Positions 1-64,000 of a stretch of 64,000 nucleotides of DNA are shown one piece after another (positions within the stretch are counted from its first letter, which is position 1; each line of letters starts with the position of its first letter). The stretch lies in IMG/VR virus record IMGVR_UViG_3300033145_000692, positions 36,908 through 100,907 of that record. The stretch is one strand, 5' to 3'. The translations under genes and the position numbers were made by a program. The DNA is from a virus. The notes under the pieces were generated by a model. That model searched no databases, was not told the origin of the DNA, and saw nothing but the letters and a program-made list of their open reading frames with translations.

Positions 1-811
1 ACCGGAAGGGACTCTCGCCGCTGCTTCTGAATTCATATTCTGGTGCATGTTTCTTGATATCCTTTTTGATCTCAGCATCACTCAGGTAACCTGCTGCCCA
101 TGCCATCAGACGAGGTGGGAGCCCATTGATACCAGCGTTCAACATCACCGCTGCCATCTTACTCAACTGCGCTTTGGTTTTCTTATACCGAAACTTTCTG
201 GTGACAGGTACCCCACGGCGGGTCTTTTTTCCAGCCTTCTTCTCCTTGAACTTGATGATCTTATCAGCGGCGGCAACTTGCTTGTCTTCTGGTAGCTGAC
301 AGATCGCTTCGATATTCACTGCCGACAACAAGCCAAGTGCTGCCTTTATCTGCACCTTCTCAGGAAGCTTCAATAGACGAAGACGGATATGAACCCATCT
401 GGTTGGTCTCTTCAACTCCTTTGAAGCTGAACGAAGTGGTACCCCCTCTGGATAGAGTGCCTCGACTGCCTTTGCTTCCTCAAGCATGTTGAGGTCTTTA
501 CGCTCCAGATTCTCAGTGAGGTTGAGCAGTCTCGCCTGGTGCTCATCCAAACCTTTGAAGACAATCGCTGGAATAGTTTCCCACCTCAACAAGGACTCTA
601 CCGCTTTGAATCGCCGGTGCCCAGCCAACAATCTGAATCGCCCTTCCCACGGTTGGACGGCTATGGGGAACTGCAAACCGATCTCTTTGATTGAGTCTGC
701 CAGTTCAATAATTGACTGAATCGTGAAAGCACCTCGACAGTTGAAACGCTCATCATATAGGATATCCTCAAGAGGAATCTCATAGGCATCATACTGTTCA
801 AGGCGCTTCAT
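1..811 (-). CDS. ParB/Spo0J-family protein (runs off the left edge; not in ORF track)
   Basis: Manual translation from ATG 811: MKRLEQYDAYEIPLEDI...ELADSIKEIGLQFPIAV...RFRLLAGHRRFKA...LTENLERKDLNMLEEA, giving ParB N-domain GxRR and ENLxRxDL motifs followed by an HTH. The frame is open to position 2. Confidence 0.9.
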   Translation of the reverse strand, partial: MKRLEQYDAYEIPLEDILYDERFNCRGAFTIQSIIELADSIKEIGLQFPIAVQPWEGRFRLLAGHRRFKAVESLLRWETIPAIVFKGLDEHQARLLNLTENLERKDLNMLEEAKAVEALYPEGVPLRSASKELKRPTRWVHIRLRLLKLPEKVQIKAALGLLSAVNIEAICQLPEDKQVAAADKIIKFKEKKAGKKTRRGVPVTRKFRYKKTKAQLSKMAAVMLNAGINGLPPRLMAWAAGYLSDAEIKKDIKKHAPEYEFRSSGESPFR

Positions 812-813
812 GT

Positions 814-1437
814 CTACGTCCACATATACTGTCTCACGGCAGCCAGACGTTGGAGCATCTCATCAGACTGATCCTCCATATTCTGTTCCAACTCACTGGC
901 TTCCTTTGTCAACGCGCGGTACTTGTCTTCCTGTCCATCTGTTTCAAAATGGAAGACCATCTGTCGGAGATTATTTTGAGGAGGATCAAGTTCCCTATGG
1001 TCGATCAAAGGTGAACACTCGCGGATGAGTTTCCAGATATTGTTGGTGGCTTCCTGGTACTCTTTCTGGTAGGTGATGTTCCACCAGTCCCAGATTTCCT
1101 TCATCTCATCCATGACATACTTGCCACCAATCTTCTTGGGACCTTCCTCACCAAACCAGAGGACATGTCCAGGTGAGCATTCATTCTCAATGAACTGCCC
1201 AAGAATCTCCATTGACATGTGCAGCAGAAGTTCCCGGCGATCACACCAAGAATGACAAAGCGTTCGTGGCTTGACCGTGGAGTATCTGTTCCAACAGAAA
1301 TTCTTTACCCACTGCCATATCGGACCAAGTCTGTAATCGTATGGAATCCGATAGTACACATCCATGACCTTGTCTTCTAAGGTCTCAGTCATCTGTCTAA
1401 CCTTGGTCTTAATCACGTCAATCTCCAAAAAAATCAT
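814..1437 (-). CDS. Hypothetical phage protein
   Basis: ORF of about 207 aa with GGAG RBS before MIFLE, ending in a Trp-rich LAAVRQYMWT and abutting the ParB start. Confidence 0.7.
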   Translation of the reverse strand: MIFLEIDVIKTKVRQMTETLEDKVMDVYYRIPYDYRLGPIWQWVKNFCWNRYSTVKPRTLCHSWCDRRELLLHMSMEILGQFIENECSPGHVLWFGEEGPKKIGGKYVMDEMKEIWDWWNITYQKEYQEATNNIWKLIRECSPLIDHRELDPPQNNLRQMVFHFETDGQEDKYRALTKEASELEQNMEDQSDEMLQRLAAVRQYMWT

Positions 1438-1467
1438 GTCAATCTCCAAAGTGTTGTGTTACACAAG

Positions 1468-1540
1468 CTGTAGTGGCAGGACTTGAACCTGCAACCCTCT
1501 CCTTAACAGGGAGTTGCTCTACCAATTGAGCTACACTACA
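1468..1540 (-). tRNA. tRNA-Asn(GTT)
   Basis: TGTAGTG TA GCTC AATTGGTA GAGC A ACTCC CT-GTT-AA GGAGA GGGTT GCAGG TTCAAGT CCTGC CACTACA G. Full cloverleaf, CCA not encoded. Confidence 0.92.
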
Positions 1541-1800
1541 ATAGTTCTCCTCGGAAACGCCCAATACCTGAGCATCACCGAGATGCAGATCAGGTTGAGG
1601 ATGTAGTTCGTCAACAACCATGGCACCGCTCCAAACTCTCCGATGGTGGCTATAACGTAGCAAACCTCACCGGTGAACCAGAGCAACAACGTCCAGATGG
1701 ATAGACCACGTGCGTGTCCTTGGCAGTAGCATTGGACAGCTTGTGGCATCCCACTAAAGGCTAAACACAGAGAACCTATCCATCCGATCGCTGTTATCAC
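1531..1800 (-). CDS. PQ-loop / SemiSWEET-type 3-TM transporter
   Basis: IGWIG...FSGMPQ...GLS...WLLTNY, with three hydrophobic helices and the PQ motif. Confidence 0.8.
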   Translation of the reverse strand: MITAIGWIGSLCLAFSGMPQAVQCYCQGHARGLSIWTLLLWFTGEVCYVIATIGEFGAVPWLLTNYILNLICISVMLRYWAFPRRTIVV

Positions 1801-1802
1801 AA

Positions 1803-1979
1803 CTACTCTCCTAAGGTGATCGGTTCGTCACCGGGTTGCTTGCGAAGGTCTTCCGCAAAGGAATGAGCACTTCGACACACTGGTGTGCCTGACACCTTTC
1901 CTGGGTTATCACGATGAGTCTCAGTAGACCCACCATACATGTCGTCAAAGTCGAGTTTCTTGTCGCCGTCATCAGCCAT
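1803..1979 (-). CDS. Small hypothetical protein (58 aa, MADDGDKKLDFDDMYGG...)
   Basis: Manually translated. Fills the gap between neighbours and has GAGG upstream. Confidence 0.55.
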   Translation of the reverse strand: MADDGDKKLDFDDMYGGSTETHRDNPGKVSGTPVCRSAHSFAEDLRKQPGDEPITLGE

Positions 1980-1981
1980 GG

Positions 1982-3289
1982 TTATACCTCAATCAGGTAA
2001 CGTTGTGGTCCAAGAGCTTCCCGTTCCGCATCCTTTAGTCGGATGTCCATTCGCCAGGTGATACCGTACTTTGGGTTTACACCGTGACACCACTGGAATG
2101 GGTCCGAGTAAGCAGACAAGCTTTCGTAGGCGTATGCATCCGTTGCCAACCATGGTCCATTCATGATCATTTCGGTGTCAAGACTTCCAACCATACCCTT
2201 TTGATGGAAGTGCCCAACACAATAGTAGCGAATGCGTGGACCCTCCTGTAACGGGGCAAGACCTTGCAGTCTCATCTGACGCCGCTGGAGCCCATACCAT
2301 GGAATTCCGAGCGCGGAACGGATATCATCGCCGTGTGTGATGTTGAAGCCGACGCCATTGATATCGAGATTGACACTGAAGCTGTTCGGAATCAGGAAAT
2401 TGACATTCTCGATGTCCTCACAGTAGATGGAAGCAAACTTGGCAACCAGGAAATCCCAATTGTTCTGAGCCCCATGGTAGTCCTTCTTTTGTGAACGTCT
2501 GCCGTGGTTACCTGGGACATAAACTACGTTGACAACCGGGAAGTGCGCCGCCAGGTCACGGTACATCAGGGAGTGTAGCTTACCAATTGCAAGGCAGTTT
2601 TGCATCATGTTCCGGTAGTAGGAACGTTCGGCGGCTCCGTGAATCTCGCCACTGGTGAAATCACCATAAGCCAACACGTTCAACACTGGGAAACTGAACC
2701 GGCTTGACAATGTGTCCTGTGTCCATTGGATCGTCGAGTCGACAAGACGCTCAGCACGACAACAACTGATCGGAAAATCATACCGCTCCAATCCACCACA
2801 TTCGGTCGGATCAACTATCTGATCGTGGTGACCATCAGAGAGATGGAGTACAACATGTTCTTCAATCAAACCTGCCTTTTTGGTGTACTTCCGCGCCATG
2901 GGAAGTGGTTTGATCGGAATGACCTTGTCAGTCAAGACCTCAGCCATCGAAGTGAAAAGTCCCTCAGTCTTCGCATTGGACTTAGCTTGCTTCCTCGCAC
3001 GGTTTCGTTCGTCTGTCAGGTGAACGACTTTACCTTCCAACTCTTGTATGCGTCTGTCGGTGGGATCGTGATCCTTGGCAGGTTTGTGCTGTCCACCAGC
3101 TTGTTTAGGTGCCGGGGCACCATTGGGCCATTCAATATCTTTGTAAAGCCGTCCCGTAGCAATGTCACTGACGAGAGACCGACTGATGCCATACCTCTTG
3201 GCAATACCAGTCTGTTTCATCCCATTAGTAATTTCTTTCTTAACTTCCATGGCTAGACTATCCGAAAGTATCCGTTTGTTTTTGTCCAT
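1982..3289 (-). CDS. N-terminal HTH + calcineurin-like metallophosphoesterase/nuclease
   Basis: HTH (QTGIAKRYGISRSLVSDI), coiled coil, then SDGH, GDFTSG, PGNHGR, THGD and GHFH motifs. GGAGG RBS before MDKNK. Confidence 0.8.
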   Translation of the reverse strand: MDKNKRILSDSLAMEVKKEITNGMKQTGIAKRYGISRSLVSDIATGRLYKDIEWPNGAPAPKQAGGQHKPAKDHDPTDRRIQELEGKVVHLTDERNRARKQAKSNAKTEGLFTSMAEVLTDKVIPIKPLPMARKYTKKAGLIEEHVVLHLSDGHHDQIVDPTECGGLERYDFPISCCRAERLVDSTIQWTQDTLSSRFSFPVLNVLAYGDFTSGEIHGAAERSYYRNMMQNCLAIGKLHSLMYRDLAAHFPVVNVVYVPGNHGRRSQKKDYHGAQNNWDFLVAKFASIYCEDIENVNFLIPNSFSVNLDINGVGFNITHGDDIRSALGIPWYGLQRRQMRLQGLAPLQEGPRIRYYCVGHFHQKGMVGSLDTEMIMNGPWLATDAYAYESLSAYSDPFQWCHGVNPKYGITWRMDIRLKDAEREALGPQRYLIEV

Positions 3290-3354
3290 GTTTCGTCCTC
3301 CGTTAAGACAGCCCATAGGATTCACCTACAGGCTGTCGGTGTCATTGTCGTTTG

Positions 3355-4446
3355 TCAAATTGATGGGAGATGGTCGTATACCGGCCCTGATTGGATTTCG
3401 ATCTCAATAATCCCGCTTTCAATAGGGTCAATCACCTCGATGATATTCCCGTCAGCGTCTCGGATGATTACCGTCCCGTCATCTTCGATTGTGATGTTCT
3501 CAGTGTCGTCGATTACAGGTGGGTCAAGCGGTGGCATAGGTGGTGCTATGGTAGGAATCTCTTGCAACACAACACCAAGCAAATCCTGAATCATTTCGAG
3601 AAGCTCATCCAAATCCACTTCGATAATCACCACCTCAGGCTCAGGGGGTAGTTCACCCCATACCTCATCTAGGTCTCCGGTGTCACGATCCTCAACAATG
3701 CGGTTGTACATGTCACCACGCCACGGAACGATCTTGTCTGGTAGAGGTACTTCACGGTCGAACGCCCACATGCAATCATGAATCTTCGACCAATGGTAGA
3801 TGGCTCGCGTTGTCTCAATTACAGTAAGGCGAGGAGCACTACCCATAACCAGAAGTCCCACAATGTCATAGGTATCCTCGTCTACAACGGGACCTCCGGA
3901 GCAACCAGGGTAAGCCGTGATGTCGACGTTGTCGAGCCAACGGGGTACGAGTACCATACGAGAATCGTTAAACAGGCGATCTACAAAGGAAACTTGCCCG
4001 AAGGACACCAGACGTTCATTCAATTTATCAAAAGGTGTCCCACAGTGAACCACCCTTTGACCAACCTTTATCTGATTGAAGCCTCGATAGAACCTGGTGG
4101 TACCATCAAATTCACCGCCGCTGACCACTTCCAACAATGCACAATCGGCTGCAAGCATCTCATCACTTGATCTAAGTACACGGGCAACAGCACGTTTATC
4201 CCCTTGGATCACGTCGATGTCACTGAAGGTACCATTGCGATTCATGAAGGTATTGGCTACATGAGCAGCAGTCCAGATGAAAGTAGTCACCCGGTCCCCA
4301 TCCGTTCGGGTAAAGAGTACCCCGGAGCCGTGTCCACTCCCATCAGTGAGAACGACCGTATTCTCCTGCAACTGTTCTGGGGCAGTTAGTTCTGCAAAGC
4401 ACGGCGTGCTCGCGAACATCAGTATCAAGACAAACAAGTACTTCAT
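3355..4446 (-). CDS. Exported trypsin-like serine protease with acidic/Pro-rich C-terminus
   Basis: Signal peptide MKYLFVLILMFASTPCFA; catalytic motifs TAAH, DCALL and GCSGGP. Confidence 0.85.
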   Translation of the reverse strand: MKYLFVLILMFASTPCFAELTAPEQLQENTVVLTDGSGHGSGVLFTRTDGDRVTTFIWTAAHVANTFMNRNGTFSDIDVIQGDKRAVARVLRSSDEMLAADCALLEVVSGGEFDGTTRFYRGFNQIKVGQRVVHCGTPFDKLNERLVSFGQVSFVDRLFNDSRMVLVPRWLDNVDITAYPGCSGGPVVDEDTYDIVGLLVMGSAPRLTVIETTRAIYHWSKIHDCMWAFDREVPLPDKIVPWRGDMYNRIVEDRDTGDLDEVWGELPPEPEVVIIEVDLDELLEMIQDLLGVVLQEIPTIAPPMPPLDPPVIDDTENITIEDDGTVIIRDADGNIIEVIDPIESGIIEIEIQSGPVYDHLPSI

Positions 4447-4465
4447 CGTGTTCTCCATTGGAAGT

Positions 4466-4774
4466 TTAGTATGTGTCCCAATCAATGGTTTCAAGTGGGA
4501 CGTCCAAGTCGATCTCGACATCGAGATCAGAATCATCAAGTGATGGAAAGTACTCTAGAAAACTTTCGGCTACGATGTAAACCATCACTTCCACATCTCT
4601 CTCGCTGATGGCTTCGATGATGGCAATGTTGTCATACTGCTCGTATGCCATAGCGTACTCATCGAAGCCTTCCAAACCAACATTCAACGCCTTCCGTAGT
4701 TGGGTGTAGGGGTTGTCAAGTTGTGAAATCCACTCTTGACTGAACGTCAAATAGAGTCGTATCCTTGACATCAT
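4466..4774 (-). CDS. Acidic hypothetical protein
   Basis: ATG overlaps the helicase stop (ATGA); very acidic C-terminus. Confidence 0.6.
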   Translation of the reverse strand: MMSRIRLYLTFSQEWISQLDNPYTQLRKALNVGLEGFDEYAMAYEQYDNIAIIEAISERDVEVMVYIVAESFLEYFPSLDDSDLDVEIDLDVPLETIDWDTY

Positions 4775-7764
4775 GTTACTTCCCCTTCCATACCAGTTTC
4801 CCAATCAATGCCACTAGTGATCTTACCCATGGTCATCAATTCGAGCTTACGGTTTTCCCTGATGATGTCGACCACACGTTCATCTGTTGGCAGATGGATG
4901 AGGTCGACGATAACACACCCAAGATTTTCATCCATACCCTTACGGTGAATCCTGTCTTCACTTTGGACACGGTACTCACCTTTGAACGAATTCGACCAAT
5001 AGACTGCCATCCGTGCCTCGCATAAGGTCAGAGACATACCACCCGATTCTGGATGGGCAACAAAAGCGACTCTCGGATTGTTCTCCAAATCACCCCAGAA
5101 ATCTAGAGCTTCCACCTCGGTGATGGTGGTTCCGTCCTCCAATGTTACTTGGAAACCACGTCCATCACATCTCACTACTGCCCAGCCATCATTATGGCAG
5201 ATGCGGACACAGCGATCAACACTCCCTGTGAAACCTGCAAAGATCACGATCCTTCCAGTCTCTTCACACTCCTCAAGAAGACTTCGGAGAGCGGGTTCCT
5301 TCGGGCAGGCTACTTCTCTGATGATCCGTTTGGTCTTCTTCATCTGTCCAGAGCCTTTACACTTTGGACATTTGACCCGCCTCTTCTCCAGCTTCGATAC
5401 CAACTCCTCGGACAGCAAGCTGATATCCTGGTAGACCTTGTGCTCAATCTCAGGATTGAACCATTCGTCAACCTCCCCGCAAGCATTCTCACAATGGTTG
5501 CAGGCTTTGGTACCATCCTCAATGTCACGGTACTGGAATCCGTCGGACAACTCCCTGAGAAGAGTCATGCCGATCATGGCGTTCTGCGCCGACTCGATGA
5601 TAGTCTTGCCGACCCTCAGTAGTGAAGCCTTGGGCTTGCACATCACCTTCCGGTAACGCTTATCTGGGAGTGTGAGGCAATCCTTCTTATGCTTGATCAG
5701 TGCAAGACCCTTGAGCCTCTCGAACATGTAGGCGACTTCGTTCTTAGTTGGCACGAACTTGTGGTACTCATAGTTGTCATCAGATAGTGCAAGCATCGGA
5801 TCAGGATCATGTGGACCATCTTCATAGAGGTCCCCACATGTGTTGCACTTATCATCGTTGTCCCGCCAACCATAAGTCTTCCAAAAGGTGCCAGTATCGA
5901 AAGTCTTTTGGACTTGGAAGGCAAGTCTCTTCTCTAGGGCTTTCACACTACCCTCTTTCAAATAACCTGGCCAAGCAATCTCGGCTTGACTCCACCAATC
6001 AGTCGGACGTTTTGGGGATGGCGTCCCAGACATGAGGATTACGTATCCGCTCCACATGTACTTGGAGCGAATCAAATCGGCTAGCATCAGAGCCGCCTTT
6101 GACCTCTGACTGGATGGAGTCTTACATCGTGAAGACTCATCGAAGATGACGCCATTTGGTACCGGATCACCTGGACTCCTCTCGTCCATGATTCTCACGA
6201 GTCGCTCGTAAGTCATGAAATCAACAGTGGCACAGGTTTCGTCAAAACCCCACTTCTTGAACTCGCGTTGGATGTTCGGAAGGGATGTCTTCGGACCCAC
6301 CCAATACCAGTGTGGGACGTTGGCTCGCTCGATCACTTCCTGTGCAGATAGGGTGTTGTGAGTCACAATGAACTCATCCGTGACATACAACTGATTGTCT
6401 GCTTCAACGGCGATACAGATACACTCCTCTTCGCCTATTGACTCGACAGTCGTGATGGCGCGCGTCGGTTCATACTTTGTGGGTACCACATACGTATCCA
6501 GCTTCCGGCTCAACTTGAAAGGTTGAATTGAAGAGTGGAATGAAGCAATGATGGTGTACGCCAACCGACCCTTCAACTTTTTACCTTTGTAGGTATACGT
6601 TGGGATTTTCTCAGTGGTGTTACAGGTTCCACCAAGGGATTGAACGAGTGTCACAAACACATCGCGTAGCTCGGGCGCAGTTGTTGAGAATTCAACGCAA
6701 CCGGATTTTGGTGCATGTCCATCCGAATCACATAACCCTTGTAAAAGTTCAATACGTTTCTGAACTGTATTGAACAAATACCCATCAGGTAGAAACTTTT
6801 CAAATGACCGGCAACCCTTCAAACCAGATCGCTTGATGAAATTGTTGACTGTAACGTCCTTGATACCATAAGTCATACAACGATACCATCTGAGGGGGGT
6901 ATCCATCAATAAGTTCAGGCGCTTAACAGTCTCGTCATCTGGTATCGAAACTCTCATTGGTGCTGATTGAGTCAAACATCCGTTACCTAAAATATATCCC
7001 AACAGATATGGTGGAATCTCAGAAGGGACATCACCATACTCGACAGGAACAACCATCGGAATGTAATGTTTGTTGTGCCCGCATGGTTGTTGAAGCCCTC
7101 GTGAAATAATTTCCTGTAATTCCAAAGTCTCATAAGGTAGACCTCGAAACTTTCGACTCGTTGTCCGAACATTCCAGAGGTGGTCTCCACCACAGACTGT
7201 TGATGAACCATCAGTAAAAGTCACACGGAACATTTCCATTTTACCACGAGGAAACACACCTTTAACCCGGGTCGTACCACCATCTGGATTGATAACCTCA
7301 TCACCAACTTTTACGTCACCAAATGTAGTCCAACCGGTGGGAGTAGCTATTTTAGTGTATTTACACTGAGCCTTGCCGGTGCCCATTTCGGCGCCAAAAA
7401 TCTGGAAATGGTAGGTCAGACCGTGATCGGTCATGTCCTTCTGGTGTTCCATCAATGGGCGCTCATACGAGTGGTGTTCAAGTGGTCGGTCAAACCATTC
7501 AAAGACATTCTCGCCCATCAGATAGTGGAGATTGAACTGATTCCTGAAGCTGTCATCAATCGACCAAATCTTCTTTGGTTTCTTATCATAGCCATGCCAC
7601 TTGGCACCAGCGAATGCCTTAATCTCATCCTTAAAGGCGAACGCCGACTTCAAGAAGAAGATTCGATCGTCCTTGAACTCCAAGGTTGCAGGGCTGCGAA
7701 GTTTGGTACCCTTCTCAGTTCGGTATTCAAGCTTGCATTGTATGATCTTTCTCTCTTCAGACAT
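4771..7764 (-). CDS. SNF2-like superfamily 2 helicase, intein-containing
   Basis: Walker A EMGTGK|T split by an intein; DESS (motif II), SGTP (III), GGMSLTL (V), QSEDRIHR (VI). Confidence 0.9.
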   Translation of the reverse strand: MSEERKIIQCKLEYRTEKGTKLRSPATLEFKDDRIFFLKSAFAFKDEIKAFAGAKWHGYDKKPKKIWSIDDSFRNQFNLHYLMGENVFEWFDRPLEHHSYERPLMEHQKDMTDHGLTYHFQIFGAEMGTGKAQCKYTKIATPTGWTTFGDVKVGDEVINPDGGTTRVKGVFPRGKMEMFRVTFTDGSSTVCGGDHLWNVRTTSRKFRGLPYETLELQEIISRGLQQPCGHNKHYIPMVVPVEYGDVPSEIPPYLLGYILGNGCLTQSAPMRVSIPDDETVKRLNLLMDTPLRWYRCMTYGIKDVTVNNFIKRSGLKGCRSFEKFLPDGYLFNTVQKRIELLQGLCDSDGHAPKSGCVEFSTTAPELRDVFVTLVQSLGGTCNTTEKIPTYTYKGKKLKGRLAYTIIASFHSSIQPFKLSRKLDTYVVPTKYEPTRAITTVESIGEEECICIAVEADNQLYVTDEFIVTHNTLSAQEVIERANVPHWYWVGPKTSLPNIQREFKKWGFDETCATVDFMTYERLVRIMDERSPGDPVPNGVIFDESSRCKTPSSQRSKAALMLADLIRSKYMWSGYVILMSGTPSPKRPTDWWSQAEIAWPGYLKEGSVKALEKRLAFQVQKTFDTGTFWKTYGWRDNDDKCNTCGDLYEDGPHDPDPMLALSDDNYEYHKFVPTKNEVAYMFERLKGLALIKHKKDCLTLPDKRYRKVMCKPKASLLRVGKTIIESAQNAMIGMTLLRELSDGFQYRDIEDGTKACNHCENACGEVDEWFNPEIEHKVYQDISLLSEELVSKLEKRRVKCPKCKGSGQMKKTKRIIREVACPKEPALRSLLEECEETGRIVIFAGFTGSVDRCVRICHNDGWAVVRCDGRGFQVTLEDGTTITEVEALDFWGDLENNPRVAFVAHPESGGMSLTLCEARMAVYWSNSFKGEYRVQSEDRIHRKGMDENLGCVIVDLIHLPTDERVVDIIRENRKLELMTMGKITSGIDWETGMEGEVT
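6355..7371 (-). mobile_element. Class 3 intein (339 aa) with LAGLIDADG homing endonuclease, inserted in the helicase P-loop
   Basis: Starts AQCKY (Ala1). Block B DHLW, block F CICIAV, block G VTHN followed by Thr+1. Endonuclease motifs PYLLGYILGNG and LLQGLCDSDG. Confidence 0.9.
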
Positions 7765-7972
7765 TTTTCTTTCCCCAGATAACTTGATGCCAAATTCTCT
7801 CATGCAAGAAGAAGAAGCCGACCTTAAACGCGAAACAGATGCTTGTCAATTCGATGCTTGTCTTCACACTGTCTGTGTATATGTAAGTAATGAGAAGTGT
7901 TAGAACGAATGAGAACGATTCCCAAGTGAAGCCTTTGAAGACTGAGCGGTGTATACAACTACTGTCTCTCAC
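7757..7972 (-). CDS. DUF2061-like small membrane protein
   Basis: RSVFKGFTW...HERIW pattern; GTG start overlaps the upstream stop. Confidence 0.7.
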   Translation of the reverse strand: MRDSSCIHRSVFKGFTWESFSFVLTLLITYIYTDSVKTSIELTSICFAFKVGFFFLHERIWHQVIWGKKNV

Positions 7973-8487
7973 CGTTGGTCCTCCAGCAAGAGTGTATTGC
8001 CGGGACCTTCCCGCCTCCTACAAGCTGTCCACACATCCAAACAAGCTGCTTCAAAGATCGACAATATCTTGTTAAAGAGTTCACGAACCGCGGGTTGAGC
8101 TTCTATTCGACAACCGGAAAGTACCGCGCGTCTCCACTGTGACAACGACCCACTGATGACTGCTGCTTGAATACCACGTGCCACAGTATCTGCAACTACG
8201 AATGGCATCTTGGAACAACACGTCAACACGTCTAACATCTCTCTGTCATCAATTGCTACGAGTACAGAGAAGGAGACATGGGTTAGTAGGTTGGGTGGCA
8301 GGCTGACAGGTGCATCTTCATCCTGTATTGCAGCCAAGCAACTGAGAAACCGTTCAGTGTCTGTCAACTGCTTGTGTGAAGCATCCGCCCCAGCACTGAT
8401 TGTGTAGCCAAACATCTCGTGTGACATCCCAAGAAACTTGGTGAAGTCGATCGACGGCTGCTGGATCAAAATTGCGTGTGATGGCAT
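7969..8487 (-). CDS. ThyX-like protein, apparently lacking the catalytic motif
   Basis: THVSFSVLV and VISGSLSQWRRAV...AQPAVRELFNKIL resemble ThyX segments; there is no RHRx7S motif. Confidence 0.4.
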   Translation of the reverse strand: MPSHAILIQQPSIDFTKFLGMSHEMFGYTISAGADASHKQLTDTERFLSCLAAIQDEDAPVSLPPNLLTHVSFSVLVAIDDREMLDVLTCCSKMPFVVADTVARGIQAAVISGSLSQWRRAVLSGCRIEAQPAVRELFNKILSIFEAACLDVWTACRRREGPGNTLLLEDQR

Positions 8488-8515
8488 ACCTCACCTTTCT
8501 TTGTCTGTTGTAGAA

Positions 8516-8579
8516 TGAGAAACGGGAGGGAATCGAACCCCCATGGTCACTACTTCCACCACGCCCAGTGCCGTCCTCA
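8516..8579 (-). ncRNA. D-armless tRNA-like element / pseudo-tRNA
   Basis: T-arm GGGGG TTCGATT CCCTC, imperfect acceptor-like stem GAGGACGG/CCGTTTCTC, and a single central stem CACTG/TAGTG. Confidence 0.45.
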
Positions 8580-8581
8580 AA

Positions 8582-8653
8582 TTGTGGAGGGTGGAATCGA
8601 ACCACCGACAATGGGCGTATGGAACCCATGAGATACCACTTCTCAACCCCACA
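8582..8653 (-). tRNA. tRNA-Met(CAT), initiator-like with atypical anticodon arm
   Basis: TGTGGGG TT GAGA AGTGGTA TCTC A TGGGT TC-CAT-AC GCCCA TTGTC GGTGG TTCGATT CCACC CTCCACA A. Confidence 0.8.
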
Positions 8654-8686
8654 ATAACGACGTGGACGTTCCACGCCGTGTAAACG

Positions 8687-8818
8687 CTACGAACCGAGGA
8701 TTGAAAGGATCGCCTCGGTAATCTGGTCACTCCAAGTACCACCACCAATGAGGGCAGCAGCAGCGAGTGCGATAATCCACACCCACTTGTTCTTTGCCAA
8801 TTCCTTGACTTTGTCCAT
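8687..8818 (-). CDS. 43-aa single-TM membrane peptide (MDKVKELAKNKWVWIIALAAAALIGGGTWSDQITEAILSILGS)
   Basis: Manual translation; AAGG upstream; basic N-terminus followed by a hydrophobic helix. Confidence 0.65.
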   Translation of the reverse strand: MDKVKELAKNKWVWIIALAAAALIGGGTWSDQITEAILSILGS

Positions 8819-8984
8819 GATGGACCTTTCGTTGTAAAGAGAAACCACCCCCGACAGTCCCCTTCATCCAGAAACATTGTCTGAATTGAGACCCAAGCAC
8901 ACCTACTGTCAGTTCCTGGGGTCAGTTCCTGGGGTCAGAATTACAATGGGATTTGCCACTGTAACCCGGGTGGCTGGTAAATTG

Positions 8985-9027
8985 TTCCCTATTGAATATA
9001 TGGCTTTCAACAGAGGTTTGTCCAACA
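8985..9027 (-). promoter_or_regulatory. Conserved phage promoter-like motif, copy 1
   Basis: TGTTGGACA-N7-GTTGAAA-N2-CATATATTCAATAGGGAA; near-identical copy with the same spacing at 52703-52745. Confidence 0.7.
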
Positions 9028-9037
9028 AATTCCGAAA

Positions 9038-9760
9038 TTAACGTGCTCTTTCGTCACCCTTGGTGTCTTCAACCTTCTCCGTACCACTGTCAGAGGGGTT
9101 CAAAAACCTCTCCATTTCGCGGAGTACCTGCTCGCGGCTGGGGAGACTGTTGAATGGCGTGCTGCACTTCACCACGACTGGTGCGTGCCACGACCACTTC
9201 TTCTTCTCGACCAACTTGACATTCAGTCGGCACGGGAGGGGTCCGTGCGGTTCCACATTCAGATTTCGCTTCTTTATATCCTCAGCCGTCGTGGTGAGGA
9301 AGGGGAAGATTTTCTTCGACTCGGAGCGAGTCGACTTAGTCCCACAGAAGTACTCCAAGAAACGACCGGTGGTTCGCTCATAGACGAGGAAGCTCGTCCC
9401 ATACATACAACCACTGTTCTGCTCCGAACTGGCGGCGGCGATCCGTCCAAATTCTTCCGACTCCATATCATAGTTCGTGATGATGGCATCAGTGTCGCTC
9501 AAATCAAGAGCTTTCGGGCGTCGTGCGAGCGGAATCAGATCGACAGTCTTACCGAGATCGGTAATCTGATCGTCTCCTTCGGGAATACCCCAGTGACCGG
9601 GCGCGATGAGTTCCTTGTTGATCGCCGAGCCTTTGGAATAGAGTTGGAGCCGACCGAGGAAATCGCCACCCTTTGCCAGATCGTCAAAACCGTCATCCGA
9701 ACCGAGTTGCACGGAGGGTAGATTCTCGAAAGCGGGTACCAAAGCTGTTTTGTCACTCAT
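9038..9760 (-). CDS. Putative single-stranded DNA-binding / replication protein
   Basis: 240 aa, beta-rich, charged C-terminal tail, replication context. No decisive motif. Confidence 0.4.
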   Translation of the reverse strand: MSDKTALVPAFENLPSVQLGSDDGFDDLAKGGDFLGRLQLYSKGSAINKELIAPGHWGIPEGDDQITDLGKTVDLIPLARRPKALDLSDTDAIITNYDMESEEFGRIAAASSEQNSGCMYGTSFLVYERTTGRFLEYFCGTKSTRSESKKIFPFLTTTAEDIKKRNLNVEPHGPLPCRLNVKLVEKKKWSWHAPVVVKCSTPFNSLPSREQVLREMERFLNPSDSGTEKVEDTKGDERAR

Positions 9761-9815
9761 TGAAAATTCCTTGTGTTGAAAATGATGGTTGTTCCGAACG
9801 AGAATGCTGTGTCTG

Positions 9816-10697
9816 TCAATCTCCTTTCACCCACCGTTTGCGGGCTTTCTTACGGGCGGCATCTTCCTGTTTCTTCTGACTCTCGGGGTCAAGATGAAGA
9901 ACCCATTCCAATGCAGCTTTCCAACCTTCCATGGCGTTACTGTAATCACCTATGGTCAATAGGAGAGGTGCTTCAACACCTTTTTCAAACTCTTCCCTGA
10001 CATCCTTCAATGACCTCAAGTATGGTTGGACTTGAAAATCCCTCGTGAAGAAATCCTCAAGTTTCCCCTGCTTCACTGCCTCTTTGAATTGCTTGACTAC
10101 ACCTGCCGCTAAGACTTTGAACTCCATCTCACCCATCAGCTTCGCTTCATCAATGAAATTGACCCTCAACCTGGGAGGTATCTTCGATAACATGTAGGCG
10201 TTACCCAGGTTAATCTCACCACGGTCGACTGCTCTCTGTGTTGATGTGTCAAGTCTGAGGAGTCCGAGTTGTTGACTTACCCAACCTGGTTTCTTGTTGA
10301 CCAAGCTAGCCAATTCTATCAGTGTGATGTCAGGTCTGACCTTCTGAATCCGCCTGATCTGATTGGCGAATTCAATTGGTTTGGTTTCTGGTCGGATGGC
10401 ATTTGCTTGAATCTGTAACGCAAGTACATCGTCATCCGACACATGGTGTTTGATGATACAGGGGACAGATGGTAGTCCGACCTCCCTGGCACATGTTGTC
10501 CGCCACAGCCCATCAATGACCTCGAAATGATCCGACTGCCGTTGACTTGGTCTGACTGATATCGAGTTGAGAAACCCTATCTCTTTGATGGACTCAAACA
10601 GTTCAAGGTATTCCACTGATTCAGTTGCGACCGGTCTGAGCAGCACCTGTGGATCAACAAGCTGATCGGTAGGTATTTCATGGAACTGGTCATTCAT
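9816..10697 (-). CDS. Second ParB/Spo0J-family protein
   Basis: ELFESIKEIGFLNSISVR...FEVIDGLWR...QANAIR...HTH (ELASLVNKKPGWVSQQL). Confidence 0.85.
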   Translation of the reverse strand: MNDQFHEIPTDQLVDPQVLLRPVATESVEYLELFESIKEIGFLNSISVRPSQRQSDHFEVIDGLWRTTCAREVGLPSVPCIIKHHVSDDDVLALQIQANAIRPETKPIEFANQIRRIQKVRPDITLIELASLVNKKPGWVSQQLGLLRLDTSTQRAVDRGEINLGNAYMLSKIPPRLRVNFIDEAKLMGEMEFKVLAAGVVKQFKEAVKQGKLEDFFTRDFQVQPYLRSLKDVREEFEKGVEAPLLLTIGDYSNAMEGWKAALEWVLHLDPESQKKQEDAARKKARKRWVKGD

Positions 10698-10724
10698 CAG
10701 GTGCCACTATCTGAGTTTCGTCCG

Positions 10725-11042
10725 CTATGTACAAAGGTAGTAAGAGCATTTGTGTGGTTGAATAATCACACAAATGGAAAAACCGTCAGAAAAGTCAAAA
10801 TAACTCAAACCGGACCATCCGAGCAATGAGAAGGCGGATATGTGACTTTCAAAAATTTTCACATGTGCTTAAAATGGATATAGAGGTCGTTATTCGTTAC
10901 TTTTCGACCTAAGTACCTGGTGTACAAGGTGGTTACGAAAGGGAGGTTGAGTAACCATTTGCTGGTTGAACCCTTTTTTTGACAAAATCGGAACTTCCGA
11001 GATTTTTTAGAGCCTCAATGCTCTTACTACCTTTGTACATAG
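10725..11042. repeat. Perfect 26-bp inverted repeat bounding the divergent intergenic region
   Basis: CTATGTACAAAGGTAGTAAGAGCATT (10725-10750) and its reverse complement (11017-11042). Confidence 0.95.
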
Positions 11043-11080
11043 GGGGACATTTTCCCTTTAACCTTTAGCATGGAGTTCGT

Positions 11081-13816
11081 ATGTCGACCAAGTTCATCAC
11101 AGAAGCTGTCGTTGCCTTCCTCACAGCCAGGCGCGGCGAGCACCCAGGGCAAGACCTGCTCGATCACTACCTGAAATATGGTACCGCCATGGAGACACAG
11201 GTCAATGTCGCTGCCGGTCCCCGGGGAGAACCAGTCGATGGCAAGCGTGCCACCTGGACAGATGGGATCAACGAGTGGTGGAACATCAGGATACCTAAGA
11301 ACTCCTATGATGATCCGAAGTTCAAGGATTACCGACTCTCGTGGCCACTGGAGGAGCACGCCGAGGGTATCGGCACCACGGGTTGGGATTGGAAGGAACG
11401 TTGCAGCCGTTGGCTTGGCTTCGACTTCGATGCTCTTACTGGGCACGCCGCCGGTGTTGGTATCGACGAGGATGCCCTTGTGGATGTCCAGAGGGCTGCT
11501 GAGGCTCTCCCATTCGTTGAGGTTCGTCAGTCGACTGGTGGGAAAGGAATCCATCTCTACGTCTACGTGGACGCTATCCCGACCTCTAACCACACCGAAC
11601 ACGCCGCTCTCGCGAGATGTGTCCTCGGGATGATGTCTTCTGAGACCGGCTTCGACTTCGCCTCGCAGATCGACTGCTGTGGTGGTGTGATGTGGATTTG
11701 GCACAAGAAGCTGACCTTGGAGAATCAAGGACTCTCGTTGCTCAAGTCGGCTGAGAAGACCTTGACTCTCGATGACCTCCCCTCCAACTGGATGGATCAC
11801 GTTGAAGTTGTACGTGGTAAAAGAGCTAAGGTCCGAATCGGTGGTATCAAAGATGAGGACATTGATCCGTTTGATCTGTTGGCTTCAGCCCGTAGAATGA
11901 CCCCTCTCGATGACATCCACAAAGAAATCATTGACGAACTTGCACGCTCAGGCTTCTCTACAGTCTGGGTCCCTGATCACCATCTGTTGCAGACGCACAC
12001 CTGTGCCCTCAAAGAGTTGATGGAAGATGATAGCAAGGCTGAAGAGTTCAAAATCCGTGGCTATTATGACACGACCTCTGAGGGAACCGATCGGGCAAGT
12101 CCCAATTGTTTTATGTTCCCACTACCAAGTGGCGCATTCAAAGTCTATCGGTTCTCCCAAGGGGTATCCGAATCTCCCACCTGGCAACAGGATGGCGAGG
12201 GGTGGACTACATGCTTCTACAACCACGACCCTGATCTGAAGACAGCGTCTCGTGCCCTTGGTGGGGCTGAGCTTCCTGATAACAAGGGGTTTCAGTTTGA
12301 GTACGCTGAGAGTGCGATTAAAGTCGCCAAGTCCCTCGGTCAAGATGTTGTGCTTGACAAGAAGTTTCTCAGTCGTGAGACGATACTTCGACCTAACAAA
12401 GATGGACGCCTGGTGGCTCGCATCAAAGCTGACAAAGGTGACCCGAAACCGGATTCAAGTTGGGTTGCTGGACGTGGTGGTTGGTGGGAGAAAGTCTTCG
12501 GCATCAAGACGGAACCCAATGTTGACTCCACTGGTACTGCCGAATTTGATGATCGTCTACGAACGTTGGTGACCTCTCAGTGTGAGTCGGCTGGATGGTA
12601 CGTTCAAGCTACCAATGGCTTATGGCAAAGGCGTCCGCAGAGCGAGTGTAAAAACTGGCTCCAAAGCAAGGGCATCGCGAAACCTGATGCCGATATAGTT
12701 CTTGGTAACTGTATCGACAAGCCATGGGAATTAGTGAGTATGCCTTTTAAGAACGAGTACCCGGGTGACCGCCAGTGGAACTTCAACACGCCAAGATTCG
12801 TCTACGAACCTGCTGATCTTGGAGACAGCGAAGTGCCAGTACATCCACACTGGAACAAAGTTCTTCAACACTGCTTCTGTGACCTTGACGCCGAACTCAA
12901 AGAACTTACCTGGGCTCAAGAGGCTAACATCCGAAACGGGTATCAGTTTGGTTTAGCATGGATCGCTTGTTGCTTCCGTGACCCATTTGAACCCCTGCCA
13001 TTCCTATTCTTCTTTGGGAATCAGAACAGTGGGAAGTCGATTCTCCATGAAGCTCTATCCACGTTGGTCACAGGGGGTGTTGTCAGTGCTGACCGTGCCC
13101 TTACGAACAACAACCAGTTCAATGGTGAGTTGGCAAATGGAGTCCTGGCGATTGTGGAGGAAAAGAACATCGCTGGAAGCTCTACGGCGTACAATCGAAT
13201 CAAGGAGTGGGTGACCAGTAAGACATTATGGATTCGTAAAATGCGAATGGACGCCTACCCACAACCCAACACTTTGCATTTCATGATGATGGCAAACGAA
13301 CAGGAAGCTTGTCCGGTCGTTGGAGGTGACACTCGAATCATGGTGATTGAAGTTCCTGACCTCCTCCCAGACCAGGAAATACCTAAGATTGAACTTCTAA
13401 AACTGCTGAAGACTGAGGCTCCTCACTTCATGCGAACCCTAATGAACGTTGAGCTTCCACAGGTCCATGGTCGTCTACGTCTTCCGGTTGTTGACACCTA
13501 CAAGCGTCAGCAGTCACAGGATATGAGTCGATCCCTCTTGGAGACATTCATTGGCGATAACTGTCACTATGCTCCGGGTGAAAAGATTCTATTTAGTGAA
13601 TTCCATGAGAAGTTCATCCGTTCTCTTGAGAACGAAGAGCGGTTCGAGTGGAGTAAAACCAAAGTAACCCGTGGTCTGCCTTCAGACCATCAGAGTGGTG
13701 CTTCTGGTGGTAGCAATCAGCGACATGTGTCAAACATCTCGTGGAAAGCTCCGAAGAACACCGACGCTACCCCGTTAGTTTGCATCAATGGCCGTTTGAA
13801 GTTGAGGGAGAATTAA
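11081..13816 (+). CDS. Primase-helicase (AEP/PrimPol domain + C-terminal SF3/DUF5906-like helicase)
   Basis: GFDFD and QSTGGKGIHLY primase motifs; Walker A GNQNSGKS; FNGEL and IVEE. Confidence 0.85.
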   Translation: MSTKFITEAVVAFLTARRGEHPGQDLLDHYLKYGTAMETQVNVAAGPRGEPVDGKRATWTDGINEWWNIRIPKNSYDDPKFKDYRLSWPLEEHAEGIGTTGWDWKERCSRWLGFDFDALTGHAAGVGIDEDALVDVQRAAEALPFVEVRQSTGGKGIHLYVYVDAIPTSNHTEHAALARCVLGMMSSETGFDFASQIDCCGGVMWIWHKKLTLENQGLSLLKSAEKTLTLDDLPSNWMDHVEVVRGKRAKVRIGGIKDEDIDPFDLLASARRMTPLDDIHKEIIDELARSGFSTVWVPDHHLLQTHTCALKELMEDDSKAEEFKIRGYYDTTSEGTDRASPNCFMFPLPSGAFKVYRFSQGVSESPTWQQDGEGWTTCFYNHDPDLKTASRALGGAELPDNKGFQFEYAESAIKVAKSLGQDVVLDKKFLSRETILRPNKDGRLVARIKADKGDPKPDSSWVAGRGGWWEKVFGIKTEPNVDSTGTAEFDDRLRTLVTSQCESAGWYVQATNGLWQRRPQSECKNWLQSKGIAKPDADIVLGNCIDKPWELVSMPFKNEYPGDRQWNFNTPRFVYEPADLGDSEVPVHPHWNKVLQHCFCDLDAELKELTWAQEANIRNGYQFGLAWIACCFRDPFEPLPFLFFFGNQNSGKSILHEALSTLVTGGVVSADRALTNNNQFNGELANGVLAIVEEKNIAGSSTAYNRIKEWVTSKTLWIRKMRMDAYPQPNTLHFMMMANEQEACPVVGGDTRIMVIEVPDLLPDQEIPKIELLKLLKTEAPHFMRTLMNVELPQVHGRLRLPVVDTYKRQQSQDMSRSLLETFIGDNCHYAPGEKILFSEFHEKFIRSLENEERFEWSKTKVTRGLPSDHQSGASGGSNQRHVSNISWKAPKNTDATPLVCINGRLKLREN

Positions 13817-13818
13817 GC

Positions 13819-14298
13819 ATGAGTATGAAGTACGCCGAAGGCGATATCAACAGTGACGCAAAAGGTTCTGGTGCCCGCGCCAACCAAGGGAAGATCGACA
13901 TGACTCTGGTGCCAATAATGTTGCTCGGGGGAGTCACCCGTGTGTTCATGGGTGGCAAATTGAAGTACGCCGAATTCAACTGGGCTAAAGGGATGGCTTG
14001 GGGTACAGCGATGGCTTGCACATTGCGGCACCTATTCAAGTGGTGGTTCCTTCGTGAGGAAATCGACCCGGAGAGTGGTGAACACCATCTCGACCATGTC
14101 CTCGCCAATGTCTTCATGATGAAGCATTACACCAAGGCATACCCTGAGGGTGACAACCGCCCGCCCGAGTCTGCAATGTTCGGGGTGTGGATGGATGACT
14201 TCTGTCAAACCTTCGATGAGGAAGCCTACCTGGACCGGAACCCTGATATCAAGAAGGCTGTTGAACTCAAAAGAGCGGGAGACAGGGATGGCTCTTAA
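13819..14298 (+). CDS. dATP/dGTP diphosphohydrolase (DUF5664-like)
   Basis: GKIDMTLVP, GKLKY..NWAKG, RHL and DPESGEHHLDH motifs. Confidence 0.85.
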   Translation: MSMKYAEGDINSDAKGSGARANQGKIDMTLVPIMLLGGVTRVFMGGKLKYAEFNWAKGMAWGTAMACTLRHLFKWWFLREEIDPESGEHHLDHVLANVFMMKHYTKAYPEGDNRPPESAMFGVWMDDFCQTFDEEAYLDRNPDIKKAVELKRAGDRDGS

Positions 14299-14800
14299 AC
14301 GTCTACCAGATTTCAGCAGGGGAGACATCAAACGTTTCTGGTCCAAAGTGGATAGGAAGCATAAAAGCGAGTGTTGGGCTTGGAAGGCTTCCGGAGATAT
14401 TGACAAGCGAGGTCAGTTCAGGTATTGTAGAAACGGCAAGTCTCAGTACTTGAAAGCCCCTCGTGTTGCTTGGATGTTATTACGTGGTTATGACCCTTAC
14501 CCTGCTTTGGTTCTCCATAACTGCAACAATCCAAACTGCTGTAACCCACATCACTGTCGGCTCGGTGATGATGCTGACAACCGTAGAGATAGTGAAGAAG
14601 CTGGAACCCATTGTCATGGGACTCAACACGGTATGGCGAAGCTCACAGAAGATGATGTTAAGGAGATTCGACGTGCCCTATCGGAAGGTACAACTGGTGT
14701 GGAGCTTGCTGAGCGTTACCAAGTGTACCCGACCCTTATTAGTAAAATCAAGAATAGACATCTCTGGAAACATATCCCCGAGGAGGTATGCAACAAATGA
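14288..14800 (+). CDS. HNH homing endonuclease with C-terminal HTH
   Basis: RFWSKVD..ECWAW, VLHNCNNPNCCNPHH, AKLTEDDVKEIR. Confidence 0.9.
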   Translation: MALKRLPDFSRGDIKRFWSKVDRKHKSECWAWKASGDIDKRGQFRYCRNGKSQYLKAPRVAWMLLRGYDPYPALVLHNCNNPNCCNPHHCRLGDDADNRRDSEEAGTHCHGTQHGMAKLTEDDVKEIRRALSEGTTGVELAERYQVYPTLISKIKNRHLWKHIPEEVCNK

Positions 14801-15420
14801 CCCCACAGATTCATAACGGACTCGTCCATCTCAATGGGTGCCTACTGGCGTCCATTGACTTTGAGACTACAGGTCTCCGAGCAGGGTATCACGAGATCAT
14901 TCAGATCGCTGTCGTGCCTCTCAATGCGGACCTGCGACCTGCGACCAACTTGCGACCATTCTATCACAACATTGCTCCGGAATTCCCAGAGAGAGCAGAT
15001 AGGAAATCAGGTAAGGTACATGGACTCGATCTCGATTGGCTAATGATGAACGCACCTTCACATGACAAGGTTGCCGATATGTTGGTTGAGTGGAGTGAGA
15101 GTCTCGATCTTCCAGTGAATAGGTCGATTGTACCTCTTGCCCACAACTGGGCGTTTGAAGCTGCACACGGTAAGGCATGGTTAGGCGATGATCTGTTTGG
15201 TCACCTGTTCCATTCCCATGCCCGCGATGGTATGCTTCTCGCAGTGTCGATAAATGATCGAGCAGCTTTCCTAGGACTGCCAATACCATTCTCGTATGTT
15301 GGGCTGAATGCACTGTGTGACAAGTTCAAGATTGTAAACGAAAATGCACACGAGGCACTCAGTGACGCGAGGGCTGAAGCTGAAGTCTATCGGTCCCTCC
15401 TACACTATGAGGTATTTTGA
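14788..15420 (+). CDS. DEDDh 3'-5' exonuclease
   Basis: IDFETTG, AHNWAFE, HEALSDA; AGGAGG RBS. Confidence 0.88.
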   Translation: MQQMTPQIHNGLVHLNGCLLASIDFETTGLRAGYHEIIQIAVVPLNADLRPATNLRPFYHNIAPEFPERADRKSGKVHGLDLDWLMMNAPSHDKVADMLVEWSESLDLPVNRSIVPLAHNWAFEAAHGKAWLGDDLFGHLFHSHARDGMLLAVSINDRAAFLGLPIPFSYVGLNALCDKFKIVNENAHEALSDARAEAEVYRSLLHYEVF

Positions 15421-16169
15421 TGTCCTTCTACACCCCAGGCAAGCCGTTCTCTCTTGCGAATTGGAACAGTTTGATTGATGCTGTCAATGCGCTATTACAG
15501 GACCCACCCGATGGCTGTGATCCCATTGACCCAATAGACAACGTCACCGACCCACACAGGTGGGCGGTCGATGACATAGAAGTCGTACGTAATAAGCTCA
15601 TCGAAACCTGCCCCGACATCAGCTTCTCTGAGGAGACAGTGATGTGGAAACAAGGGATCATTGATGAGATTGAGTCCGTCTTCGGAGATGTGTGGTGTGA
15701 CTGTTGTGATGATGAGTTCCTCAATAGTGAACATGGGACAACACTTCAACTGTTCGCAATCGAACCTCAAGTCTATGCGGCTTTCTGTAATCCCAAACCA
15801 CTGATGTACCCATTGAGTGGTTTGGTCAGTGGATTGCATCCAGGTAAAGAAGGGATCATTGGACGGTCTTGGAGATTCTATCTGACCACATCTTTTGACA
15901 GTCCTGACTGGATGTACTTGGCGGATCATGGTTCACCGGGTGGTTACTCAGGAGGTGGCCTTGACTGTAAAGGTGTGGTGACCTACAGTGAGGGATACAT
16001 GGTCGACCCCGCGTGGGGTGTCTATCTCCCCTGCTCTGCATGCAACCAAGCGTGTCTAGACATCATCGCATTCTACGAAGCGAATTGGCTCCCGACTGCC
16101 CCGACTCTGTATGGGACGATATTGTTCAACACCCTCAATGCGGAGTGCGCCGATTGTGACAAACTCTAA
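15417..16169 (+). CDS. Hypothetical Cys-containing protein
   Basis: 250-aa ORF coupled to the exonuclease stop; no recognised family. Confidence 0.6.
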   Translation: MMSFYTPGKPFSLANWNSLIDAVNALLQDPPDGCDPIDPIDNVTDPHRWAVDDIEVVRNKLIETCPDISFSEETVMWKQGIIDEIESVFGDVWCDCCDDEFLNSEHGTTLQLFAIEPQVYAAFCNPKPLMYPLSGLVSGLHPGKEGIIGRSWRFYLTTSFDSPDWMYLADHGSPGGYSGGGLDCKGVVTYSEGYMVDPAWGVYLPCSACNQACLDIIAFYEANWLPTAPTLYGTILFNTLNAECADCDKL

Positions 16170-16680
16170 CATCAGCATCCTACCATGCAAAACCCGTCTG
16201 GAAGGAGTCAAGGGTAGTGACATCATCTTCCTACTATGCCACTGCAAGGAACACCCTTCGTACAAGCAACGTGTAACTGATGACATCTGCAACAAATGTC
16301 ACCTCCGAGTAGGGACCGATCAACCTGAGGATCGAATCATGGTAAGCAAGCCTGAGCCGCCCAGGAAGGGGTCAGGAGAGCCTCCGACGATCACCCCTGA
16401 TGGAACACTCATCTACGTCCAGAGGGGCTGGCAGCCACCACCATGCCCGCCTGGATACCGGAGGCGGTCAAATAACCTGAAGACACCGGATGCCTGGGTT
16501 CTGGAGCCACTGAAGCCTCTATGCGACCACCTCAGACTGGTGATTGGTGAGCAAGGTGCTTGCCTATGTCGCCGCGTCGTACCGACCTGTGTTTACCAGG
16601 GACGATCGTTGAAGGTGACCTCTCAGACCTGCCAGACGTGCCAGACGTGTAAGGAGCCAGGGTATGTCAAGACCCCATAG
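16156..16680 (+). CDS. Cys-rich hypothetical protein, paralog 1
   Basis: Contains DGTLIY..RGWQPP..PPGYRRRSNNLKTPDAW and several CxxC pairs. Confidence 0.7.
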   Translation: MTNSNISILPCKTRLEGVKGSDIIFLLCHCKEHPSYKQRVTDDICNKCHLRVGTDQPEDRIMVSKPEPPRKGSGEPPTITPDGTLIYVQRGWQPPPCPPGYRRRSNNLKTPDAWVLEPLKPLCDHLRLVIGEQGACLCRRVVPTCVYQGRSLKVTSQTCQTCQTCKEPGYVKTP

Positions 16681-16939
16681 AATGTCTGACGGGACACTTG
16701 TCTATATCAAGAAGGGGTGGGAGCCACCCGCAGTACCGGAAGGGTATCGCCGGAAATCGAACAACCTCAAGAGTCCAGATGCTTGGATTCTGATCCCTGT
16801 GCTGCCGCCATGTGAAACCAGGGAGTCGACGGAGGAGATGGGTAGATGTGGTGCTATCAAGATCATGTACCATTGCCGAGGTGCTAGGATTCACGATCTA
16901 ACAACTTGCCACAAATGCACAAGGAGAAAACATGAGTAA
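16664..16939 (+). CDS. Cys-rich hypothetical protein, paralog 2
   Basis: DGTLVY.KKGWEPP.VPEGYRRKSNNLKSPDAW...CxxC. Confidence 0.75.
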   Translation: MSRPHRMSDGTLVYIKKGWEPPAVPEGYRRKSNNLKSPDAWILIPVLPPCETRESTEEMGRCGAIKIMYHCRGARIHDLTTCHKCTRRKHE

Positions 16940-17444
16940 TTGCAAAGACTGTCCCGACACACAGATCACCTTTGGGAAGAATCGAACTGTCGAGACCAAC
17001 CATCCTCTCTTCAGGGTCTTTTGCGTGGGTGGGGATGGACTTCCATCATTTGGCGAGTTGAGACTTTCAATACCAGTAGGGTATGATCGAGTTGAGATCG
17101 ACTCAGAAGGTGTGATAGTATACAAAAAAGAAGACCTCGACGACTGGGAGTCGCCAAGGTCCATTGATGGTTTTGAACGTGACTCAGAAAACCCCCATGT
17201 CTTCAGACCTCTATGGGTACCCTGTAAGTCACGGCTGTATAGTGTCATTGTCAGAGAAAAATGTCAGTGTGTTGATGTACTCGCCGAATGTATGCACAAC
17301 CTACCCGAAAAAGAAGTCGATCGGTTTGTCGAGTATGAAGACTGTGAAAAGTGCCCATACCTCCGACCATACCAGAGGTCAAAGCCTGTGAAGAAGACTG
17401 TTAGCAGTCTTCGGGTTCCAAATCTTCCCCGTAGTGCCATGTGA
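16932..17444 (+). CDS. Cys-rich hypothetical protein, divergent paralog 3
   Basis: EGVIVYKK...WESPRSIDGFERD...PC..R...C...CEKC; AAGGAG RBS. Confidence 0.7.
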   Translation: MSNCKDCPDTQITFGKNRTVETNHPLFRVFCVGGDGLPSFGELRLSIPVGYDRVEIDSEGVIVYKKEDLDDWESPRSIDGFERDSENPHVFRPLWVPCKSRLYSVIVREKCQCVDVLAECMHNLPEKEVDRFVEYEDCEKCPYLRPYQRSKPVKKTVSSLRVPNLPRSAM

Positions 17445-17727
17445 GATATGTGCGATACAGTCTGGCATAAGCCAAACCCCATTCGGCTCCATGGTCATCA
17501 ACATCGTTACCGTGCCAAGTCAGAGCGTGAGCCCATTCATGTAGGAGAGTATCGAGTCGAAGGTTGAAGCACTGCTTCTTCTGGATTCTGATCTCGAAAC
17601 CGTGATTGACGTATTCGCACTCACCTTGCATTTTAATATCCAACTGACGCACCCGTACTTTTCTCAACGGGTACTCACGCCTTAACCAACACAGGATTTT
17701 TCTCCATTTGGTTTTCTTCGTAAGCAT
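17401..17727 (-). CDS. Small HExxH zinc metallopeptidase (SprT/ImmA-like)
   Basis: TLLHEWAHAL...DHGAEW. Confidence 0.75.
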   Translation of the reverse strand: MLTKKTKWRKILCWLRREYPLRKVRVRQLDIKMQGECEYVNHGFEIRIQKKQCFNLRLDTLLHEWAHALTWHGNDVDDHGAEWGLAYARLYRTYLTWHYGEDLEPEDC

Positions 17728-17790
17728 GATCAGTCCCCTATGACACCCACCTTGGCTCCGTGCCAGGGTGGGTGTTTTCATTTGGTCAGG

Positions 17791-20580
17791 TTACTCATTA
17801 AGAAAGGCAGTTCCAGCACCCATCTTCTCACCTTCGGAATCATACTGGAAGTCGAAGACCTTACCGTCTTCCTCCTCACTATTACCCCATTTAGCGATGT
17901 CACAATCGACTATCAACTTTTCATCATCATCAACCTTCTTGAAGAAGGTTATCAATGGGGCTGACTCCTCAGTTTCACTATCTCTGATCATTGTTGTTCG
18001 GAGGTCAATCTTAAAAACTCCATCAATCGTTGGAATGTCTGAAATGTATTGATCCTCAAGATACCCCGTTCTGAGATCAGGATTGGGATTAGCCTGGGTA
18101 GACAACTCGGCATAGGTGTCTGAGAAGACCACCGCCTGTGCTGCAAAGTCGGCATCAGTTGGAGAGGAGTCTCCCCAGTCAGCGTGACCTATAAAGATAA
18201 CGTTAGGACCACCAACCCATACGACACCATCACCCCAGTTGTCTAGGTCTATAACCCCAATCGGAAGGGCACCATGGGCACCAGCACCAATACCATCGCC
18301 ACCGGCGTACCCTTGTTCCTCCTCCCAGTCTGTCGGAAACTTATCCCCTGTCGACAAAGCCGATGGCCAGAAGTGGAGGTACTCCACCATAGTCCCTGAC
18401 TTGACAGGTGTTAGACAGGTGAAGTCGATCGTATTATCAACCGAGTTGTAACTGGCTGATTCAACAATCGCTTTGATGGAACCTGTTGCAATGTGTTCAC
18501 CACTGAAGTCCAAGGTGATGGTGTCAAACGTTTCCAGGTTAAGCTTATTTAGATAGGACTTGAAACTGACCTTCTTCCATGTATTGGACTTCCGTATCAG
18601 CCAAAACGTCGCCGCCTTCAAGACGATGTCCGGTTGACTGAAACAGTAGAAATCGAACTCCTCAGTCTGGGTTCCATACTTCTTCACATTGTGGCGAAGG
18701 ATGATCTTCTGTTCTTCATTTTCAGCCCAACTCACTCTCCATTTGATAACCATTTTGGTTACCAAATCTTCAGTTGGAGTCAACTCTATTTGAAGACCTT
18801 CCCCGGCATCTACATCACTGTCTGTGATGGTGTTGTCACTGGTGGGGTCCTCTGGGAGGTACTTAATGTAGAATGTCCCATTGGACAGCCACAATGCACA
18901 CCTCGCCTGGAAAGCAATATCCTGAAGAACATCAAGGGTGTTCTTCCGATCGAGGATCGGAAAATTCATCGGGAAGAGATCAAGCTTGGTCCGAATCGCC
19001 GTGAAACTCGTTGAGTCGAATGACAAGTCGGTGAAATTGTTGATGATGTATTCGAGGATATCGACCGTGTGTGGACCTACATCCGACTCGAACGTAACGT
19101 ACAGATCATCTTCCCAACCCTGGTCGGGGATGCTGCTCAAAAGATTAGTCACAATGATCTGAACAGCCGTGATAGGTCCATAATTCACCGTCTCAACCCG
19201 ATAGAGTTCGGATGGTAGGTTCACGAGCTTCCTATCACTCTTGAACTTCTTGTAGGCTTTTACTGACAGCACTGTCCCAGAGATAGTACTGGCGACATAC
19301 GTGAACTCTTCATCATCATAGAGACTGACCTGCGTCCCAGCTTCTTCCCAATGGTGTTGTAGAATATGCTCAGGTTTTGTTGTCTTGTTCTCAGGTGTTT
19401 CCAACTCTGTGATGGTCATTTGACTGCGGACTGATCTGCCCCATGAGGTAAAGCATGGTAGATCAGTCTCAAGCCAGAGATTCTCTGGACCTATCTTCGG
19501 AGTGCATTTTACATGATAGGCAGCTTCCAATCGTTCGTATTCCTGGCTGATCACCAGAGCCTTCTCTTCGTTCTCCTCATGGAGACGATCGGTAACATGA
19601 AAGTTCACACCATCGAAGTACCCAGAAAAAATACCTGAGCCTATCCGAAGTTTGAGACCGATACCCTGTTGAAAATCCTCACCACCTAAGATACGCACAG
19701 GATTGCAACCCAGTGCGTCTCCACCTGCCTGGTCAATAGCCTGTTGGACTGTCAACTCCCTTTGAAGTTGTTGACACTCCTCTGCCAACACCTTCCGATA
19801 AAGATCATAACCTATCTGCGAGTATAAATCATTAGATTGCTGTTCAAGACTTTCGGCTTGGCCCACCTCGCCGCACTGAAGCATACCATCTGCTGCCCTA
19901 TTTAGATGATTCACTTGGAACATCTGTTTAGCGACATTCAAATCCACCTGGGAACCATTACCACCAAGTGGGGAATTCAAGTGGGCATCTTCCCCACTGA
20001 TGATCCCGATCCCACATTGTGTTGTACCAGTGAGTGCCCTATTAAATTGGAGGCAGGGTGAATCTTGTACTGTCCCAAAGATCATTGGCCAAGTTTTTCC
20101 AATCAAATCCTTCGGAATCCAATCGAAATCACCTTCTTCCGTTGAGAAACCTATCTCCTTGTCTTCAAGTTGCGAGATGACTGTGAAGGAGACGCTTCGG
20201 TCTCTCTCACTCCAAGTGATGGGCGAACTGATTTTACCTGCGAAAACGAGGAACTTGTCATCAGTTCCCAACCCTTCAAACCACTGATATACCCTGGCGC
20301 TCCTTTTGTGAATGTCATAGGTGTCGAGGATTGTTTTGATGGTGCCATCTGTGTCATCCAGTACAAGTGATATTTCTTGGGACGAGTTATTCTCACTGAC
20401 ATTGATCACATTGTCCAAGTCACTGACCTCAAGAATCCTGCCAGGAATACTTCCTACATCCCGGTCGGCATACTGAGACCCTTGTGTATCTTGCACCCAG
20501 TCTATTTCTATGATTGTCACAGGCTCGTTCCCGAGCTTGGTAGCGATTTTCGCTAGGGCATTTGCAGACAGATTTCTCAT
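17791..20580 (-). CDS. Tail tip / baseplate hub protein
   Basis: 929 aa at the end of the tail operon; PMIFG motif and hub-like C-terminal region. Confidence 0.7.
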   Translation of the reverse strand: MRNLSANALAKIATKLGNEPVTIIEIDWVQDTQGSQYADRDVGSIPGRILEVSDLDNVINVSENNSSQEISLVLDDTDGTIKTILDTYDIHKRSARVYQWFEGLGTDDKFLVFAGKISSPITWSERDRSVSFTVISQLEDKEIGFSTEEGDFDWIPKDLIGKTWPMIFGTVQDSPCLQFNRALTGTTQCGIGIISGEDAHLNSPLGGNGSQVDLNVAKQMFQVNHLNRAADGMLQCGEVGQAESLEQQSNDLYSQIGYDLYRKVLAEECQQLQRELTVQQAIDQAGGDALGCNPVRILGGEDFQQGIGLKLRIGSGIFSGYFDGVNFHVTDRLHEENEEKALVISQEYERLEAAYHVKCTPKIGPENLWLETDLPCFTSWGRSVRSQMTITELETPENKTTKPEHILQHHWEEAGTQVSLYDDEEFTYVASTISGTVLSVKAYKKFKSDRKLVNLPSELYRVETVNYGPITAVQIIVTNLLSSIPDQGWEDDLYVTFESDVGPHTVDILEYIINNFTDLSFDSTSFTAIRTKLDLFPMNFPILDRKNTLDVLQDIAFQARCALWLSNGTFYIKYLPEDPTSDNTITDSDVDAGEGLQIELTPTEDLVTKMVIKWRVSWAENEEQKIILRHNVKKYGTQTEEFDFYCFSQPDIVLKAATFWLIRKSNTWKKVSFKSYLNKLNLETFDTITLDFSGEHIATGSIKAIVESASYNSVDNTIDFTCLTPVKSGTMVEYLHFWPSALSTGDKFPTDWEEEQGYAGGDGIGAGAHGALPIGVIDLDNWGDGVVWVGGPNVIFIGHADWGDSSPTDADFAAQAVVFSDTYAELSTQANPNPDLRTGYLEDQYISDIPTIDGVFKIDLRTTMIRDSETEESAPLITFFKKVDDDEKLIVDCDIAKWGNSEEEDGKVFDFQYDSEGEKMGAGTAFLNE

Positions 20581-20972
20581 ATCTCATCTCCCTCAAACTC
20601 AATAGTGATCACCTGTGACTCTCCGCGAGGCATAGGTGAAATTGCCGGGGCTGCCCGGCTTGGTGTGTCAAACTCAAATGGATTATTCACCAGGTGTCCA
20701 ATCCACACACGATCATTGTGGTCCGTTACCTTAATCGTTGAAGCAAAGTAGGATTGGATGAAAGCTCGGACTTCCAAACCTTTGTTCCGAGTCAACTTGA
20801 AAGTCCACTGGAGCTTCTTACCCTGCTTCCTTTTAACGTAAGTGTACAACGTGCCGTCCATGGCTCTCTTGGCTGACAAGTCAACCCTGAGTGACTCACT
20901 GTCACCAAAGATTGGGTTGGGTAGGATCGAACTGGTCTGTAACTGTGGGAACGGAGCTTGAAAATAGAACAT
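20577..20972 (-). CDS. Distal tail / minor tail protein
   Basis: RAMDGTLYTY..LQWTF; similar to the central domain of the 575-aa tail protein. Confidence 0.6.
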   Translation of the reverse strand: MFYFQAPFPQLQTSSILPNPIFGDSESLRVDLSAKRAMDGTLYTYVKRKQGKKLQWTFKLTRNKGLEVRAFIQSYFASTIKVTDHNDRVWIGHLVNNPFEFDTPSRAAPAISPMPRGESQVITIEFEGDEI

Positions 20973-21017
20973 AGGCTACGCCTCCGTAAATTTGTGGAAT
21001 AATTCCTTAATCCTAGC

Positions 21018-21071
21018 GATACACACCCAACAATTTGGTCCATACACATTGATGATTGTCGGGTGTGTATC
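21018..21071 (-). other. 17-bp stem-loop in the intergenic region of the tail operon
   Basis: GATACACACCCGACAAT / ATTGTTGGGTGTGTATC on the minus strand; the single mismatch is a G-U pair. Confidence 0.7.
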
Positions 21072-21098
21072 ATCTAGATTATTTAGGATGCTTTTCCT

Positions 21099-21368
21099 TT
21101 AGCCAACAAATTCTTCACGTGGAATCTGAGTCGTCGCTGCCTTGGACGCCTCCGAGGTCTCCCAGAGGTATACTTCGTTGTTAAGCCACCGGGCAATTAC
21201 CTTCTTAGCCCACACGCTAGGAGCAAATTTCGCAATCATTGGATGCCCTTCTTCTAGGGGGTCTCCATCCCACTCTGGGTCTAAGATCTGTGGGCATGGG
21301 TACTTTCCATTAAGAGCAACAACAAAACGGACTGCTTTTTCGTCGGGGATATTCAACGGGATAATCAT
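21099..21368 (-). CDS. Hypothetical protein (possible fibre chaperone)
   Basis: 89 aa, AAGGAG RBS, downstream of the fibre gene. Confidence 0.65.
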   Translation of the reverse strand: MIIPLNIPDEKAVRFVVALNGKYPCPQILDPEWDGDPLEEGHPMIAKFAPSVWAKKVIARWLNNEVYLWETSEASKAATTQIPREEFVG

Positions 21369-21398
21369 TTTGTCTCCTTGTGGTAGAATTACAGTGCG

Positions 21399-21518
21399 CT
21401 AAAATCGGCCGGCGTTACGGATCGTGAGTTTATCCAGGTAGTCAGCCCACGCGGCGCTATTGGAACCAGACGCAACAAGAAGCTGGTTGTCAGCAGTGGG
21501 GTCGCCATAATCGTTCAT
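21399..21518 (-). CDS. 39-aa ORF, probable tail-fibre remnant
   Basis: GAAGGAG RBS; MNDYGDPTADNQLLVASGSNSAAW resembles the fibre segment ENYVLVADVSGNGVW. Confidence 0.4.
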   Translation of the reverse strand: MNDYGDPTADNQLLVASGSNSAAWADYLDKLTIRNAGRF

Positions 21519-21583
21519 AACTTTTCTCCTTCAAAGGGGTGTACCCTGAAGATCAGGGAGAAATTGTAAATAAGCCAGATCCC

Positions 21584-24184
21584 TTATTTGACCGTTTCTT
21601 GCCGGCTGCCAAGGGTGTCAATTTGGTAATGGACTCCGATCATCTCAACAAAGGGATCGTTGGCTGGTTCTGTCCCAGTACCTGTGATCCTCTTCACACG
21701 AATTTTCAAAAGGGCTCCTATTTTGTAGTTTGTCCCTGTGATTGCCCCAACAGTGAGGCGGTGATGCATCTTATCCGCCTCTGAAGCAATAATATCCTCT
21801 TCGTCAGATAAATTGGCCTCGGCCGCCATCACCTCAGCCCCATCACCGATCGAATAGAATACTTGGTATTTCACCTTCCGTGCTGTCCCGTCATTTGCGC
21901 CATCCGTTATGAAATGAACATGGACCTGGAGGTCAGTCCCCTCTTTCCAATCATGCAAAATTTCGGCGGTCGCTAGATCGGCATAGTCATCAATAGCAAA
22001 TGTGTACGAATTCAAATTCGTAGAATAAGAGTCCCAAGAAGGTGTATTTGATGCTGGGACTTTTGCCCCTGCAAGGGGTATGAATATGTCATTCCATACA
22101 ACTTCCGCGAGTTCAAGTGTCTTTTCCGTACCACAATCAAGAATGATATCAGACGGAGCAATAGCACCTGAATCTATGATGAAATCAGTTCCATCATAGT
22201 AGGCAAGAACATCTTTCCCTGCACCAAATACCAGATTCTGATTGTCAGCCGGAAGCCATACATGCCCACTGCTGTCGACCCAGATTCTTTCAACCCCATC
22301 GCCATCCGCAATGATGATGTTATTGGCTAGGTCGGCAGCCAGTCCAGCGACATTCGCGCCAATGATCGTGTTACTGTCACCGGTGGCAATGCTACGCCCG
22401 GTGTTATACCCAATCCCAGTGTTATTGCTACCGGTAGTCAGGTCGCGCAATGCGTACGACGCGATTCCAGTGTTGTAATTACCCTCGGTAAGCACTGGCA
22501 TCGTAAATGCACCAAGTCCGATATTGGATGATCCAAGAGTAACTGCATATAGTGCAGATTTTCCTATTGCAGTATTCGCATTAGCCAACGTACTCTTGAA
22601 CAGTGAGAGGTACCCGATGGCTACATTATTATCACCTTCGGTGTTAGATTTCAGGGCGTCCGATCCAATTGCTACATTCACTGACCCTGTAGTGTTATAG
22701 AACAGAGCTTGAACGCCAATTCCTACATTCCGTTCGCCCGACGTATTGTAATAGAGTGCTGCCTGACCAATCGCAAAGTTGCTCCAGCCTGTGGTGTTGA
22801 AATACAAAGCCGCTCTTCCAAATGCGGTATTCTGGTAACCAGTCGTGTTGCTGAAAAGCGATGTGTACCCAATACAGATGTTCTTGTAGCCCGTCGTGTT
22901 GTTATACAGCGAGTTCCGACCGAGTCCAACATTGTAGCTTCCAGACGTGTTGGTACGTCCAGCAGTCTCCCCAATATAGAGATTGGTGAGTCCGCCTGTT
23001 GAGCGGATATCAATTGTTCTTTCGGTATTGGCGTCTATGAGATAAAGCAACGGATCAGAGTTGGCTGTGATCTCCTTGGCTGACACCGAGTCGATCATTC
23101 CATCGAATGTTGAACCAGGGGTGAATGTAAGATCCAGGTTCGTAGTCGCTGTGGCCTTAAAGCTGATATAGTAGGTACCGTTACCTACTGTTTCACGTTC
23201 ACCTGTAAGACCACCAAGCGTGAGTGTGACCACACCAACTGTGCGGCTTGACATAACAAACTGAACGTGGTACGTTTCCCCATCTGTAACCGCAATTGAT
23301 TGAAGTAACGTGGGGATATTTCCAGTGGCGTGCAACGCTTTTCCGGAGGCGTCCCATGACCATCCGGTACCAGCAGTCCAGCTTGACAGGTCGGAAGCGA
23401 AATCACCGTTGGTGAGAAGTTCGGTTCCTAACACAGCATTATCATTACCGGAACCTTTAACATTCAACTGACCACCTGTTAGAGTTGCGGTTCCAACACC
23501 CATCTTGCCGGTCGTGGACAAGTCCTCATCATCGAAACTGATTGCGCCAGTGTCACTGGTGATGGTCACAGCCGTCAATTGATCAGCCGAGACTGTCCCG
23601 ATAGCACTTAGATTGCCTGAGGAATCCAGTTCCATTAACTCAGTCCAGGTGATTGTCGCAACCGCTGCTAGGGAAAAATTCCATGTGAAGGAATTCTGAT
23701 GGTATCCCATCGAGAACTTAAATCGTCTACCTAAGTCTGTTCGCACTGATTCCCATGTCTTAGTTACACGATCCCAATAGGCATTGTGAGTTAGGTATGT
23801 CTGGTAGTGGTAGTTATTATCCTTATCTCTGGAAGTACCCCCAAGAATTGAGAATCCACCGGCAGCACCCTCACCAATCCTTAAAATAGCATCTAAATCA
23901 CCAATTTGACAATCCCAGGTTGTATCAACACCAGAAGAGTTAATACTGATTGCGCCAGTGTCACTGGTGATCGCCGCGCCGTCAATCGTAATGTTGTCAA
24001 CAATGAGTGACGTGAGACCGGCTAGATCCGATGACCACACACCGTTCCCGCTTACATCGGCAACGAGAACATAATTCTCAGTGCCCCCGGTCGAAGGGAG
24101 ATTCCACCCACCAACATCAAGAGGCTCACCTGAAGCAAGCAGTTCGAGTTGACCGGCATTGATAGTTAGAGGTTTACGAGCCAT
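21584..24184 (-). CDS. Tail fibre / receptor-binding protein
   Basis: CBM-like domain (ELLTNGDF...W), 14-aa NTxGxxNxAxGxxAL repeats and a jelly-roll-like C-terminus. Confidence 0.85.
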   Translation of the reverse strand: MARKPLTINAGQLELLASGEPLDVGGWNLPSTGGTENYVLVADVSGNGVWSSDLAGLTSLIVDNITIDGAAITSDTGAISINSSGVDTTWDCQIGDLDAILRIGEGAAGGFSILGGTSRDKDNNYHYQTYLTHNAYWDRVTKTWESVRTDLGRRFKFSMGYHQNSFTWNFSLAAVATITWTELMELDSSGNLSAIGTVSADQLTAVTITSDTGAISFDDEDLSTTGKMGVGTATLTGGQLNVKGSGNDNAVLGTELLTNGDFASDLSSWTAGTGWSWDASGKALHATGNIPTLLQSIAVTDGETYHVQFVMSSRTVGVVTLTLGGLTGERETVGNGTYYISFKATATTNLDLTFTPGSTFDGMIDSVSAKEITANSDPLLYLIDANTERTIDIRSTGGLTNLYIGETAGRTNTSGSYNVGLGRNSLYNNTTGYKNICIGYTSLFSNTTGYQNTAFGRAALYFNTTGWSNFAIGQAALYYNTSGERNVGIGVQALFYNTTGSVNVAIGSDALKSNTEGDNNVAIGYLSLFKSTLANANTAIGKSALYAVTLGSSNIGLGAFTMPVLTEGNYNTGIASYALRDLTTGSNNTGIGYNTGRSIATGDSNTIIGANVAGLAADLANNIIIADGDGVERIWVDSSGHVWLPADNQNLVFGAGKDVLAYYDGTDFIIDSGAIAPSDIILDCGTEKTLELAEVVWNDIFIPLAGAKVPASNTPSWDSYSTNLNSYTFAIDDYADLATAEILHDWKEGTDLQVHVHFITDGANDGTARKVKYQVFYSIGDGAEVMAAEANLSDEEDIIASEADKMHHRLTVGAITGTNYKIGALLKIRVKRITGTGTEPANDPFVEMIGVHYQIDTLGSRQETVK

Positions 24185-24251
24185 GGTTCTCTCTCCCCAA
24201 ACGTATGTATTGAAACCTGCCCCTGACGCTCAGGAGCAGGTGTTGCTGACA

Positions 24252-24305
24252 TTACAACTTGATGATCTACAACTTGATGATCTACAACTTGATCTACAAC
24301 TTGAT
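24252..24305. repeat. Tandem duplication of the gene 3' end (ATCAAGTTGTAG x4, IKL-stop)
   Basis: Seen directly: four copies of TACAACTTGAT on the plus strand. Confidence 0.9.
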
Positions 24306-24776
24306 CGGGTCCATGATCGAGATTTCCAGTTCGGTAGTGCTGAGAGCTTTACCAACCTGAACCGAATACTCACCACCGGCAGTCGGAGAGGTATCCGTGA
24401 TGCGACCGGCTGTCGCAGCACTCAGGTAGTACACAGAGCCAGTCGTGAGACCACCTGTATCACCTGTGACAGCGTCCCACTGACCTGTCGTCGCCGAGAG
24501 CACACCATCGGACTGAACCATCCCAGCAGTGGCTGCGGCGATGGAGGGGTCCTTCACCAAAGCGACCATATCCATGGTACCTGCCGCATTGGCTTGAGCC
24601 TTATCACAAGTGTCGGCTCCGTCAATATAGACAGCCTCACCAATGACAGCAGGGGAACCATTGTTATTGGTCAATTCAATCAGGTCTACTTCGGCGAGAT
24701 CGGCATCGACAGTGTCACCTGCTTGGAGGCGTTCAATCCTACCTGCCACCATCACAAGGGTTTTTCGTGTTGCCAT
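24294..24776 (-). CDS. DUF2190/capsid-cement-like trimeric structural protein, paralog B
   Basis: GEAVYI, GLTTGSVYYLS...VGKALSTTEL; strongly similar to the neighbouring gene. Confidence 0.7.
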   Translation of the reverse strand: MATRKTLVMVAGRIERLQAGDTVDADLAEVDLIELTNNNGSPAVIGEAVYIDGADTCDKAQANAAGTMDMVALVKDPSIAAATAGMVQSDGVLSATTGQWDAVTGDTGGLTTGSVYYLSAATAGRITDTSPTAGGEYSVQVGKALSTTELEISIMDPIKL

Positions 24777-24793
24777 AGGGCATTCCTTTATGG

Positions 24794-25282
24794 TTAGAGT
24801 TTGACCGCATTCAGAATGGTGATTTCCATGTCCGTGGTACTGACAGCCTTACCAACGCGGATAACAAACTCACCATCGCCTGTTGGGGCTGTTTGTGTCA
24901 GATTTCCGGCGGTGGTCTCATCCAGGTAATAGACAGCACCGGCCGTTAGACCACCTGTCTCGCCAGTAACGGCATCCCACTGCCCGGTGGTAGCCGTCAG
25001 GACACCATCGGTCTGGATATTACCGCTGGATTGGTAGACAATTGAAGTCACTGCAACCAGTCCTAGAACCTCAACTGTTCCCACAGCATCAGCTTTTGCA
25101 TTGTCAACCTTACCAGCAGACTTTACATAGACAGGGGCGCCAATAACGATGGCAGCCGCACCGGTATCGTTTTCCAACGATACAACATCAACTTCGCCGG
25201 TGACAGCAGAGTCGAGCACATCACCCGATTGAATCTGTTGGATCTGACCATCGACGATAACAAGTGGTTTTCTCAATGCCAT
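24794..25282 (-). CDS. DUF2190/capsid-cement-like trimeric structural protein, paralog A
   Basis: GAPVYV, GLTAGAVYYLD...VGKAVSTTDM. Confidence 0.7.
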   Translation of the reverse strand: MALRKPLVIVDGQIQQIQSGDVLDSAVTGEVDVVSLENDTGAAAIVIGAPVYVKSAGKVDNAKADAVGTVEVLGLVAVTSIVYQSSGNIQTDGVLTATTGQWDAVTGETGGLTAGAVYYLDETTAGNLTQTAPTGDGEFVIRVGKAVSTTDMEITILNAVKL

Positions 25283-25294
25283 TTTATGGTTCCT

Positions 25295-27022
25295 TTACAA
25301 AAGAATTGGCAGTTCGATCTCAATGTCGAGAGTCCTGACATTTACTGCCCGACCCACACGGACTACAAATTGACCGACTGTAGTCGGAGCCGTAGTCGTA
25401 ATTCTCCCAGCAGTTGCTGAGTCAAGGAAGTAGGTAGCCCCGGGGGATAACTCCAAGGTACCAGCAATAGTAGTCCAATCCAAACGTTCGACCATCCCTT
25501 CCGTGAGGTATTGACAAGTCTCGCCCGACAGACAATCAACCTGGACGAAACCAACAACTTCAGTTGTTAATTGCGAGTCAGCTTTCGCCAAGTCAACTGA
25601 ACCGGCACCCGTGATATAGACAGGCTGTCCATCATCAAGGTCAACAGCGGCGATTGCTGTGTAGTAGTCTGTGGCACTTGGCATGGTTGGTAGAATCGGA
25701 TCACTGGGGACATAATAGCCATCGGCACGCTCCGAGCGTGTTGATGAATATCGAAGGGCAATCGGAACGATCTGCGGATTCCAAATTGGATCGAGTTCAC
25801 CTTCAAAGTCAAAGCTTGCTGTGAAGGAGTCAAACCGATCCTCAACAAGAGGTTCACTCGGTGAGGTTATCACACCTCTCCAGTAACGATGTTCCCAGTC
25901 GATCAATCCAATCTCTTGACCCAGGTGATCACTGATGAATGTTTGCAGTTCGTATGCTTCCACTCTCAGCAGACCTGAGAACGTCAACACAAGAGTCTGG
26001 ATTTTTGGCCAGATTGGGTCAGCGAAAACAATCAATGTTCCACCACGGGTCTCACGTAGCACACGGTTGAAAGCCAACCGATCCTTGTTCCCAAGGTTGG
26101 GCGTCTTCAAAGCAACCGAATCAGTCACTACACCAATTGATGGGTACACCAACTGGAATGGTACCTCGATACCCACCATAGGACCGTCGATAGCAGTAGG
26201 TGGTGGGTCGGGTGCATTTGAATCAGTGCTCTCGCCAACGAATGGAGAGTACTGCCATCGAGATGAACCCTTCTCAAGTATATAAGTTGCTGACTGTATT
26301 ACCCCAAGTGCAGACGAAGATTCCCTCGTGGCGCGGACAACTGAGTACGTCGCTGTCTGTCCAAGATTCAACGTTGAATCATCTGTTGAAAACCCAACGT
26401 CACCTGTTGAGGCTTGAGCAAAAACGATGATACTCTCAGCCTCTGGACCAAGCGTGAGGCTTGCCCAGACACTTTGACCAAGTGACATCGCACTGGTAGC
26501 GACACCTGGTATAGCTGTCGCAAGAACCTTGAAAACACTGGCGGTCTGTCTGAAGTCAATCCGTGAAGACTGTGACCTTGACTGGTCACCAGCATTTACC
26601 ACCGAATGTCGCAGACCAGTTTCCGTTGTGACAAACTCAAAGGTGTCGAAGTCCCAAACTTCTTCAGTAGTCGTCAGGTCAGACTCAGCCGACACCCTAA
26701 TTGGTTTAGTGGCTATTGCAGTCTGACCAAATTCGATAGTCGACGAAGTAGAAGCAAATTGAAACTGACTTCTAGCAGTTTGACTCAGTGACAGGATGTT
26801 ATCTGCTGATCGGTTGAGTATGGTGTAAGCAGTAGCATCACTTCCAATTGAAAGTGTAGAAGTGGCCTGAACAACTGGGTAAAGGACTTCAACCCGCTGC
26901 CTGGTTACATAGATATTTCCTGCTTCTTCTACAAGGGCTTCAACTCTTTGACGAGATACCTGAATTTCAGGGGCTTCTAAAACCAGAGCTTCTACTCTCT
27001 GACGGGAAACATAAATAGCCAT
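25295..27022 (-). CDS. Minor tail protein with N-terminal SRQRVE repeats and C-terminal DUF2190-like domain
   Basis: Three 17-aa repeats; C-terminal GQPVYI...PGATYFLD...VGRAV is homologous to the two downstream genes. Confidence 0.7.
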   Translation of the reverse strand: MAIYVSRQRVEALVLEAPEIQVSRQRVEALVEEAGNIYVTRQRVEVLYPVVQATSTLSIGSDATAYTILNRSADNILSLSQTARSQFQFASTSSTIEFGQTAIATKPIRVSAESDLTTTEEVWDFDTFEFVTTETGLRHSVVNAGDQSRSQSSRIDFRQTASVFKVLATAIPGVATSAMSLGQSVWASLTLGPEAESIIVFAQASTGDVGFSTDDSTLNLGQTATYSVVRATRESSSALGVIQSATYILEKGSSRWQYSPFVGESTDSNAPDPPPTAIDGPMVGIEVPFQLVYPSIGVVTDSVALKTPNLGNKDRLAFNRVLRETRGGTLIVFADPIWPKIQTLVLTFSGLLRVEAYELQTFISDHLGQEIGLIDWEHRYWRGVITSPSEPLVEDRFDSFTASFDFEGELDPIWNPQIVPIALRYSSTRSERADGYYVPSDPILPTMPSATDYYTAIAAVDLDDGQPVYITGAGSVDLAKADSQLTTEVVGFVQVDCLSGETCQYLTEGMVERLDWTTIAGTLELSPGATYFLDSATAGRITTTAPTTVGQFVVRVGRAVNVRTLDIEIELPILL

Positions 27023-27039
27023 AACAGCGTCTCCCTCAA

Positions 27040-28074
27040 TTACGGAGTGTCAGCGCGAATTCCAAATTGTGCGGCGTCAAGGTCAGCCGGGACCCAAGCG
27101 GCAGAAGTGTGTGGATCTTCTTCTTCAACCCTTGTAGTTGTGACATATGATGTAGATGTGATGGTTTCAGGTGAACCAGCGCTCGTAGTTGTATCTGACT
27201 TAATCAAATTGCTCAAATCAACAGTGCCTGCTGTTACTTTTACCTCGGTGGTAATTTGAATACCATCAACAGATGAAGCCCCCGCTGGCAAATTGCCATA
27301 GCCATACAAATCATCAACGTCAGAGCTTGCCTCATTGTATGTTGTATCTTCATCCGTCAACCCACCATCATCTACATTCTCGTAGTTACTCCCTGCACTG
27401 GGTGTCCATCCCGTGCTGTCGCCAGCCCCGGAGGGATCAAGTGCTACGACTGACCTGTTTCCAAGAAAATCATTGTTGGCAGAACCTGTACTATCGAGAA
27501 TATAAACATCATCCCAATAGACTCTTTTGGTATAAAAAGCAGAGAAACGGACTGCTGTATGATAAGCATTAGAGCCAGGTTGTGTATCAACACCTGATGC
27601 AGACAACCATTCGGTATTATTTATCCTGAGTTCAAACTCCCCGGCGGAATCATGTGTCAAAACTTTGAATTCCAGATAGTACCAAGTAGCAGCAAGCAAT
27701 TGATTTGTGGTTGTGCCCAGTAGGGAATTGTTATTATAGACAGCGATTCTTCCATCAGTATTTAGCCTAAGCTGCATTCCCACTTGAGTATTTTCGTAAA
27801 AGAACAGAAAATCACGGAGTGCCGTTGGAAGTCCACTGCACTTGAATGCCACACCACAAACTAGAGTGTCATCTGTCGTTAGATGAGGTGTTTGGATATA
27901 TACGGTGTCATTATTCATTTCTAAGCAATAATCCCCACTTCGACCTGCTTCAATATCCATCAGGTATTCATTGGCGACCCTGGCGTATTTCCGCTCCACA
28001 ATACCACCTGGCGAAGGAGCATCGCCAATTGATGAACCGAATCCTTCAAAACCTTCAATCCAAAGCAATGCCAT
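27040..28074 (-). CDS. LamG/concanavalin-like minor tail protein
   Basis: MALLWIEGFE...WYYLEFK...DDVYILD. Confidence 0.65.
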   Translation of the reverse strand: MALLWIEGFEGFGSSIGDAPSPGGIVERKYARVANEYLMDIEAGRSGDYCLEMNNDTVYIQTPHLTTDDTLVCGVAFKCSGLPTALRDFLFFYENTQVGMQLRLNTDGRIAVYNNNSLLGTTTNQLLAATWYYLEFKVLTHDSAGEFELRINNTEWLSASGVDTQPGSNAYHTAVRFSAFYTKRVYWDDVYILDSTGSANNDFLGNRSVVALDPSGAGDSTGWTPSAGSNYENVDDGGLTDEDTTYNEASSDVDDLYGYGNLPAGASSVDGIQITTEVKVTAGTVDLSNLIKSDTTTSAGSPETITSTSYVTTTRVEEEDPHTSAAWVPADLDAAQFGIRADTP

Positions 28075-28088
28075 GTTGGACTCCTATA

Positions 28089-28137
28089 CAAAGAAAGGCG
28101 GTCGAACCCGGGTCAAGACCCAAAGTCCGACCGCCCA
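28089..28137 (-). terminator. Probable rho-independent terminator/attenuator
   Basis: GGCGGTCG...CGACCGCC stem followed by TTTCTTT on the minus strand. Confidence 0.6.
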
Positions 28138-28150
28138 AGGGAGAGAATCG

Positions 28151-28774
28151 TTAAGCACTGATTGTATAGGTGACCTTCAGTTGGTCATCGAGCACAACCG
28201 GTACATCGGCAGCGAAGAGTGCAGTTGCCCACAGCTTGTTGACAGGAGTGGTGCCAGCGTCATGGTTGCTTTTTGTCTCAGCGTGTTCGCCTGCACACAG
28301 GAAGACGCCCTTGACATCACCACCACCTGTCATGATGAACGTCACAACAGAGGCGTTGGTGATCGCCTGCGCTGAAGCAGCACCCTCTGTCCATTCACCT
28401 CGGATGGTAGTGTCGGCTACGATCTTGTAATCGGCGAACTCATCCCACCCGTTACCAGCTTGGTCAATGTTGTCATAGGTGTCACCGGCGGCAAGAGCCG
28501 AATAGCCTACCAGGTCGATCAGACCAAGATACCATGTACCGTAGATCGCTACCCCGTGGAACATCACGTCCAGGAGGATGTTCTTACCCTCGTTGGTGAT
28601 ATCGTTCTTGAAGGAATATGAACCAATCCGCACACCCTTACGGAAATGCTCGACTTGAAACTTACCACCAAGGCTAGAAAGATCGCTCCCAACGTCCGAC
28701 CCAGGAAGGATGGGACCATTGTCAACTCTGGCGATCGCCTGTTGACCAACTTGCAGCTTTGAACTTATCGACAT
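28151..28774 (-). CDS. Minor tail protein
   Basis: KNDITNEGKN...DQLKVTYTI; directly after the tape measure gene. Confidence 0.7.
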   Translation of the reverse strand: MSISSKLQVGQQAIARVDNGPILPGSDVGSDLSSLGGKFQVEHFRKGVRIGSYSFKNDITNEGKNILLDVMFHGVAIYGTWYLGLIDLVGYSALAAGDTYDNIDQAGNGWDEFADYKIVADTTIRGEWTEGAASAQAITNASVVTFIMTGGGDVKGVFLCAGEHAETKSNHDAGTTPVNKLWATALFAADVPVVLDDQLKVTYTISA

Positions 28775-28800
28775 GTGAAAACTCCATAGTAAAAGGTTGG

Positions 28801-31800
28801 TTAAATGCGACCTGAACCTCGCCGTATCTCACGACGAAAAGCCTGCATCACTTCGCGACCCGTTTGTCGGGGACTCGAAGACTCACTGACATTTATCGAC
28901 ACATCGCCGATGTTGGTGGTCGAGCCACCCGACTCACGATACACCGGAGTTCTCCCGGCATTCATTGCTTGAAGTTGTGAAAAGAAACGCCTCGAACTTT
29001 TGGCGTTGACAACAAACTCACCTTCTGATAACATCGCAGGGATAGTGTCCGTCCCACGTCCACCAGAAGCAAAGTATCCAAGTGGTCCACCCTTTGCCGC
29101 TGTGACAGCACCAGAAGATAGACTCGATTGAGCCGACGCCGCTGCCTGGACCGTCTGAAGCAATTGTCCGTAGCTCGCTACTAAATTGTCCACAGCAGCT
29201 TGTGTGTTGCTCACAGCCGATGCGTGCCCATCCTGGGCAGCGTTCGTACTCTGCAACTTCATGTTGATCCCATCGACCGAAGACTGAAGCTGATCGGCAC
29301 CAGTCTTTGCCTCAATAAACGGATTCTGGAATCTTTGGTCCCCTGCTTCAGTGCTATTAGTGGGAGGCTTAGGTTGGACAACTGCGTTTGCTGCTGCGTT
29401 TGCTGATGCCCTTGACTCCAGATATTTCTGGGCCAATACACCAACAGCCTCAGATTCTTCTTTGATAGCTGCCATGGTAAGCTGCTGAGCCGCTGCTTTC
29501 TTCTGTGCATCACCCTCAGCCATGAGAGACATGATGTGTTTAGTCTCCATCATACCATTGGCACGTTTGTTCACTGCCTCCTCTTCCTGAAGAGACTTGA
29601 CTTCAGCACTCGACTGATTGGCAAAGCTGGAGTAAGCATCCTCTGAAGCCCTCTGTCGGATGATAGCGGCTTGACCCAACTTCTGCATAGCAGTATTGAG
29701 TTCGCCGAGGTGTTGATCATACTTCTTCCGATCGCCACCCTTCCCAAACAAACCTGTCGAAAGGCTGTCTTGCAACGCCCTACCGGCGGTTGCTATTTTA
29801 TTCACCTCCGCGATGGTTTTGGGACCTTGGTTAGCCAACTCAACCAAATCAGCCTGGAGCTTATTGATGCCAATGGCTACATCGTCAGGCACCATCATAG
29901 CCTCTCCACCAACACCAATGTGACTAACTTCACTGAGTTGAGTAATCTCCTTCAGAATGTTGAGGGACTTTGTGAGAGAATTTTGGTATTCAACTTCAGC
30001 CTTCTTAGCACCAGCCCGACCTTCGCTAGAAGCTTGCTCAGCTTCAGATTGACCTGCCTTGGCAAGATTGAAGCTTCCCATGTCTTCGAGATTGATACCC
30101 TTTTTGTCCGCATAGAATTGGACCTTCACACGGGCTGGGTCTTTCGCGAAGAATGCTTCAAATGACGATTTGACCTCCTGTTGAATGGAATCCATATTTG
30201 CTGGAAGAGCAAGCAACGTTTGCACTTCGAGTTCAGCTTCTGAGATAGCCAAGTTTTCAACAAGCTTCTGAACCAGTGGGGAAGCATCGGCACCAAATCT
30301 GTCAACACCAATGTCGACAATCTTGAAGAACTTCTCCATCTCCTTTTCAAGTTCTTTCCGATTTGCCGTCATATCCGATTGAGACATGAACTCACCATCC
30401 TTGGTCTGATCAGCAAGCTTCGCAATCTTATCCTGGCTCCCCTTCAGAGCAGCCGCCCATCCTGCGGCATCTTTCGCGCTGACTTTCAGATTTGCTGAGG
30501 TTTCCTTGAGCCTTGATCCATACTTCTTCTCAGCTTCGATCATCTTCTTGGTCATTTGTTCAACACTTGAGTTGACCTGTAGACGATACCTGTCGTTATC
30601 AGTGCTCTGTGTCAAGGAGTACGCCTGTTCGTTCAAGGCGATGGCTCTCTTATGAGCCGACATTGCGATTTCATGTTCCTGATCAGTGGTTGCAGACGAC
30701 ATCAAGCTAAGGGCTCGCTGAGACTCCTCAGCAGACTTCTGCATGATCTTCCGCAGTTTCACTGTGTCAGATTCTGTCGCATCAAGACCCCGTTGGAACA
30801 AGGTATCTTCCAGACCTACCGCCAGACTAGCAGCAGTCTTCTGTGATTTCTCAACAGCCTTATCAGCTTCGATCGCAGCCGACTTTATTGCCTCAACAGC
30901 AGCGAGACGAGACTTGACAATACCATCCAGAGCCCACTTTGTGCTTGTGACGAGAGCGGAATTAGAATCCTGGGCAACGTCGATTCGATCCATGTAAGCC
31001 TTGCGATTTTCCGCAAGTTCTTTGGCACGAAACTTCTTCAACTGCTCAAACTTATGCTTCTCAGCCGAAAGCTCCTTGTCGATTGACAACTGGCGTTTTG
31101 CAACCGCCTCGTCGTTAGCAGACGCTGCATCAGCGATATCCGCTGCCCTCAGATTTGCAACGCGGGTATTGTACATCTGCATCGCGAGAACCGAAGCACT
31201 TATCACAGCAACTATCCCAAGTGAAGCTTGAAGCAGTGTGAACGAAGCGGCAGCTACCCCATTGGCGATCGCCATAATTTTCGCCTTCAATGCAAGGGCA
31301 CCCATCGCGATACCAACAGCACCGAGTCCGGCAGCAACCACTGGTAGAGTTCTACCCATGGAAGTCAGTAGAACGATAACAGTGTCAGCCCCTCCGACAA
31401 ACTGTGACATGTCGTTGAAAGCCGCCAAGACAGACTGTCCGAATTCAACTGTGAAAAAGTTCTTCAACTTGTTCAAGTCTTTTGTGACCTTCTCAGCGTC
31501 TGTTTCAATAACCAACTTGTAGGCTTTGTCGTATGCATCCTGAAGGGCTTGGTGCTGTTCCTTCAACGTCCTGTTAAAATGCTGAGCCTCATCGTTGACC
31601 AAAGTCAACACACCAGTCAAGCCACGGATACGTGGGAACAACTTCGCGATCGCAGCGGCATTACCTTCGGTGGTTCCTGTAACCGCTCTGACAGCATCCT
31701 GAAGATTATAGGCTTCCAGGACTTGTTCACCAGTGGCGAACCCAAGCTCACGCATCGCAGCCTTCATTGCTGTGGTAGGCTTCAGGAAGCCCTGCATTGT

Positions 31801-33198
31801 ACCACGAATCTGCGTGAACGCCTTGTCTGTCTTGATACCGTTGATTGTCAACGTCGCCACAGAAGCATTCAACTCTTCCATGGAGATACCAAGCTTGTCA
31901 GCAATAGGCGCAACGGTACCATACCCCTGTGCCAATTCCTCAGCACGGGTACGACCTAATTCGATTGTCTTGAAGAATTTGGCGGCAACATCATCTGTTT
32001 CGCCAACCTCTTTCCCAAAGGCATTCAGCACACCAGAGAGAAGGTTGACAGACGTTGCCATGTCTGTCTTTGTTACTTTGGAGAACTTGGCAGCCGAGCC
32101 AAGGAATGATTCAACATCAGCCTGAGTACTGGCGATCTGGTTTGATACCGTTTGGTAGGCAGCTTCAGCAGTGCCTGCGAGACCCACATTGAACTGATCT
32201 GATACCCTGTTCACCATGGAACCAATGTCATCAGCGGTACCGAGTTCCCTACCAATGGTGCCAATTTCTGCAACGGATCTCTGAAACTTGACAGCGTCTT
32301 TAACAGCCGCTCTCAATCCCGCACGGATAGCACTCAGAGCCCGAACAATGGCTTGGGTTGCCATAACCCTTGTCATAGTCTGCCACGTGACAGTCATTCC
32401 ATTAGTGGCTGTCTGACCAGCAGAGGACATCTTTTGCATATCGTTGGCGATCTTGTTCGCCGGGCCTGTCAGAGACTGTCCCAGCATCCCATGGATCGCG
32501 ATCAACTGATTGATGCTCATACCACTATTGAGAGCAGCTTCGGCAATCTTGGTCGACATTGACAACCAGTTTCGCTTCTGGGCGTCTGTAGCTTTTTTTG
32601 ACAGTGGGATAAGTTTTTGCACCTCGACTGCATACCGCGATGTGTCTGGTGCCGGGATAGCAACCCTTGATCGCCCACTGATCTTTGCCAGAGCATCCGC
32701 CATCTTGTTGGCGGTACCCGTCATATTCTGAGTCATGTCCGCATTGGTAGATGCGAGGTCGGCTGCCGTCTTCTTGTGCTTCGATGCATACTCGGCAGCG
32801 GCGGTAATGGCTGTTTGGAATGCCCTCTTCTGCTCCTTGGAAGCTGTACCAGCGATCTTGTACATACTCTGCAATTGAGAGATGTACGAAGAGAGGTCGG
32901 GCGGCTTGACAGAAGTGGCGGCTTTTGCAGCAGTGACGGGTGTAGCTTGTTTTGGAATTGCAGAAGCTCTTCCTTGGAGACTGGCAACCTTCTGTAGCTC
33001 AGTCGCCGCAATCTTAGCGTTGGAAGACAGGTGTTTGAGAGCAGCTACCGTCTTACCAGCTTTCGCATTAAACGCCGTGAAACCTGCCGGAGCAGCGGTG
33101 ACACTGGCATTCAAGGCTTGCATCGACTTGTCAAGGTTGGCTAATGTGGCGATTGCCTGACTGGCATCAAACCCCATTTTTTGTTCAATATCTGACAT
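28801..33198 (-). CDS. Tape measure protein
   Basis: 1465 aa, Ala/Lys-rich and helical, TP901-type core, C-terminal GTDTIPAMLSEGEFVV. Confidence 0.93.
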   Translation of the reverse strand: MSDIEQKMGFDASQAIATLANLDKSMQALNASVTAAPAGFTAFNAKAGKTVAALKHLSSNAKIAATELQKVASLQGRASAIPKQATPVTAAKAATSVKPPDLSSYISQLQSMYKIAGTASKEQKRAFQTAITAAAEYASKHKKTAADLASTNADMTQNMTGTANKMADALAKISGRSRVAIPAPDTSRYAVEVQKLIPLSKKATDAQKRNWLSMSTKIAEAALNSGMSINQLIAIHGMLGQSLTGPANKIANDMQKMSSAGQTATNGMTVTWQTMTRVMATQAIVRALSAIRAGLRAAVKDAVKFQRSVAEIGTIGRELGTADDIGSMVNRVSDQFNVGLAGTAEAAYQTVSNQIASTQADVESFLGSAAKFSKVTKTDMATSVNLLSGVLNAFGKEVGETDDVAAKFFKTIELGRTRAEELAQGYGTVAPIADKLGISMEELNASVATLTINGIKTDKAFTQIRGTMQGFLKPTTAMKAAMRELGFATGEQVLEAYNLQDAVRAVTGTTEGNAAAIAKLFPRIRGLTGVLTLVNDEAQHFNRTLKEQHQALQDAYDKAYKLVIETDAEKVTKDLNKLKNFFTVEFGQSVLAAFNDMSQFVGGADTVIVLLTSMGRTLPVVAAGLGAVGIAMGALALKAKIMAIANGVAAASFTLLQASLGIVAVISASVLAMQMYNTRVANLRAADIADAASANDEAVAKRQLSIDKELSAEKHKFEQLKKFRAKELAENRKAYMDRIDVAQDSNSALVTSTKWALDGIVKSRLAAVEAIKSAAIEADKAVEKSQKTAASLAVGLEDTLFQRGLDATESDTVKLRKIMQKSAEESQRALSLMSSATTDQEHEIAMSAHKRAIALNEQAYSLTQSTDNDRYRLQVNSSVEQMTKKMIEAEKKYGSRLKETSANLKVSAKDAAGWAAALKGSQDKIAKLADQTKDGEFMSQSDMTANRKELEKEMEKFFKIVDIGVDRFGADASPLVQKLVENLAISEAELEVQTLLALPANMDSIQQEVKSSFEAFFAKDPARVKVQFYADKKGINLEDMGSFNLAKAGQSEAEQASSEGRAGAKKAEVEYQNSLTKSLNILKEITQLSEVSHIGVGGEAMMVPDDVAIGINKLQADLVELANQGPKTIAEVNKIATAGRALQDSLSTGLFGKGGDRKKYDQHLGELNTAMQKLGQAAIIRQRASEDAYSSFANQSSAEVKSLQEEEAVNKRANGMMETKHIMSLMAEGDAQKKAAAQQLTMAAIKEESEAVGVLAQKYLESRASANAAANAVVQPKPPTNSTEAGDQRFQNPFIEAKTGADQLQSSVDGINMKLQSTNAAQDGHASAVSNTQAAVDNLVASYGQLLQTVQAAASAQSSLSSGAVTAAKGGPLGYFASGGRGTDTIPAMLSEGEFVVNAKSSRRFFSQLQAMNAGRTPVYRESGGSTTNIGDVSINVSESSSPRQTGREVMQAFRREIRRGSGRI

Positions 33199-33695
33199 TA
33201 TCCCACCTTAACTTTTGTTGTTTTCAGCGACTTCCATGGGTCCGGCAACCTAACATCAGCAGCAACTTGTTTGAAGACTTCCCGACCTTTTTCCTGAAAC
33301 CGATAGGGTCCAGGTTTCTTCAATTTGGCGAAAACAGCAGGATCGCCTTCTGGGCTGTTAAACTCGTTCCAAACCAAATGTCGAAGATCTGTTCCATACT
33401 CGAATGTGTATTCCCCTTTACTGGAGTCAGAAGTCATCTTACCCTTGCTATGAGCAATACCTGTACTAATATCACTCTTGACTATCGGTGAGATCGACAA
33501 GTTGAAACCAACCTCGCGCGATAGGGCGAGAAACGTTGCCCGTGATGCACCTGACCAAGTTGGAATCTCATCAAGAACTGTGTTGAGCCAAACAAAGGCT
33601 GCATGAGCAATCTCTTCTGAGAGATGCTCATGCAACCGTTTTCGGTAGCCCTCTAAGTCGAAGTGCAGCGAGGTAAGCGATCCTTTGAACTTCAT
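33198..33695 (-). CDS. Tail completion-like protein (HK97 gp10-like)
   Basis: PTWSGASRA motif; TAATG coupling to the tape measure gene. Confidence 0.5.
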   Translation of the reverse strand: MKFKGSLTSLHFDLEGYRKRLHEHLSEEIAHAAFVWLNTVLDEIPTWSGASRATFLALSREVGFNLSISPIVKSDISTGIAHSKGKMTSDSSKGEYTFEYGTDLRHLVWNEFNSPEGDPAVFAKLKKPGPYRFQEKGREVFKQVAADVRLPDPWKSLKTTKVKVG

Positions 33696-33710
33696 GATCA
33701 ACAGTCTCCA

Positions 33711-33965
33711 CTACCGGCGTGATCTTCTCCCAGGTAATTTCGGAGAGGCATGAGCCTGTTTTACAGGCTCGCCCGCCTCATCGTGAGAACACACTTGGTC
33801 AAACGCAAGAATCATTGCTTGAGTTTGAACACCATTCTCTTCCCACGATGGGTCTACACCGGGTGGTAGGATGCCTACTCGGACGCAGGCTTGCCAGATG
33901 GCGTAGGTACCGGTCCGGTACTTGGGCCAGAGGATTCGCTTTGAGTTGACTGCTGACCAACAAGA
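33711..33965 (-). CDS. Predicted -1 frameshift extension of the tail assembly chaperone (G-T type)
   Basis: Open -1 frame with no start codon near its 5' end: WPKYRTGTYAIWQACVRVGILPPGV...AMILAFDQV...RR*. Confidence 0.55.
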   Translation of the reverse strand, partial: SCWSAVNSKRILWPKYRTGTYAIWQACVRVGILPPGVDPSWEENGVQTQAMILAFDQVCSHDEAGEPVKQAHASPKLPGRRSRR

Positions 33966-34405
33966 AAAGACTCTCGCGCCTGCTCAAGCTTCTCCTCATC
34001 GAGACAGTTTGCTTGGAACACAAGCTGTTGGACACGGTTGCATTCAACCTGATTAAAGCCAGCTTTCTTCAAGTCATCCGCCCAATTCTCCCACGTCTTT
34101 GGGTTCTTGATATCCACGGTATCCCATGTGATATCACTCGGAGCCAATGATAAGACGATCAGCCAAGCCAACCGCTTCTTCCCATAGGTCGCCATCATGT
34201 CCTTGTAACCAAGGTCCTCCAGGTTGTCCACCCAGCCGATCTTAGGCTTGTGGATGACAGGAGCCTTTGGCTCCGGACAGACCTTGTTGAAGGGTTCATA
34301 ATCAGGAACACCTTGGGCTCGGAAGACGATCTCACCCTCACCACGTGGTAATACGAGGAGCACTTCATTCGGTAAGGTTTGTGGGTCTACACCACCAATT
34401 CTCAT
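33875..34405 (-). CDS. Tail assembly chaperone
   Basis: Located after the tail tubes; GGGAG RBS; low-complexity tail after ARESFL. Confidence 0.7.
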   Translation of the reverse strand: MRIGGVDPQTLPNEVLLVLPRGEGEIVFRAQGVPDYEPFNKVCPEPKAPVIHKPKIGWVDNLEDLGYKDMMATYGKKRLAWLIVLSLAPSDITWDTVDIKNPKTWENWADDLKKAGFNQVECNRVQQLVFQANCLDEEKLEQARESFLVGQQSTQSESSGPSTGPVPTPSGKPASE

Positions 34406-34425
34406 TTTGTTCTCCCTCAAGATTT

Positions 34426-34461
34426 GAAAAGAAAGCCCGGGGATGGGTGTCATCCCCGGGC
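34426..34461 (-). terminator. Rho-independent terminator after the tail tube genes
   Basis: GCCCGGGGATG/CATCCCCGGGC stem followed by TTTCTTTT. Confidence 0.8.
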
Positions 34462-34488
34462 TACGTCACTCAACTATTGGCCACTCAA

Positions 34489-35523
34489 CTATTGGGCGGT
34501 TCGGTTTATTGTTGGCTGGGTCACATTGCAGCTACCAGAGACAGCAACACTTGCTTCGCCTAGATCAACTTCTCGACTATTCGATCGGAAGTCAGAGAAG
34601 ACAGTCGTTTCGATCGCCTGCGTAGTGCAGATTGGGGTGTGGACCACCTCAATGTCAATCGCGTAGGGTTCGCACACGTCACTTGACGCACTCACCCACC
34701 CGGAAGCCCCACCCTCCTGCTTCAAAGCATCCATCGGAGAGATGGTTTCGCCAGTACCGGTCGTAATGTACTCATACACAAAGTCGAGACTCACATCCAT
34801 CGGGACATCGTTACCGGCACGAACTGTGTCAAGGACACCTCGGTCGAGATCGTACTCATACTCGTTCGCTTCCGTGTAGGTCACATTGCCTTCACCAACC
34901 TTAATGTCGATCTGCTGAGGAAGGAACGTGATAGCCTTACCATTTATGGGCAGGTTGGCAGCATCCAATGCGGGAGTGAAAGTCAACTCCCAAGTTGTTG
35001 CACCTGCATGGAGGAGTGTCACATCCTCCGAACCGGCGTCGGCAAGATCAACATCCTGGATTGTCATCAACGCAACATCGGTGGCAAGGTAGGTTCCCTT
35101 ATACTCGACAATATACGAGACACCAGCAGAACCGGTAACCTCAATATCACCAGCAGTGATATTGGCAAGAAGTTCGAGAGCCGCTTGAACAGCCGCCGGC
35201 GTTGCATTATAAGCAATGCTGGCGGTAGGACCTTCACCATCCCATGTCAGGGTATAGTTACCACTACTTGGTGTATCCAAGAAAATGGTTTGTTGCTCGT
35301 TGGAATTCGCAGCCGTGATTGTGAAGACTGTCAACGGAGACATGTCAGCAACAGTGAAACGGACACCAACGGGTAGGATTGTCACAGCACTTGGGAGATC
35401 GGCAATCGTGTCAATCTCCAGAGTCGTATCGGTCCCTGCAATCGCAACGTCTTCGACAGCAGCAGAACCATCATAGCCGTCCTTCATTCGGACAACTGTG
35501 TTCTTAAGTTCGATCCTGGCGAT
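34489..35523 (-). CDS. Major tail tube protein 2, carrying an inserted decoration domain; probable ATC start
   Basis: Paralog of 35535..36293. TAAGGAGGT followed by ATC GCC AGG ATC GAA CTT AAG gives (M)ARIELKN, matching the paralog N-terminus. Confidence 0.8.
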   Translation of the reverse strand: MARIELKNTVVRMKDGYDGSAAVEDVAIAGTDTTLEIDTIADLPSAVTILPVGVRFTVADMSPLTVFTITAANSNEQQTIFLDTPSSGNYTLTWDGEGPTASIAYNATPAAVQAALELLANITAGDIEVTGSAGVSYIVEYKGTYLATDVALMTIQDVDLADAGSEDVTLLHAGATTWELTFTPALDAANLPINGKAITFLPQQIDIKVGEGNVTYTEANEYEYDLDRGVLDTVRAGNDVPMDVSLDFVYEYITTGTGETISPMDALKQEGGASGWVSASSDVCEPYAIDIEVVHTPICTTQAIETTVFSDFRSNSREVDLGEASVAVSGSCNVTQPTINRTAQ

Positions 35524-35534
35524 ATCACACCTCC

Positions 35535-36293
35535 TTACTGGGCGGTTCTGGAAACAGAGGGTTGGGTCACATTACAACGACCAGAGACAGCAACGCTTGC
35601 TTCACCAATGTCAACTTCACGACTGTCTGATCGAAAGTCCGAGAAAATCGTTGTCTCAATTGCCTGTGTTGAACAGATCGGTGTATGGACCACCTCAATG
35701 TCAACCGCATAGGGCTCACAGGCGTCACTAGAAGCGCTTCTCCATTCGGAAGCCCCTCCAGCCTGCTTCAAGGCATCCATCGGAGAGACAGCCTCTGCGG
35801 TATGCGTAGTGATGTACTCGTACACAAAGTCAAGACTCACATCCATCGGAACTTCGTTGCCAGCACGGACAGTATCGAGGATGCCTCGGTCGAGATCATA
35901 CTCATACTCGTTCGCTTCCGTGTAGGTCACGTTACCGTCTCCGATCTTGATGTCAATCTGAATCGGAGCGAAAGTAACGACTCCTTCATCAAGGTATGTC
36001 CCTGCACCCAGGGCGGGTGTAAAGACAATGTTGGTTGTAGTCGACGCCCCATTGGAGGGAGTTCGTTCTGTGACGGTATGGACCGTCGTGGCAGCCGTTT
36101 CACCTACAACAGTAAAACGAGCACCAATCGGAACCACATCGGTTCCTAGCCCCCCGGCGTTGAGCACAAGGGTGTTAATGTCAAATTCAGTGTCGGTTAC
36201 GACTGGAGCCGTAGTATCCTCGTCAATTGCACCTGCTCCACTGAGACCGTCCTTGATACGGACAATTGTGTTTTTAAGTTCGATGCGTGCCAA
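35535..36293 (-). CDS. Major tail tube protein 1 (TTG start)
   Basis: AGGAGG RBS; lies between tail terminator and chaperone; C-terminal half near-identical to tube 2. Confidence 0.8.
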   Translation of the reverse strand: MARIELKNTIVRIKDGLSGAGAIDEDTTAPVVTDTEFDINTLVLNAGGLGTDVVPIGARFTVVGETAATTVHTVTERTPSNGASTTTNIVFTPALGAGTYLDEGVVTFAPIQIDIKIGDGNVTYTEANEYEYDLDRGILDTVRAGNEVPMDVSLDFVYEYITTHTAEAVSPMDALKQAGGASEWRSASSDACEPYAVDIEVVHTPICSTQAIETTIFSDFRSDSREVDIGEASVAVSGRCNVTQPSVSRTAQ

Positions 36294-36307
36294 GGGTAAA
36301 CCCTCCT

Positions 36308-36467
36308 AATAAGATGTTATTGGGGTTAAAACCCCTTTTGGTTGGTAAAGAAACTTAGTCGACTCTGTTTTCCGCTGTTTGACGCACAAAGTTGAATATG
36401 ACATTCCGATATCTTCAGCAGCGTCCCGAAGACACAGATATTCTACCTCATCAATAGTAATCTTTGC
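36308..36467 (-). pseudogene. NUMOD1/HTH-like homing endonuclease remnant
   Basis: KITIDEVEYLCLRDAAEDIGMSYSTL, with no canonical start upstream. Confidence 0.4.
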
Positions 36468-36469
36468 TC

Positions 36470-36958
36470 CTATGACAAATACATTTCGTACCGTGCATCA
36501 ACCATAGACTGTCGAATTTTGTCAGTCGGATCAATCTTGCCAAAGTGCATGACACGTACGGTGTCATTTTTCCCAATACGGGGCGTCAAACAGCCCAGGA
36601 ATGAATTATCGTCACCGACTTCGCTGCCATATCGGTAGATATTTATCACCTGGTCCAGTGCCTCTTGATAGAGACCCACGTTTTTCAGGATCGTGTGCCT
36701 GTTTTTTCCTGCACCATCAAAACGACTGGTGAACAGGACGTTGATATCCATAAAGATGTGGTACTCACCACCAGATAATGGTCTGGTGTATGGTCCACTG
36801 ATACGAATCTCCAACCGATCAGTGGCTTCTGTAAACTCGTCGGTTTCATCGTCCATGCTCTCAACGATCGCCGGTATACTGTTCGTTGTGGCGAGTGTCT
36901 TGAGTGTGAACGCGATTGATGCGAACATCCATCGAGCCCAGTTTGGGTTAGCTGCCAT
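36470..36958 (-). CDS. Tail terminator-like protein
   Basis: Position and size; GGAGG RBS before MAANP. Confidence 0.6.
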   Translation of the reverse strand: MAANPNWARWMFASIAFTLKTLATTNSIPAIVESMDDETDEFTEATDRLEIRISGPYTRPLSGGEYHIFMDINVLFTSRFDGAGKNRHTILKNVGLYQEALDQVINIYRYGSEVGDDNSFLGCLTPRIGKNDTVRVMHFGKIDPTDKIRQSMVDARYEMYLS

Positions 36959-37451
36959 GTGTCCCTCCCTGTGTGATATCGAGAAGGTTGTCCGCACTGG
37001 CTAGATAGATTTGCTCCGGACGTTCACCAGTTAATTCACGACCTGTTATCACCCAACCAGCCTCGAACTCAAACTCACTGTGAGTTTCAATTTCGTACTT
37101 TTTGTTGTGGTAGACAACATATGAGTTGTTGGTCAAATCGAGAGCTTCAGAGACATCCTGTCTGTCGACAATGAAAACACGTCGGCTGGCATCATAGGTC
37201 CCGCCGACTACGAACATCTTGTTTGCTGAGATTTCCGAGATACTCTTCCTGACCTCACGAGATATGCGAGCCGGAAGTACGGGAGCACGATTGACACGGA
37301 CTACACTTTTGTCAGTCGTGACGATACCAGTTTTGTGGTCAGACGTTGAACTGTTCAACGTGTAAATGTCAATCGTGCCACCGTACTGGCGCTTCAGCAT
37401 ATATAGCGTCTGACGTATGGTCCGCGTTAGCGTTCGTTCGGCAGGATACAT
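36948..37451 (-). CDS. Head closure / head-tail joining protein
   Basis: 167-aa beta-rich protein (..YHNKKYEI..) in the connector position. Confidence 0.6.
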   Translation of the reverse strand: MYPAERTLTRTIRQTLYMLKRQYGGTIDIYTLNSSTSDHKTGIVTTDKSVVRVNRAPVLPARISREVRKSISEISANKMFVVGGTYDASRRVFIVDRQDVSEALDLTNNSYVVYHNKKYEIETHSEFEFEAGWVITGRELTGERPEQIYLASADNLLDITQGGTHGS

Positions 37452-37462
37452 AGCGACCTCGC

Positions 37463-37744
37463 TTAGGTGAGACTTCGCTCGAAAATGTGTTCCAGGCGTT
37501 CCATTACCTTGATGTTTTGTTCCATCACTAACGTGTTCTTTGCTACAACTGCTGTACAGTCCTTGACCAGCGGGAGGATGACTTTACGTTGCTCATCCTC
37601 AAGTTCTTGAACACGGGTTAGGAGTTTGTCTTCGCGACGATAATCGCGCCAGATGAAAAAGACGATCACGCCAACGAGTGGACCGAGGTTCCGTATGATC
37701 CACCCCAGTTCGGTGACCCCGCCGAAATACGCGAACAGTTCCAT
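37463..37744 (-). CDS. Holin-like single-TM coiled-coil protein
   Basis: LGPLVGVIVFFIW followed by RREDKL and a coiled coil, in a BhlA/UviB-like layout. Confidence 0.55.
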   Translation of the reverse strand: MELFAYFGGVTELGWIIRNLGPLVGVIVFFIWRDYRREDKLLTRVQELEDEQRKVILPLVKDCTAVVAKNTLVMEQNIKVMERLEHIFERSLT

Positions 37745-37758
37745 GGCTTTATCCCTGC

Positions 37759-37807
37759 GAAAAGAAGAAAGAAAGGCTGCCTACCGGGAAGCCCCGGTAG
37801 GCGAGCC
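37759..37807 (-). terminator. Rho-independent terminator after the capsid gene
   Basis: GCCTACCGGG/CCCGGTAGGC stem followed by TTTCTTTCTTCTTTT. Confidence 0.85.
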
Positions 37808-37820
37808 TTAAGAGACAGGT

Positions 37821-39263
37821 TTAGCCAAGCATGACTACACCAAGGTTAGCGTCAAGCTGTTTGATACCAGCGAGGATATCGCAATTCACGACTGTACCAC
37901 CAGCGTCGATATCGTACTGCATCGTGACTCGCATCGCGACGTTCTCGAAGTCCGCAACACCACTCAGCACACCAAGAGCACCAGCCGGGACAGCCAAGGG
38001 GCGTGTCACCAGAGCCATCGCTTCGCGGTGGAAAGCCAAGTTGAATGAGCCAGCGGGACCAGGGAAAGCGTTGTCACCCGAGGAAACCTCTACTTCCAGG
38101 GGGCGATCCAGCATGATGTCCACACCAGAAGAGGAGTTGTCTTCCACCTCGATGATAGTGTAGGTATGCCGTGCTGCGCCAGCGGTAACACCAAACGAGA
38201 CCAACTGACCGATTTGCGGATCATTGGAGTACCCGGAAGCAACATTCATAACGCCGACATGACCAACAGCATAGGTCGTGGCGTGCATCGTCCACTCCGT
38301 GAAGAGAGTGAGGACGGCGGATGCCTCGTTGGCGTACTTCAGTGGTTCGTTGACCGTGATGCCCGTGGTATCGGTCGACGCGGTGACATCGGTAACCCAC
38401 TTGGGCTGATCATCGCCAGCGATAGTGACATAGCTACCAACCACAGCTTCCTTGGCGGTGATAGTGCAGAGACCCGTGGAAGCTTTGGCCAGGGTAACCC
38501 CAATGGCATTGGCACCAGTGATAGTTCCGGTCACGGTGTCCGCCGACACGAGGTCACAGTACGGAACGTTCTGGGCGAGCCAGGTATTGAAGCCAAGGAT
38601 ACGACCAAGTCGGGCGTTCTCCAAAGCCACACCACCATCGCCTCGCTCATTCGCTCTGATGAACAACTCATTCTGGAGCAAGGCAGTCTCGCTCATGGCG
38701 GACAGCACCAGGTGTCGCTGGGCGTCCAGGGGAGCGTTCCGACGGTTGAGCTTCTCACGAGCGTCCAACACGGTATCGTGACTGGAATCGGACGACAGAT
38801 TGAGCAGACGACCGGATCGGTTCGTCGGGGTCGAGAGGAACTGATGGAAGTGACCAAGCACGGAACGGTCAACCGAGCGGGCGATCGTTCGCATCGAAGG
38901 CACCAGGTAGATACCTACCAAATCCTTGAAGGACTCGCTCTGCTCGCCGTCCTTGATGACGAACGAGTTGTAGAACCACTGGTTCAGCAAAACCGCGACG
39001 TTGGTGGACGAGGCGTCCTGCTTCTCCAAGGTCGTGGTGGCATCAGTCTTCCGGCGAATCTTGAACTCGCCCGGCTTGCGGGTGTTGACCGTGTCGCCGA
39101 AGTTGGCGATCTTGTTCTCGAAGTCACGGTGGACCAAGTTGGCGACTACCATCTCCTCTTGAAGCTGCATCAGACCTTCCATCGCCCAATGTTCGGGGAC
39201 GAAAGCGTCATTGTCGTTGGCGAAACAGGCCACTTCGGGGGCACTAATGTAGAGAGAATTCAT
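37821..39263 (-). CDS. Major capsid protein (P22 coat gp5-like) with insertion domains
   Basis: VANLVHRDFE..FGDTVN, GRILGF, NLAFHREAMALVTRPL, DILAG. GGAG RBS before MNSLY (alternative start 39278). Confidence 0.9.
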   Translation of the reverse strand: MNSLYISAPEVACFANDNDAFVPEHWAMEGLMQLQEEMVVANLVHRDFENKIANFGDTVNTRKPGEFKIRRKTDATTTLEKQDASSTNVAVLLNQWFYNSFVIKDGEQSESFKDLVGIYLVPSMRTIARSVDRSVLGHFHQFLSTPTNRSGRLLNLSSDSSHDTVLDAREKLNRRNAPLDAQRHLVLSAMSETALLQNELFIRANERGDGGVALENARLGRILGFNTWLAQNVPYCDLVSADTVTGTITGANAIGVTLAKASTGLCTITAKEAVVGSYVTIAGDDQPKWVTDVTASTDTTGITVNEPLKYANEASAVLTLFTEWTMHATTYAVGHVGVMNVASGYSNDPQIGQLVSFGVTAGAARHTYTIIEVEDNSSSGVDIMLDRPLEVEVSSGDNAFPGPAGSFNLAFHREAMALVTRPLAVPAGALGVLSGVADFENVAMRVTMQYDIDAGGTVVNCDILAGIKQLDANLGVVMLG

Positions 39264-39337
39264 CGTGTTGTTCTCCATGGAACGGGTACACTTGTTTGTT
39301 TACGAAATAGATACCCCCGAAGGGATCAAACGGTCGA

Positions 39338-40264
39338 TTAAAGTCCGACTGCTGCGGGGTCTTCTTTTCGGAGTTTCGCGTACTGGGCTGTTGACAGCTT
39401 CGTAACATCGACACGACCGCCAGCGCCCGGTGCTAAGCCACCGGTAGCAGAGTTGGCACCAATACCAGAAACAACGTTGCTCTTGAAGAGATTGGCATAG
39501 TCGCCAAGAACCTTCAATCGCTTCACGATTGTGTCAGGTGTACCTTGCGTAATGACATTGTCGCCCTTCTCATCCTGGTCGGGGAAATCGACCATTGTCT
39601 TGTATTCCCCGGTAGGCTTGTTGGTGATTTCATCCATCACCTCGACCAACTTTGTCATAGGTCGAAGAAGTGCAACCACTTGACTGGCATTGTAGGCATC
39701 ATTGGAAGCGGCAGCGTCCTGCAATGACCTGTTAATACTAGACTCGCGGAAGCGTTCCTCCCACATCACGGCAGCTTCTGTCTTCGTCTTCAACTGAATG
39801 TCGAAGTCTTTCTGAAGCAGACCCTTCTCGTGTGCAGCTTGTTGATCTTTCGTCCGATTCTGTTTACGAACGTCTTCAAGTTGAACGTTGAGCTTGTCAC
39901 GTTCTTCACCAACGATGCTCTCATTTTCGAGGAGGGTAGTGACTCTCGTTTCCAGTTCAGCATACTGTTGCTTGTGTTCGATCTCACGGCTCTTTCTGTC
40001 ACGGGCGAGTCGCTCTTCAACAATCTTGTTCACAGCAACTTGGGTGAAAGTTTTACCAGCACCATCGCCAGCAGCAGCGGCACCAGCATCATTACCATCA
40101 CCAGCACCAGCATCAGCACCAGCACTAACACTAGCACTAGCACTAGCACCATCGCCAGCACCATCGCTAGCACCATCGCTAGCCCCAGCACCAGCCCCAG
40201 CCCCAGCCCCAGCACCATCAAAACAAGAAACCAAAGGATCAGACAAGTACAATTCATCAAACAT
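39338..40264 (-). CDS. Capsid scaffolding protein with Ala/Gly-rich N-terminal repeat
   Basis: KTFTQVAVNKIVEERLAR coiled-coil motif; immediately upstream of the capsid gene. Confidence 0.85.
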   Translation of the reverse strand: MFDELYLSDPLVSCFDGAGAGAGAGAGASDGASDGAGDGASASASVSAGADAGAGDGNDAGAAAAGDGAGKTFTQVAVNKIVEERLARDRKSREIEHKQQYAELETRVTTLLENESIVGEERDKLNVQLEDVRKQNRTKDQQAAHEKGLLQKDFDIQLKTKTEAAVMWEERFRESSINRSLQDAAASNDAYNASQVVALLRPMTKLVEVMDEITNKPTGEYKTMVDFPDQDEKGDNVITQGTPDTIVKRLKVLGDYANLFKSNVVSGIGANSATGGLAPGAGGRVDVTKLSTAQYAKLRKEDPAAVGL

Positions 40265-40371
40265 GGATTTTCTCCAAACAATACCCGCTGTAATTGAAGC
40301 TTGTGTTAGTTAGCGGTGTGACCAACACAGCTTTGAAACCTGGCGTTATGCTGCCAGTAACGGTCGAAAGT

Positions 40372-40887
40372 CTATGAGACTCTCGATAATCTGATTGCGT
40401 CATCATCACGTAAGAACGGTTTCAACCAACGCCATGCTTGTGGGGTCGGTACACCGTTTATGATGTGTTCAAGTGGAACCTGACTGCGTGAGTATGAGGT
40501 CCTCACCGAACCATAGCCTTGGCTTACGATGCCAAGATTTTCGAGTTCGAGTTCGGGGTCCTTCCCATCAAGTAGATCGTGTGCAATCTCGTATGTCGCC
40601 CTCCGAATAACTTCAGGGACTTCCGTGTCAGCACCCCTGGGGAACTCCAGGGGCTGTGCCGCCTCGGCGACACGAATCTCTGCATCCGTTGCATCTGAGT
40701 CAGCTTCCAATAATGTGTAAACAGCGCTCTTGTAACCCTTGTAGTTGAGGGCGTCAACTATCAACGTTGCAGCCCATAGGGATTTCGGTCGGTCAACAAC
40801 ACTAGCCAAAGACCAAGCTCGTTCGTGGAGGCGTGCCGCAAAGTATTCGGTCGCTTCCACGACGGTTCCATAATAGTCTTGATTCAT
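40372..40887 (-). CDS. Head-tail adaptor (DnaT_2-like)
   Basis: YGTVVEATEYF...QPLEFPR...VPEVIRRA...WLKPFL. Confidence 0.75.
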   Translation of the reverse strand: MNQDYYGTVVEATEYFAARLHERAWSLASVVDRPKSLWAATLIVDALNYKGYKSAVYTLLEADSDATDAEIRVAEAAQPLEFPRGADTEVPEVIRRATYEIAHDLLDGKDPELELENLGIVSQGYGSVRTSYSRSQVPLEHIINGVPTPQAWRWLKPFLRDDDAIRLSRVS

Positions 40888-40895
40888 GGTTTCTC

Positions 40896-43800
40896 CTATT
40901 GACCTACCCAGGAAAACTTACTCTCCTTGGATGCTTCTACAGTTTCAACAATGGTAACAGTTTTCGTTGCACCTTTTTTAGTCTCGGCAACACTGACTGT
41001 CAACGCATTACCGGCGACCGATGTCGCAGGTGTGAAGGTGGCAGCATGTCCAGCAATTGACGTTGCTGGGGTGATAGTTGCCGTGTGTCCTTCTGTTGAT
41101 GTCGCTGGTGTAACAGTAGCCTCGTTACCAGGAGTCGGTGTAGCTGGTGTAAAAGTGGCATCGTTACCAGGAGTCGGTGTCGCTGGTGTGAAAGTGGCAG
41201 TATTCCCAGGAGTCTCTTCAGCAATAACAGGTGTACCGCCAAGTAGGAGTGTGGAATCGGCAGTCATAAGAGCAACATCAGTTGCAGCATTAGTACCTTG
41301 GAATTCCACAACCCAGTCGGTCCCTGGACCAGCGCCACCTGTAACAGCAACAGTGTCGATGTTGCTAAGCAACTCCAATGCTGTCTTAATATCGGCGGCT
41401 ACATCATCATACGTTATCGCTCCGGTTGGACCTTGACCATCGAAGGTCAATGTGAACGAACCACTGTCGGAGTCATTAGGAATGTTGATTGTCTGTGTCT
41501 CGTTGACAGCAGCCACACCCTTAACAGTTTCAGTGATAGTCACAGTCTTACCGGAAAGAAGTGTACCATCCCCACCCATCTGAACCACTCCGGTATCAGC
41601 GAGGGCACCTTGGAATTCACAAGCCCATTCAGGAGCCGTACCAGTAACTGACATGTCACTGTCACCGATGTTAGTCAAAGCGATTAGGGAAGCCTGTACT
41701 ACACCAGCGGAGGCGTTATATGCAATCGTGCTGGTTGTCTGACCATTATAGGTCAGTGTGAAAGTTCCTCCGGTTACTGTTGCTGGAATCGAGACGGTTT
41801 GAATCTCGTTGTTGCCACCACCACCTGACTGAGTCTCAATGACAGTCACATCGGAGCCAGTTAAAAGGGCTCCATCGGCGGTCATCGCATCAATATCAGC
41901 ACCAGCCAGAAGAGTGGCAAATGTAACAACCCAATCGGTATCCGGACCTGGTCCACCAGAGACAACAACATCCCCGGCACCAATGTTTGATAGAGCTTCC
42001 AGAAGACTATCAAGCGTGCCGAAAGTGTCATCAAACTGAATAGCTCCGGTTGTCTGACCAGCATAGGTCAACGTGAATGAGCCACCTGTCGTATCACTAG
42101 GGATACTGACTGTTTGAACTTCATCAACCGCAACAACACCCGGGACAGTTTCAGTGATAGTCACAGTACGACCAGACAACAGAACACCACTTCCTGTGAT
42201 CGCAGAGATAGGCTGTTGCTTCAAATTGACGCCAAACTCAACTTCCCAAGCAGGGGCAGTACCAGTGACAGTCAAATCGCCAACAGTAATGCCCGCCAGA
42301 GCTTCCAAAGCGTCCTTGACATCCGTAGTCGAAGCGTCAAAAGCGATGGTGCCAGTGGTATTACCATCCCATGTCAACGTGTATGTTCCACCGGTCGCAT
42401 CGGAATCAATTGTGACACTTTGAACTTCATTTGTTCCAGCAGTTCCCGTGACTTCAGAGAGGTCGGTGAAACCAAGAAGTGCATCAAAAGTAAGTGTGTA
42501 AGGACCACCAGCAGCACCAGTGACAACAACATCAGCAGGAGCAATGTTGGACAAAGCCTCCAAAGCTGCCTGAACTGTTGCAGCATCAGCATCATAGGCA
42601 ATCATCGCGGTAGTCTGAGCATCATAGGTGATGTCAAAAGTATCACCAGCAACTGTACTACCCAATGTGATTGTCTGAATTTCGTCTGTCCCAGCATCGC
42701 CAGTGACTTCCGACACATCCGTATTTTCCAGGAGTTGATCAAAGGTTAGCGTCCAAGGACCTCCAGCAGAACCTGTGACAAGGATATCACCAGCGGTGAC
42801 ATTTGACAAACCTTCCAAAGCGGTTTGAACTGTAGCAGCGGCAGCATCATAAGCAATGTCGTCTGTCGTTTGACCATCATAGGTGACATAAAATGAATCA
42901 CCCGCTATAGTCGAAGCCAATGTGATTGTCTGGATTTCATCAGTTCCACCAACCGCCGTAACCTCAGTCTGAGCAGCATATCCAAGAAGCTCACCAAACG
43001 TCAAAGTGTACGGACCACCAGCAGAACCCGTGACAACACAATCATCGGTGTCAATGCCAGAGAAGACTTCCAAAGCCGTCTGGACTGTCCCTGCGGCAGC
43101 ATCATAAGGAATGTCAGTCGTTGTCTCACCACCCCAAGTGATAGCGAACGTATCACCAATGATAGTTCCACTGAGTGTCAGTGTTTGTACTTCATGGGTA
43201 CCCGCAATGGCGGTTACTTGGGCAAGGTCAGTAAAACCAAGAGTTGCATCAAAAGAAAGTGTGTAAGGACCCCCAGCAGACCCTGATACAACAACATCAC
43301 CAGCGGTTATACCACCCAAAACTTCCAAAGCCGCTTCAACTGTTGCAGCAGAAGCATCATAAGGAATAGGAGTGGTCGTAGCAGCAGAATAGGTGATGTC
43401 AAAGGTATCACCAACTTGTGTGTTGGAAAGTGTCAGTGTTTGAACTTCGTCTCTCCCAGCGTCACCAGTGACTTCCGACACATTCGTATTGGCCAAGAGT
43501 TGATCGAAGGTTAGTGTCCAAGGACCACCGGCACCACCAGTAACAATGATGTCACCAGCGGTTACATTCGACAGAGCTACCAAAGCTGCCTGAACTGTAG
43601 CAGCGACGGCATCAAGGGGAATGTCGGTCGTTGTCTGACCATCATAGGTGATATAGAACACATCACCAGCTTGTGTGCTTGTGAGTGCCACAGTCTGGAT
43701 TTCATCAGTACCACCAACACCTGTGATGGCTCCCATGTCTGTGAGATCGAGATTGCCAGCGAAGGTTACAACTACTGGCGTACCAGGGGCGGGACCACCA

Positions 43801-44471
43801 GACAGTACAACATCGCCAGATTCGATACCATCAAGGGCTACCAGAGCCGCAAGGATCGTGGTGTTATTGTCGTCGATATCCAATACAGTGGTCTCCTTGG
43901 CGTCCCAAGTCAACGTATACGTATCCGTAGAAGCATTACCCGAATAGGAAATTGTTTGAATTTCGTCAACACCTACATCAGAGGCAACAATGAGGGACTG
44001 GTCAAGACCTGCAAGATCACCTGTGAACTCGACAGTCCAGGGACCTCCACCAGAACCAGTGATGGTCCCATTACCAGCACCTACTGTCGAAAGACCCTCG
44101 AAGGCGGTTTCGACCGTGGCAGCAGAAGCGTCGTACGCAATAGCCGCTGTCATCTGACCATCGAAGGTCAGCTTGAAAGTCTCATCAGCCACACCACTAT
44201 TGTACGTAACAGTCTGCTGTTCGTTCTGAGAAGGATCAGCTACAACAAAAATCTTGGCTGGGTCGTCAATCGCGATCCACAACTCGTCACCAGCAGACAA
44301 CTCGAAACCTGTGATGGTCGTGACACCAGTCGTCCCAACATAAACGATGTCAGAATTACCTGCCGCCGCCTTGATCATAAGACCATTGGAGAGTGTTCGG
44401 GTAGTACTAATAGCGGCTGCCGCAATTTCGGCACCACCATAACCAGTCTTTATTTCACTAAACGCTGTCAT
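40896..44471 (-). CDS. Large repeat-domain virion decoration/fibre protein (11 'EVQT' domains)
   Basis: 11 copies of an 85-105-aa domain (dEvQt...ftltydGqtT..iaydA..vqaALeaL..i..gdv.VtG..ggpwt.tF) plus seven 13-aa C-terminal repeats. Confidence 0.85.
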   Translation of the reverse strand: MTAFSEIKTGYGGAEIAAAAISTTRTLSNGLMIKAAAGNSDIVYVGTTGVTTITGFELSAGDELWIAIDDPAKIFVVADPSQNEQQTVTYNSGVADETFKLTFDGQMTAAIAYDASAATVETAFEGLSTVGAGNGTITGSGGGPWTVEFTGDLAGLDQSLIVASDVGVDEIQTISYSGNASTDTYTLTWDAKETTVLDIDDNNTTILAALVALDGIESGDVVLSGGPAPGTPVVVTFAGNLDLTDMGAITGVGGTDEIQTVALTSTQAGDVFYITYDGQTTTDIPLDAVAATVQAALVALSNVTAGDIIVTGGAGGPWTLTFDQLLANTNVSEVTGDAGRDEVQTLTLSNTQVGDTFDITYSAATTTPIPYDASAATVEAALEVLGGITAGDVVVSGSAGGPYTLSFDATLGFTDLAQVTAIAGTHEVQTLTLSGTIIGDTFAITWGGETTTDIPYDAAAGTVQTALEVFSGIDTDDCVVTGSAGGPYTLTFGELLGYAAQTEVTAVGGTDEIQTITLASTIAGDSFYVTYDGQTTDDIAYDAAAATVQTALEGLSNVTAGDILVTGSAGGPWTLTFDQLLENTDVSEVTGDAGTDEIQTITLGSTVAGDTFDITYDAQTTAMIAYDADAATVQAALEALSNIAPADVVVTGAAGGPYTLTFDALLGFTDLSEVTGTAGTNEVQSVTIDSDATGGTYTLTWDGNTTGTIAFDASTTDVKDALEALAGITVGDLTVTGTAPAWEVEFGVNLKQQPISAITGSGVLLSGRTVTITETVPGVVAVDEVQTVSIPSDTTGGSFTLTYAGQTTGAIQFDDTFGTLDSLLEALSNIGAGDVVVSGGPGPDTDWVVTFATLLAGADIDAMTADGALLTGSDVTVIETQSGGGGNNEIQTVSIPATVTGGTFTLTYNGQTTSTIAYNASAGVVQASLIALTNIGDSDMSVTGTAPEWACEFQGALADTGVVQMGGDGTLLSGKTVTITETVKGVAAVNETQTINIPNDSDSGSFTLTFDGQGPTGAITYDDVAADIKTALELLSNIDTVAVTGGAGPGTDWVVEFQGTNAATDVALMTADSTLLLGGTPVIAEETPGNTATFTPATPTPGNDATFTPATPTPGNEATVTPATSTEGHTATITPATSIAGHAATFTPATSVAGNALTVSVAETKKGATKTVTIVETVEASKESKFSWVGQ

Positions 44472-46237
44472 GTCTGTTTCCCTTTGCCGCGAGTGCGGTC
44501 ATTAGTGGTGTCTTGAAGTGTGGTATCCCGACTAAGCTCCTTCTCTTCCGTACCTGAATTGGTATTGTCATCCAAATCGACAATCCCCCGTGAACCCGGG
44601 GTAGGTGGTGCCGAATCAAGGACACCTTGGTGTTCTGCGATTGCCATCAGCCTGGCAATGTGATCTTTTCTCGCCTGAAGGTATTCATTATCAGGGAAAC
44701 CAAGGGCGATTGATGCTAGTTGCTCACCAACAAGACCAGCCTCCTTAGCAGCGATGATAATTTCTGGGTTAGCAGTCGTGAACTTGGCTGCATCAACCTC
44801 GGTACTGATTTTCTTGAGTATGTCTGGGCTCACCTTACCACCGAGCAGAGTTGAAACCACCGTCTTCCAAAGCTCCTTCTGAGCCACCTTACTTGGGGTG
44901 TTGGTAATAATCTCACTCAGCTTGGTTGCCTCGGTTACACGGTCTAGGTCGCTCTTCAAACTGTATCGGTTAGGGTATTTGACAGTAGCTATCTGACGTT
45001 TCTGTGGAATTGTCTGCTCATACGCAGCCCAGAACTCCACTATCTGACGTTCGGCAGCTTCGAGCTTCATACCGATGTAACTCAGACCAGCTTCCAAGCC
45101 ACGGTTGTCCATTCCCTTTGATTCAGCAGAGGCACGACCAGCAAGTGTTTGCACCGCGAGATTGACCAAATTCTTGATGTCAGCTTTCATCTTTTCCTGG
45201 AGAGCCATTGACGCCATCAGTGGTTCACTCGACGGATGGATGAAACCAGGTCGATCTGTATTGAGATTGTATCGTCTTCCTTGAGTTGTCCCGACTTTCA
45301 CCTCGTTGTCATGGGCACTTTGCCCACCGGCTGTTGCCGTCCCATCAGGATTGGCTGCCATCTTTAAGTGACCACCGACCGCTCGAATATCAGATTGTTC
45401 GGTATAGAATGGGAAGTTTGAGGACAGGGCGTACCCAACATCACTGGATGTCAGGTTAAGTAGAGCGATCTGGTACTCGCAAACATCAACGAGTAAACTC
45501 TGTCCGATGTCAAGAAGAACAAACGGTATTCGTTCCAGGTCGAGTTGGATTGGACCTGAAGCATTACCGTTTCTGTCGACCAGTTCATCTTCATAATTGT
45601 AGAACTGGATCATCACCTTACCACCCTCTTTCCAGAGGTGGCGATAGCGACTGACTTCTTCTTTTGGGAGTCCCGTAGCATTGTCGTATTTGACAACTCT
45701 GTCACGAAGCAACAGGGCAGTAAACTCGGCTGGATGCTCAGGATCAGTACAAGAGTAAGACAGGATATCCTCTATCTTGTACGAATACAGGTATGGGCGA
45801 AAGTTTCCAGCTTGTGCTAGTGTAGCATCATTGGATGTAGTCGGAGCATCCACGAAAATACCGCACCGACCCATAATGAGCATCTCTTCAAGGACTTGTT
45901 GACCCATGAACCCAGACATACTCGAACCACGCATATCAACGCCCATGTTGCGACCGGCAACTGCCTTATGATACGCATCACTACCACCATGGCGGACAAC
46001 GTCGGACATGGGTTGGAAGAGCGAATTTCTGATATCACAAAGGGTTGATTTGGCAAATGCTGGACTTGGCGTGATAGACTTACGGAGGGCAAATTCTGCA
46101 TTGTCTTCCCGGGAGGTGTACTTCATCAGGTACTGTTCCCTGAAAGCCTCACCGCCAGCATAGGTCAACCGGAACTTTGTCCAGGACGTACTGTTCGTAT
46201 AGTAGCTCGGGAGCCGGAAATTCGTGATACTATCCAT
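44468..46237 (-). CDS. Portal protein (DUF4055-like)
   Basis: YAGG..FREQYL, GRCGIFVD, IPFV; directly after TerL. Confidence 0.85.
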   Translation of the reverse strand: MDSITNFRLPSYYTNSTSWTKFRLTYAGGEAFREQYLMKYTSREDNAEFALRKSITPSPAFAKSTLCDIRNSLFQPMSDVVRHGGSDAYHKAVAGRNMGVDMRGSSMSGFMGQQVLEEMLIMGRCGIFVDAPTTSNDATLAQAGNFRPYLYSYKIEDILSYSCTDPEHPAEFTALLLRDRVVKYDNATGLPKEEVSRYRHLWKEGGKVMIQFYNYEDELVDRNGNASGPIQLDLERIPFVLLDIGQSLLVDVCEYQIALLNLTSSDVGYALSSNFPFYTEQSDIRAVGGHLKMAANPDGTATAGGQSAHDNEVKVGTTQGRRYNLNTDRPGFIHPSSEPLMASMALQEKMKADIKNLVNLAVQTLAGRASAESKGMDNRGLEAGLSYIGMKLEAAERQIVEFWAAYEQTIPQKRQIATVKYPNRYSLKSDLDRVTEATKLSEIITNTPSKVAQKELWKTVVSTLLGGKVSPDILKKISTEVDAAKFTTANPEIIIAAKEAGLVGEQLASIALGFPDNEYLQARKDHIARLMAIAEHQGVLDSAPPTPGSRGIVDLDDNTNSGTEEKELSRDTTLQDTTNDRTRGKGKQT

Positions 46238-46248
46238 GGTAACCCCTG

Positions 46249-55500: not shown

Positions 55501-55875
55501 ATGACGCAACACAGACCAGACTACAACATTTCATATACCGCCCAGAAGATGACTGAAACGATACCATGTCTTTGCAATAAAAATAGCGAACTGGTCAGCA
55601 TCGAACTGAAGAGGGCGGTCAAGTGCTGGCGACGGCGATACAAGAATCAGCTTGTCACCGACGCTGAGAGGGCGGAAGCAAGGGTGTGGGGCGGAAGTGG
55701 GATACACAAACACTATGAAAGGCTACGGCGGAATAGTAAGAGAGTACAGCGGGCAGCCAATGAGTACAAGGAAAGCCTGGTATTCAACTTCGAGCACGAT
55801 TCCGTTGCACTCATCTGGCAACCAATGCATCAACAACATTGGATATACCTCATAGAACGGAGCGTGACACTATGA
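55501..55875 (+). CDS. Hypothetical protein
   Basis: AAGGAG RBS. Confidence 0.6.
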   Translation: MTQHRPDYNISYTAQKMTETIPCLCNKNSELVSIELKRAVKCWRRRYKNQLVTDAERAEARVWGGSGIHKHYERLRRNSKRVQRAANEYKESLVFNFEHDSVALIWQPMHQQHWIYLIERSVTL

Positions 55876-56372
55876 ACAAGCGAACCTTCTCAGCGAACGC
55901 CAATTTCTACTTTGAGTACCACCATAACATCGACGACGAAGACGATCCACAGCAAGCTGTCGACGTGGATCAAAAGTTCTTCGGAGATGATCCACTGTTC
56001 CTACACGACCATTACGACTACATCCACTGCGAAGTGGTCATCGAAGACATCACCAACATGACAACCCCTGAGGAGAATGACGACATGTCAAATATAGAAC
56101 CGCGTATCGAGCTAGCAATCAGAGATTGGTGGAGCAACCGGTGTGAAAAAGAGGCACTCAAGGTTCAAGAGACAGAGATCGCGGTACAGAAGCGCGAACT
56201 CGTCGAAGAAGCCAAGGTACTCACCAGACGGCTCGAAGGGCTCACCGAAAACATACGTCGGCACCTGATGTTCAACGTGTACGAAGACTGCTTCGTAATT
56301 CTAGTCTGGGACCCAGTGATTGACTCCCACACGATCGAGGTCATGCGGAATGAGTTTGGAGATAAGGCATGA
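55872..56372 (+). CDS. Hypothetical protein
   Basis: ATGA coupling at both ends. Confidence 0.6.
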   Translation: MNKRTFSANANFYFEYHHNIDDEDDPQQAVDVDQKFFGDDPLFLHDHYDYIHCEVVIEDITNMTTPEENDDMSNIEPRIELAIRDWWSNRCEKEALKVQETEIAVQKRELVEEAKVLTRRLEGLTENIRRHLMFNVYEDCFVILVWDPVIDSHTIEVMRNEFGDKA

Positions 56373-57016
56373 TCTACTCAAGACAAGAGATCGCCGACTC
56401 ACTCGACTATGCTGTTTTGAAACCTATAGCATCCAACCAAGACATCATTGATGGTGCCGTTTATGCCACAAAACACGATCTTGTTAGTGTATGTGTGGCG
56501 TCAGTGAATGTTTCTATTGCCGCCAGGTACCATCGGAACGTTTCATCGGTGATTGGCTTCCCACATGGTAACTCGCATCCGAAAGCCAAGCTACGTGAGG
56601 CAAAGAGGGCAATCAAGGATGGTGCCAAGGAACTCGACGTGGTCATCAACTACGGAAAGTTTCTTGGTGGTGATCTGAAGGTCATTGAAGATGACCTCGC
56701 AGACCTCTGCGAAATGGCACACGAGGACTACGTGATCGTGAAAGCGATCTTGGAAACCTGCTATTACACCCCGTCGCAGATCAAAACGGCTTGCTGTTGG
56801 TGTGAAAGGGCTAACGTTGACTACGTAAAGACTTCGACGGGATTCGGAGGACCGGCGACTGTTGAGACTGTTAAGCTAATGCTTGAGGTTACCCAACACA
56901 GTCAGGTACGTGTGAAAGCAAGTGGTGGGATTAAGACGTATGATGACGCTGCCAAGTTTTTGGATTTGGGCTGTGGTCGAATAGGCTCCAGCCGATTTGA
57001 GGAGTTGCTGTCATGA
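56369..57016 (+). CDS. deoC: 2-deoxyribose-5-phosphate aldolase
   Basis: VIGFPHG, GAKELDVVIN, KAILET, YVKTSTGF, VKASGGI, RIGSS. Confidence 0.95.
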   Translation: MIYSRQEIADSLDYAVLKPIASNQDIIDGAVYATKHDLVSVCVASVNVSIAARYHRNVSSVIGFPHGNSHPKAKLREAKRAIKDGAKELDVVINYGKFLGGDLKVIEDDLADLCEMAHEDYVIVKAILETCYYTPSQIKTACCWCERANVDYVKTSTGFGGPATVETVKLMLEVTQHSQVRVKASGGIKTYDDAAKFLDLGCGRIGSSRFEELLS

Positions 57017-57558
57017 ACAGACTGAAGAACACGCGAGGCTACCTTGGTGGCGCAATGGATCGAGTCCCAGATGGTGGTGCGACATGGAGACGTAACATTC
57101 GTACCGCACTACGTGGATTGGGAATTGTCTGGCTCGATCCAACCCGCAAACCAATCGACATTGGAGTCGAGAATGATGTGTCAAGGAAGTTGCGGCACGA
57201 GTTCAAGATGGCTGGAGACTATGAGTATGTCACCAAAGAGATGAAACCAATCCGAAATGTCGATTTGCGAATGATCGACGTATGCGACTGGACCATCGTG
57301 AACATTGACGTCGAAGTCCATGCTTGTGGTACCTATGAGGAATTGTTTCTTGCCAACCAACAACGTAAGCCAATCATCATCCATGTCGAACAGGGGAAAA
57401 AAAGTACCCCCGATTGGTTATTGGCTACAGTACCACACCAACTCATCTTTAGTCGGTGGGATGAGGTTACCGGATATCTCTATGACATCGCGAAGGCTCC
57501 CAAAGTTAAGACATACGAGCGATGGAGATTCTTCGACTTCACGGGAGACGGTTCATGA
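57013..57558 (+). CDS. Nucleoside 2-deoxyribosyltransferase / deoxynucleotide N-glycosidase-like protein
   Basis: YLGGAM..WR..DP..DL..ID..D..GTYEE..KPI. Confidence 0.8.
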   Translation: MNRLKNTRGYLGGAMDRVPDGGATWRRNIRTALRGLGIVWLDPTRKPIDIGVENDVSRKLRHEFKMAGDYEYVTKEMKPIRNVDLRMIDVCDWTIVNIDVEVHACGTYEELFLANQQRKPIIIHVEQGKKSTPDWLLATVPHQLIFSRWDEVTGYLYDIAKAPKVKTYERWRFFDFTGDGS

Positions 57559-57803
57559 AAAGACACGGTAGAACAAAACCCTACACCGAGAATGGAGTTA
57601 AACGACTCCCATGTGCTCGATGTGGGAAACCGGCAAAGCAACAGTGGATTACCTGCGCTGACGGGTTCTGGAGACCTATCTGTGTCGAGTGTGACATCAA
57701 ACTCAACGAGATGGTGCTGAAGTTCATGAATGACCCATGTTGGAAATCAAAGATGATGAAGTACCAAAAGGAGATGCAATGCAGAATCAAGAACAGCAGC
57801 TAA
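57555..57803 (+). CDS. Small zinc-finger protein
   Basis: CARCG...CAD...CVEC. Confidence 0.65.
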   Translation: MKRHGRTKPYTENGVKRLPCARCGKPAKQQWITCADGFWRPICVECDIKLNEMVLKFMNDPCWKSKMMKYQKEMQCRIKNSS

Positions 57804-58294
57804 TCAAATTGCTCACGGCGAATGGCAACTCCGTCGACATACACACCACCATTGTTGATGGTGTGTATGTAGGTACATTGCGACACCCAGTTGTCCATGG
57901 TGTTGGTGTCAACGTGTTGAAGGCGCTCATCATGGCTGCCTCACGGAAGAAGCGATACGTCATAAAGAACGATGGGTTCAATGAGACCAGAGAGTGCATC
58001 AGCGACTATGAGTGTAACTATGGGATCTTGGAAACCAATGAGAAGACAACCATCCAAGGGATGGCCGATCTACTAGTCAAACGCCATTCGATTCATATGT
58101 ACTTCAGGGATGGGCAGATGCACATTCTGATCAAAGAGGGTATGCAGATTCAAGGGCACGGTGCCACCCTCTTCAAAGCTCTCGCTGATGCCATACAAAG
58201 GCTCAAAGCCAATGCCAAGAGAAACGACATCTTGTATTCAGAAATTCTTGACGACATTGAGATGTACGAGCAACACTATGGAGAAATCGTGTGA
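57779..58294 (+). CDS. Hypothetical protein with internal duplication
   Basis: HGVGVNVLKAL / QGHGATLFKAL; AAGGAG RBS. Confidence 0.6.
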   Translation: MQNQEQQLIKLLTANGNSVDIHTTIVDGVYVGTLRHPVVHGVGVNVLKALIMAASRKKRYVIKNDGFNETRECISDYECNYGILETNEKTTIQGMADLLVKRHSIHMYFRDGQMHILIKEGMQIQGHGATLFKALADAIQRLKANAKRNDILYSEILDDIEMYEQHYGEIV

Positions 58295-58569
58295 GGACAG
58301 GACAGAACAGAACAGGACTTGAACTACTTGACGCGCTTTCCCTGGGTCCCGGTGGTGTACAAATCAACGTTACTGAGACCAGTGTGATCGTGACTACCAT
58401 ATACCGCCCAACGGTACGAGGTAATGGTGAAACACTTGTCGAAGCGACCTCTGACGCCGCTGGGAAGGTAGTTATGTACCACAAGAAGTGGGACAACATG
58501 CCAAAGCAAGTGATGGCTGCCGTGCGGATGTACATCGCCCGTCAGAAAATCCGATCAGATTCCATTTGA
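58291..58569 (+). CDS. Hypothetical protein
   Basis: GTG start with GGAG RBS; RGNGETLVEA resembles the upstream repeat. Confidence 0.6.
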   Translation: MRTGQNRTGLELLDALSLGPGGVQINVTETSVIVTTIYRPTVRGNGETLVEATSDAAGKVVMYHKKWDNMPKQVMAAVRMYIARQKIRSDSI

Positions 58570-58594
58570 CAAGACCCATTTTGTGTGATAGAAT
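58566..58594 (+). promoter_or_regulatory. Sigma70-type promoter (probably leaderless transcript)
   Basis: TTGACA-N17-TAGAAT with TG extension; ATG 6 nt after the -10 box. Confidence 0.75.
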
Positions 58595-58600
58595 TGAGAT

Positions 58601-59179
58601 ATGAAGGACATCTATTTCATTGCCGACACTCATCTTGGTCATGAGGCGATCCTGCACCACATGCCAAAACGTGGGGAAGAATTCCGCGACATTGACGAGA
58701 TGGATGCTGGGATCATTGACTCAATCAACTATTATGTCAAGAAGGATGATATCCTATTTCACCTGGGCGACTTCTGCTGGCGGGCGGGACAAGCCGGACA
58801 CTATCGGCAGCGGTTGAACGTCAAAGAGATTCACGTGGCAAGAGGTAACCATGATGCCCCCTCGCTGCGGAAGCACGTGTCCTCACTCGATTGGATGATC
58901 TTCAGGAAGTTCAACTCGAACTTCAGATCAAATCTCCACTTTCACATGCAGCATTTCGCGATGGTATCATGGAGAAAGCAGCAGCATGGGGGGTATGGAC
59001 TATATGGACACAGCCACGGGCTCTTTGAAGACAAGTTGAACACATTTCAACCAGGTCGGAGAGCCATGGACGTTGGTATCGACCACGCTTTCACTCTCAC
59101 CGGAGAGTTCAAACCACTTCACTTAGAGGAATGTCTCTTTTTTATGCCCGACATCATTGAAGGGCGACCAGACCGATGA
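58601..59179 (+). CDS. Calcineurin-like metallophosphoesterase
   Basis: ADTHLGH, LGDF, GNHD, GHSH. Confidence 0.9.
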   Translation: MKDIYFIADTHLGHEAILHHMPKRGEEFRDIDEMDAGIIDSINYYVKKDDILFHLGDFCWRAGQAGHYRQRLNVKEIHVARGNHDAPSLRKHVSSLDWMIFRKFNSNFRSNLHFHMQHFAMVSWRKQQHGGYGLYGHSHGLFEDKLNTFQPGRRAMDVGIDHAFTLTGEFKPLHLEECLFFMPDIIEGRPDR

Positions 59180-59793
59180 AACCTATCCCGCAGTTGACTA
59201 AGAGTGACCTTACCCGTTTCTGGGTTAAGGTTGACATGAAAGGTCCTGATGAATGTTGGAAATGGCTTGCGTACAGATGTAAGGATGGTTATGGTCGATT
59301 TGATCTCTGTCAGTCGCCATTTCGAGCACATCGTATCTCTTTTGCCATAGCAAATGGTGACCCTGGTGAGTTGAATGTCAACCACACTTGTGATAACCCA
59401 AGATGTGTCAACCCAGGACATCTCTGGAAAGGCACGATGCAAGACGGCATGACAGACAAGGTCATAAAAAAACGCCAGTCAAGTACGTTAGGTGAACATC
59501 AGATAAGAGAAATCCTTTTGTCAACTGAAACTTGTCAGATTCTCGCGGACAGGCTTGGCGTCAAACATCAAAACATATCGGCGATCAGAAGGGGAGAAAG
59601 ATGGAAACACTTAGGTGGTGGGCGACAGTCATGGGCGTCAAAAACCGGGTCCAGAGGTGTCACGTTCCACAAGGGAGCAGGGAGGTATCGAGCCGATGTT
59701 ACAATCAAAAAGAACCGATACTACCTTGGACTCTTCGATACCATTGAAGAAGCCACCACAGCAATCGCCACCAAGAAGAAGGAACTCAGATGA
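59176..59793 (+). CDS. HNH endonuclease with HTH and AP2 domains
   Basis: RFWVKVD..CWKW, AHR, HTCDNPRCVNPGHL, KTGSRGV...LGLF. Confidence 0.9.
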   Translation: MKPIPQLTKSDLTRFWVKVDMKGPDECWKWLAYRCKDGYGRFDLCQSPFRAHRISFAIANGDPGELNVNHTCDNPRCVNPGHLWKGTMQDGMTDKVIKKRQSSTLGEHQIREILLSTETCQILADRLGVKHQNISAIRRGERWKHLGGGRQSWASKTGSRGVTFHKGAGRYRADVTIKKNRYYLGLFDTIEEATTAIATKKKELR

Positions 59794-60008
59794 TTCTACA
59801 ATGTCCAGAATGCAACAGCCGTAATGTCACGACAGTGTGGACCAAGCATACCTTTCCGTATGGAGCGGTGAACCCAGTGAACTTGACGGCGAAGGTACCC
59901 ATCAGACGATGTGGATGCTGCAAGGAGTCATGGCTCGACTACATCTCTGAGATAATCATGGACCGAGTCATCAAGGACTTCGAGAAAGACTACACGGACG
60001 AACTATGA
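59790..60008 (+). CDS. YgiT/MqsA-type zinc ribbon protein
   Basis: CPEC...VPIRRCGCC.E. Confidence 0.6.
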   Translation: MILQCPECNSRNVTTVWTKHTFPYGAVNPVNLTAKVPIRRCGCCKESWLDYISEIIMDRVIKDFEKDYTDEL

Positions 60009-60196
60009 GAAACAGTCAGAATCCATCGGATACCAGCGGGCTTGTTGTTGGTGCTCTTGTATTGCCGGGCGTCTGTGCCATCATCTATTTGCTGGCGGCA
60101 TTGTGCCATCACTTGCCGGCGTTGATGTTCGTTCTCTTCTGGTGGTTCTGGGGCTATTTCACGTTCCGTTTTGTGAAATGGGTGATAACATCATGA
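60005..60196 (+). CDS. Small membrane protein
   Basis: Two hydrophobic segments. Confidence 0.55.
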   Translation: MRNSQNPSDTSGLVVGALVLPGVCAIIYLLAALCHHLPALMFVLFWWFWGYFTFRFVKWVITS

Positions 60197-60441
60197 GATC
60201 CATACTGGAATTTCTACTGGAATTTCTACTGGAATTTCTACATCAGGTACTGTCCCCGCTCATCCTGTTATTTGTCCTCTTCACGATCACTGTGTTATCC
60301 GCACTTGGGATACTGGTCATGGCGAATTTTGCCCCAGTGGGATTTACACTCATTGGTAGCGGGCTCTTGGTCTTCGGAACAATTGTCTTAATCCGATTTC
60401 TGACAAAACTGTGGATGCGATATGAAGATCAAAGAAACTGA
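60193..60441 (+). CDS. Small membrane protein (LEFL x3)
   Basis: ATGA coupling; two TM segments. Confidence 0.55.
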   Translation: MRSILEFLLEFLLEFLHQVLSPLILLFVLFTITVLSALGILVMANFAPVGFTLIGSGLLVFGTIVLIRFLTKLWMRYEDQRN

Positions 60442-61072
60442 CACAATGAAAATACCAATGAAAATACCAATGTTGGACAGAGTCGACCTCGAACGCCTCA
60501 TGGCGTCTGTTGACCAAAGTGAGGATTGCTGGTTCTGGGAGGGGGAACGCAATGGTGATTACCAACCGGTGTTAGAGATAACTGGCGTCAAGTACCACCC
60601 TGGTGACCTACTGTATGTGGATTTGTGTGGACCATTGGAAGATGGCGAGAAGGTAACAAACAAATGCTTCACGGTAGGCTGCATCAACCCAAAACACAAG
60701 GAGGGTGTATGGAGGGCACAGCATGGAAAACTGAGGAAGGGAGATGTTATACGGATTCTTGACTCCGGCAAAACAGTCCGTGAGTTGGCTGAAGAGTTCG
60801 ACGTGTGCCTGGCAACGATCTACAACATCCGGAGTGGCAAGGTCTGGAAAGACATCACTCCACAACACAAGCGAAAACGACCGGTGCCTAAGCCACCACG
60901 ACAGAAGCATATCCGCACTGCGTTCCCGGGGATCACATTTGACCTAGGCACCGGGAAGTACATCGCTAGCTATTACAGGAAGTACATCGGTGAATACGAC
61001 TCACGCGAAGAAGCGGTGGTGATGCGGGTAAAGCACATTGAGGATGGATTCCAATATGGATCTCAGTTTTGA
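60422..61072 (+). CDS. Degenerate HNH + HTH + AP2-like protein
   Basis: DCWFWEG, KCFTVGCINPKH (catalytic His lost), RELAEEFDVCLATIYNI. Confidence 0.7.
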   Translation: MKIKETDTMKIPMKIPMLDRVDLERLMASVDQSEDCWFWEGERNGDYQPVLEITGVKYHPGDLLYVDLCGPLEDGEKVTNKCFTVGCINPKHKEGVWRAQHGKLRKGDVIRILDSGKTVRELAEEFDVCLATIYNIRSGKVWKDITPQHKRKRPVPKPPRQKHIRTAFPGITFDLGTGKYIASYYRKYIGEYDSREEAVVMRVKHIEDGFQYGSQF

Positions 61073-61742
61073 TTTCATGATGTACCACAAGCCAATACCC
61101 GAACTGACTGAAGAAACCATCAAAAGATTCTGGAGCCACGTTGACATTCGTGGACCGGATGACTGCTGGGAGTATGATACCCTTTTTGCTAATGGTTATG
61201 GAAGATTCTACTTAACAACCAATAATGCGTTCAAGGCTAATCGAATCTCTTATGCAATAGCAAATGGGGACCCGGGAAACCTCCTTGTCTGCCACACATG
61301 TGATACCCCGCGATGTGTGAACCCATCACATCTCTGGGTAGGAACGGACCAGGATAACTGTGACGACAAGACAGACAAGGGGAGGCAGTCGAGAGGTACA
61401 ACTCAACCTTCCTCAAAACTCACAGAAGAACAAGTCAAAGAAATCCTCGCATCGAACGAAACCCTGAAAGTGCTGTCCGCGAGATACAATGTTACTATCG
61501 CCATCATATCACGAATAAGGACAAACAAAGATTGGAAACACATTGAAGGTAAAAGGGGTACACCAGTGAGATCGTCCACAGGTTTCAAAGGAGTCACCCA
61601 ACGTTCTAGTGGTAGGTATATGGCAAAATTCACCTACCAGTACAAGGAACACTACGTCGGAATCTTCGCAACGATACCCGAAGCCACTAAGGCTATCGTT
61701 GCGAAGAAAGCCGAACTCGGCATTGCCTCGACACCAAGCTAG
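61056..61742 (+). CDS. HNH endonuclease with HTH and AP2 domains
   Basis: RFWSHVD..CWEY, CHTCDTPRCVNPSHL, STGFKGV; paralog of 59176..59793. Confidence 0.9.
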   Translation: MDLSFDFMMYHKPIPELTEETIKRFWSHVDIRGPDDCWEYDTLFANGYGRFYLTTNNAFKANRISYAIANGDPGNLLVCHTCDTPRCVNPSHLWVGTDQDNCDDKTDKGRQSRGTTQPSSKLTEEQVKEILASNETLKVLSARYNVTIAIISRIRTNKDWKHIEGKRGTPVRSSTGFKGVTQRSSGRYMAKFTYQYKEHYVGIFATIPEATKAIVAKKAELGIASTPS

Positions 61743-62347
61743 GCGGCGTCAGCGATGATCGCTTCCTCTTCAAGCATATCCTCGCTCTTCATTTTGGTCC
61801 CACACGGACATGTCGGAACTCCAATGTTAATCCACTTCTGACTGGCACGAACCATATACCCGCATTCCGGGCATTCGATCTTCTTCATCCGAGTGCTCTG
61901 AGGTGGCTTCTCCGTCATAGTCAGTGAAGCGTGCGGGTACGGACCTAGCCGGTCAACGTGATCCTGAAGCTTCTCCTTTAGGGCTTCGCCGACAATGGTC
62001 TCGGTCATCTTACCCTCTAGCCCGAGTGTGGTAGCAACCGTGCGGAACGCGCCACGATGTCCACAGTCACATCCAACGGCTACATGCACCAACTCATGGA
62101 CGAGGATGCCCACCACCACAACCGGGTTGTCCCGCATCGGGGTGATGAACACCTCGAAGTGGTCGTCCTCACTCCTGCCTGATGGCCAGCACTCCCCTAG
62201 AACTTGTCTTTTCCCGGGACGCCCACCCCGGCTGGGGAATCCACAGGTCAACCGAATGTTGCCCGGAAGGGCAGCGTCCGCTACCTCGAACTCGGGTCGG
62301 AGGAGATCGGTCATCGCATTGAGCCAAGCTTCGCGGGTGTCATACAT
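61739..62347 (-). CDS. SprT-like metalloprotease with C-terminal zinc ribbon
   Basis: REAWL, LGECW, LVHELVH, GH.GAF, CPECGY..R..PTCPCG. Confidence 0.85.
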   Translation of the reverse strand: MYDTREAWLNAMTDLLRPEFEVADAALPGNIRLTCGFPSRGGRPGKRQVLGECWPSGRSEDDHFEVFITPMRDNPVVVVGILVHELVHVAVGCDCGHRGAFRTVATTLGLEGKMTETIVGEALKEKLQDHVDRLGPYPHASLTMTEKPPQSTRMKKIECPECGYMVRASQKWINIGVPTCPCGTKMKSEDMLEEEAIIADAA

Positions 62348-62417
62348 TGTGGGTCCCTGGTGAGATGCATGTAAGGTGTGTAAGGTGTGTGTAAGGTGTG
62401 TGTAAACGTCTACTTCA

Positions 62418-62445
62418 ATCATATCATGTTTCATGGGAATGTCAA
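62418..62445 (-). promoter_or_regulatory. Sigma70-type promoter for the SprT-like gene
   Basis: TTGACA-N16-TATGAT with TG extension. Confidence 0.65.
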
Positions 62446-62958
62446 GGGCTTCATTCAAAATTCTGAAAAAAATAATGGAGAAAGACCTATCCGACACTGG
62501 TGGGTCCGCTACCGGGCGGATTGGCGTCCTGGCGACTGGCGAAATGGCGTCCAGTAGATGGTTTGTGGTAGGTCGTGGGTGTGAGAAGGGACCTTTCAGT
62601 AGATGATTTATTGAGTAGAAATGCCCGATATCAAATGAAAGTCAGTGGTTATATCAAAAAAACCTCAAGTAAGGGATGGTCCCCGAGCCATATCCCCTAT
62701 TATAGTATATTTTTTTCATTTTTTATATACTACAATATAGATATAGTCCCTCTTTACTCACTTATTTGAATCTCGTCATAAAGTCTTTGGCACCATCTGG
62801 TTGTAAGAAATGATGTTTTGTGATAAGAGTACTTTCATCTCAGATTGCTCCCTTGACTGACCTACCCATGGCTGAATTGCCCAGGAAACATAGGGCGAAA
62901 CGTTGATCCCATCTCAGACCACATCAGAGCCGGTTACCAACTTGACCGCGTCCCACAC

Positions 62959-63054
62959 TGCCCGGAATACTGTGCCGCGTCATTATGGACATGCCCACGG
63001 GCCCATCCCAACGCTATGACACTCCGACATTGCCCGGAATACTGTGCCGCGTCA
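62959..63054. repeat. 24-bp perfect direct repeat, 72-bp period
   Basis: TGCCCGGAATACTGTGCCGCGTCA at 62959 and 63031. Confidence 0.9.
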
Positions 63055-63139
63055 GTACCCCATACGAAATTCAAAACCAGTGTCGAAAGGGCAGGGAGAA
63101 CGCGGCGGGGGGAGGGGTAGGTCAACACCCCCCGATTTG

Positions 63140-63302
63140 ACCCCTCCCTTTGGGGTATACAGCAGGTGCCTACCATGGTACCCCTCTCTCGGGGTATCTA
63201 TCACTCCACACATGGGGTATGTACGAGTACCCTCTCTTGGGTGGGTTCCCATAGCAGTTATTATCGGACCCACTCCGATGGGTGGTACCCATCTACCTGG
63301 GT
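63140..63302. repeat. Array of ACCC(C/A)-N6-(G/T)GGGT-type palindromes
   Basis: Copies, some degenerate, at 63140, 63180, 63203, 63229, 63268 and 63287. Confidence 0.65.
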
Positions 63303-63642
63303 ACCAACGATCGTCTCCCACTATTGGGTGGGATGAGACCACCACTCACCCAATCGGGGGTCTCCCTCGACCGTGGTGTCTGCACTACCTATCAGAGAGG
63401 GAGTGATCCGATTGACAACAAGTGGCAAGTGGCCAGTAGGGTGTGCGCCACCACAGTTTGGCGTGATAAACGTAAATTGTGGCGAAGTCACCTAACCGCG
63501 CGCGGCTAACCGTGCTATTGTGCGACGTAACCCGTTTGACAGTAATGAGTTACGCTTATGACAAGTGTCATAATTTTCTGAACTTACTGCGCCATCATAT
63601 TGACTACCTATGTACAATCGTATCGTTCGTTACAAGTGGCGA

Positions 63643-63760
63643 CCCACCACCCACCACCCACCACCCACCACCCACCACCCACCACCTACCACCCACCACC
63701 TACCACCCACCACCTACGACCCACCACCTACCACCCACCACCTACCACCCACCACCTACC
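63643..63760. repeat. Heptamer tandem repeat CCACC(C/T)A, about 17 copies
   Basis: Seen directly. Confidence 0.95.
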
Positions 63761-63774
63761 GGTATCCGGTATCC

Positions 63775-63879
63775 CACTATCGAGGGGCACACTATCGGGT
63801 GTCACACTATCAGGTGTCACACCATCGGGTACCCAACTATCAGGTGTCACACCATCAGGTGTCACACCATCGGGTGGGT
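63775..63879. repeat. Seven tandem 15-mers, consensus CACYATCRGGTGTCA
   Basis: Units at 63775, 63790, 63805, 63820, 63835, 63850 and 63865. Confidence 0.9.
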
Positions 63880-64000
63880 CTGCTACCCCGAAGGTGGTAG
63901 ATTACAAAATTGTGCGCCTCCCCACCTATTGGAGGGACCACCTTGATCCACCTTGATCTATCCACTCCAATGGGTGTACTGCCCAACACCACCCGAAGGT

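Follow-up and report, generated by a model that had tools for sequence, protein, structure and literature searches.

A probable near-cognate AUC start behind an extended Shine-Dalgarno sequence in a decorated tail-tube paralog of an uncultured phage

Where does translation of a tail-tube gene begin when the codon at the expected position is ATC, and could such a weak start influence how many decorated subunits are made for the tail? This question is raised by two adjacent genes, tube 1 and tube 2, of an uncultured long-tailed phage whose source record comprises 100,907 bp and is estimated to be 98% complete. Coordinates refer to the window, by which we mean the whole stretch of 64,000 nucleotides that was analysed (Table 1). 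The explanation that we favor, at a probability of roughly 0.7, is that tube 2 is a separate gene with a Shine-Dalgarno (SD)-directed start at a near-cognate AUC codon, and that its product is a full-length decorated subunit co-assembling with tube 1.

The tube 1/tube 2 locus and its products

The two genes lie between the gene of the major head protein (37821-39278) and that of the tape measure (28801-33198), with small ORFs on both sides, and a blastn search with this region found no match among 50,697 phage records. The phage also carries an odd tRNA(CAU). A strong terminator sits directly 3′ of tube 2, and tube 1 and tube 2 are found on one transcription unit. Tube 1 opens with TTG-GCA-CGC-ATC-GAA-CTT-AAA and tube 2, read from 35523, with ATC-GCC-AGG-ATC-GAA-CTT-AAG. 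An earlier sequence-only reading had given these tube 1 codons, had placed an ATC at the homologous position of tube 2 behind a strong SD and had regarded both the nearby GTG and readthrough of tube 1 as out of frame; the sequence and a check of the frames bear it out on each point. In fact, the GTGs at 35530 and 35528, which fall inside the ribosome-binding site, are out of the tube 2 frame and, since tube 2 is read in frame −1 with respect to tube 1, readthrough of the tube 1 stop is out of frame as well. The ATC starts 14 nt from the tube 1 stop, and upstream of it the tube 2 frame remains open for 16 codons, among which ATG, GTG and TTG are absent.

Table 1. Features of the tube 1/tube 2 locus (positions in the window)
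Feature	Position	Strand	Description
Tube 1	35535-36293	minus	Plain tail-tube paralog of 252 aa, beginning with TTG (36293-36291)
Tube 1 SD	36308-36301	minus	TAGGAGGG; precedes the TTG start
Tube 1 stop	35537-35535	minus	TAA
Extended SD of tube 2	35528-35537	minus	TAAGGAGGTG; its first 3 bases are the tube 1 stop
Spacer	35524-35527	minus	TGAT; 4 nt between SD and ATC
Inferred tube 2 initiation codon	35521-35523	minus	ATC; from conservation in relatives and codon-period variation
Tube 2	34489-35523	minus	Decorated tail-tube paralog, 344 aa; open frame from ATC
Inserted decoration domain of tube 2	34999-35307	minus	Residues ~73-175, nested in the peripheral beta-barrel
First in-frame canonical ATG (codon 13)	35485-35487	minus	Start that a standard gene finder calls; rejected
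Intrinsic terminator	34434-34462	minus	Strong; 12-bp stem (9 G-C pairs) followed by a T tract

Structure models indicate a tail-tube fold for both proteins. The AlphaFold model of tube 1 (pLDDT 87) was compared with 48,161 PDB chains with no prefilter, and tail-tube/Hcp proteins dominated the top of the list, with Z of 6.5-8.4, rmsd of 3.4-4.2 Å and 110-139 residues aligned over 5-252; these matches include HFTV1, PVC, JBD30, YSD1, P74-26, phiCD508 and SPP1 gp17.1. Similarly, the predicted structure of tube 2 (pLDDT 81) matched tube proteins with Z of 7-8, spanning residues 6-344. Each Z value is only middling, and it is the consistency across the modelled matches that carries the weight. The structural alignments begin at residues 5-7, and the N-terminal strands are part of the tube fold. 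Searches of Pfam and PHROGs returned no tail-tube family for tube 1 or tube 2, only weak matches to the inserted domain, and 788 homologs of tube 1 were found. The paralogs share 76% identity in their C-terminal 173 residues, which represent the tube core, and 37% in the N-terminal ~100 aa, and a peripheral beta-barrel is present in both of them (residues ~17-110 of tube 1). The proposal that the tail tube is duplicated is thus upheld by the structure models, the identity of the paralogs and the position of the genes. Deeper in the tree, the paralogs' core halves group by genome and not by paralog, a pattern which, judged from the sequences, would fit co-assembly or gene conversion and is silent on the ratio of the two proteins.

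The insertion that distinguishes tube 2 comprises ~90-100 aa. It had been assigned to the domain family of a nested fibre protein and placed in a loop of tube 2, and this assignment is confirmed by about eleven matches (32-52% identity) between the insertion and the repeats of the 1191-aa ORF at 40896-44471. Moreover, its model superimposes on the tail-tip cage protein gp23 of phage Bxb1 (9d93 chain M) with Z 15.5 and rmsd 1.8 Å over 102 residues at 36% identity, and on the C-terminal domain of the Bxb1 major capsid protein with Z 13.8. A profile of the insertion matches gp23 (E 1.8e-23), the Bxb1 major capsid protein (3.5e-10) and the Bxb1 tail tube gp19 (4.4e-4), in addition to Patience gp22. 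Sequence and fold alike relate the inserted domain closely to the decoration domain of Bxb1. In Bxb1 too this domain decorates the tail tube (PDB 9d93, 9d9x), yet there it is C-terminal and found on every tube subunit, whereas in the present phage it interrupts a loop in only one of the two paralogs.

Where tube 2 translation begins

Related loci were collected from viral contigs (46), metagenome contigs (78) and genomes (14); a search of the genome contigs with the single tube 2 sequence gave no match, and the 14 genomic loci, most of them in Planctomycetota assemblies, were then found by an alignment search. Tube homologs are located on contigs of Planctomycetota assemblies, several of which are chromosomes of Thermoguttaceae, with 50-63% identity and in one case 72%, and one further homolog on a genome contig belongs to an Anaerolinea assembly. 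The prophage-like relatives suggest that the host phylum of the wider phage group is probably Planctomycetota.

For the census of start codons, 72 distinct tube-2-like N-termini were considered and the codon directly before A-R-I-E-L-K was scored. ATG was found in 42 of them, ATC in 17, ATA in 10 and TTG in 3. ATC or ATA is therefore the codon at 27 distinct related junctions, coming from at least 15 metagenome datasets, and this recurrence goes far beyond chance and excludes a sequencing error, the first of the objections that had been foreseen. It had likewise been asked whether the ATC is conserved or whether relatives have ATG at this position: 27 of them carry ATC or ATA, and members of their clade do not, as a rule, have ATG.

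The pattern of variation among the relatives places the beginning of the coding sequence at the same codon. Variation with a codon period begins exactly at the ATC/ATA codon, of which positions 1 and 2 are near-invariant and position 3 is variable. Over codons 2-16 the first, second and third codon positions have mean entropies of 0.74, 0.39 and 1.35 bits, respectively, many synonymous changes leave ARIELKN unchanged, and codons 2-12 are under purifying selection. In the spacer, all four positions vary (0.87-1.23 bits), and the in-frame triplet before ATC/ATA encodes D, T, I, S or V depending on the relative. On these comparisons, tube 2 translation very probably begins at the ATC at 35523.

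The alternative start would be the ATG at 35487, the first canonical one in frame, which would give a 332-aa protein without the first 12 residues. This had been named as an observation that would overturn the ATC start; we looked at it and regard it as very improbable, given that no SD is found upstream of it and that codons 2-12 show conservation at the protein level together with synonymous variation. In addition, the models show that the residues before Met13 contribute two core strands to the tube fold (predicted strands 2-5 and 9-14), which a start at this ATG would remove, and most relatives have no start codon at this position. Among the relatives, the canonical start that comes next in frame lies at no conserved place, its distance varying from 5 to 60 codons downstream; in L011, L013 and L022 it is 53-60 codons away.

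A second alternative dispenses with an initiation codon at this place altogether: tube 2 could be translated as a fusion to tube 1 by −1 frameshifting or readthrough, or the ATC could be a sequencing error or the lesion of a pseudogene. The −1 frame of tube 2 and the 16 open codons upstream would suit a fusion. However, the relative L013 has a TGA in frame after the tube 1 stop, two codons upstream of its ATC, and in L124 and L087 one extra base changes the frame relation to tube 1, the stop of which is thereby in frame with tube 2. The upstream in-frame codons, moreover, are not conserved among the relatives. No slippery heptamer was seen by eye in the 16-codon overlap, and no RNA structure was predicted at the tube 1/tube 2 junction (z = 0.11). 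Among the longer homologs, fusions of tube 1 and tube 2 of ~600 aa were not found; forms of 442-478 aa and one protein of 862 aa were present, which is weak evidence. An error or a pseudogene is contradicted by the occurrence of ATC/ATA in at least 15 datasets and by purifying selection. Altogether, the upstream TGA, the variable frame relation, the variation of the spacer and the lack of conservation of downstream starts exclude both a fusion and a conserved downstream start, and we consider this second group of explanations hardly credible.

Evolution of the start codon and its ribosome-binding site

Trees of the tube 2 proteins were computed after removal of the first residue. The sequences with ATC or ATA form one clade (support 100/99), which is nested among ATG lineages. 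In a larger tree of 57 distinct complete genes, this clade contains 16 genes with ATC, 6 with ATA, 3 with ATG and 2 with TTG. About ten changes of start codon are seen in this tree, only among these four codons, including three reversions to ATG and two or three to TTG inside the clade; ATT, GTG, CTG and non-start codons were not seen at the tube 2 start in the clade. As ATG reappears three times in the clade, selection against it is not statistically supported.

We took SD strength as the contiguous complementarity, scored against the complement of the 16S tail. All 22 complete genes with ATC or ATA have at least 10 nt of complementarity, and TAAGGAGGTG is identical in every one of them; the ATG genes (n = 32) have a mean of 6.1 nt (range 3-10), and in the ATG revertants L085 and L087 the SDs are altered. 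It thus appears from the aligned junctions that SD strength and start codon co-vary. The 3′ end of the 16S rRNA of Thermoguttaceae reads GGATCACCTCCTTTCT, and AAGGAGGTG pairs perfectly with this tail over 9 nt, this host group being a presumed one. The leading T of the tube 2 SD is explained by the tube 1 stop codon, to which this base belongs. A scan of the whole genome and of all fetched loci for GGAGGTG followed, after 3-5 nt, by any codon opening a long ORF revealed the module of GGAGGTG, 4 nt and ATC/ATA at tube genes only.

The same combination is found outside the clade. In L122, a distant lineage of 49% identity whose tube 2 bears two inserted domains, the exact TAAGGAGGTG, which includes the tube 1 stop, is followed by 4 nt and ATC, and strongly supported branches separate this lineage from the ATC/ATA clade. 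Its module may have arisen a second time, or the junction alone may have been transferred. Comparison of the relatives shows that the weak-start design is inherited and points to at least two origins. Furthermore, in L011, L073 and L114 it is tube 1, the plain copy, that starts at ATC, behind (A/T)AGGAGGTG and 4 nt. The tube 1 coding sequence of these three matches that of their sister phage L010, in which tube 1 starts with TTG; only the ribosome-binding site and the start were exchanged.

Possible role of the weak start and known systems

In the mechanism that we propose, the SD of 9-10 nt (UAAGGAGGUG), which overlaps the tube 1 stop codon and lies 4 nt upstream, would set the ribosome on the weak AUC, with two of whose three bases the initiator tRNA would pair, and would compensate for the weakness of the codon. 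The product would be a full-length tail-tube subunit with an outward-facing barrel bearing the Bxb1-type decoration domain, and this tube 2 subunit would co-assemble with plain tube 1. Compared with an AUG version, the AUC would lower the output of tube 2 and so tune the amount of decorated subunits. In this reading, tube 2 has an output of its own, probably below that of an AUG version. The combination of the 9-10 nt SD with a stop inside it may lift the use of AUC well above the 1-2% of E. coli.

It is a different matter whether the ATC was selected for keeping tube 2 below tube 1, a role which, on the comparisons made, we rate as possible, somewhat short of an even chance. The idea of a weak start for few decorated subunits is weakened because tube 1 of three relatives starts at ATC, which makes the module apparently compatible with the production of plain tube protein (L011, L073 and L114), and because stronger starts reappear in the clade, where the reversions to ATG and TTG indicate that they are tolerated. 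It is further weakened because the window's own tube 1 begins with TTG, which is likewise one of the weaker starts, and because a stop inside the SD could tie the output of tube 2 to that of tube 1.

If no ratio is involved at all, the start codon could be drifting in a nearly neutral manner, since next to an SD of 9-10 nt at the ideal spacing it would matter little in this host. The roughly ten changes among ATC, ATA, ATG and TTG in one clade and the occurrence of ATC on tube 1 in three relatives speak for such drift. Nevertheless, ATC/ATA has persisted in 22 of the 27 members of the clade despite their deep divergence, the 10-nt SD is complete and unchanged precisely in the genes with a weak start, and the module is confined to tube genes; an independent second origin, moreover, joined the same SD to the same weak codon, and ATT, GTG and CTG do not occur in the clade. 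We hold neutral drift to be unlikely.

Another explanation agrees with the favored one on the start site and differs in how the ratio is set. Here, ribosomes that end at the tube 1 UAA and are held by the overlapping SD would reinitiate 14 nt downstream in an obligate coupling, and the output of tube 2 would be tied to that of tube 1 and not simply be low. At the sequence level the arrangement is that of a coupled pair, the tube 1 stop lying within the tube 2 ribosome-binding site invariantly in the clade. The stop inside the SD, 14 nt before the start, recurs throughout the ATC/ATA clade and in L122, both genes share one unit ending at a strong terminator, and the C-terminal cores evolve in concert as for co-assembling partners. 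Against obligate coupling, tube 1 of L011, L073 and L114 has the same module with a hairpin between the genes, and the nearest upstream stop is not equivalently arranged; as the module drives tube 1 in these relatives, de novo initiation on ATC must work. Some relatives with an ATG start, in addition, have gaps of 20-25 nt and no overlap. Obligate coupling appears to us quite unlikely, though it is not mutually exclusive with a lowering of the ratio by the weak codon.

The favored explanation, a separate tube 2 gene with an SD-directed AUC start, can be compared with a known class of bacterial starts. In E. coli, infC and pcnB are examples of SD-led near-cognate starts, and the discrimination against AUC and AUA depends on IF3. 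AUC in E. coli was found to initiate with Met at 1-2% of AUG (10.1101/063800). In S. aureus and B. subtilis, conserved AUA and AUU starts whose SDs are extended in the direction of the start codon, such as those of ccpN (AUA), cvfC1 (AUU) and infC (AUA), were reported to work at ~10-30% of the AUG level (10.1101/2025.06.19.660503). Tube 2 resembles the sites of S. aureus and B. subtilis in its conserved AU(U/C/A) start, its unusually long SD and its short spacing. As in this class, no canonical start gives the conserved N-terminus, the SD is extended and the codon is conserved, and attenuated initiation would be expected. Tube 2 differs from the class in being a structural gene of a phage virion, one of two co-assembling paralogs and not a regulator, in having the stop codon of the upstream gene within its SD, and in a codon that toggles between ATC and ATA, with ATT never seen.

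Regarding tails that mix two subunit forms, it had been stated that other siphoviruses do this by programmed frameshifting, and this holds for SPP1, in which the decorated tube subunit gp17.1* arises by a +1 programmed frameshift at a ratio of about 3:1 (PMC6316719). In both phages the coding sequences of the plain and decorated subunits are adjacent, and their ratio could be set during translation; SPP1 mixes the two forms in one tail, as is proposed here for tube 1 and tube 2. Yet tube 1 and tube 2 are two complete genes with their own starts and not one N-terminus plus an extension, the decoration of SPP1 is a C-terminal FN3 domain while that of tube 2 is an internal insertion, and tube 1/tube 2 shows no frameshift site and is not an extension of the SPP1 type. 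Two major tail protein genes have also been described in the actinobacteriophage clusters AM, AU, AW, BI, CC, DJ and EL (PMC11080557). These clusters are likened to our locus by gene arrangement alone, namely two such genes per tail module, and differ from it in that no weak-start arrangement is reported for them (PMC11080557). Thus, two major tail genes (PMC11080557), decorated tube subunits and AU(U/C/A) starts with extended SDs are already known. What appears to be new is that these features are combined in a phage tail-tube paralog, its maintenance across 27 relatives, the co-variation of SD and start codon, and the independent repeat in L122.

These observations have a direct consequence for annotation. 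Since ATG, GTG and TTG are the only starts allowed by standard gene finders, tube 2 is cut by 12 residues (332 versus 344 aa) and loses two core strands. The same N-terminal miscall is expected in at least 27 related phages, and public gene calls of the tube 2 family would be 12 residues short or have an otherwise wrong N-terminus. Moreover, one gene family offers a clean natural series, with ATG starts and ordinary SDs, ATC/ATA starts and the 10-nt SD, reversions, and an independent repeat.

Perhaps the maximal SD, the 4-nt spacing and the AUC/AUA codon form together a selected ratio-setter for mixed tubes, which evolved at least twice and was, in a third case, copied onto tube 1; because AUC and AUA are discriminated against through IF3, the decorated share could also follow host physiology. 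We consider this extended proposal doubtful. If it is true, initiation would do the job that the +1 frameshift does in SPP1, and the tails would be variably decorated. More generally, if decorated subunits are indeed limited by the weak start, a long-tailed phage would have here a new means, in addition to programmed frameshifting, of fixing the composition of a mixed tail tube. The Planctomycetota, in which the prophage-like relatives are located, are a phylum whose phages and translation signals have been little studied.

ATC starts of tube genes in related phages

An ATC start is also carried by the plain tail-tube gene, tube 1, in three related phages (L011, L073 and L114), at which the codon is preceded by (A/T)AGGAGGTG and 4 nt; compared with their TTG-using sister phages, these tube 1 genes differ only in the ribosome-binding site and the start. 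In a more distant relative, L122, the decorated paralog, tube 2, contains two decoration domains as insertions, and its junction reads TAAGGAGGTG, 4 nt and ATC. This junction is independently placed.

Features in the window and in related loci
Feature	Location	Strand	Remark
tRNA, anticodon CAU	window 8582-8653	-	Rfam tRNA, 50.3 bits
Two ORFs, 192 aa and 167 aa	window 33198-34453	-	between tube 2 and tape measure
Strong intrinsic terminator	window 34434-34462	-	directly 3' of tube 2
Tandem repeat, two copies of 15-nt unit CCAATAGTTGAGTG(G/A)	window 34466-34495	-	just 5' of terminator
Tube 1 ATC start	L011:2003
Tube 1 ATC start	L073:1731
Tube 1 ATC start	L114:1695
Tube 2 of L122	L122:2336-3643		436 aa, distant relative

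Paralog cores and the region 3' of tube 2

The C-terminal core halves of both tubes (window 34489-35000 and 35535-36050, minus strand; loci L023-L035) group by genome, not by paralog, in the deeper lineages, which indicates that the neighbouring genes tube 1 and tube 2 have evolved in concert or undergone gene conversion.

The first copy of the 15-nt repeat overlaps the tube 2 stop. A tail assembly chaperone pair with a -1 frameshift is expected between tail-tube and tape measure genes; no family match was found for the two ORFs lying there.

tRNA genes and host

The phage genome encodes tRNA-Thr(UGU), tRNA-Asn(GUU) and an atypical tRNA(CAU), in which position 33 holds C rather than U, A11:U24 is present, the end pair is U1:A72 and three G-C pairs of the anticodon stem are shifted by one. 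The latter could be initiator-like, an elongator Met or an Ile2-type tRNA, and any link to the weak ATC start of tube 2 is pure speculation.

A tube homolog (58% identical) also lies within P0124, a protein of 862 aa that carries the label Cladocopium goreaui and comes from a dinoflagellate assembly, in which it probably represents bacterial or phage DNA. Further tube homologs were found within Thermoguttaceae chromosomes or large contigs (L055, OY762224.2; L060, OY780964.2; L057; L066), where they appear to belong to prophages that have only one tube gene, and their presence there points to Planctomycetota as the phylum that hosts the wider group of these phages.

Follow-up and report, generated by a model that had tools for sequence, protein, structure and literature searches.

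P22-type coat proteins normally assemble without proteolysis. Short tags that are cut by prohead proteases are known from other phages, as the capsid-targeting sequence of the T4 internal proteins and the propeptides that the proteases T4 gp21 and HK97 gp4 remove. Another short peptide, the cargo-loading peptide of encapsulins, is borne on a flexible linker and docks to the inside of a shell that has the HK97 fold. For leaders that are paired on a scaffold and a coat protein, the Prp/L27 system of Firmicutes is, to our knowledge, the only explanation given so far.

In Staphylococcus phage 80alpha, the capsid protein (CP) and the scaffold protein (SP) undergo Prp-dependent N-terminal processing (Wall et al., 2015; PMC5744158; see also review, PMC9405229). 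Both are cut at F|A by a protease that the phage itself does not encode, and they lose 13-14 residues (PMC5744158). Assembly requires the leader of the scaffold but can do without its cleavage (PMC5744158). This Prp work was all that a search of the open literature turned up, and no description of the leader family treated here was found.

Head module and coat family

The DNA analysed here, called the window below, is a 64 kb stretch from the genome of an uncultured phage of Planctomycetes. We know of almost no cultured members among the phages of Planctomycetota. On its minus strand the window holds a standard head module in the order TerL (46249-47943), portal protein (44468-46237; phrog_145, E 7e-35), a 1191-aa repeat protein (40896-44471), a head-tail adaptor of 171 aa (40372-40887; phrog_477 head-tail adaptor Ad1, E 2e-12), a head scaffolding protein of 308 aa (ORF 39338-40264; phrog_206, E 1.5e-6), the major capsid (coat) protein (37821-39263), and neck, tail-tube and tape-measure genes. 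Repeats of the 1191-aa protein match PHROGs named as tail proteins. This gene is optional, and in two relatives (G008 and G009) the adaptor comes directly after the portal. The scaffold consists of a leader, an acidic linker rich in Gly and Ala, a coiled-coil region and a C-terminal domain, and its homologues in relatives also lie directly upstream of the coat gene.

The coat protein, of P22 type and 480 aa long when counted from the second ATG of an ORF that is open from 39278, is a member of the P22 coat protein family PF11651 (P22_CoatProtein, E 4.2e-24; 85.6 bits, where the cut-off is 24). It also matches phrog_283 (E 1e-55), and tblastn with the coat gave matches to coats annotated as P22 coat protein. 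An HK97-like fold, as is expected of this family, is likely, and the AF2 monomer model of the coat is confident (pLDDT 79, pTM 0.79). Directly after the coat gene there is a gene for a 93-aa protein (37463-37744) with a predicted membrane helix and a coiled coil; it is kept in G006, G008 and G009 and has no family match.

A paired leader on scaffold and coat

The original prediction held that the scaffold and the capsid protein have a common N-terminal leader motif. This motif is real. The scaffold begins with MFDELYLSDPLVSCF, a leader of 15 aa (40220-40264, minus strand), and goes on as DGAGAG, the proposed junction being F|DGAGAG. The coat ORF, read from 39278, gives MENNTMNSLYISAPEVACF and then ANDND. 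Since GGAG is found 9 nt upstream of the second ATG (39263) and all relatives begin with MN.LY, the coat most likely starts there, and its leader is therefore MNSLYISAPEVACF, 14 aa long (39222-39263, minus strand), with the proposed junction F|ANDNDAFVPEHW. In six frames of the window, the pattern LY[LIVM]SxPxV[SA]CF has two sites only, which are these two N-termini, and looser sub-patterns revealed no further N-terminal copy in the window or in the whole 100.9 kb genome. By a rough estimate from typical residue frequencies, the motif is expected by chance about 5e-12 times per position. The two copies use different codons. Thus, the likeness of the leaders exists at the protein level, and a DNA repeat or gene conversion was rejected as the origin of the pair.

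A Sec or lipoprotein signal peptide was also rejected as a reading of the leader. The criteria for such a signal were a basic n-region, a hydrophobic core of at least 7 residues, and either an AxA site or a lipobox whose Cys does not vary. The leader, which is 8-16 aa long across the family, contains Asp, Glu and Pro, and many members have M, L, A, Y, V or H in place of its Cys.

Some P22-type coats have no leader, and they begin at or beside the position of the junction, such as those of MaAM05 (MATANFIPEIW) and phiCP39-O (MAVTSFIPKLW). The coats of Hiyaa and SSP002 likewise carry no tag, nor do the scaffolds of any of these four phages. The predicted mature coat start, ANDND, coincides with the natural N-terminus of the leaderless coats, so the tag can be described as an add-on placed before the normal start of the protein. 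In three relatives, 3-10 extra residues lie between the tag and the N-arm, which indicates that the tag is a separable module. The conserved acidic N-arm of the coat that follows is presumably a scaffold-binding element, by analogy with P22.

Conservation and co-variation in relatives

A search with the coat gave 80 IMG/VR loci (identity 38-86%), and a search with a coat profile gave 22 loci in species genomes, mostly prophages in large contigs. These contigs come mostly from Thermoguttaceae, Pirellulales and Planctomycetaceae, and the hosts are therefore Planctomycetota. Throughout the 80 and 22 loci (coat identity 34-86%), nearly every scaffold/coat pair carries the tag on both proteins. The consensus of the leader is x-L-Y-L-S-x-[PA]-x-V-[AS]-C-[FY], followed by [ADE]-[NG]-[DE]. 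The best-conserved positions are the last four of the leader and the first three beyond the junction, and the shortest leaders, of 8 aa, keep only the residues adjacent to the junction. Conservation that is centred on the junction and kept even in the shortest leaders is the pattern of a protease site.

The tag was found on no other virion protein in five whole genomes or in the 102 loci. The tail tube, whose N-terminus reads MARIEL, does not vary in step with the tag. Two paralogous tail-tube genes are present (34489-35487 and 35535-36293), and both products begin with MARIEL in most relatives; in the closest relative (L001:5251), the second copy reads ISRIELRN at the homologous position, without Met.

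Tags differ between phages, yet they shift jointly in the two proteins. Examples of matched tags are YLLQASVLCF with YLLQASVSMF, RARLACY with RARLVCF, AVTVCY with AETVCY, EFVCY with EFICY, and LVY with LVY. Co-variation was scored on the last ten leader residues of 55 non-identical pairs with 20,000 shuffles. Cognate pairs have 5.0 identities and non-cognate pairs 2.6, a result reached by none of the 20,000 shuffles; when only 7 cluster representatives were used, 3-5 of 20,000 shuffles reached the observed score. In 51 of the 55 pairs, both leaders end in residues of the same class (45 aromatic/aromatic and 6 basic/basic). In one clade, represented by contigs that are fragments, the last residue has changed from F/Y/W to K/R in both proteins together (MFKMILAADVRMVAK with MKLLAILLADPRFIAR). 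Furthermore, one host chromosome carries two prophage lineages with different tags, each matching within its own pair. The original prediction had staked itself on conservation of the motif in homologous pairs, and in about 70 scaffold/coat pairs the leader is both conserved and co-varying.

Some of these loci have features of their own. The adaptor of the clade with K/R leaders (L063, L067, L070-L072, L075, L088) is extended at its N-terminus by a domain of about 55 aa (MATKHLIYTTG...). In several relatives (L058:4908-6001; L031:5330-5966; also L052, L053, L073), the coat gene is interrupted right behind the part that encodes leader and N-arm (...PE.WA). The insert in these split genes is about 0.7-1 kb long and has an endonuclease-like ORF, and Rfam recognises a group I intron in L058 (5625-5941, 68.8 bits) and in L031 (55.9 bits). 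At L146 (G005:C1:1294292-1294333), a lone scaffold-type leader, MLLSQPVAACY-DGA, runs directly into a translated sequence that resembles a tRNA gene; perhaps a prophage was once integrated at a tRNA attachment site and this is what is left of its end.

Search for a leader protease

As had been noted, no prohead protease gene is present between portal and capsid, according to PHROGs, Pfam and a fold search. This interval, which has no gene of the HK97, T4 or lambda protease type, contains the 1191-aa repeat protein, the adaptor and the scaffold, and none of the three matches a peptidase family. The 171-aa adaptor gene stands in the slot for a protease, between portal and scaffold, and in 82 related loci it likewise precedes the scaffold gene. 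It was rejected as a protease on account of its phrog_477 match and of a fold search whose best hits, though weak throughout, are adaptor proteins from connector complexes of solved structure (HFTV1, Bxb1, Douge, SPP1). No protease domain was found in the portal, the 1191-aa repeat protein, the tape measure, the scaffold or the coat, and among the genes common to the five compared genomes, the present one and those of the relatives G006 to G009, neither Pfam nor PHROGs recognised a protease. One of the core genes present in all compared genomes, which lies beside ParB (9038-9760), encodes a 240-aa protein with the conserved motifs GCMYG and FCGT.S.R.E and has no family match.

The Prp/L27 route was rejected. 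Prp (PF04327) occurs in none of five host genomes and none of five phage genomes, in a search in which control genomes gave matches, and L27 begins with MAHKKGQGSS, without any extension, in five prophage-bearing Planctomycetota genomes. A leader protease would thus not be Prp. A 17-column leader profile of limited sensitivity was also run on five host genomes (36 Mb), and at the N-termini of real genes it found every scaffold/coat pair of the prophages and nothing more, which suggests that no host substrate is mimicked. Of the likeness to 80alpha, the formal analogy, a paired conserved leader, stands, and the part that involves Prp falls. The formal analogy is sound because the leaders are conserved and co-vary, and because the predicted mature start is the N-terminus of leaderless coats.

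Two peptidases encoded by the phage itself were considered as the cutter. The first is a small C92-like cysteine peptidase of the permuted papain fold (51148-51720, minus strand), which has a weak PF05708 match and no signal peptide. His37 and Cys146 are invariant in 12 homologues. This peptidase is present in G000, G006, G007, G019 and G025, in a divergent form in G008, in at least 21 IMG/VR relatives, and in three of the five relatives that are at least 90% complete. It is thus a candidate leader peptidase. However, it is absent from two genomes that bear the leader on scaffold and coat alike, G009 (147 kb, 100% complete) and G018 (101 kb, 96% complete), by BLAST, by an unfiltered family HMM over all ORFs, by a scan for the catalytic motif and by Pfam PF05708, and as a universal leader peptidase it was rejected. 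Moreover, its gene sits between TerS and TerL in a cassette of exported proteins with variable content, where lysis genes are expected, and this placement fits an amidase of the endolysin type. That this enzyme cuts the tag is, with these absences, quite improbable.

The second is a trypsin-like serine peptidase (3355-4539, minus strand; PF13365 Trypsin_2, E 1e-13) with homologues in G006, G007 and G008. The last leader residue falls into the chymotrypsin or the trypsin class, and the pocket of such an enzyme would match F/Y/W or K/R. However, it has an N-terminal signal peptide, and all four homologues start with a signal-peptide-like sequence or a membrane anchor, so the enzyme should leave the cytoplasm, where heads assemble. 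Its gene is also 35 kb away from the head module, surrounded by replication genes, and even an unfiltered HMM found no homologue in the complete G009. It was rejected on its signal peptide and this absence, and cleavage of the tag by it can hardly be credited. The enzymes named in the original prediction thus find no support, as Prp is absent and the phage peptidases are exported or not conserved among leader-bearing relatives. A leader protease is probably neither of the two, and what remains as a possible cutter is a host cytoplasmic endopeptidase, or an unrecognised activity that is phage-encoded or dependent on assembly.

Cleaved propeptide or docking tag

The most likely reading of the tag, to which we give about an even chance, is a leader propeptide of scaffold and coat that is cleaved by an unrecognised protease. 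This rating reflects that the anatomy matches 80alpha in all but the enzyme and the host template. Each of the two proteins would carry an N-terminal leader of 14-15 residues set before its normal start, and the leader would be removed before the procapsid assembles or while it does so, by a cut between an aromatic residue, or K/R in one clade, and the acidic stretch. The products would be a coat starting with ANDNDAFVPEHW and a scaffold starting with DGAGAG, in the manner in which coat and scaffold of 80alpha lose their leaders. We infer both the cut itself and the exact bond.

The main rival is that the tag stays uncut and serves as a docking or assembly peptide, the N-terminus of the scaffold, with its hydrophobic tag and acidic patch, imitating the tip of the coat N-arm. 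A single phage-encoded site would then receive both N-termini, such as a pocket on the inside of the coat shell or the scaffold's basic C-terminal domain, and the tag would nucleate, time or release scaffold-coat contacts in the way of encapsulin cargo-loading peptides. Against cleavage it counts that the likeness of scaffold and coat runs past the junction into the acidic stretch, as [ADE]-[NG]-[DE]-[NG]-D in both proteins, and that it is phage-specific, as in the two prophage lineages of one chromosome with their own matched tags. A binding partner encoded by the phage would explain these two properties equally well. Only the scaffold/coat family has the tag, which was found on no other phage or host protein, the scaffold bears it on a long flexible acidic linker, and the protease search of phage genes and hosts found none. 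In 80alpha, too, assembly needs the scaffold leader and not its cleavage (PMC5744158). With the shared acidic stretch, the phage-specific co-variation, the restriction to a single protein pair and the need for the leader in 80alpha, docking is a serious rival.

However, leaderless homologues indicate that the coat fold needs no such peptide, and very short leaders keep nothing but the residues beside the junction. The coupled switch from F/Y/W to K/R at one position resembles a change in the specificity pocket of a protease. In addition, a hydrophobic 14-mer on each coat subunit would need burial, but in the AF2 monomer model residues 1-17 of the coat are disordered and no docking site for the leader is offered. 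An uncut docking tag is plausible, though less likely than cleavage.

The cleaved propeptide can be put in a more specific form, which we hold tentatively and at somewhat less than an even chance. This would be an undescribed type of head maturation in Planctomycetota phages, in which a private, fast-evolving propeptide on scaffold and coat is cut at an aromatic|acidic or basic|acidic bond, either by a host endopeptidase that has escaped recognition or, in an assembly-dependent way, by the head proteins, neither Prp nor a known prohead protease being involved. If the tag is cut, there is a new protease-substrate pair to discover, and P22-type heads, the textbook case of protease-free assembly, would gain a processed variant. 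If it is uncut, the tag would be a new kind of coupling element between scaffold and coat. Either way, its sequence can be used to recognise the head genes of phages that infect Planctomycetota.

Comparison with known systems

The T4 and HK97 propeptide systems are similar in that a short N-terminal tag is common to several head proteins, and there it is removed inside the prohead. In those phages, however, a dedicated prohead protease is encoded beside the scaffold or coat gene, whereas the present head module has none, and the T4 tag ends in Glu, unlike the leader described here. The encapsulin cargo peptides, as short docking peptides on a flexible linker, provide the model for an uncleaved tag, but they are usually C-terminal, are not on the shell protein and have no sequence likeness to the present tag. 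P22-type assembly (PF11651) has the same coat family and no protease, and there, too, the scaffold has a gene of its own immediately upstream of the coat gene. The difference is that P22, MaAM05, phiCP39-O, Hiyaa and SSP002 have no N-terminal tag on coat or scaffold.

In 80alpha, as in the present phage, two otherwise unrelated head proteins have a common N-terminal leader of 13-15 residues that ends in Phe, the residue after Phe in the coat is Ala (F|A), the leader stands in front of the N-arm, and the head module is without a prohead protease. The motif is LxLNLQxF in 80alpha and LYLSxPxVAC[FY] here. The hosts here are Planctomycetota without Prp, whose L27 starts from MAHKKG and in which no protein with the tag was found, and the coat here is of P22 type with a cleavage that is inferred. 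The analogy with 80alpha thus holds in form only, and the same leader arrangement arose on a different coat family, in a phylum without Prp or an extended L27.

What the first reader, a model, noticed from the sequence alone, without database searches (positions are those of the whole stretch)
40896..44471. Matryoshka protein: domains nested 8 levels deep and closed by returning C-terminal strands
Seen: after an ~82-aa N-terminal base domain come 11 copies of an 'EVQT' domain. Copies 8-11 each end in their own last strand (e.g. LLSGRTVTITETVPG). Copies 1-7 lack it and run straight into the next copy. After copy 11 there are exactly seven orphan 13-aa strands (40932-41204): NTATFTPATPTPG, NDATFTPATPTPG, NEATVTPATSTEG, HTATITPATSIAG, HAATFTPATSVAG, NALTVSVAETKKG, ATKTVTIVETVEA, then SKESKFSWVGQ. 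The similarity pattern is mirrored: five similar domains (3-7) match five similar strands (1-5), and two divergent domains (1-2) match two divergent strands (6-7). Inference: each domain was inserted into the loop before the last strand of the previous one. The chain would run out and fold back by strand complementation, giving a stalk with both termini in a virion-docking base and a four-domain tip. I do not know of a described phage fibre built by such recursive insertion.
Basis: partly seen in the sequence, partly recalled or inferred. Interest (0 to 1): 0.9.

Follow-up and report, generated by a model that had tools for sequence, protein, structure and literature searches.

The report
Phage fibre of recursively nested domains
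A 1191-residue phage structural protein appears to be built like a Russian doll: each of seven domains is interrupted before its last strand by the next domain, and seven strands at the end of the chain come back to close them, which is deeper than any nesting I found described.

Summary
The ORF at 40896-44471 (- strand) encodes an 83-aa base domain, seven 85-87-aa domains that lack their last strand, and four 102-105-aa domains that keep it. Then come exactly seven 13-aa strands and a short FSWVGQ end.

The nested reading is strongly supported. In 39 distinct relatives, the tail after the last domain is 26 + 13.1 aa per incomplete domain (r = 0.993, 0-8 incomplete domains). It does not depend on the number of complete domains. 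Two relatives are off by one strand.

Relatives in the same gene slot, after the portal gene, range from base domain only (82-110 aa) to 1191 aa. In the AlphaFold2 model, single-domain templates align across base+C-terminus, D1+S7, D3+S5, D4+S4 and D7...S1. These are the pairings the nested model predicts.

It is not categorically new. The domain is the C-terminal-extension (CTE) domain of mycobacteriophage Bxb1, and the solved Bxb1 gp23 already holds a 3-level nest of it, split at another point. Cyanobacterial RNA polymerase Si3 has a described six-level recursion.

New here are the depth (8 levels, 9 in a relative), the variable depth and its use as a fibre stalk. Where the fibre sits on the virion, and whether closure is strictly within one chain, are not shown.

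The parts
44223..44471 (-). Base domain, N-terminal part (residues 1-83). It is a small jelly-roll/cupin-like sandwich that lacks its last strand. The start codon overlaps the portal gene's stop (ATGA, 44468-44471).
   Evidence: pLDDT is about 92 in the full-length model. Templates of about 80 residues (PM2 P1 2vve_B, Z 7.8; cupins; CUB domains) align over model range 1..1191. Base-only homologues are L024 and L025.
43965..44222 (-). D1 (residues 84-169): CTE-like domain without its last strand. Predicted partner: S7.
   Evidence: 9c39_H aligns 84 residues over model range 83..1179.
43704..43964 (-). D2 (residues 170-256): incomplete CTE-like domain. Predicted partner: S6.
   Evidence: The D2-type domain and the S6-type strand are conserved together in P0005 and P0009. 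No template range was obtained for this pair.
43449..43703 (-). D3 (residues 257-341): incomplete CTE-like domain. Predicted partner: S5.
   Evidence: 8i4m_A, 7y22_Y, 9ndy_H, 6r21_a and 9m67_A align 78-88 residues over model ranges 254-257..1150-1156.
43194..43448 (-). D4 (residues 342-426): incomplete CTE-like domain. Predicted partner: S4.
   Evidence: 6iwy aligns 87 residues over model range 339..1143.
42939..43193 (-). D5 (residues 427-511): incomplete CTE-like domain. Predicted partner: S3.
   Evidence: It has the lowest pLDDT of the domains (about 57), mirrored by S3 (about 43). The pairing was not seen directly.
42684..42938 (-). D6 (residues 512-596): incomplete CTE-like domain. Predicted partner: S2.
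   Evidence: The pairing was not seen directly.
42429..42683 (-). D7 (residues 597-681): innermost incomplete domain. Predicted partner: S1.
   Evidence: Bxb1 gp23 (9d93_Ma) aligns 247 residues over model range 595..1104, against chain 268..610.
41205..42428 (-). D8-D11 (residues 682-1089): four complete CTE-like domains, each with its own closing strand. This is the innermost insert, the 'tip'.
   Evidence: The Bxb1 capsid CTE (9d9w_Aa) gives Z 13.8, rmsd 2.0, 91 aligned over model 878..985. Patience 8giu_1 gives Z 12.1.
40932..41204 (-). S1-S7 (residues 1090-1180): seven orphan 13-aa strands that return along D7 to D1.
   Evidence: One search gives the sequences. In the model S4-S7 are 8-11-residue strands by DSSP with pLDDT 60-91; S1 and S2 have only short strand segments and S3 none (pLDDT below 50).
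40899..40931 (-). SKESKFSWVGQ (residues 1181-1191): the last strand of the base domain. The stop codon is at 40896-40898.
   Evidence: Residues 1185-1190 are a strand with pLDDT about 92. Model ranges reach 1191 for base-domain templates. W1188 is invariant. The same motif follows the base directly in L024 and L025.

Best explanation
The gene encodes a virion-surface fibre of an uncultured phage with a genome of about 101 kb. Its architecture is base[D1[D2[D3[D4[D5[D6[D7[D8 D9 D10 D11]S1]S2]S3]S4]S5]S6]S7]end. The base is a small jelly-roll whose last hairpin has been opened. The repeated unit is the ferredoxin-like CTE domain known from the capsid, tail tube and Dit of mycobacteriophage Bxb1. 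In D1-D7 the next domain is inserted just before the last beta-strand. The chain therefore runs out through seven domain cores and makes four complete domains at the far end. It then returns as seven 13-residue strands, each completing one core in reverse order, and the final FSWVGQ strand closes the base. This topology is shown by counting in relatives and by predicted structure.

The rest is inferred. Every pair of neighbouring stalk domains is joined by two chain segments, and both termini lie in the base, which should give a stiffer stalk with no free end. Folding has to finish from the tip back to the base, so a docking-competent base forms only when the whole fibre is made. Stalk length changes when the domain array (255-bp units) and the strand array (39-bp units) expand or shrink separately, and selection keeps the two counts equal.

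The attachment site is inferred only from gene position. The gene lies directly after, and overlaps, the portal gene in the head module, so I favour the head or neck over the tail.
For: Anatomy.

Comparative test: in 39 distinct complete relatives the tail after the last core is 26.1 + 13.1 aa per incomplete domain (r = 0.993, 0 to 8 incomplete domains). 37 of 39 lie within 7 aa, and there is no dependence on the number of complete domains (r = 0.08) (first set). Proteins with the same total of 7 domains have tails of 36, 53, 64 and 107 aa for 1, 2, 3 and 6 incomplete domains.

Type-specific counts: P0005 and P0009 have one D3-type domain and one 'TPAT' strand, while the window protein has five of each. 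The D1-type domain goes with the last strand and the D2-type with the penultimate strand.

Graded series in one conserved slot (terL-portal-X-171aa-scaffold-capsid): base only (L024 110 aa, L025), base plus one complete domain (L020, 202 aa), and so on up to 1191 aa.

The last strand is part of the solved fold. Bxb1 gp14 and gp19 end with it, and D10 with its own strand superposes on the Bxb1 capsid CTE at Z 13.8, rmsd 2.0.

AlphaFold2 full-length model: mean pLDDT 81.3. The pLDDT of each strand mirrors that of its predicted partner domain. Template ranges show base+C-terminus, D1+S7, D3+S5, D4+S4 and D7..S1 as single domains. An independent model of the 299-aa relative P0160 shows D1 plus its orphan strand as one domain skipping D2 (8giu_1: Z 11.4, rmsd 2.0, 86 aligned over 85..290). 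Its nested pair superposes on the nested pair of solved Bxb1 gp23 (Z 16.2, 177 aligned).

In-trans fold of residues 1-681 with 1090-1191: verdict 'weak support'. ipSAE was 0.51 (runs 0.54/0.51/0.48) and the best of 3 controls was 0.00. The mark was reached by 58 of 80 solved complexes and 2 of 110 mismatched pairs. At 0.60 or under it was reached by only 7 of those 80 and by both mismatches that passed. The runs agree in at least 90% of contacts, and partner pLDDT is at least 66. My own alignment was used, so the counts hold only roughly. Chain 1 pLDDT was 86-87 with the real tail and 70 with unrelated partners; tail pLDDT was 66-69 against 27.
Against: No coordinates could be read, so the pairings D2+S6, D5+S3 and D6+S2 were not seen directly. 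The middle of the model (D5, S3) has pLDDT below 60, and pTM is only 0.37. Two relatives break the count rule by one strand: P0133 has 4 incomplete domains and 3 strands, and L014 has 4 and 5. Both breaks lie at near-identical adjacent strand repeats. Within D3-D7 the similarity of strands follows adjacency, not the similarity of their supposed partner domains, so pairing looks generic rather than specific. All structural evidence is prediction. The complex test gave only weak support. Nothing shows where, or whether, the protein sits on the virion.
Confidence: 0.78

Rival explanations
1. The same strand complementation occurs, but between chains. The C-terminal strands of one subunit complete the incomplete domains of a neighbouring subunit in a dimer or trimer (donor-strand exchange or 3D domain swapping). 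The stalk would then be an interlocked oligomer rather than a folded-back monomer.
For: Equal counts fit this reading as well. Phage fibres are often oligomers (established knowledge). The recursively inserted domains of RNAP Si3 are reported to exchange secondary-structure elements (PMC11515920). The in-trans fold of stalk plus tail scored above its controls (weak support: 0.51 against 0.00).
Against: In the base-only relatives the last strand follows the previous one after about 6 residues, and in L020 the single domain closes directly. Closure within one chain is therefore the ancestral state. The monomer AlphaFold2 models are self-consistent in cis. An antiparallel return of 13 aa per domain of about 85 aa fits the geometry of one chain. 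No oligomer was tested.
Confidence: 0.12
2. The C-terminal repeats are only a Pro/Thr-rich linker or a glycosylation tract, and D1-D7 are a shorter, self-sufficient variant of the domain. The equal number seven would be coincidence.
For: S1-S5 (xTATFTPATPTPG) look like a low-complexity PT linker, and phmmer aligns them to the fibrinogen alpha-chain repeats at E = 0.27.
Against: The count rule holds from 0 to 8 incomplete domains in 37 of 39 relatives. In most relatives the strands are not PT-rich (for example LTVGVVETTKG in P0013) and they resemble the closing strands of complete domains. Stalk pLDDT falls from 86-87 to 70 when the tail is replaced.
Confidence: 0.02
3. The architecture is as described, but the protein is a tail or baseplate fibre (receptor-binding), not a head or neck appendage.
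For: The PHROG hits for the repeat domain are all families annotated as tail proteins. The nearest solved relative of the repeat is the Bxb1 Dit/tail-tip cage. The phage's own putative tail-tube paralogue carries one copy.
Against: In about 23 related contigs the gene always lies between the portal gene and the 171-aa/scaffold/capsid genes, usually overlapping or abutting the portal stop. This is far upstream of the tape-measure gene. The domain also decorates the Bxb1 capsid.
Confidence: 0.2

Closest known systems
CTE-like domains of mycobacteriophage Bxb1: capsid gp14 (PDB 9D9W/9D9X), tail tube gp19 (9D94), Dit/'tail tip cage' gp23 (9D93); Freeman et al., Cell 2025, doi 10.1016/j.cell.2025.03.027 (not held; cited through PMC13252515)
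   Same: It is the same domain. phmmer gives E = 8e-19 to gp23. D10 superposes on the capsid CTE at Z 13.8, rmsd 2.0, 91 residues. By my reading of its sequence and HMM coordinates, gp23 is itself a 3-level nest of this domain: N-terminal parts covering hmm 1-58, 1-55 and 1-73, then C-terminal parts covering 26-82 and 58-81. The nested pair of the P0160 model superposes on it (Z 16.2, 177 residues).
   Different: In gp23 the split lies after the fourth strand, not before the last strand. The depth is 3, not 8. The host is a Dit in the tail tip, not a small jelly-roll base. There is no array of short orphan strands. I could not read how the authors describe it.
Si3 insertion of cyanobacterial RNA polymerase beta' (HABAS/SBHM domains inserted into one another)
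   Same: It shows recursive insertion of homologous domains into each other (A1-B1-C-B2-A2...). A survey of 2.7 million ECOD domains describes it as a six-level nested architecture (PMC13114784; PMC11515920).
   Different: The fold is unrelated and it is a cellular enzyme. The depth is 6 against 8 here (9 in P0013). It is not a linear stalk with a one-strand return, and no population of relatives with graded depth is described.
Contractile tail sheath proteins ('Russian doll' domain arrangement; PMC6088184)
   Same: These are phage structural proteins in which one domain is inserted in the next. Cyanophage A-1(L) sheath carries a domain of similar fold (8kee_A, Z 7.9).
   Different: They have two to three levels of non-homologous domains, and no repeated unit or returning strand array.
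Donor-strand complementation in chaperone-usher pili
   Same: A domain lacking its last strand is completed by a strand encoded elsewhere (established knowledge; reviews listed).
   Different: There the strand comes from another polypeptide and polymerises subunits. Here it most likely comes from the same chain. The fold is ferredoxin-like, not Ig-like, and no chaperone or usher is involved.
Capsid fibres such as T4 Hoc, T5 pb10 and phi29 gp8.5 (from my own knowledge)
   Same: They have an anchoring domain plus a string of small domains projecting from the virion. They are accessory and variable between relatives.
   Different: Those are beads on a single string with a free distal end. Here the string is doubled back, and both ends are in the anchor. 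A capsid location is not shown for this protein.
CUB domain of complement C3/C5 and alpha-2-macroglobulins, interrupted by the thioester domain
   Same: The base domain, together with its distant C-terminal strand, superposes on these CUB domains, which are themselves split by an inserted domain (Z 5-6.2, about 80 residues, model range 1..1191).
   Different: This is only a fold-level resemblance at a Z value that is common for small sandwiches. No homology is implied.

Membership tests
Bxb1-type CTE-like domain (no Pfam model found) | Sequence similarity to the CTE-like repeats of Bxb1 gp23 | tested here: met
   phmmer gives E = 8.4e-19 with three matched stretches. The HMM built from D1-D11 hits gp23, gp14 and gp19.
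Bxb1-type CTE-like domain (no Pfam model found) | Same fold as the solved capsid and tail-tube CTE, including the C-terminal closing strand | tested here: met
   9d9w_Aa: Z 13.8, rmsd 2.0, 91 aligned. 9d94_Jd: Z 11.0. 8giu_1: Z 12.1. This compares a predicted model, not an experimental structure.
Recursive (nested) domain-insertion architecture, as in RNAP Si3 | The sequence order is A1-B1-...-B2-A2: the N-terminal parts come in one order and the C-terminal parts in the reverse order | tested here: met
   The count rule is and the type-specific counts. Discontinuous domains in the model are base+end, D1+S7, D3+S5, D4+S4 and D7..S1. Three of the eight levels were not seen directly.
Recursive (nested) domain-insertion architecture, as in RNAP Si3 | Host and insert are homologous domains | tested here: met
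   All 11 copies match one HMM at E = 1e-29 to 1e-38.
Recursive (nested) domain-insertion architecture, as in RNAP Si3 | Experimental structure showing the nest | not testable with these tools
   Only AlphaFold2/ESMFold2 predictions and the solved relative Bxb1 gp23 are available.
Donor-strand complementation (chaperone-usher type) | A domain lacks its last strand | tested here: met
   D1-D7 end 1-2 aa before the next core, whereas complete copies carry a further 19 aa that include the strand.
Donor-strand complementation (chaperone-usher type) | The strand is donated by a different polypeptide | tested here: inconclusive
   Monomer models close within one chain. The in-trans fold gave weak support only. 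No oligomer was tested.
Pfam PF07249 Cerato-platanin | Double-psi beta-barrel fold over the full profile | tested here: not met
   The hit (42.6 bits, summed over repeats) covers only profile positions 40-99. The modelled domains are ferredoxin/RRM-like and match CTE domains. I treat it as a repeat-driven false match.
Head decoration or head-fibre proteins (Hoc, pb10, gp8.5) | Bound to the capsid surface | not testable with these tools
   Only gene position in the head module is available. No solved close relative of the capsid, the portal or the 171-aa protein was found.

The most novel reading that the evidence does not exclude
This family is a natural, length-tunable 'double-stranded' protein rod. 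Nesting depth runs from 0 to 9 among close relatives and is deeper than the six levels reported as the extreme in a survey of 2.7 million domains. It is set by independent slippage of a domain array and of a strand array, with selection matching the counts. The final closure of the anchor domain by the last seven residues acts as a checkpoint, so only completely synthesised and folded fibres can dock on the virion.
Probability: 0.4. Interest if true: 0.8.

Novelty: new variant of a known kind. Interest (0 to 1): 0.68.

Why it matters
Recursive insertion of a domain into itself is rare. The deepest case I found in the literature is six levels, in one cellular enzyme. Here the same principle reaches eight to nine levels. 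It also occurs as a graded series (0, 1, 2, ... 9) in one gene slot of closely related phages, so the evolutionary steps are visible. The reading predicts a rod whose neighbouring domains are tied twice, with both ends in one anchor. That is a simple design for stiff spacers of adjustable length and is of interest for protein engineering and phage display. It also raises a folding question that can be tested directly: seven domains must wait for strands made up to about a thousand residues later. Finally, it is a warning for annotation, because the 13-aa repeats look like a PT-rich linker and the incomplete domains look like ordinary tandem repeats.

Tried and rejected
- Pfam gives only Cerato-platanin (a repeat-driven partial match, rejected) and sub-threshold hits.
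- Pfam and PHROGs find nothing for the base domain or the base-only relatives.
- The ESM Atlas finds only unnamed viral clusters of about 100 aa. PRD1_P5_spike_N at 0.87 is a lead only.
- A profile of closing strands built from 556 inter-core segments aligned too poorly to score the orphan strands usefully. I dropped it in favour of tail length.
- The permutation test on similarity matrices supports only the group-level mirror, not a one-to-one pairing within D3-D7.
- AlphaFold2 of the 299-aa relative with 8 sequences modelled the base domain poorly (pLDDT below 50), so it gave no fold for the base. The base fold comes from the full-length model only.
- Foldseek on the whole model mainly returned long multi-Ig chains at very low TM-scores.
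- The base-domain search for shorter proteins found a single 297-aa hit.
- The portal protein has no match among 50,697 cultured phage records.
- The capsid, portal and 171-aa proteins have no close solved relatives that would locate the fibre.
- The Bxb1 paper (PMC12124961) is not held. Searches for a description of gp23's nest found nothing.
- The context of the 492-aa proteins with a C-terminal base-like domain (L026-L030, T4-like genes nearby) did not help to place the base domain.
Full report
**What is there.** The - strand ORF 40896..44471 encodes 1191 aa. After an 83-aa N-terminal domain come eleven copies of a domain that starts with E[VI]QT. Copies 1-7 are 85-87 aa and abut the next copy. 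Copies 8-10 are 102-105 aa, and copy 11 is of the same kind. Each of these four carries an extra segment such as LLSGRTVTITETVPG. An HMM of the 84-aa core finds all eleven copies (E = 1e-29 to 1e-38). The gaps between cores are 1-2 aa after copies 1-7 and 19 aa after copies 8-10. From residue 1090 there are exactly seven 13-aa units followed by SKESKFSWVGQ.

**The domain is known and its last strand belongs to it.** phmmer against PDB sequences finds Bxb1 gp23 ('tail tip cage', 9D93) at E = 8e-19. In the AlphaFold2 model (mean pLDDT 81.3, pTM 0.37), copy 10 with its own extra segment superposes on three solved domains:
- the C-terminal extension (CTE) domain of the Bxb1 capsid protein (9d9w_Aa: Z 13.8, rmsd 2.0, 91 residues);
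- phage Patience (8giu_1: Z 12.1);
- the Bxb1 tail tube (9d94_Jd: Z 11.0).

The Bxb1 capsid and tube proteins end with that strand (SISVVSVG, VTVDVV). Copies 1-7 therefore lack an integral strand of a solved fold.

**Comparative test.** Two protein searches and one scan of viral contigs gave 39 distinct complete relatives that have the base domain and a C-terminal xSW[IVL]xx end. In every one, the gaps between cores are either 0-4 aa or 18-25 aa. The tail after the last core is 26.1 + 13.1 aa per incomplete domain (r = 0.993, 0 to 8 incomplete domains, 37 of 39 within 7 aa). It is unrelated to the number of complete domains (r = 0.08) (first set). Four proteins with seven domains each have tails of 36, 53, 64 and 107 aa for 1, 2, 3 and 6 incomplete domains. 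Explicit counts by eye agree: P0013 8=8, P0016 6=6, L015 and P0135 5=5, L011 and P0126 4=4.

There are two exceptions. P0133 equals L011 minus one strand (4 domains, 3 strands), and L014 has 4 domains and 5 strands. Both differ at near-identical adjacent strand units, so slippage or assembly collapse is the likely cause.

The correspondence also holds by type. The 798-807-aa relatives have one D3-type domain and one 'TPAT' strand, and the window protein has five of each. The D1-type domain is conserved together with the last strand and the D2-type with the penultimate one. This gives the reverse order that nesting requires. Within this one protein, the mirror argument from similarity matrices is weaker (nested r = 0.78, rank 155 of 5040; parallel r = -0.42).

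**A graded series in one gene slot.** In 24 related viral contigs the order terL-portal-X-171aa-scaffold-capsid is conserved where the contig reaches far enough (portal E-values from about 1e-78, on a cut gene, to 0.0, mostly 1e-190 to 1e-260), and the base-domain gene X always sits in that slot. X ranges widely in size:
- 82-110 aa, base domain only (L024, L025);
- 202 aa, base plus one complete domain (L020);
- about 300 aa, base[D1[D2]];
- up to 806 aa in these contigs, and 1191 aa here.

In the base-only proteins the last strand (VKWLAV, IGWIMY) follows the previous strand after about six residues. The whole array is therefore an insertion in the last hairpin of the base domain, and FSWVGQ is the displaced last strand of the base.

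**Predicted structure.** Scripts cannot read the coordinates. The structural aligner, however, reports the first and last aligned model residue, and this exposes discontinuous domains:
- Jelly-roll, cupin and CUB templates of about 80 residues align over model range 1..1191, which is the base plus the C-terminal strand (PM2 P1 2vve_B: Z 7.8, rmsd 2.8, 85 aligned).
- 9c39_H aligns 84 residues over 83..1179, which is D1+S7.
- T7-gp12-like and FliD templates align 78-88 residues over 254-257..1150-1156, which is D3+S5.
- 6iwy aligns 87 residues over 339..1143, which is D4+S4.
- Bxb1 gp23 aligns 247 residues over 595..1104, which spans D7 to S1.

All five are the pairings that nesting predicts, and none contradicts it. 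The per-residue confidence of each strand mirrors that of its partner: D1 92 / S7 91, D2 88 / S6 86, D3 88 / S5 82, D4 75 / S4 60, D5 57 / S3 43, D6 70 / S2 57, D7 82 / S1 68.

An independent model of the 299-aa relative P0160 shows the same thing. 8giu_1 aligns 86 residues over 85..290 (Z 11.4, rmsd 2.0) and skips the complete D2 at 174-276.

Folding residues 1-681 and 1090-1191 as two chains gave the verdict 'weak support'. The ipSAE was 0.51 and the best of 3 controls was 0.00. The mark was reached by 58 of 80 solved complexes and 2 of 110 mismatched pairs, but at 0.60 or under by only 7 of those 80 and by both mismatches that passed. The runs agree in at least 90% of contacts and partner pLDDT is at least 66. 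My own alignment was used, so the counts hold only roughly. The stalk's pLDDT was 86-87 with the real tail and 70 with unrelated partners. The tail's pLDDT was 66-69 with the real stalk and 27 with an unrelated chain.

**How it most likely works.** The shown part is the topology: base[D1[...[D7[D8-D11]S1]...]S7]end, which is eight levels of insertion.

The rest is inferred. Each 13-aa strand, extended, spans about one domain, so the chain returns antiparallel along the stalk. Neighbouring domains are then linked twice, and both termini end in the base. This should stiffen the stalk and leave no free end. Folding must complete from the tip inward, and the base can close only after the last residues are made, which would couple docking to completeness.

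Depth seems to evolve by separate changes in the two arrays. Strand similarity follows adjacency (S1/S2 92%, S4/S5 77%), while domain similarity follows another pattern (D3/D6 79%). There are 39-bp and 255-bp DNA repeats, and off-by-one variants exist. Strands of one type therefore look interchangeable, with selection keeping the counts equal.

The function is unproven. Arrays of this domain decorate the capsid, tube and Dit of Bxb1. The gene lies in the head module and overlaps the portal stop codon (ATGA at 44468-44471). I therefore favour a head- or neck-anchored surface fibre whose four complete tip domains, conserved in the 800-aa relatives, contact the environment or host surface.

**Rivals.** Strand exchange between subunits fits the counts equally well and cannot be excluded. 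The short hairpin of base-only relatives and the self-consistent monomer models favour closure within one chain. A plain PT-rich linker is excluded by the count rule and by the non-PT strands of most relatives. A tail location is possible but goes against the conserved synteny.

**Comparison with what is known.** Nesting is not new for this domain. Bxb1 gp23 reads as three N-terminal part-domains followed by the C-terminal parts: HMM positions 1-58, 1-55 and 1-73, then 26-82 and 58-81. The nested pair of P0160 superposes on it (Z 16.2, 177 residues). [quoted passage not shown] The split point there is different, after the fourth strand.

Recursive self-insertion is also described for HABAS domains in cyanobacterial RNAP Si3. 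A 2026 survey of 2.7 million domains presents it as a six-level nest, the example of greatest complexity (PMC13114784, PMC11515920). Tail sheaths have a two- to three-level 'Russian doll' of unlike domains.

Three things are new here: the depth (8 levels, 9 in P0013), the one-strand return that turns the nest into a linear stalk, and the natural series of depths in one gene slot. Other proteins among the hits show the same nest inside different host domains (P0234, P0138, P0147/P0192), so the habit is wider than this family.

**Verdict.** I rate it a new variant of a known kind, with interest 0.68.

Noticed in passing
window 34489-35487 (-) and 35535-36293 (-): Two adjacent paralogous genes (332 and 252 aa) are 76% identical over their last 173 residues. 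The longer one carries a single CTE-like domain (about residues 64-145, E = 7e-23) inserted near its N-terminus. PHROGs matched only that inserted domain (tail-annotated families), and the 252-aa paralogue matched no family. By position, upstream of the tape-measure gene, they may be tail-tube genes, so this could be a decorated and an undecorated tube-protein pair.
   Followed up: partly
L001:13928-15985 (Bxb1 gp23, PDB 9D93): The solved Dit/'tail tip cage' of mycobacteriophage Bxb1 reads as a 3-level nest of the same domain, split after the fourth strand. A glycine-rich insertion sits in the innermost copy. I could not check whether the authors describe it in this way.
   Followed up: partly
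P0133 versus L011:5624-7402; L014:7968-9806: Natural or assembly variants have one strand too few (P0133) or one too many (L014) for their four incomplete domains. Both differences lie at near-identical neighbouring 13-aa units.
   Followed up: partly
L026-L030 (for example L030:6750-8228) and P0185: A base-like domain (GFPLLPGEELF...IHVIGS) lies at the C-terminus of 475-492-aa proteins with ATDLDIR[ND]LT repeats, on contigs with T4-like genes (gp32-like SSB, baseplate hub). It is also at the C-terminus of P0185 after CTE-like domains. The base domain therefore looks like a mobile anchor module.
   Followed up: partly
P0234, P0138, P0147, P0192 (hits): Runs of incomplete CTE-like domains, followed by matching strand arrays, also occur inside other host domains. 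One host has a signal-peptide-like N-terminus, and one is a repeated helical unit (LHGDDGV...TKLDADGGV) that reappears after the array.
   Followed up: partly
window 40372-40887 (-): A 171-aa gene matching the head-tail adaptor Ad1 family (PHROG 477, E = 2e-12) sits between the fibre gene and the scaffold gene. This is an unusual place for an adaptor, and it is conserved in all related contigs.
   Followed up: no
whole genome (G000, 100,907 bp, one contig; the window is 36908-100907): This is a phage genome of about 101 kb and 49% G+C with a P22-type coat protein and a 1465-aa tape-measure protein. Its portal protein has no tblastn match among 50,697 cultured phage records, so the lineage appears to be uncultured.
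   Followed up: partly
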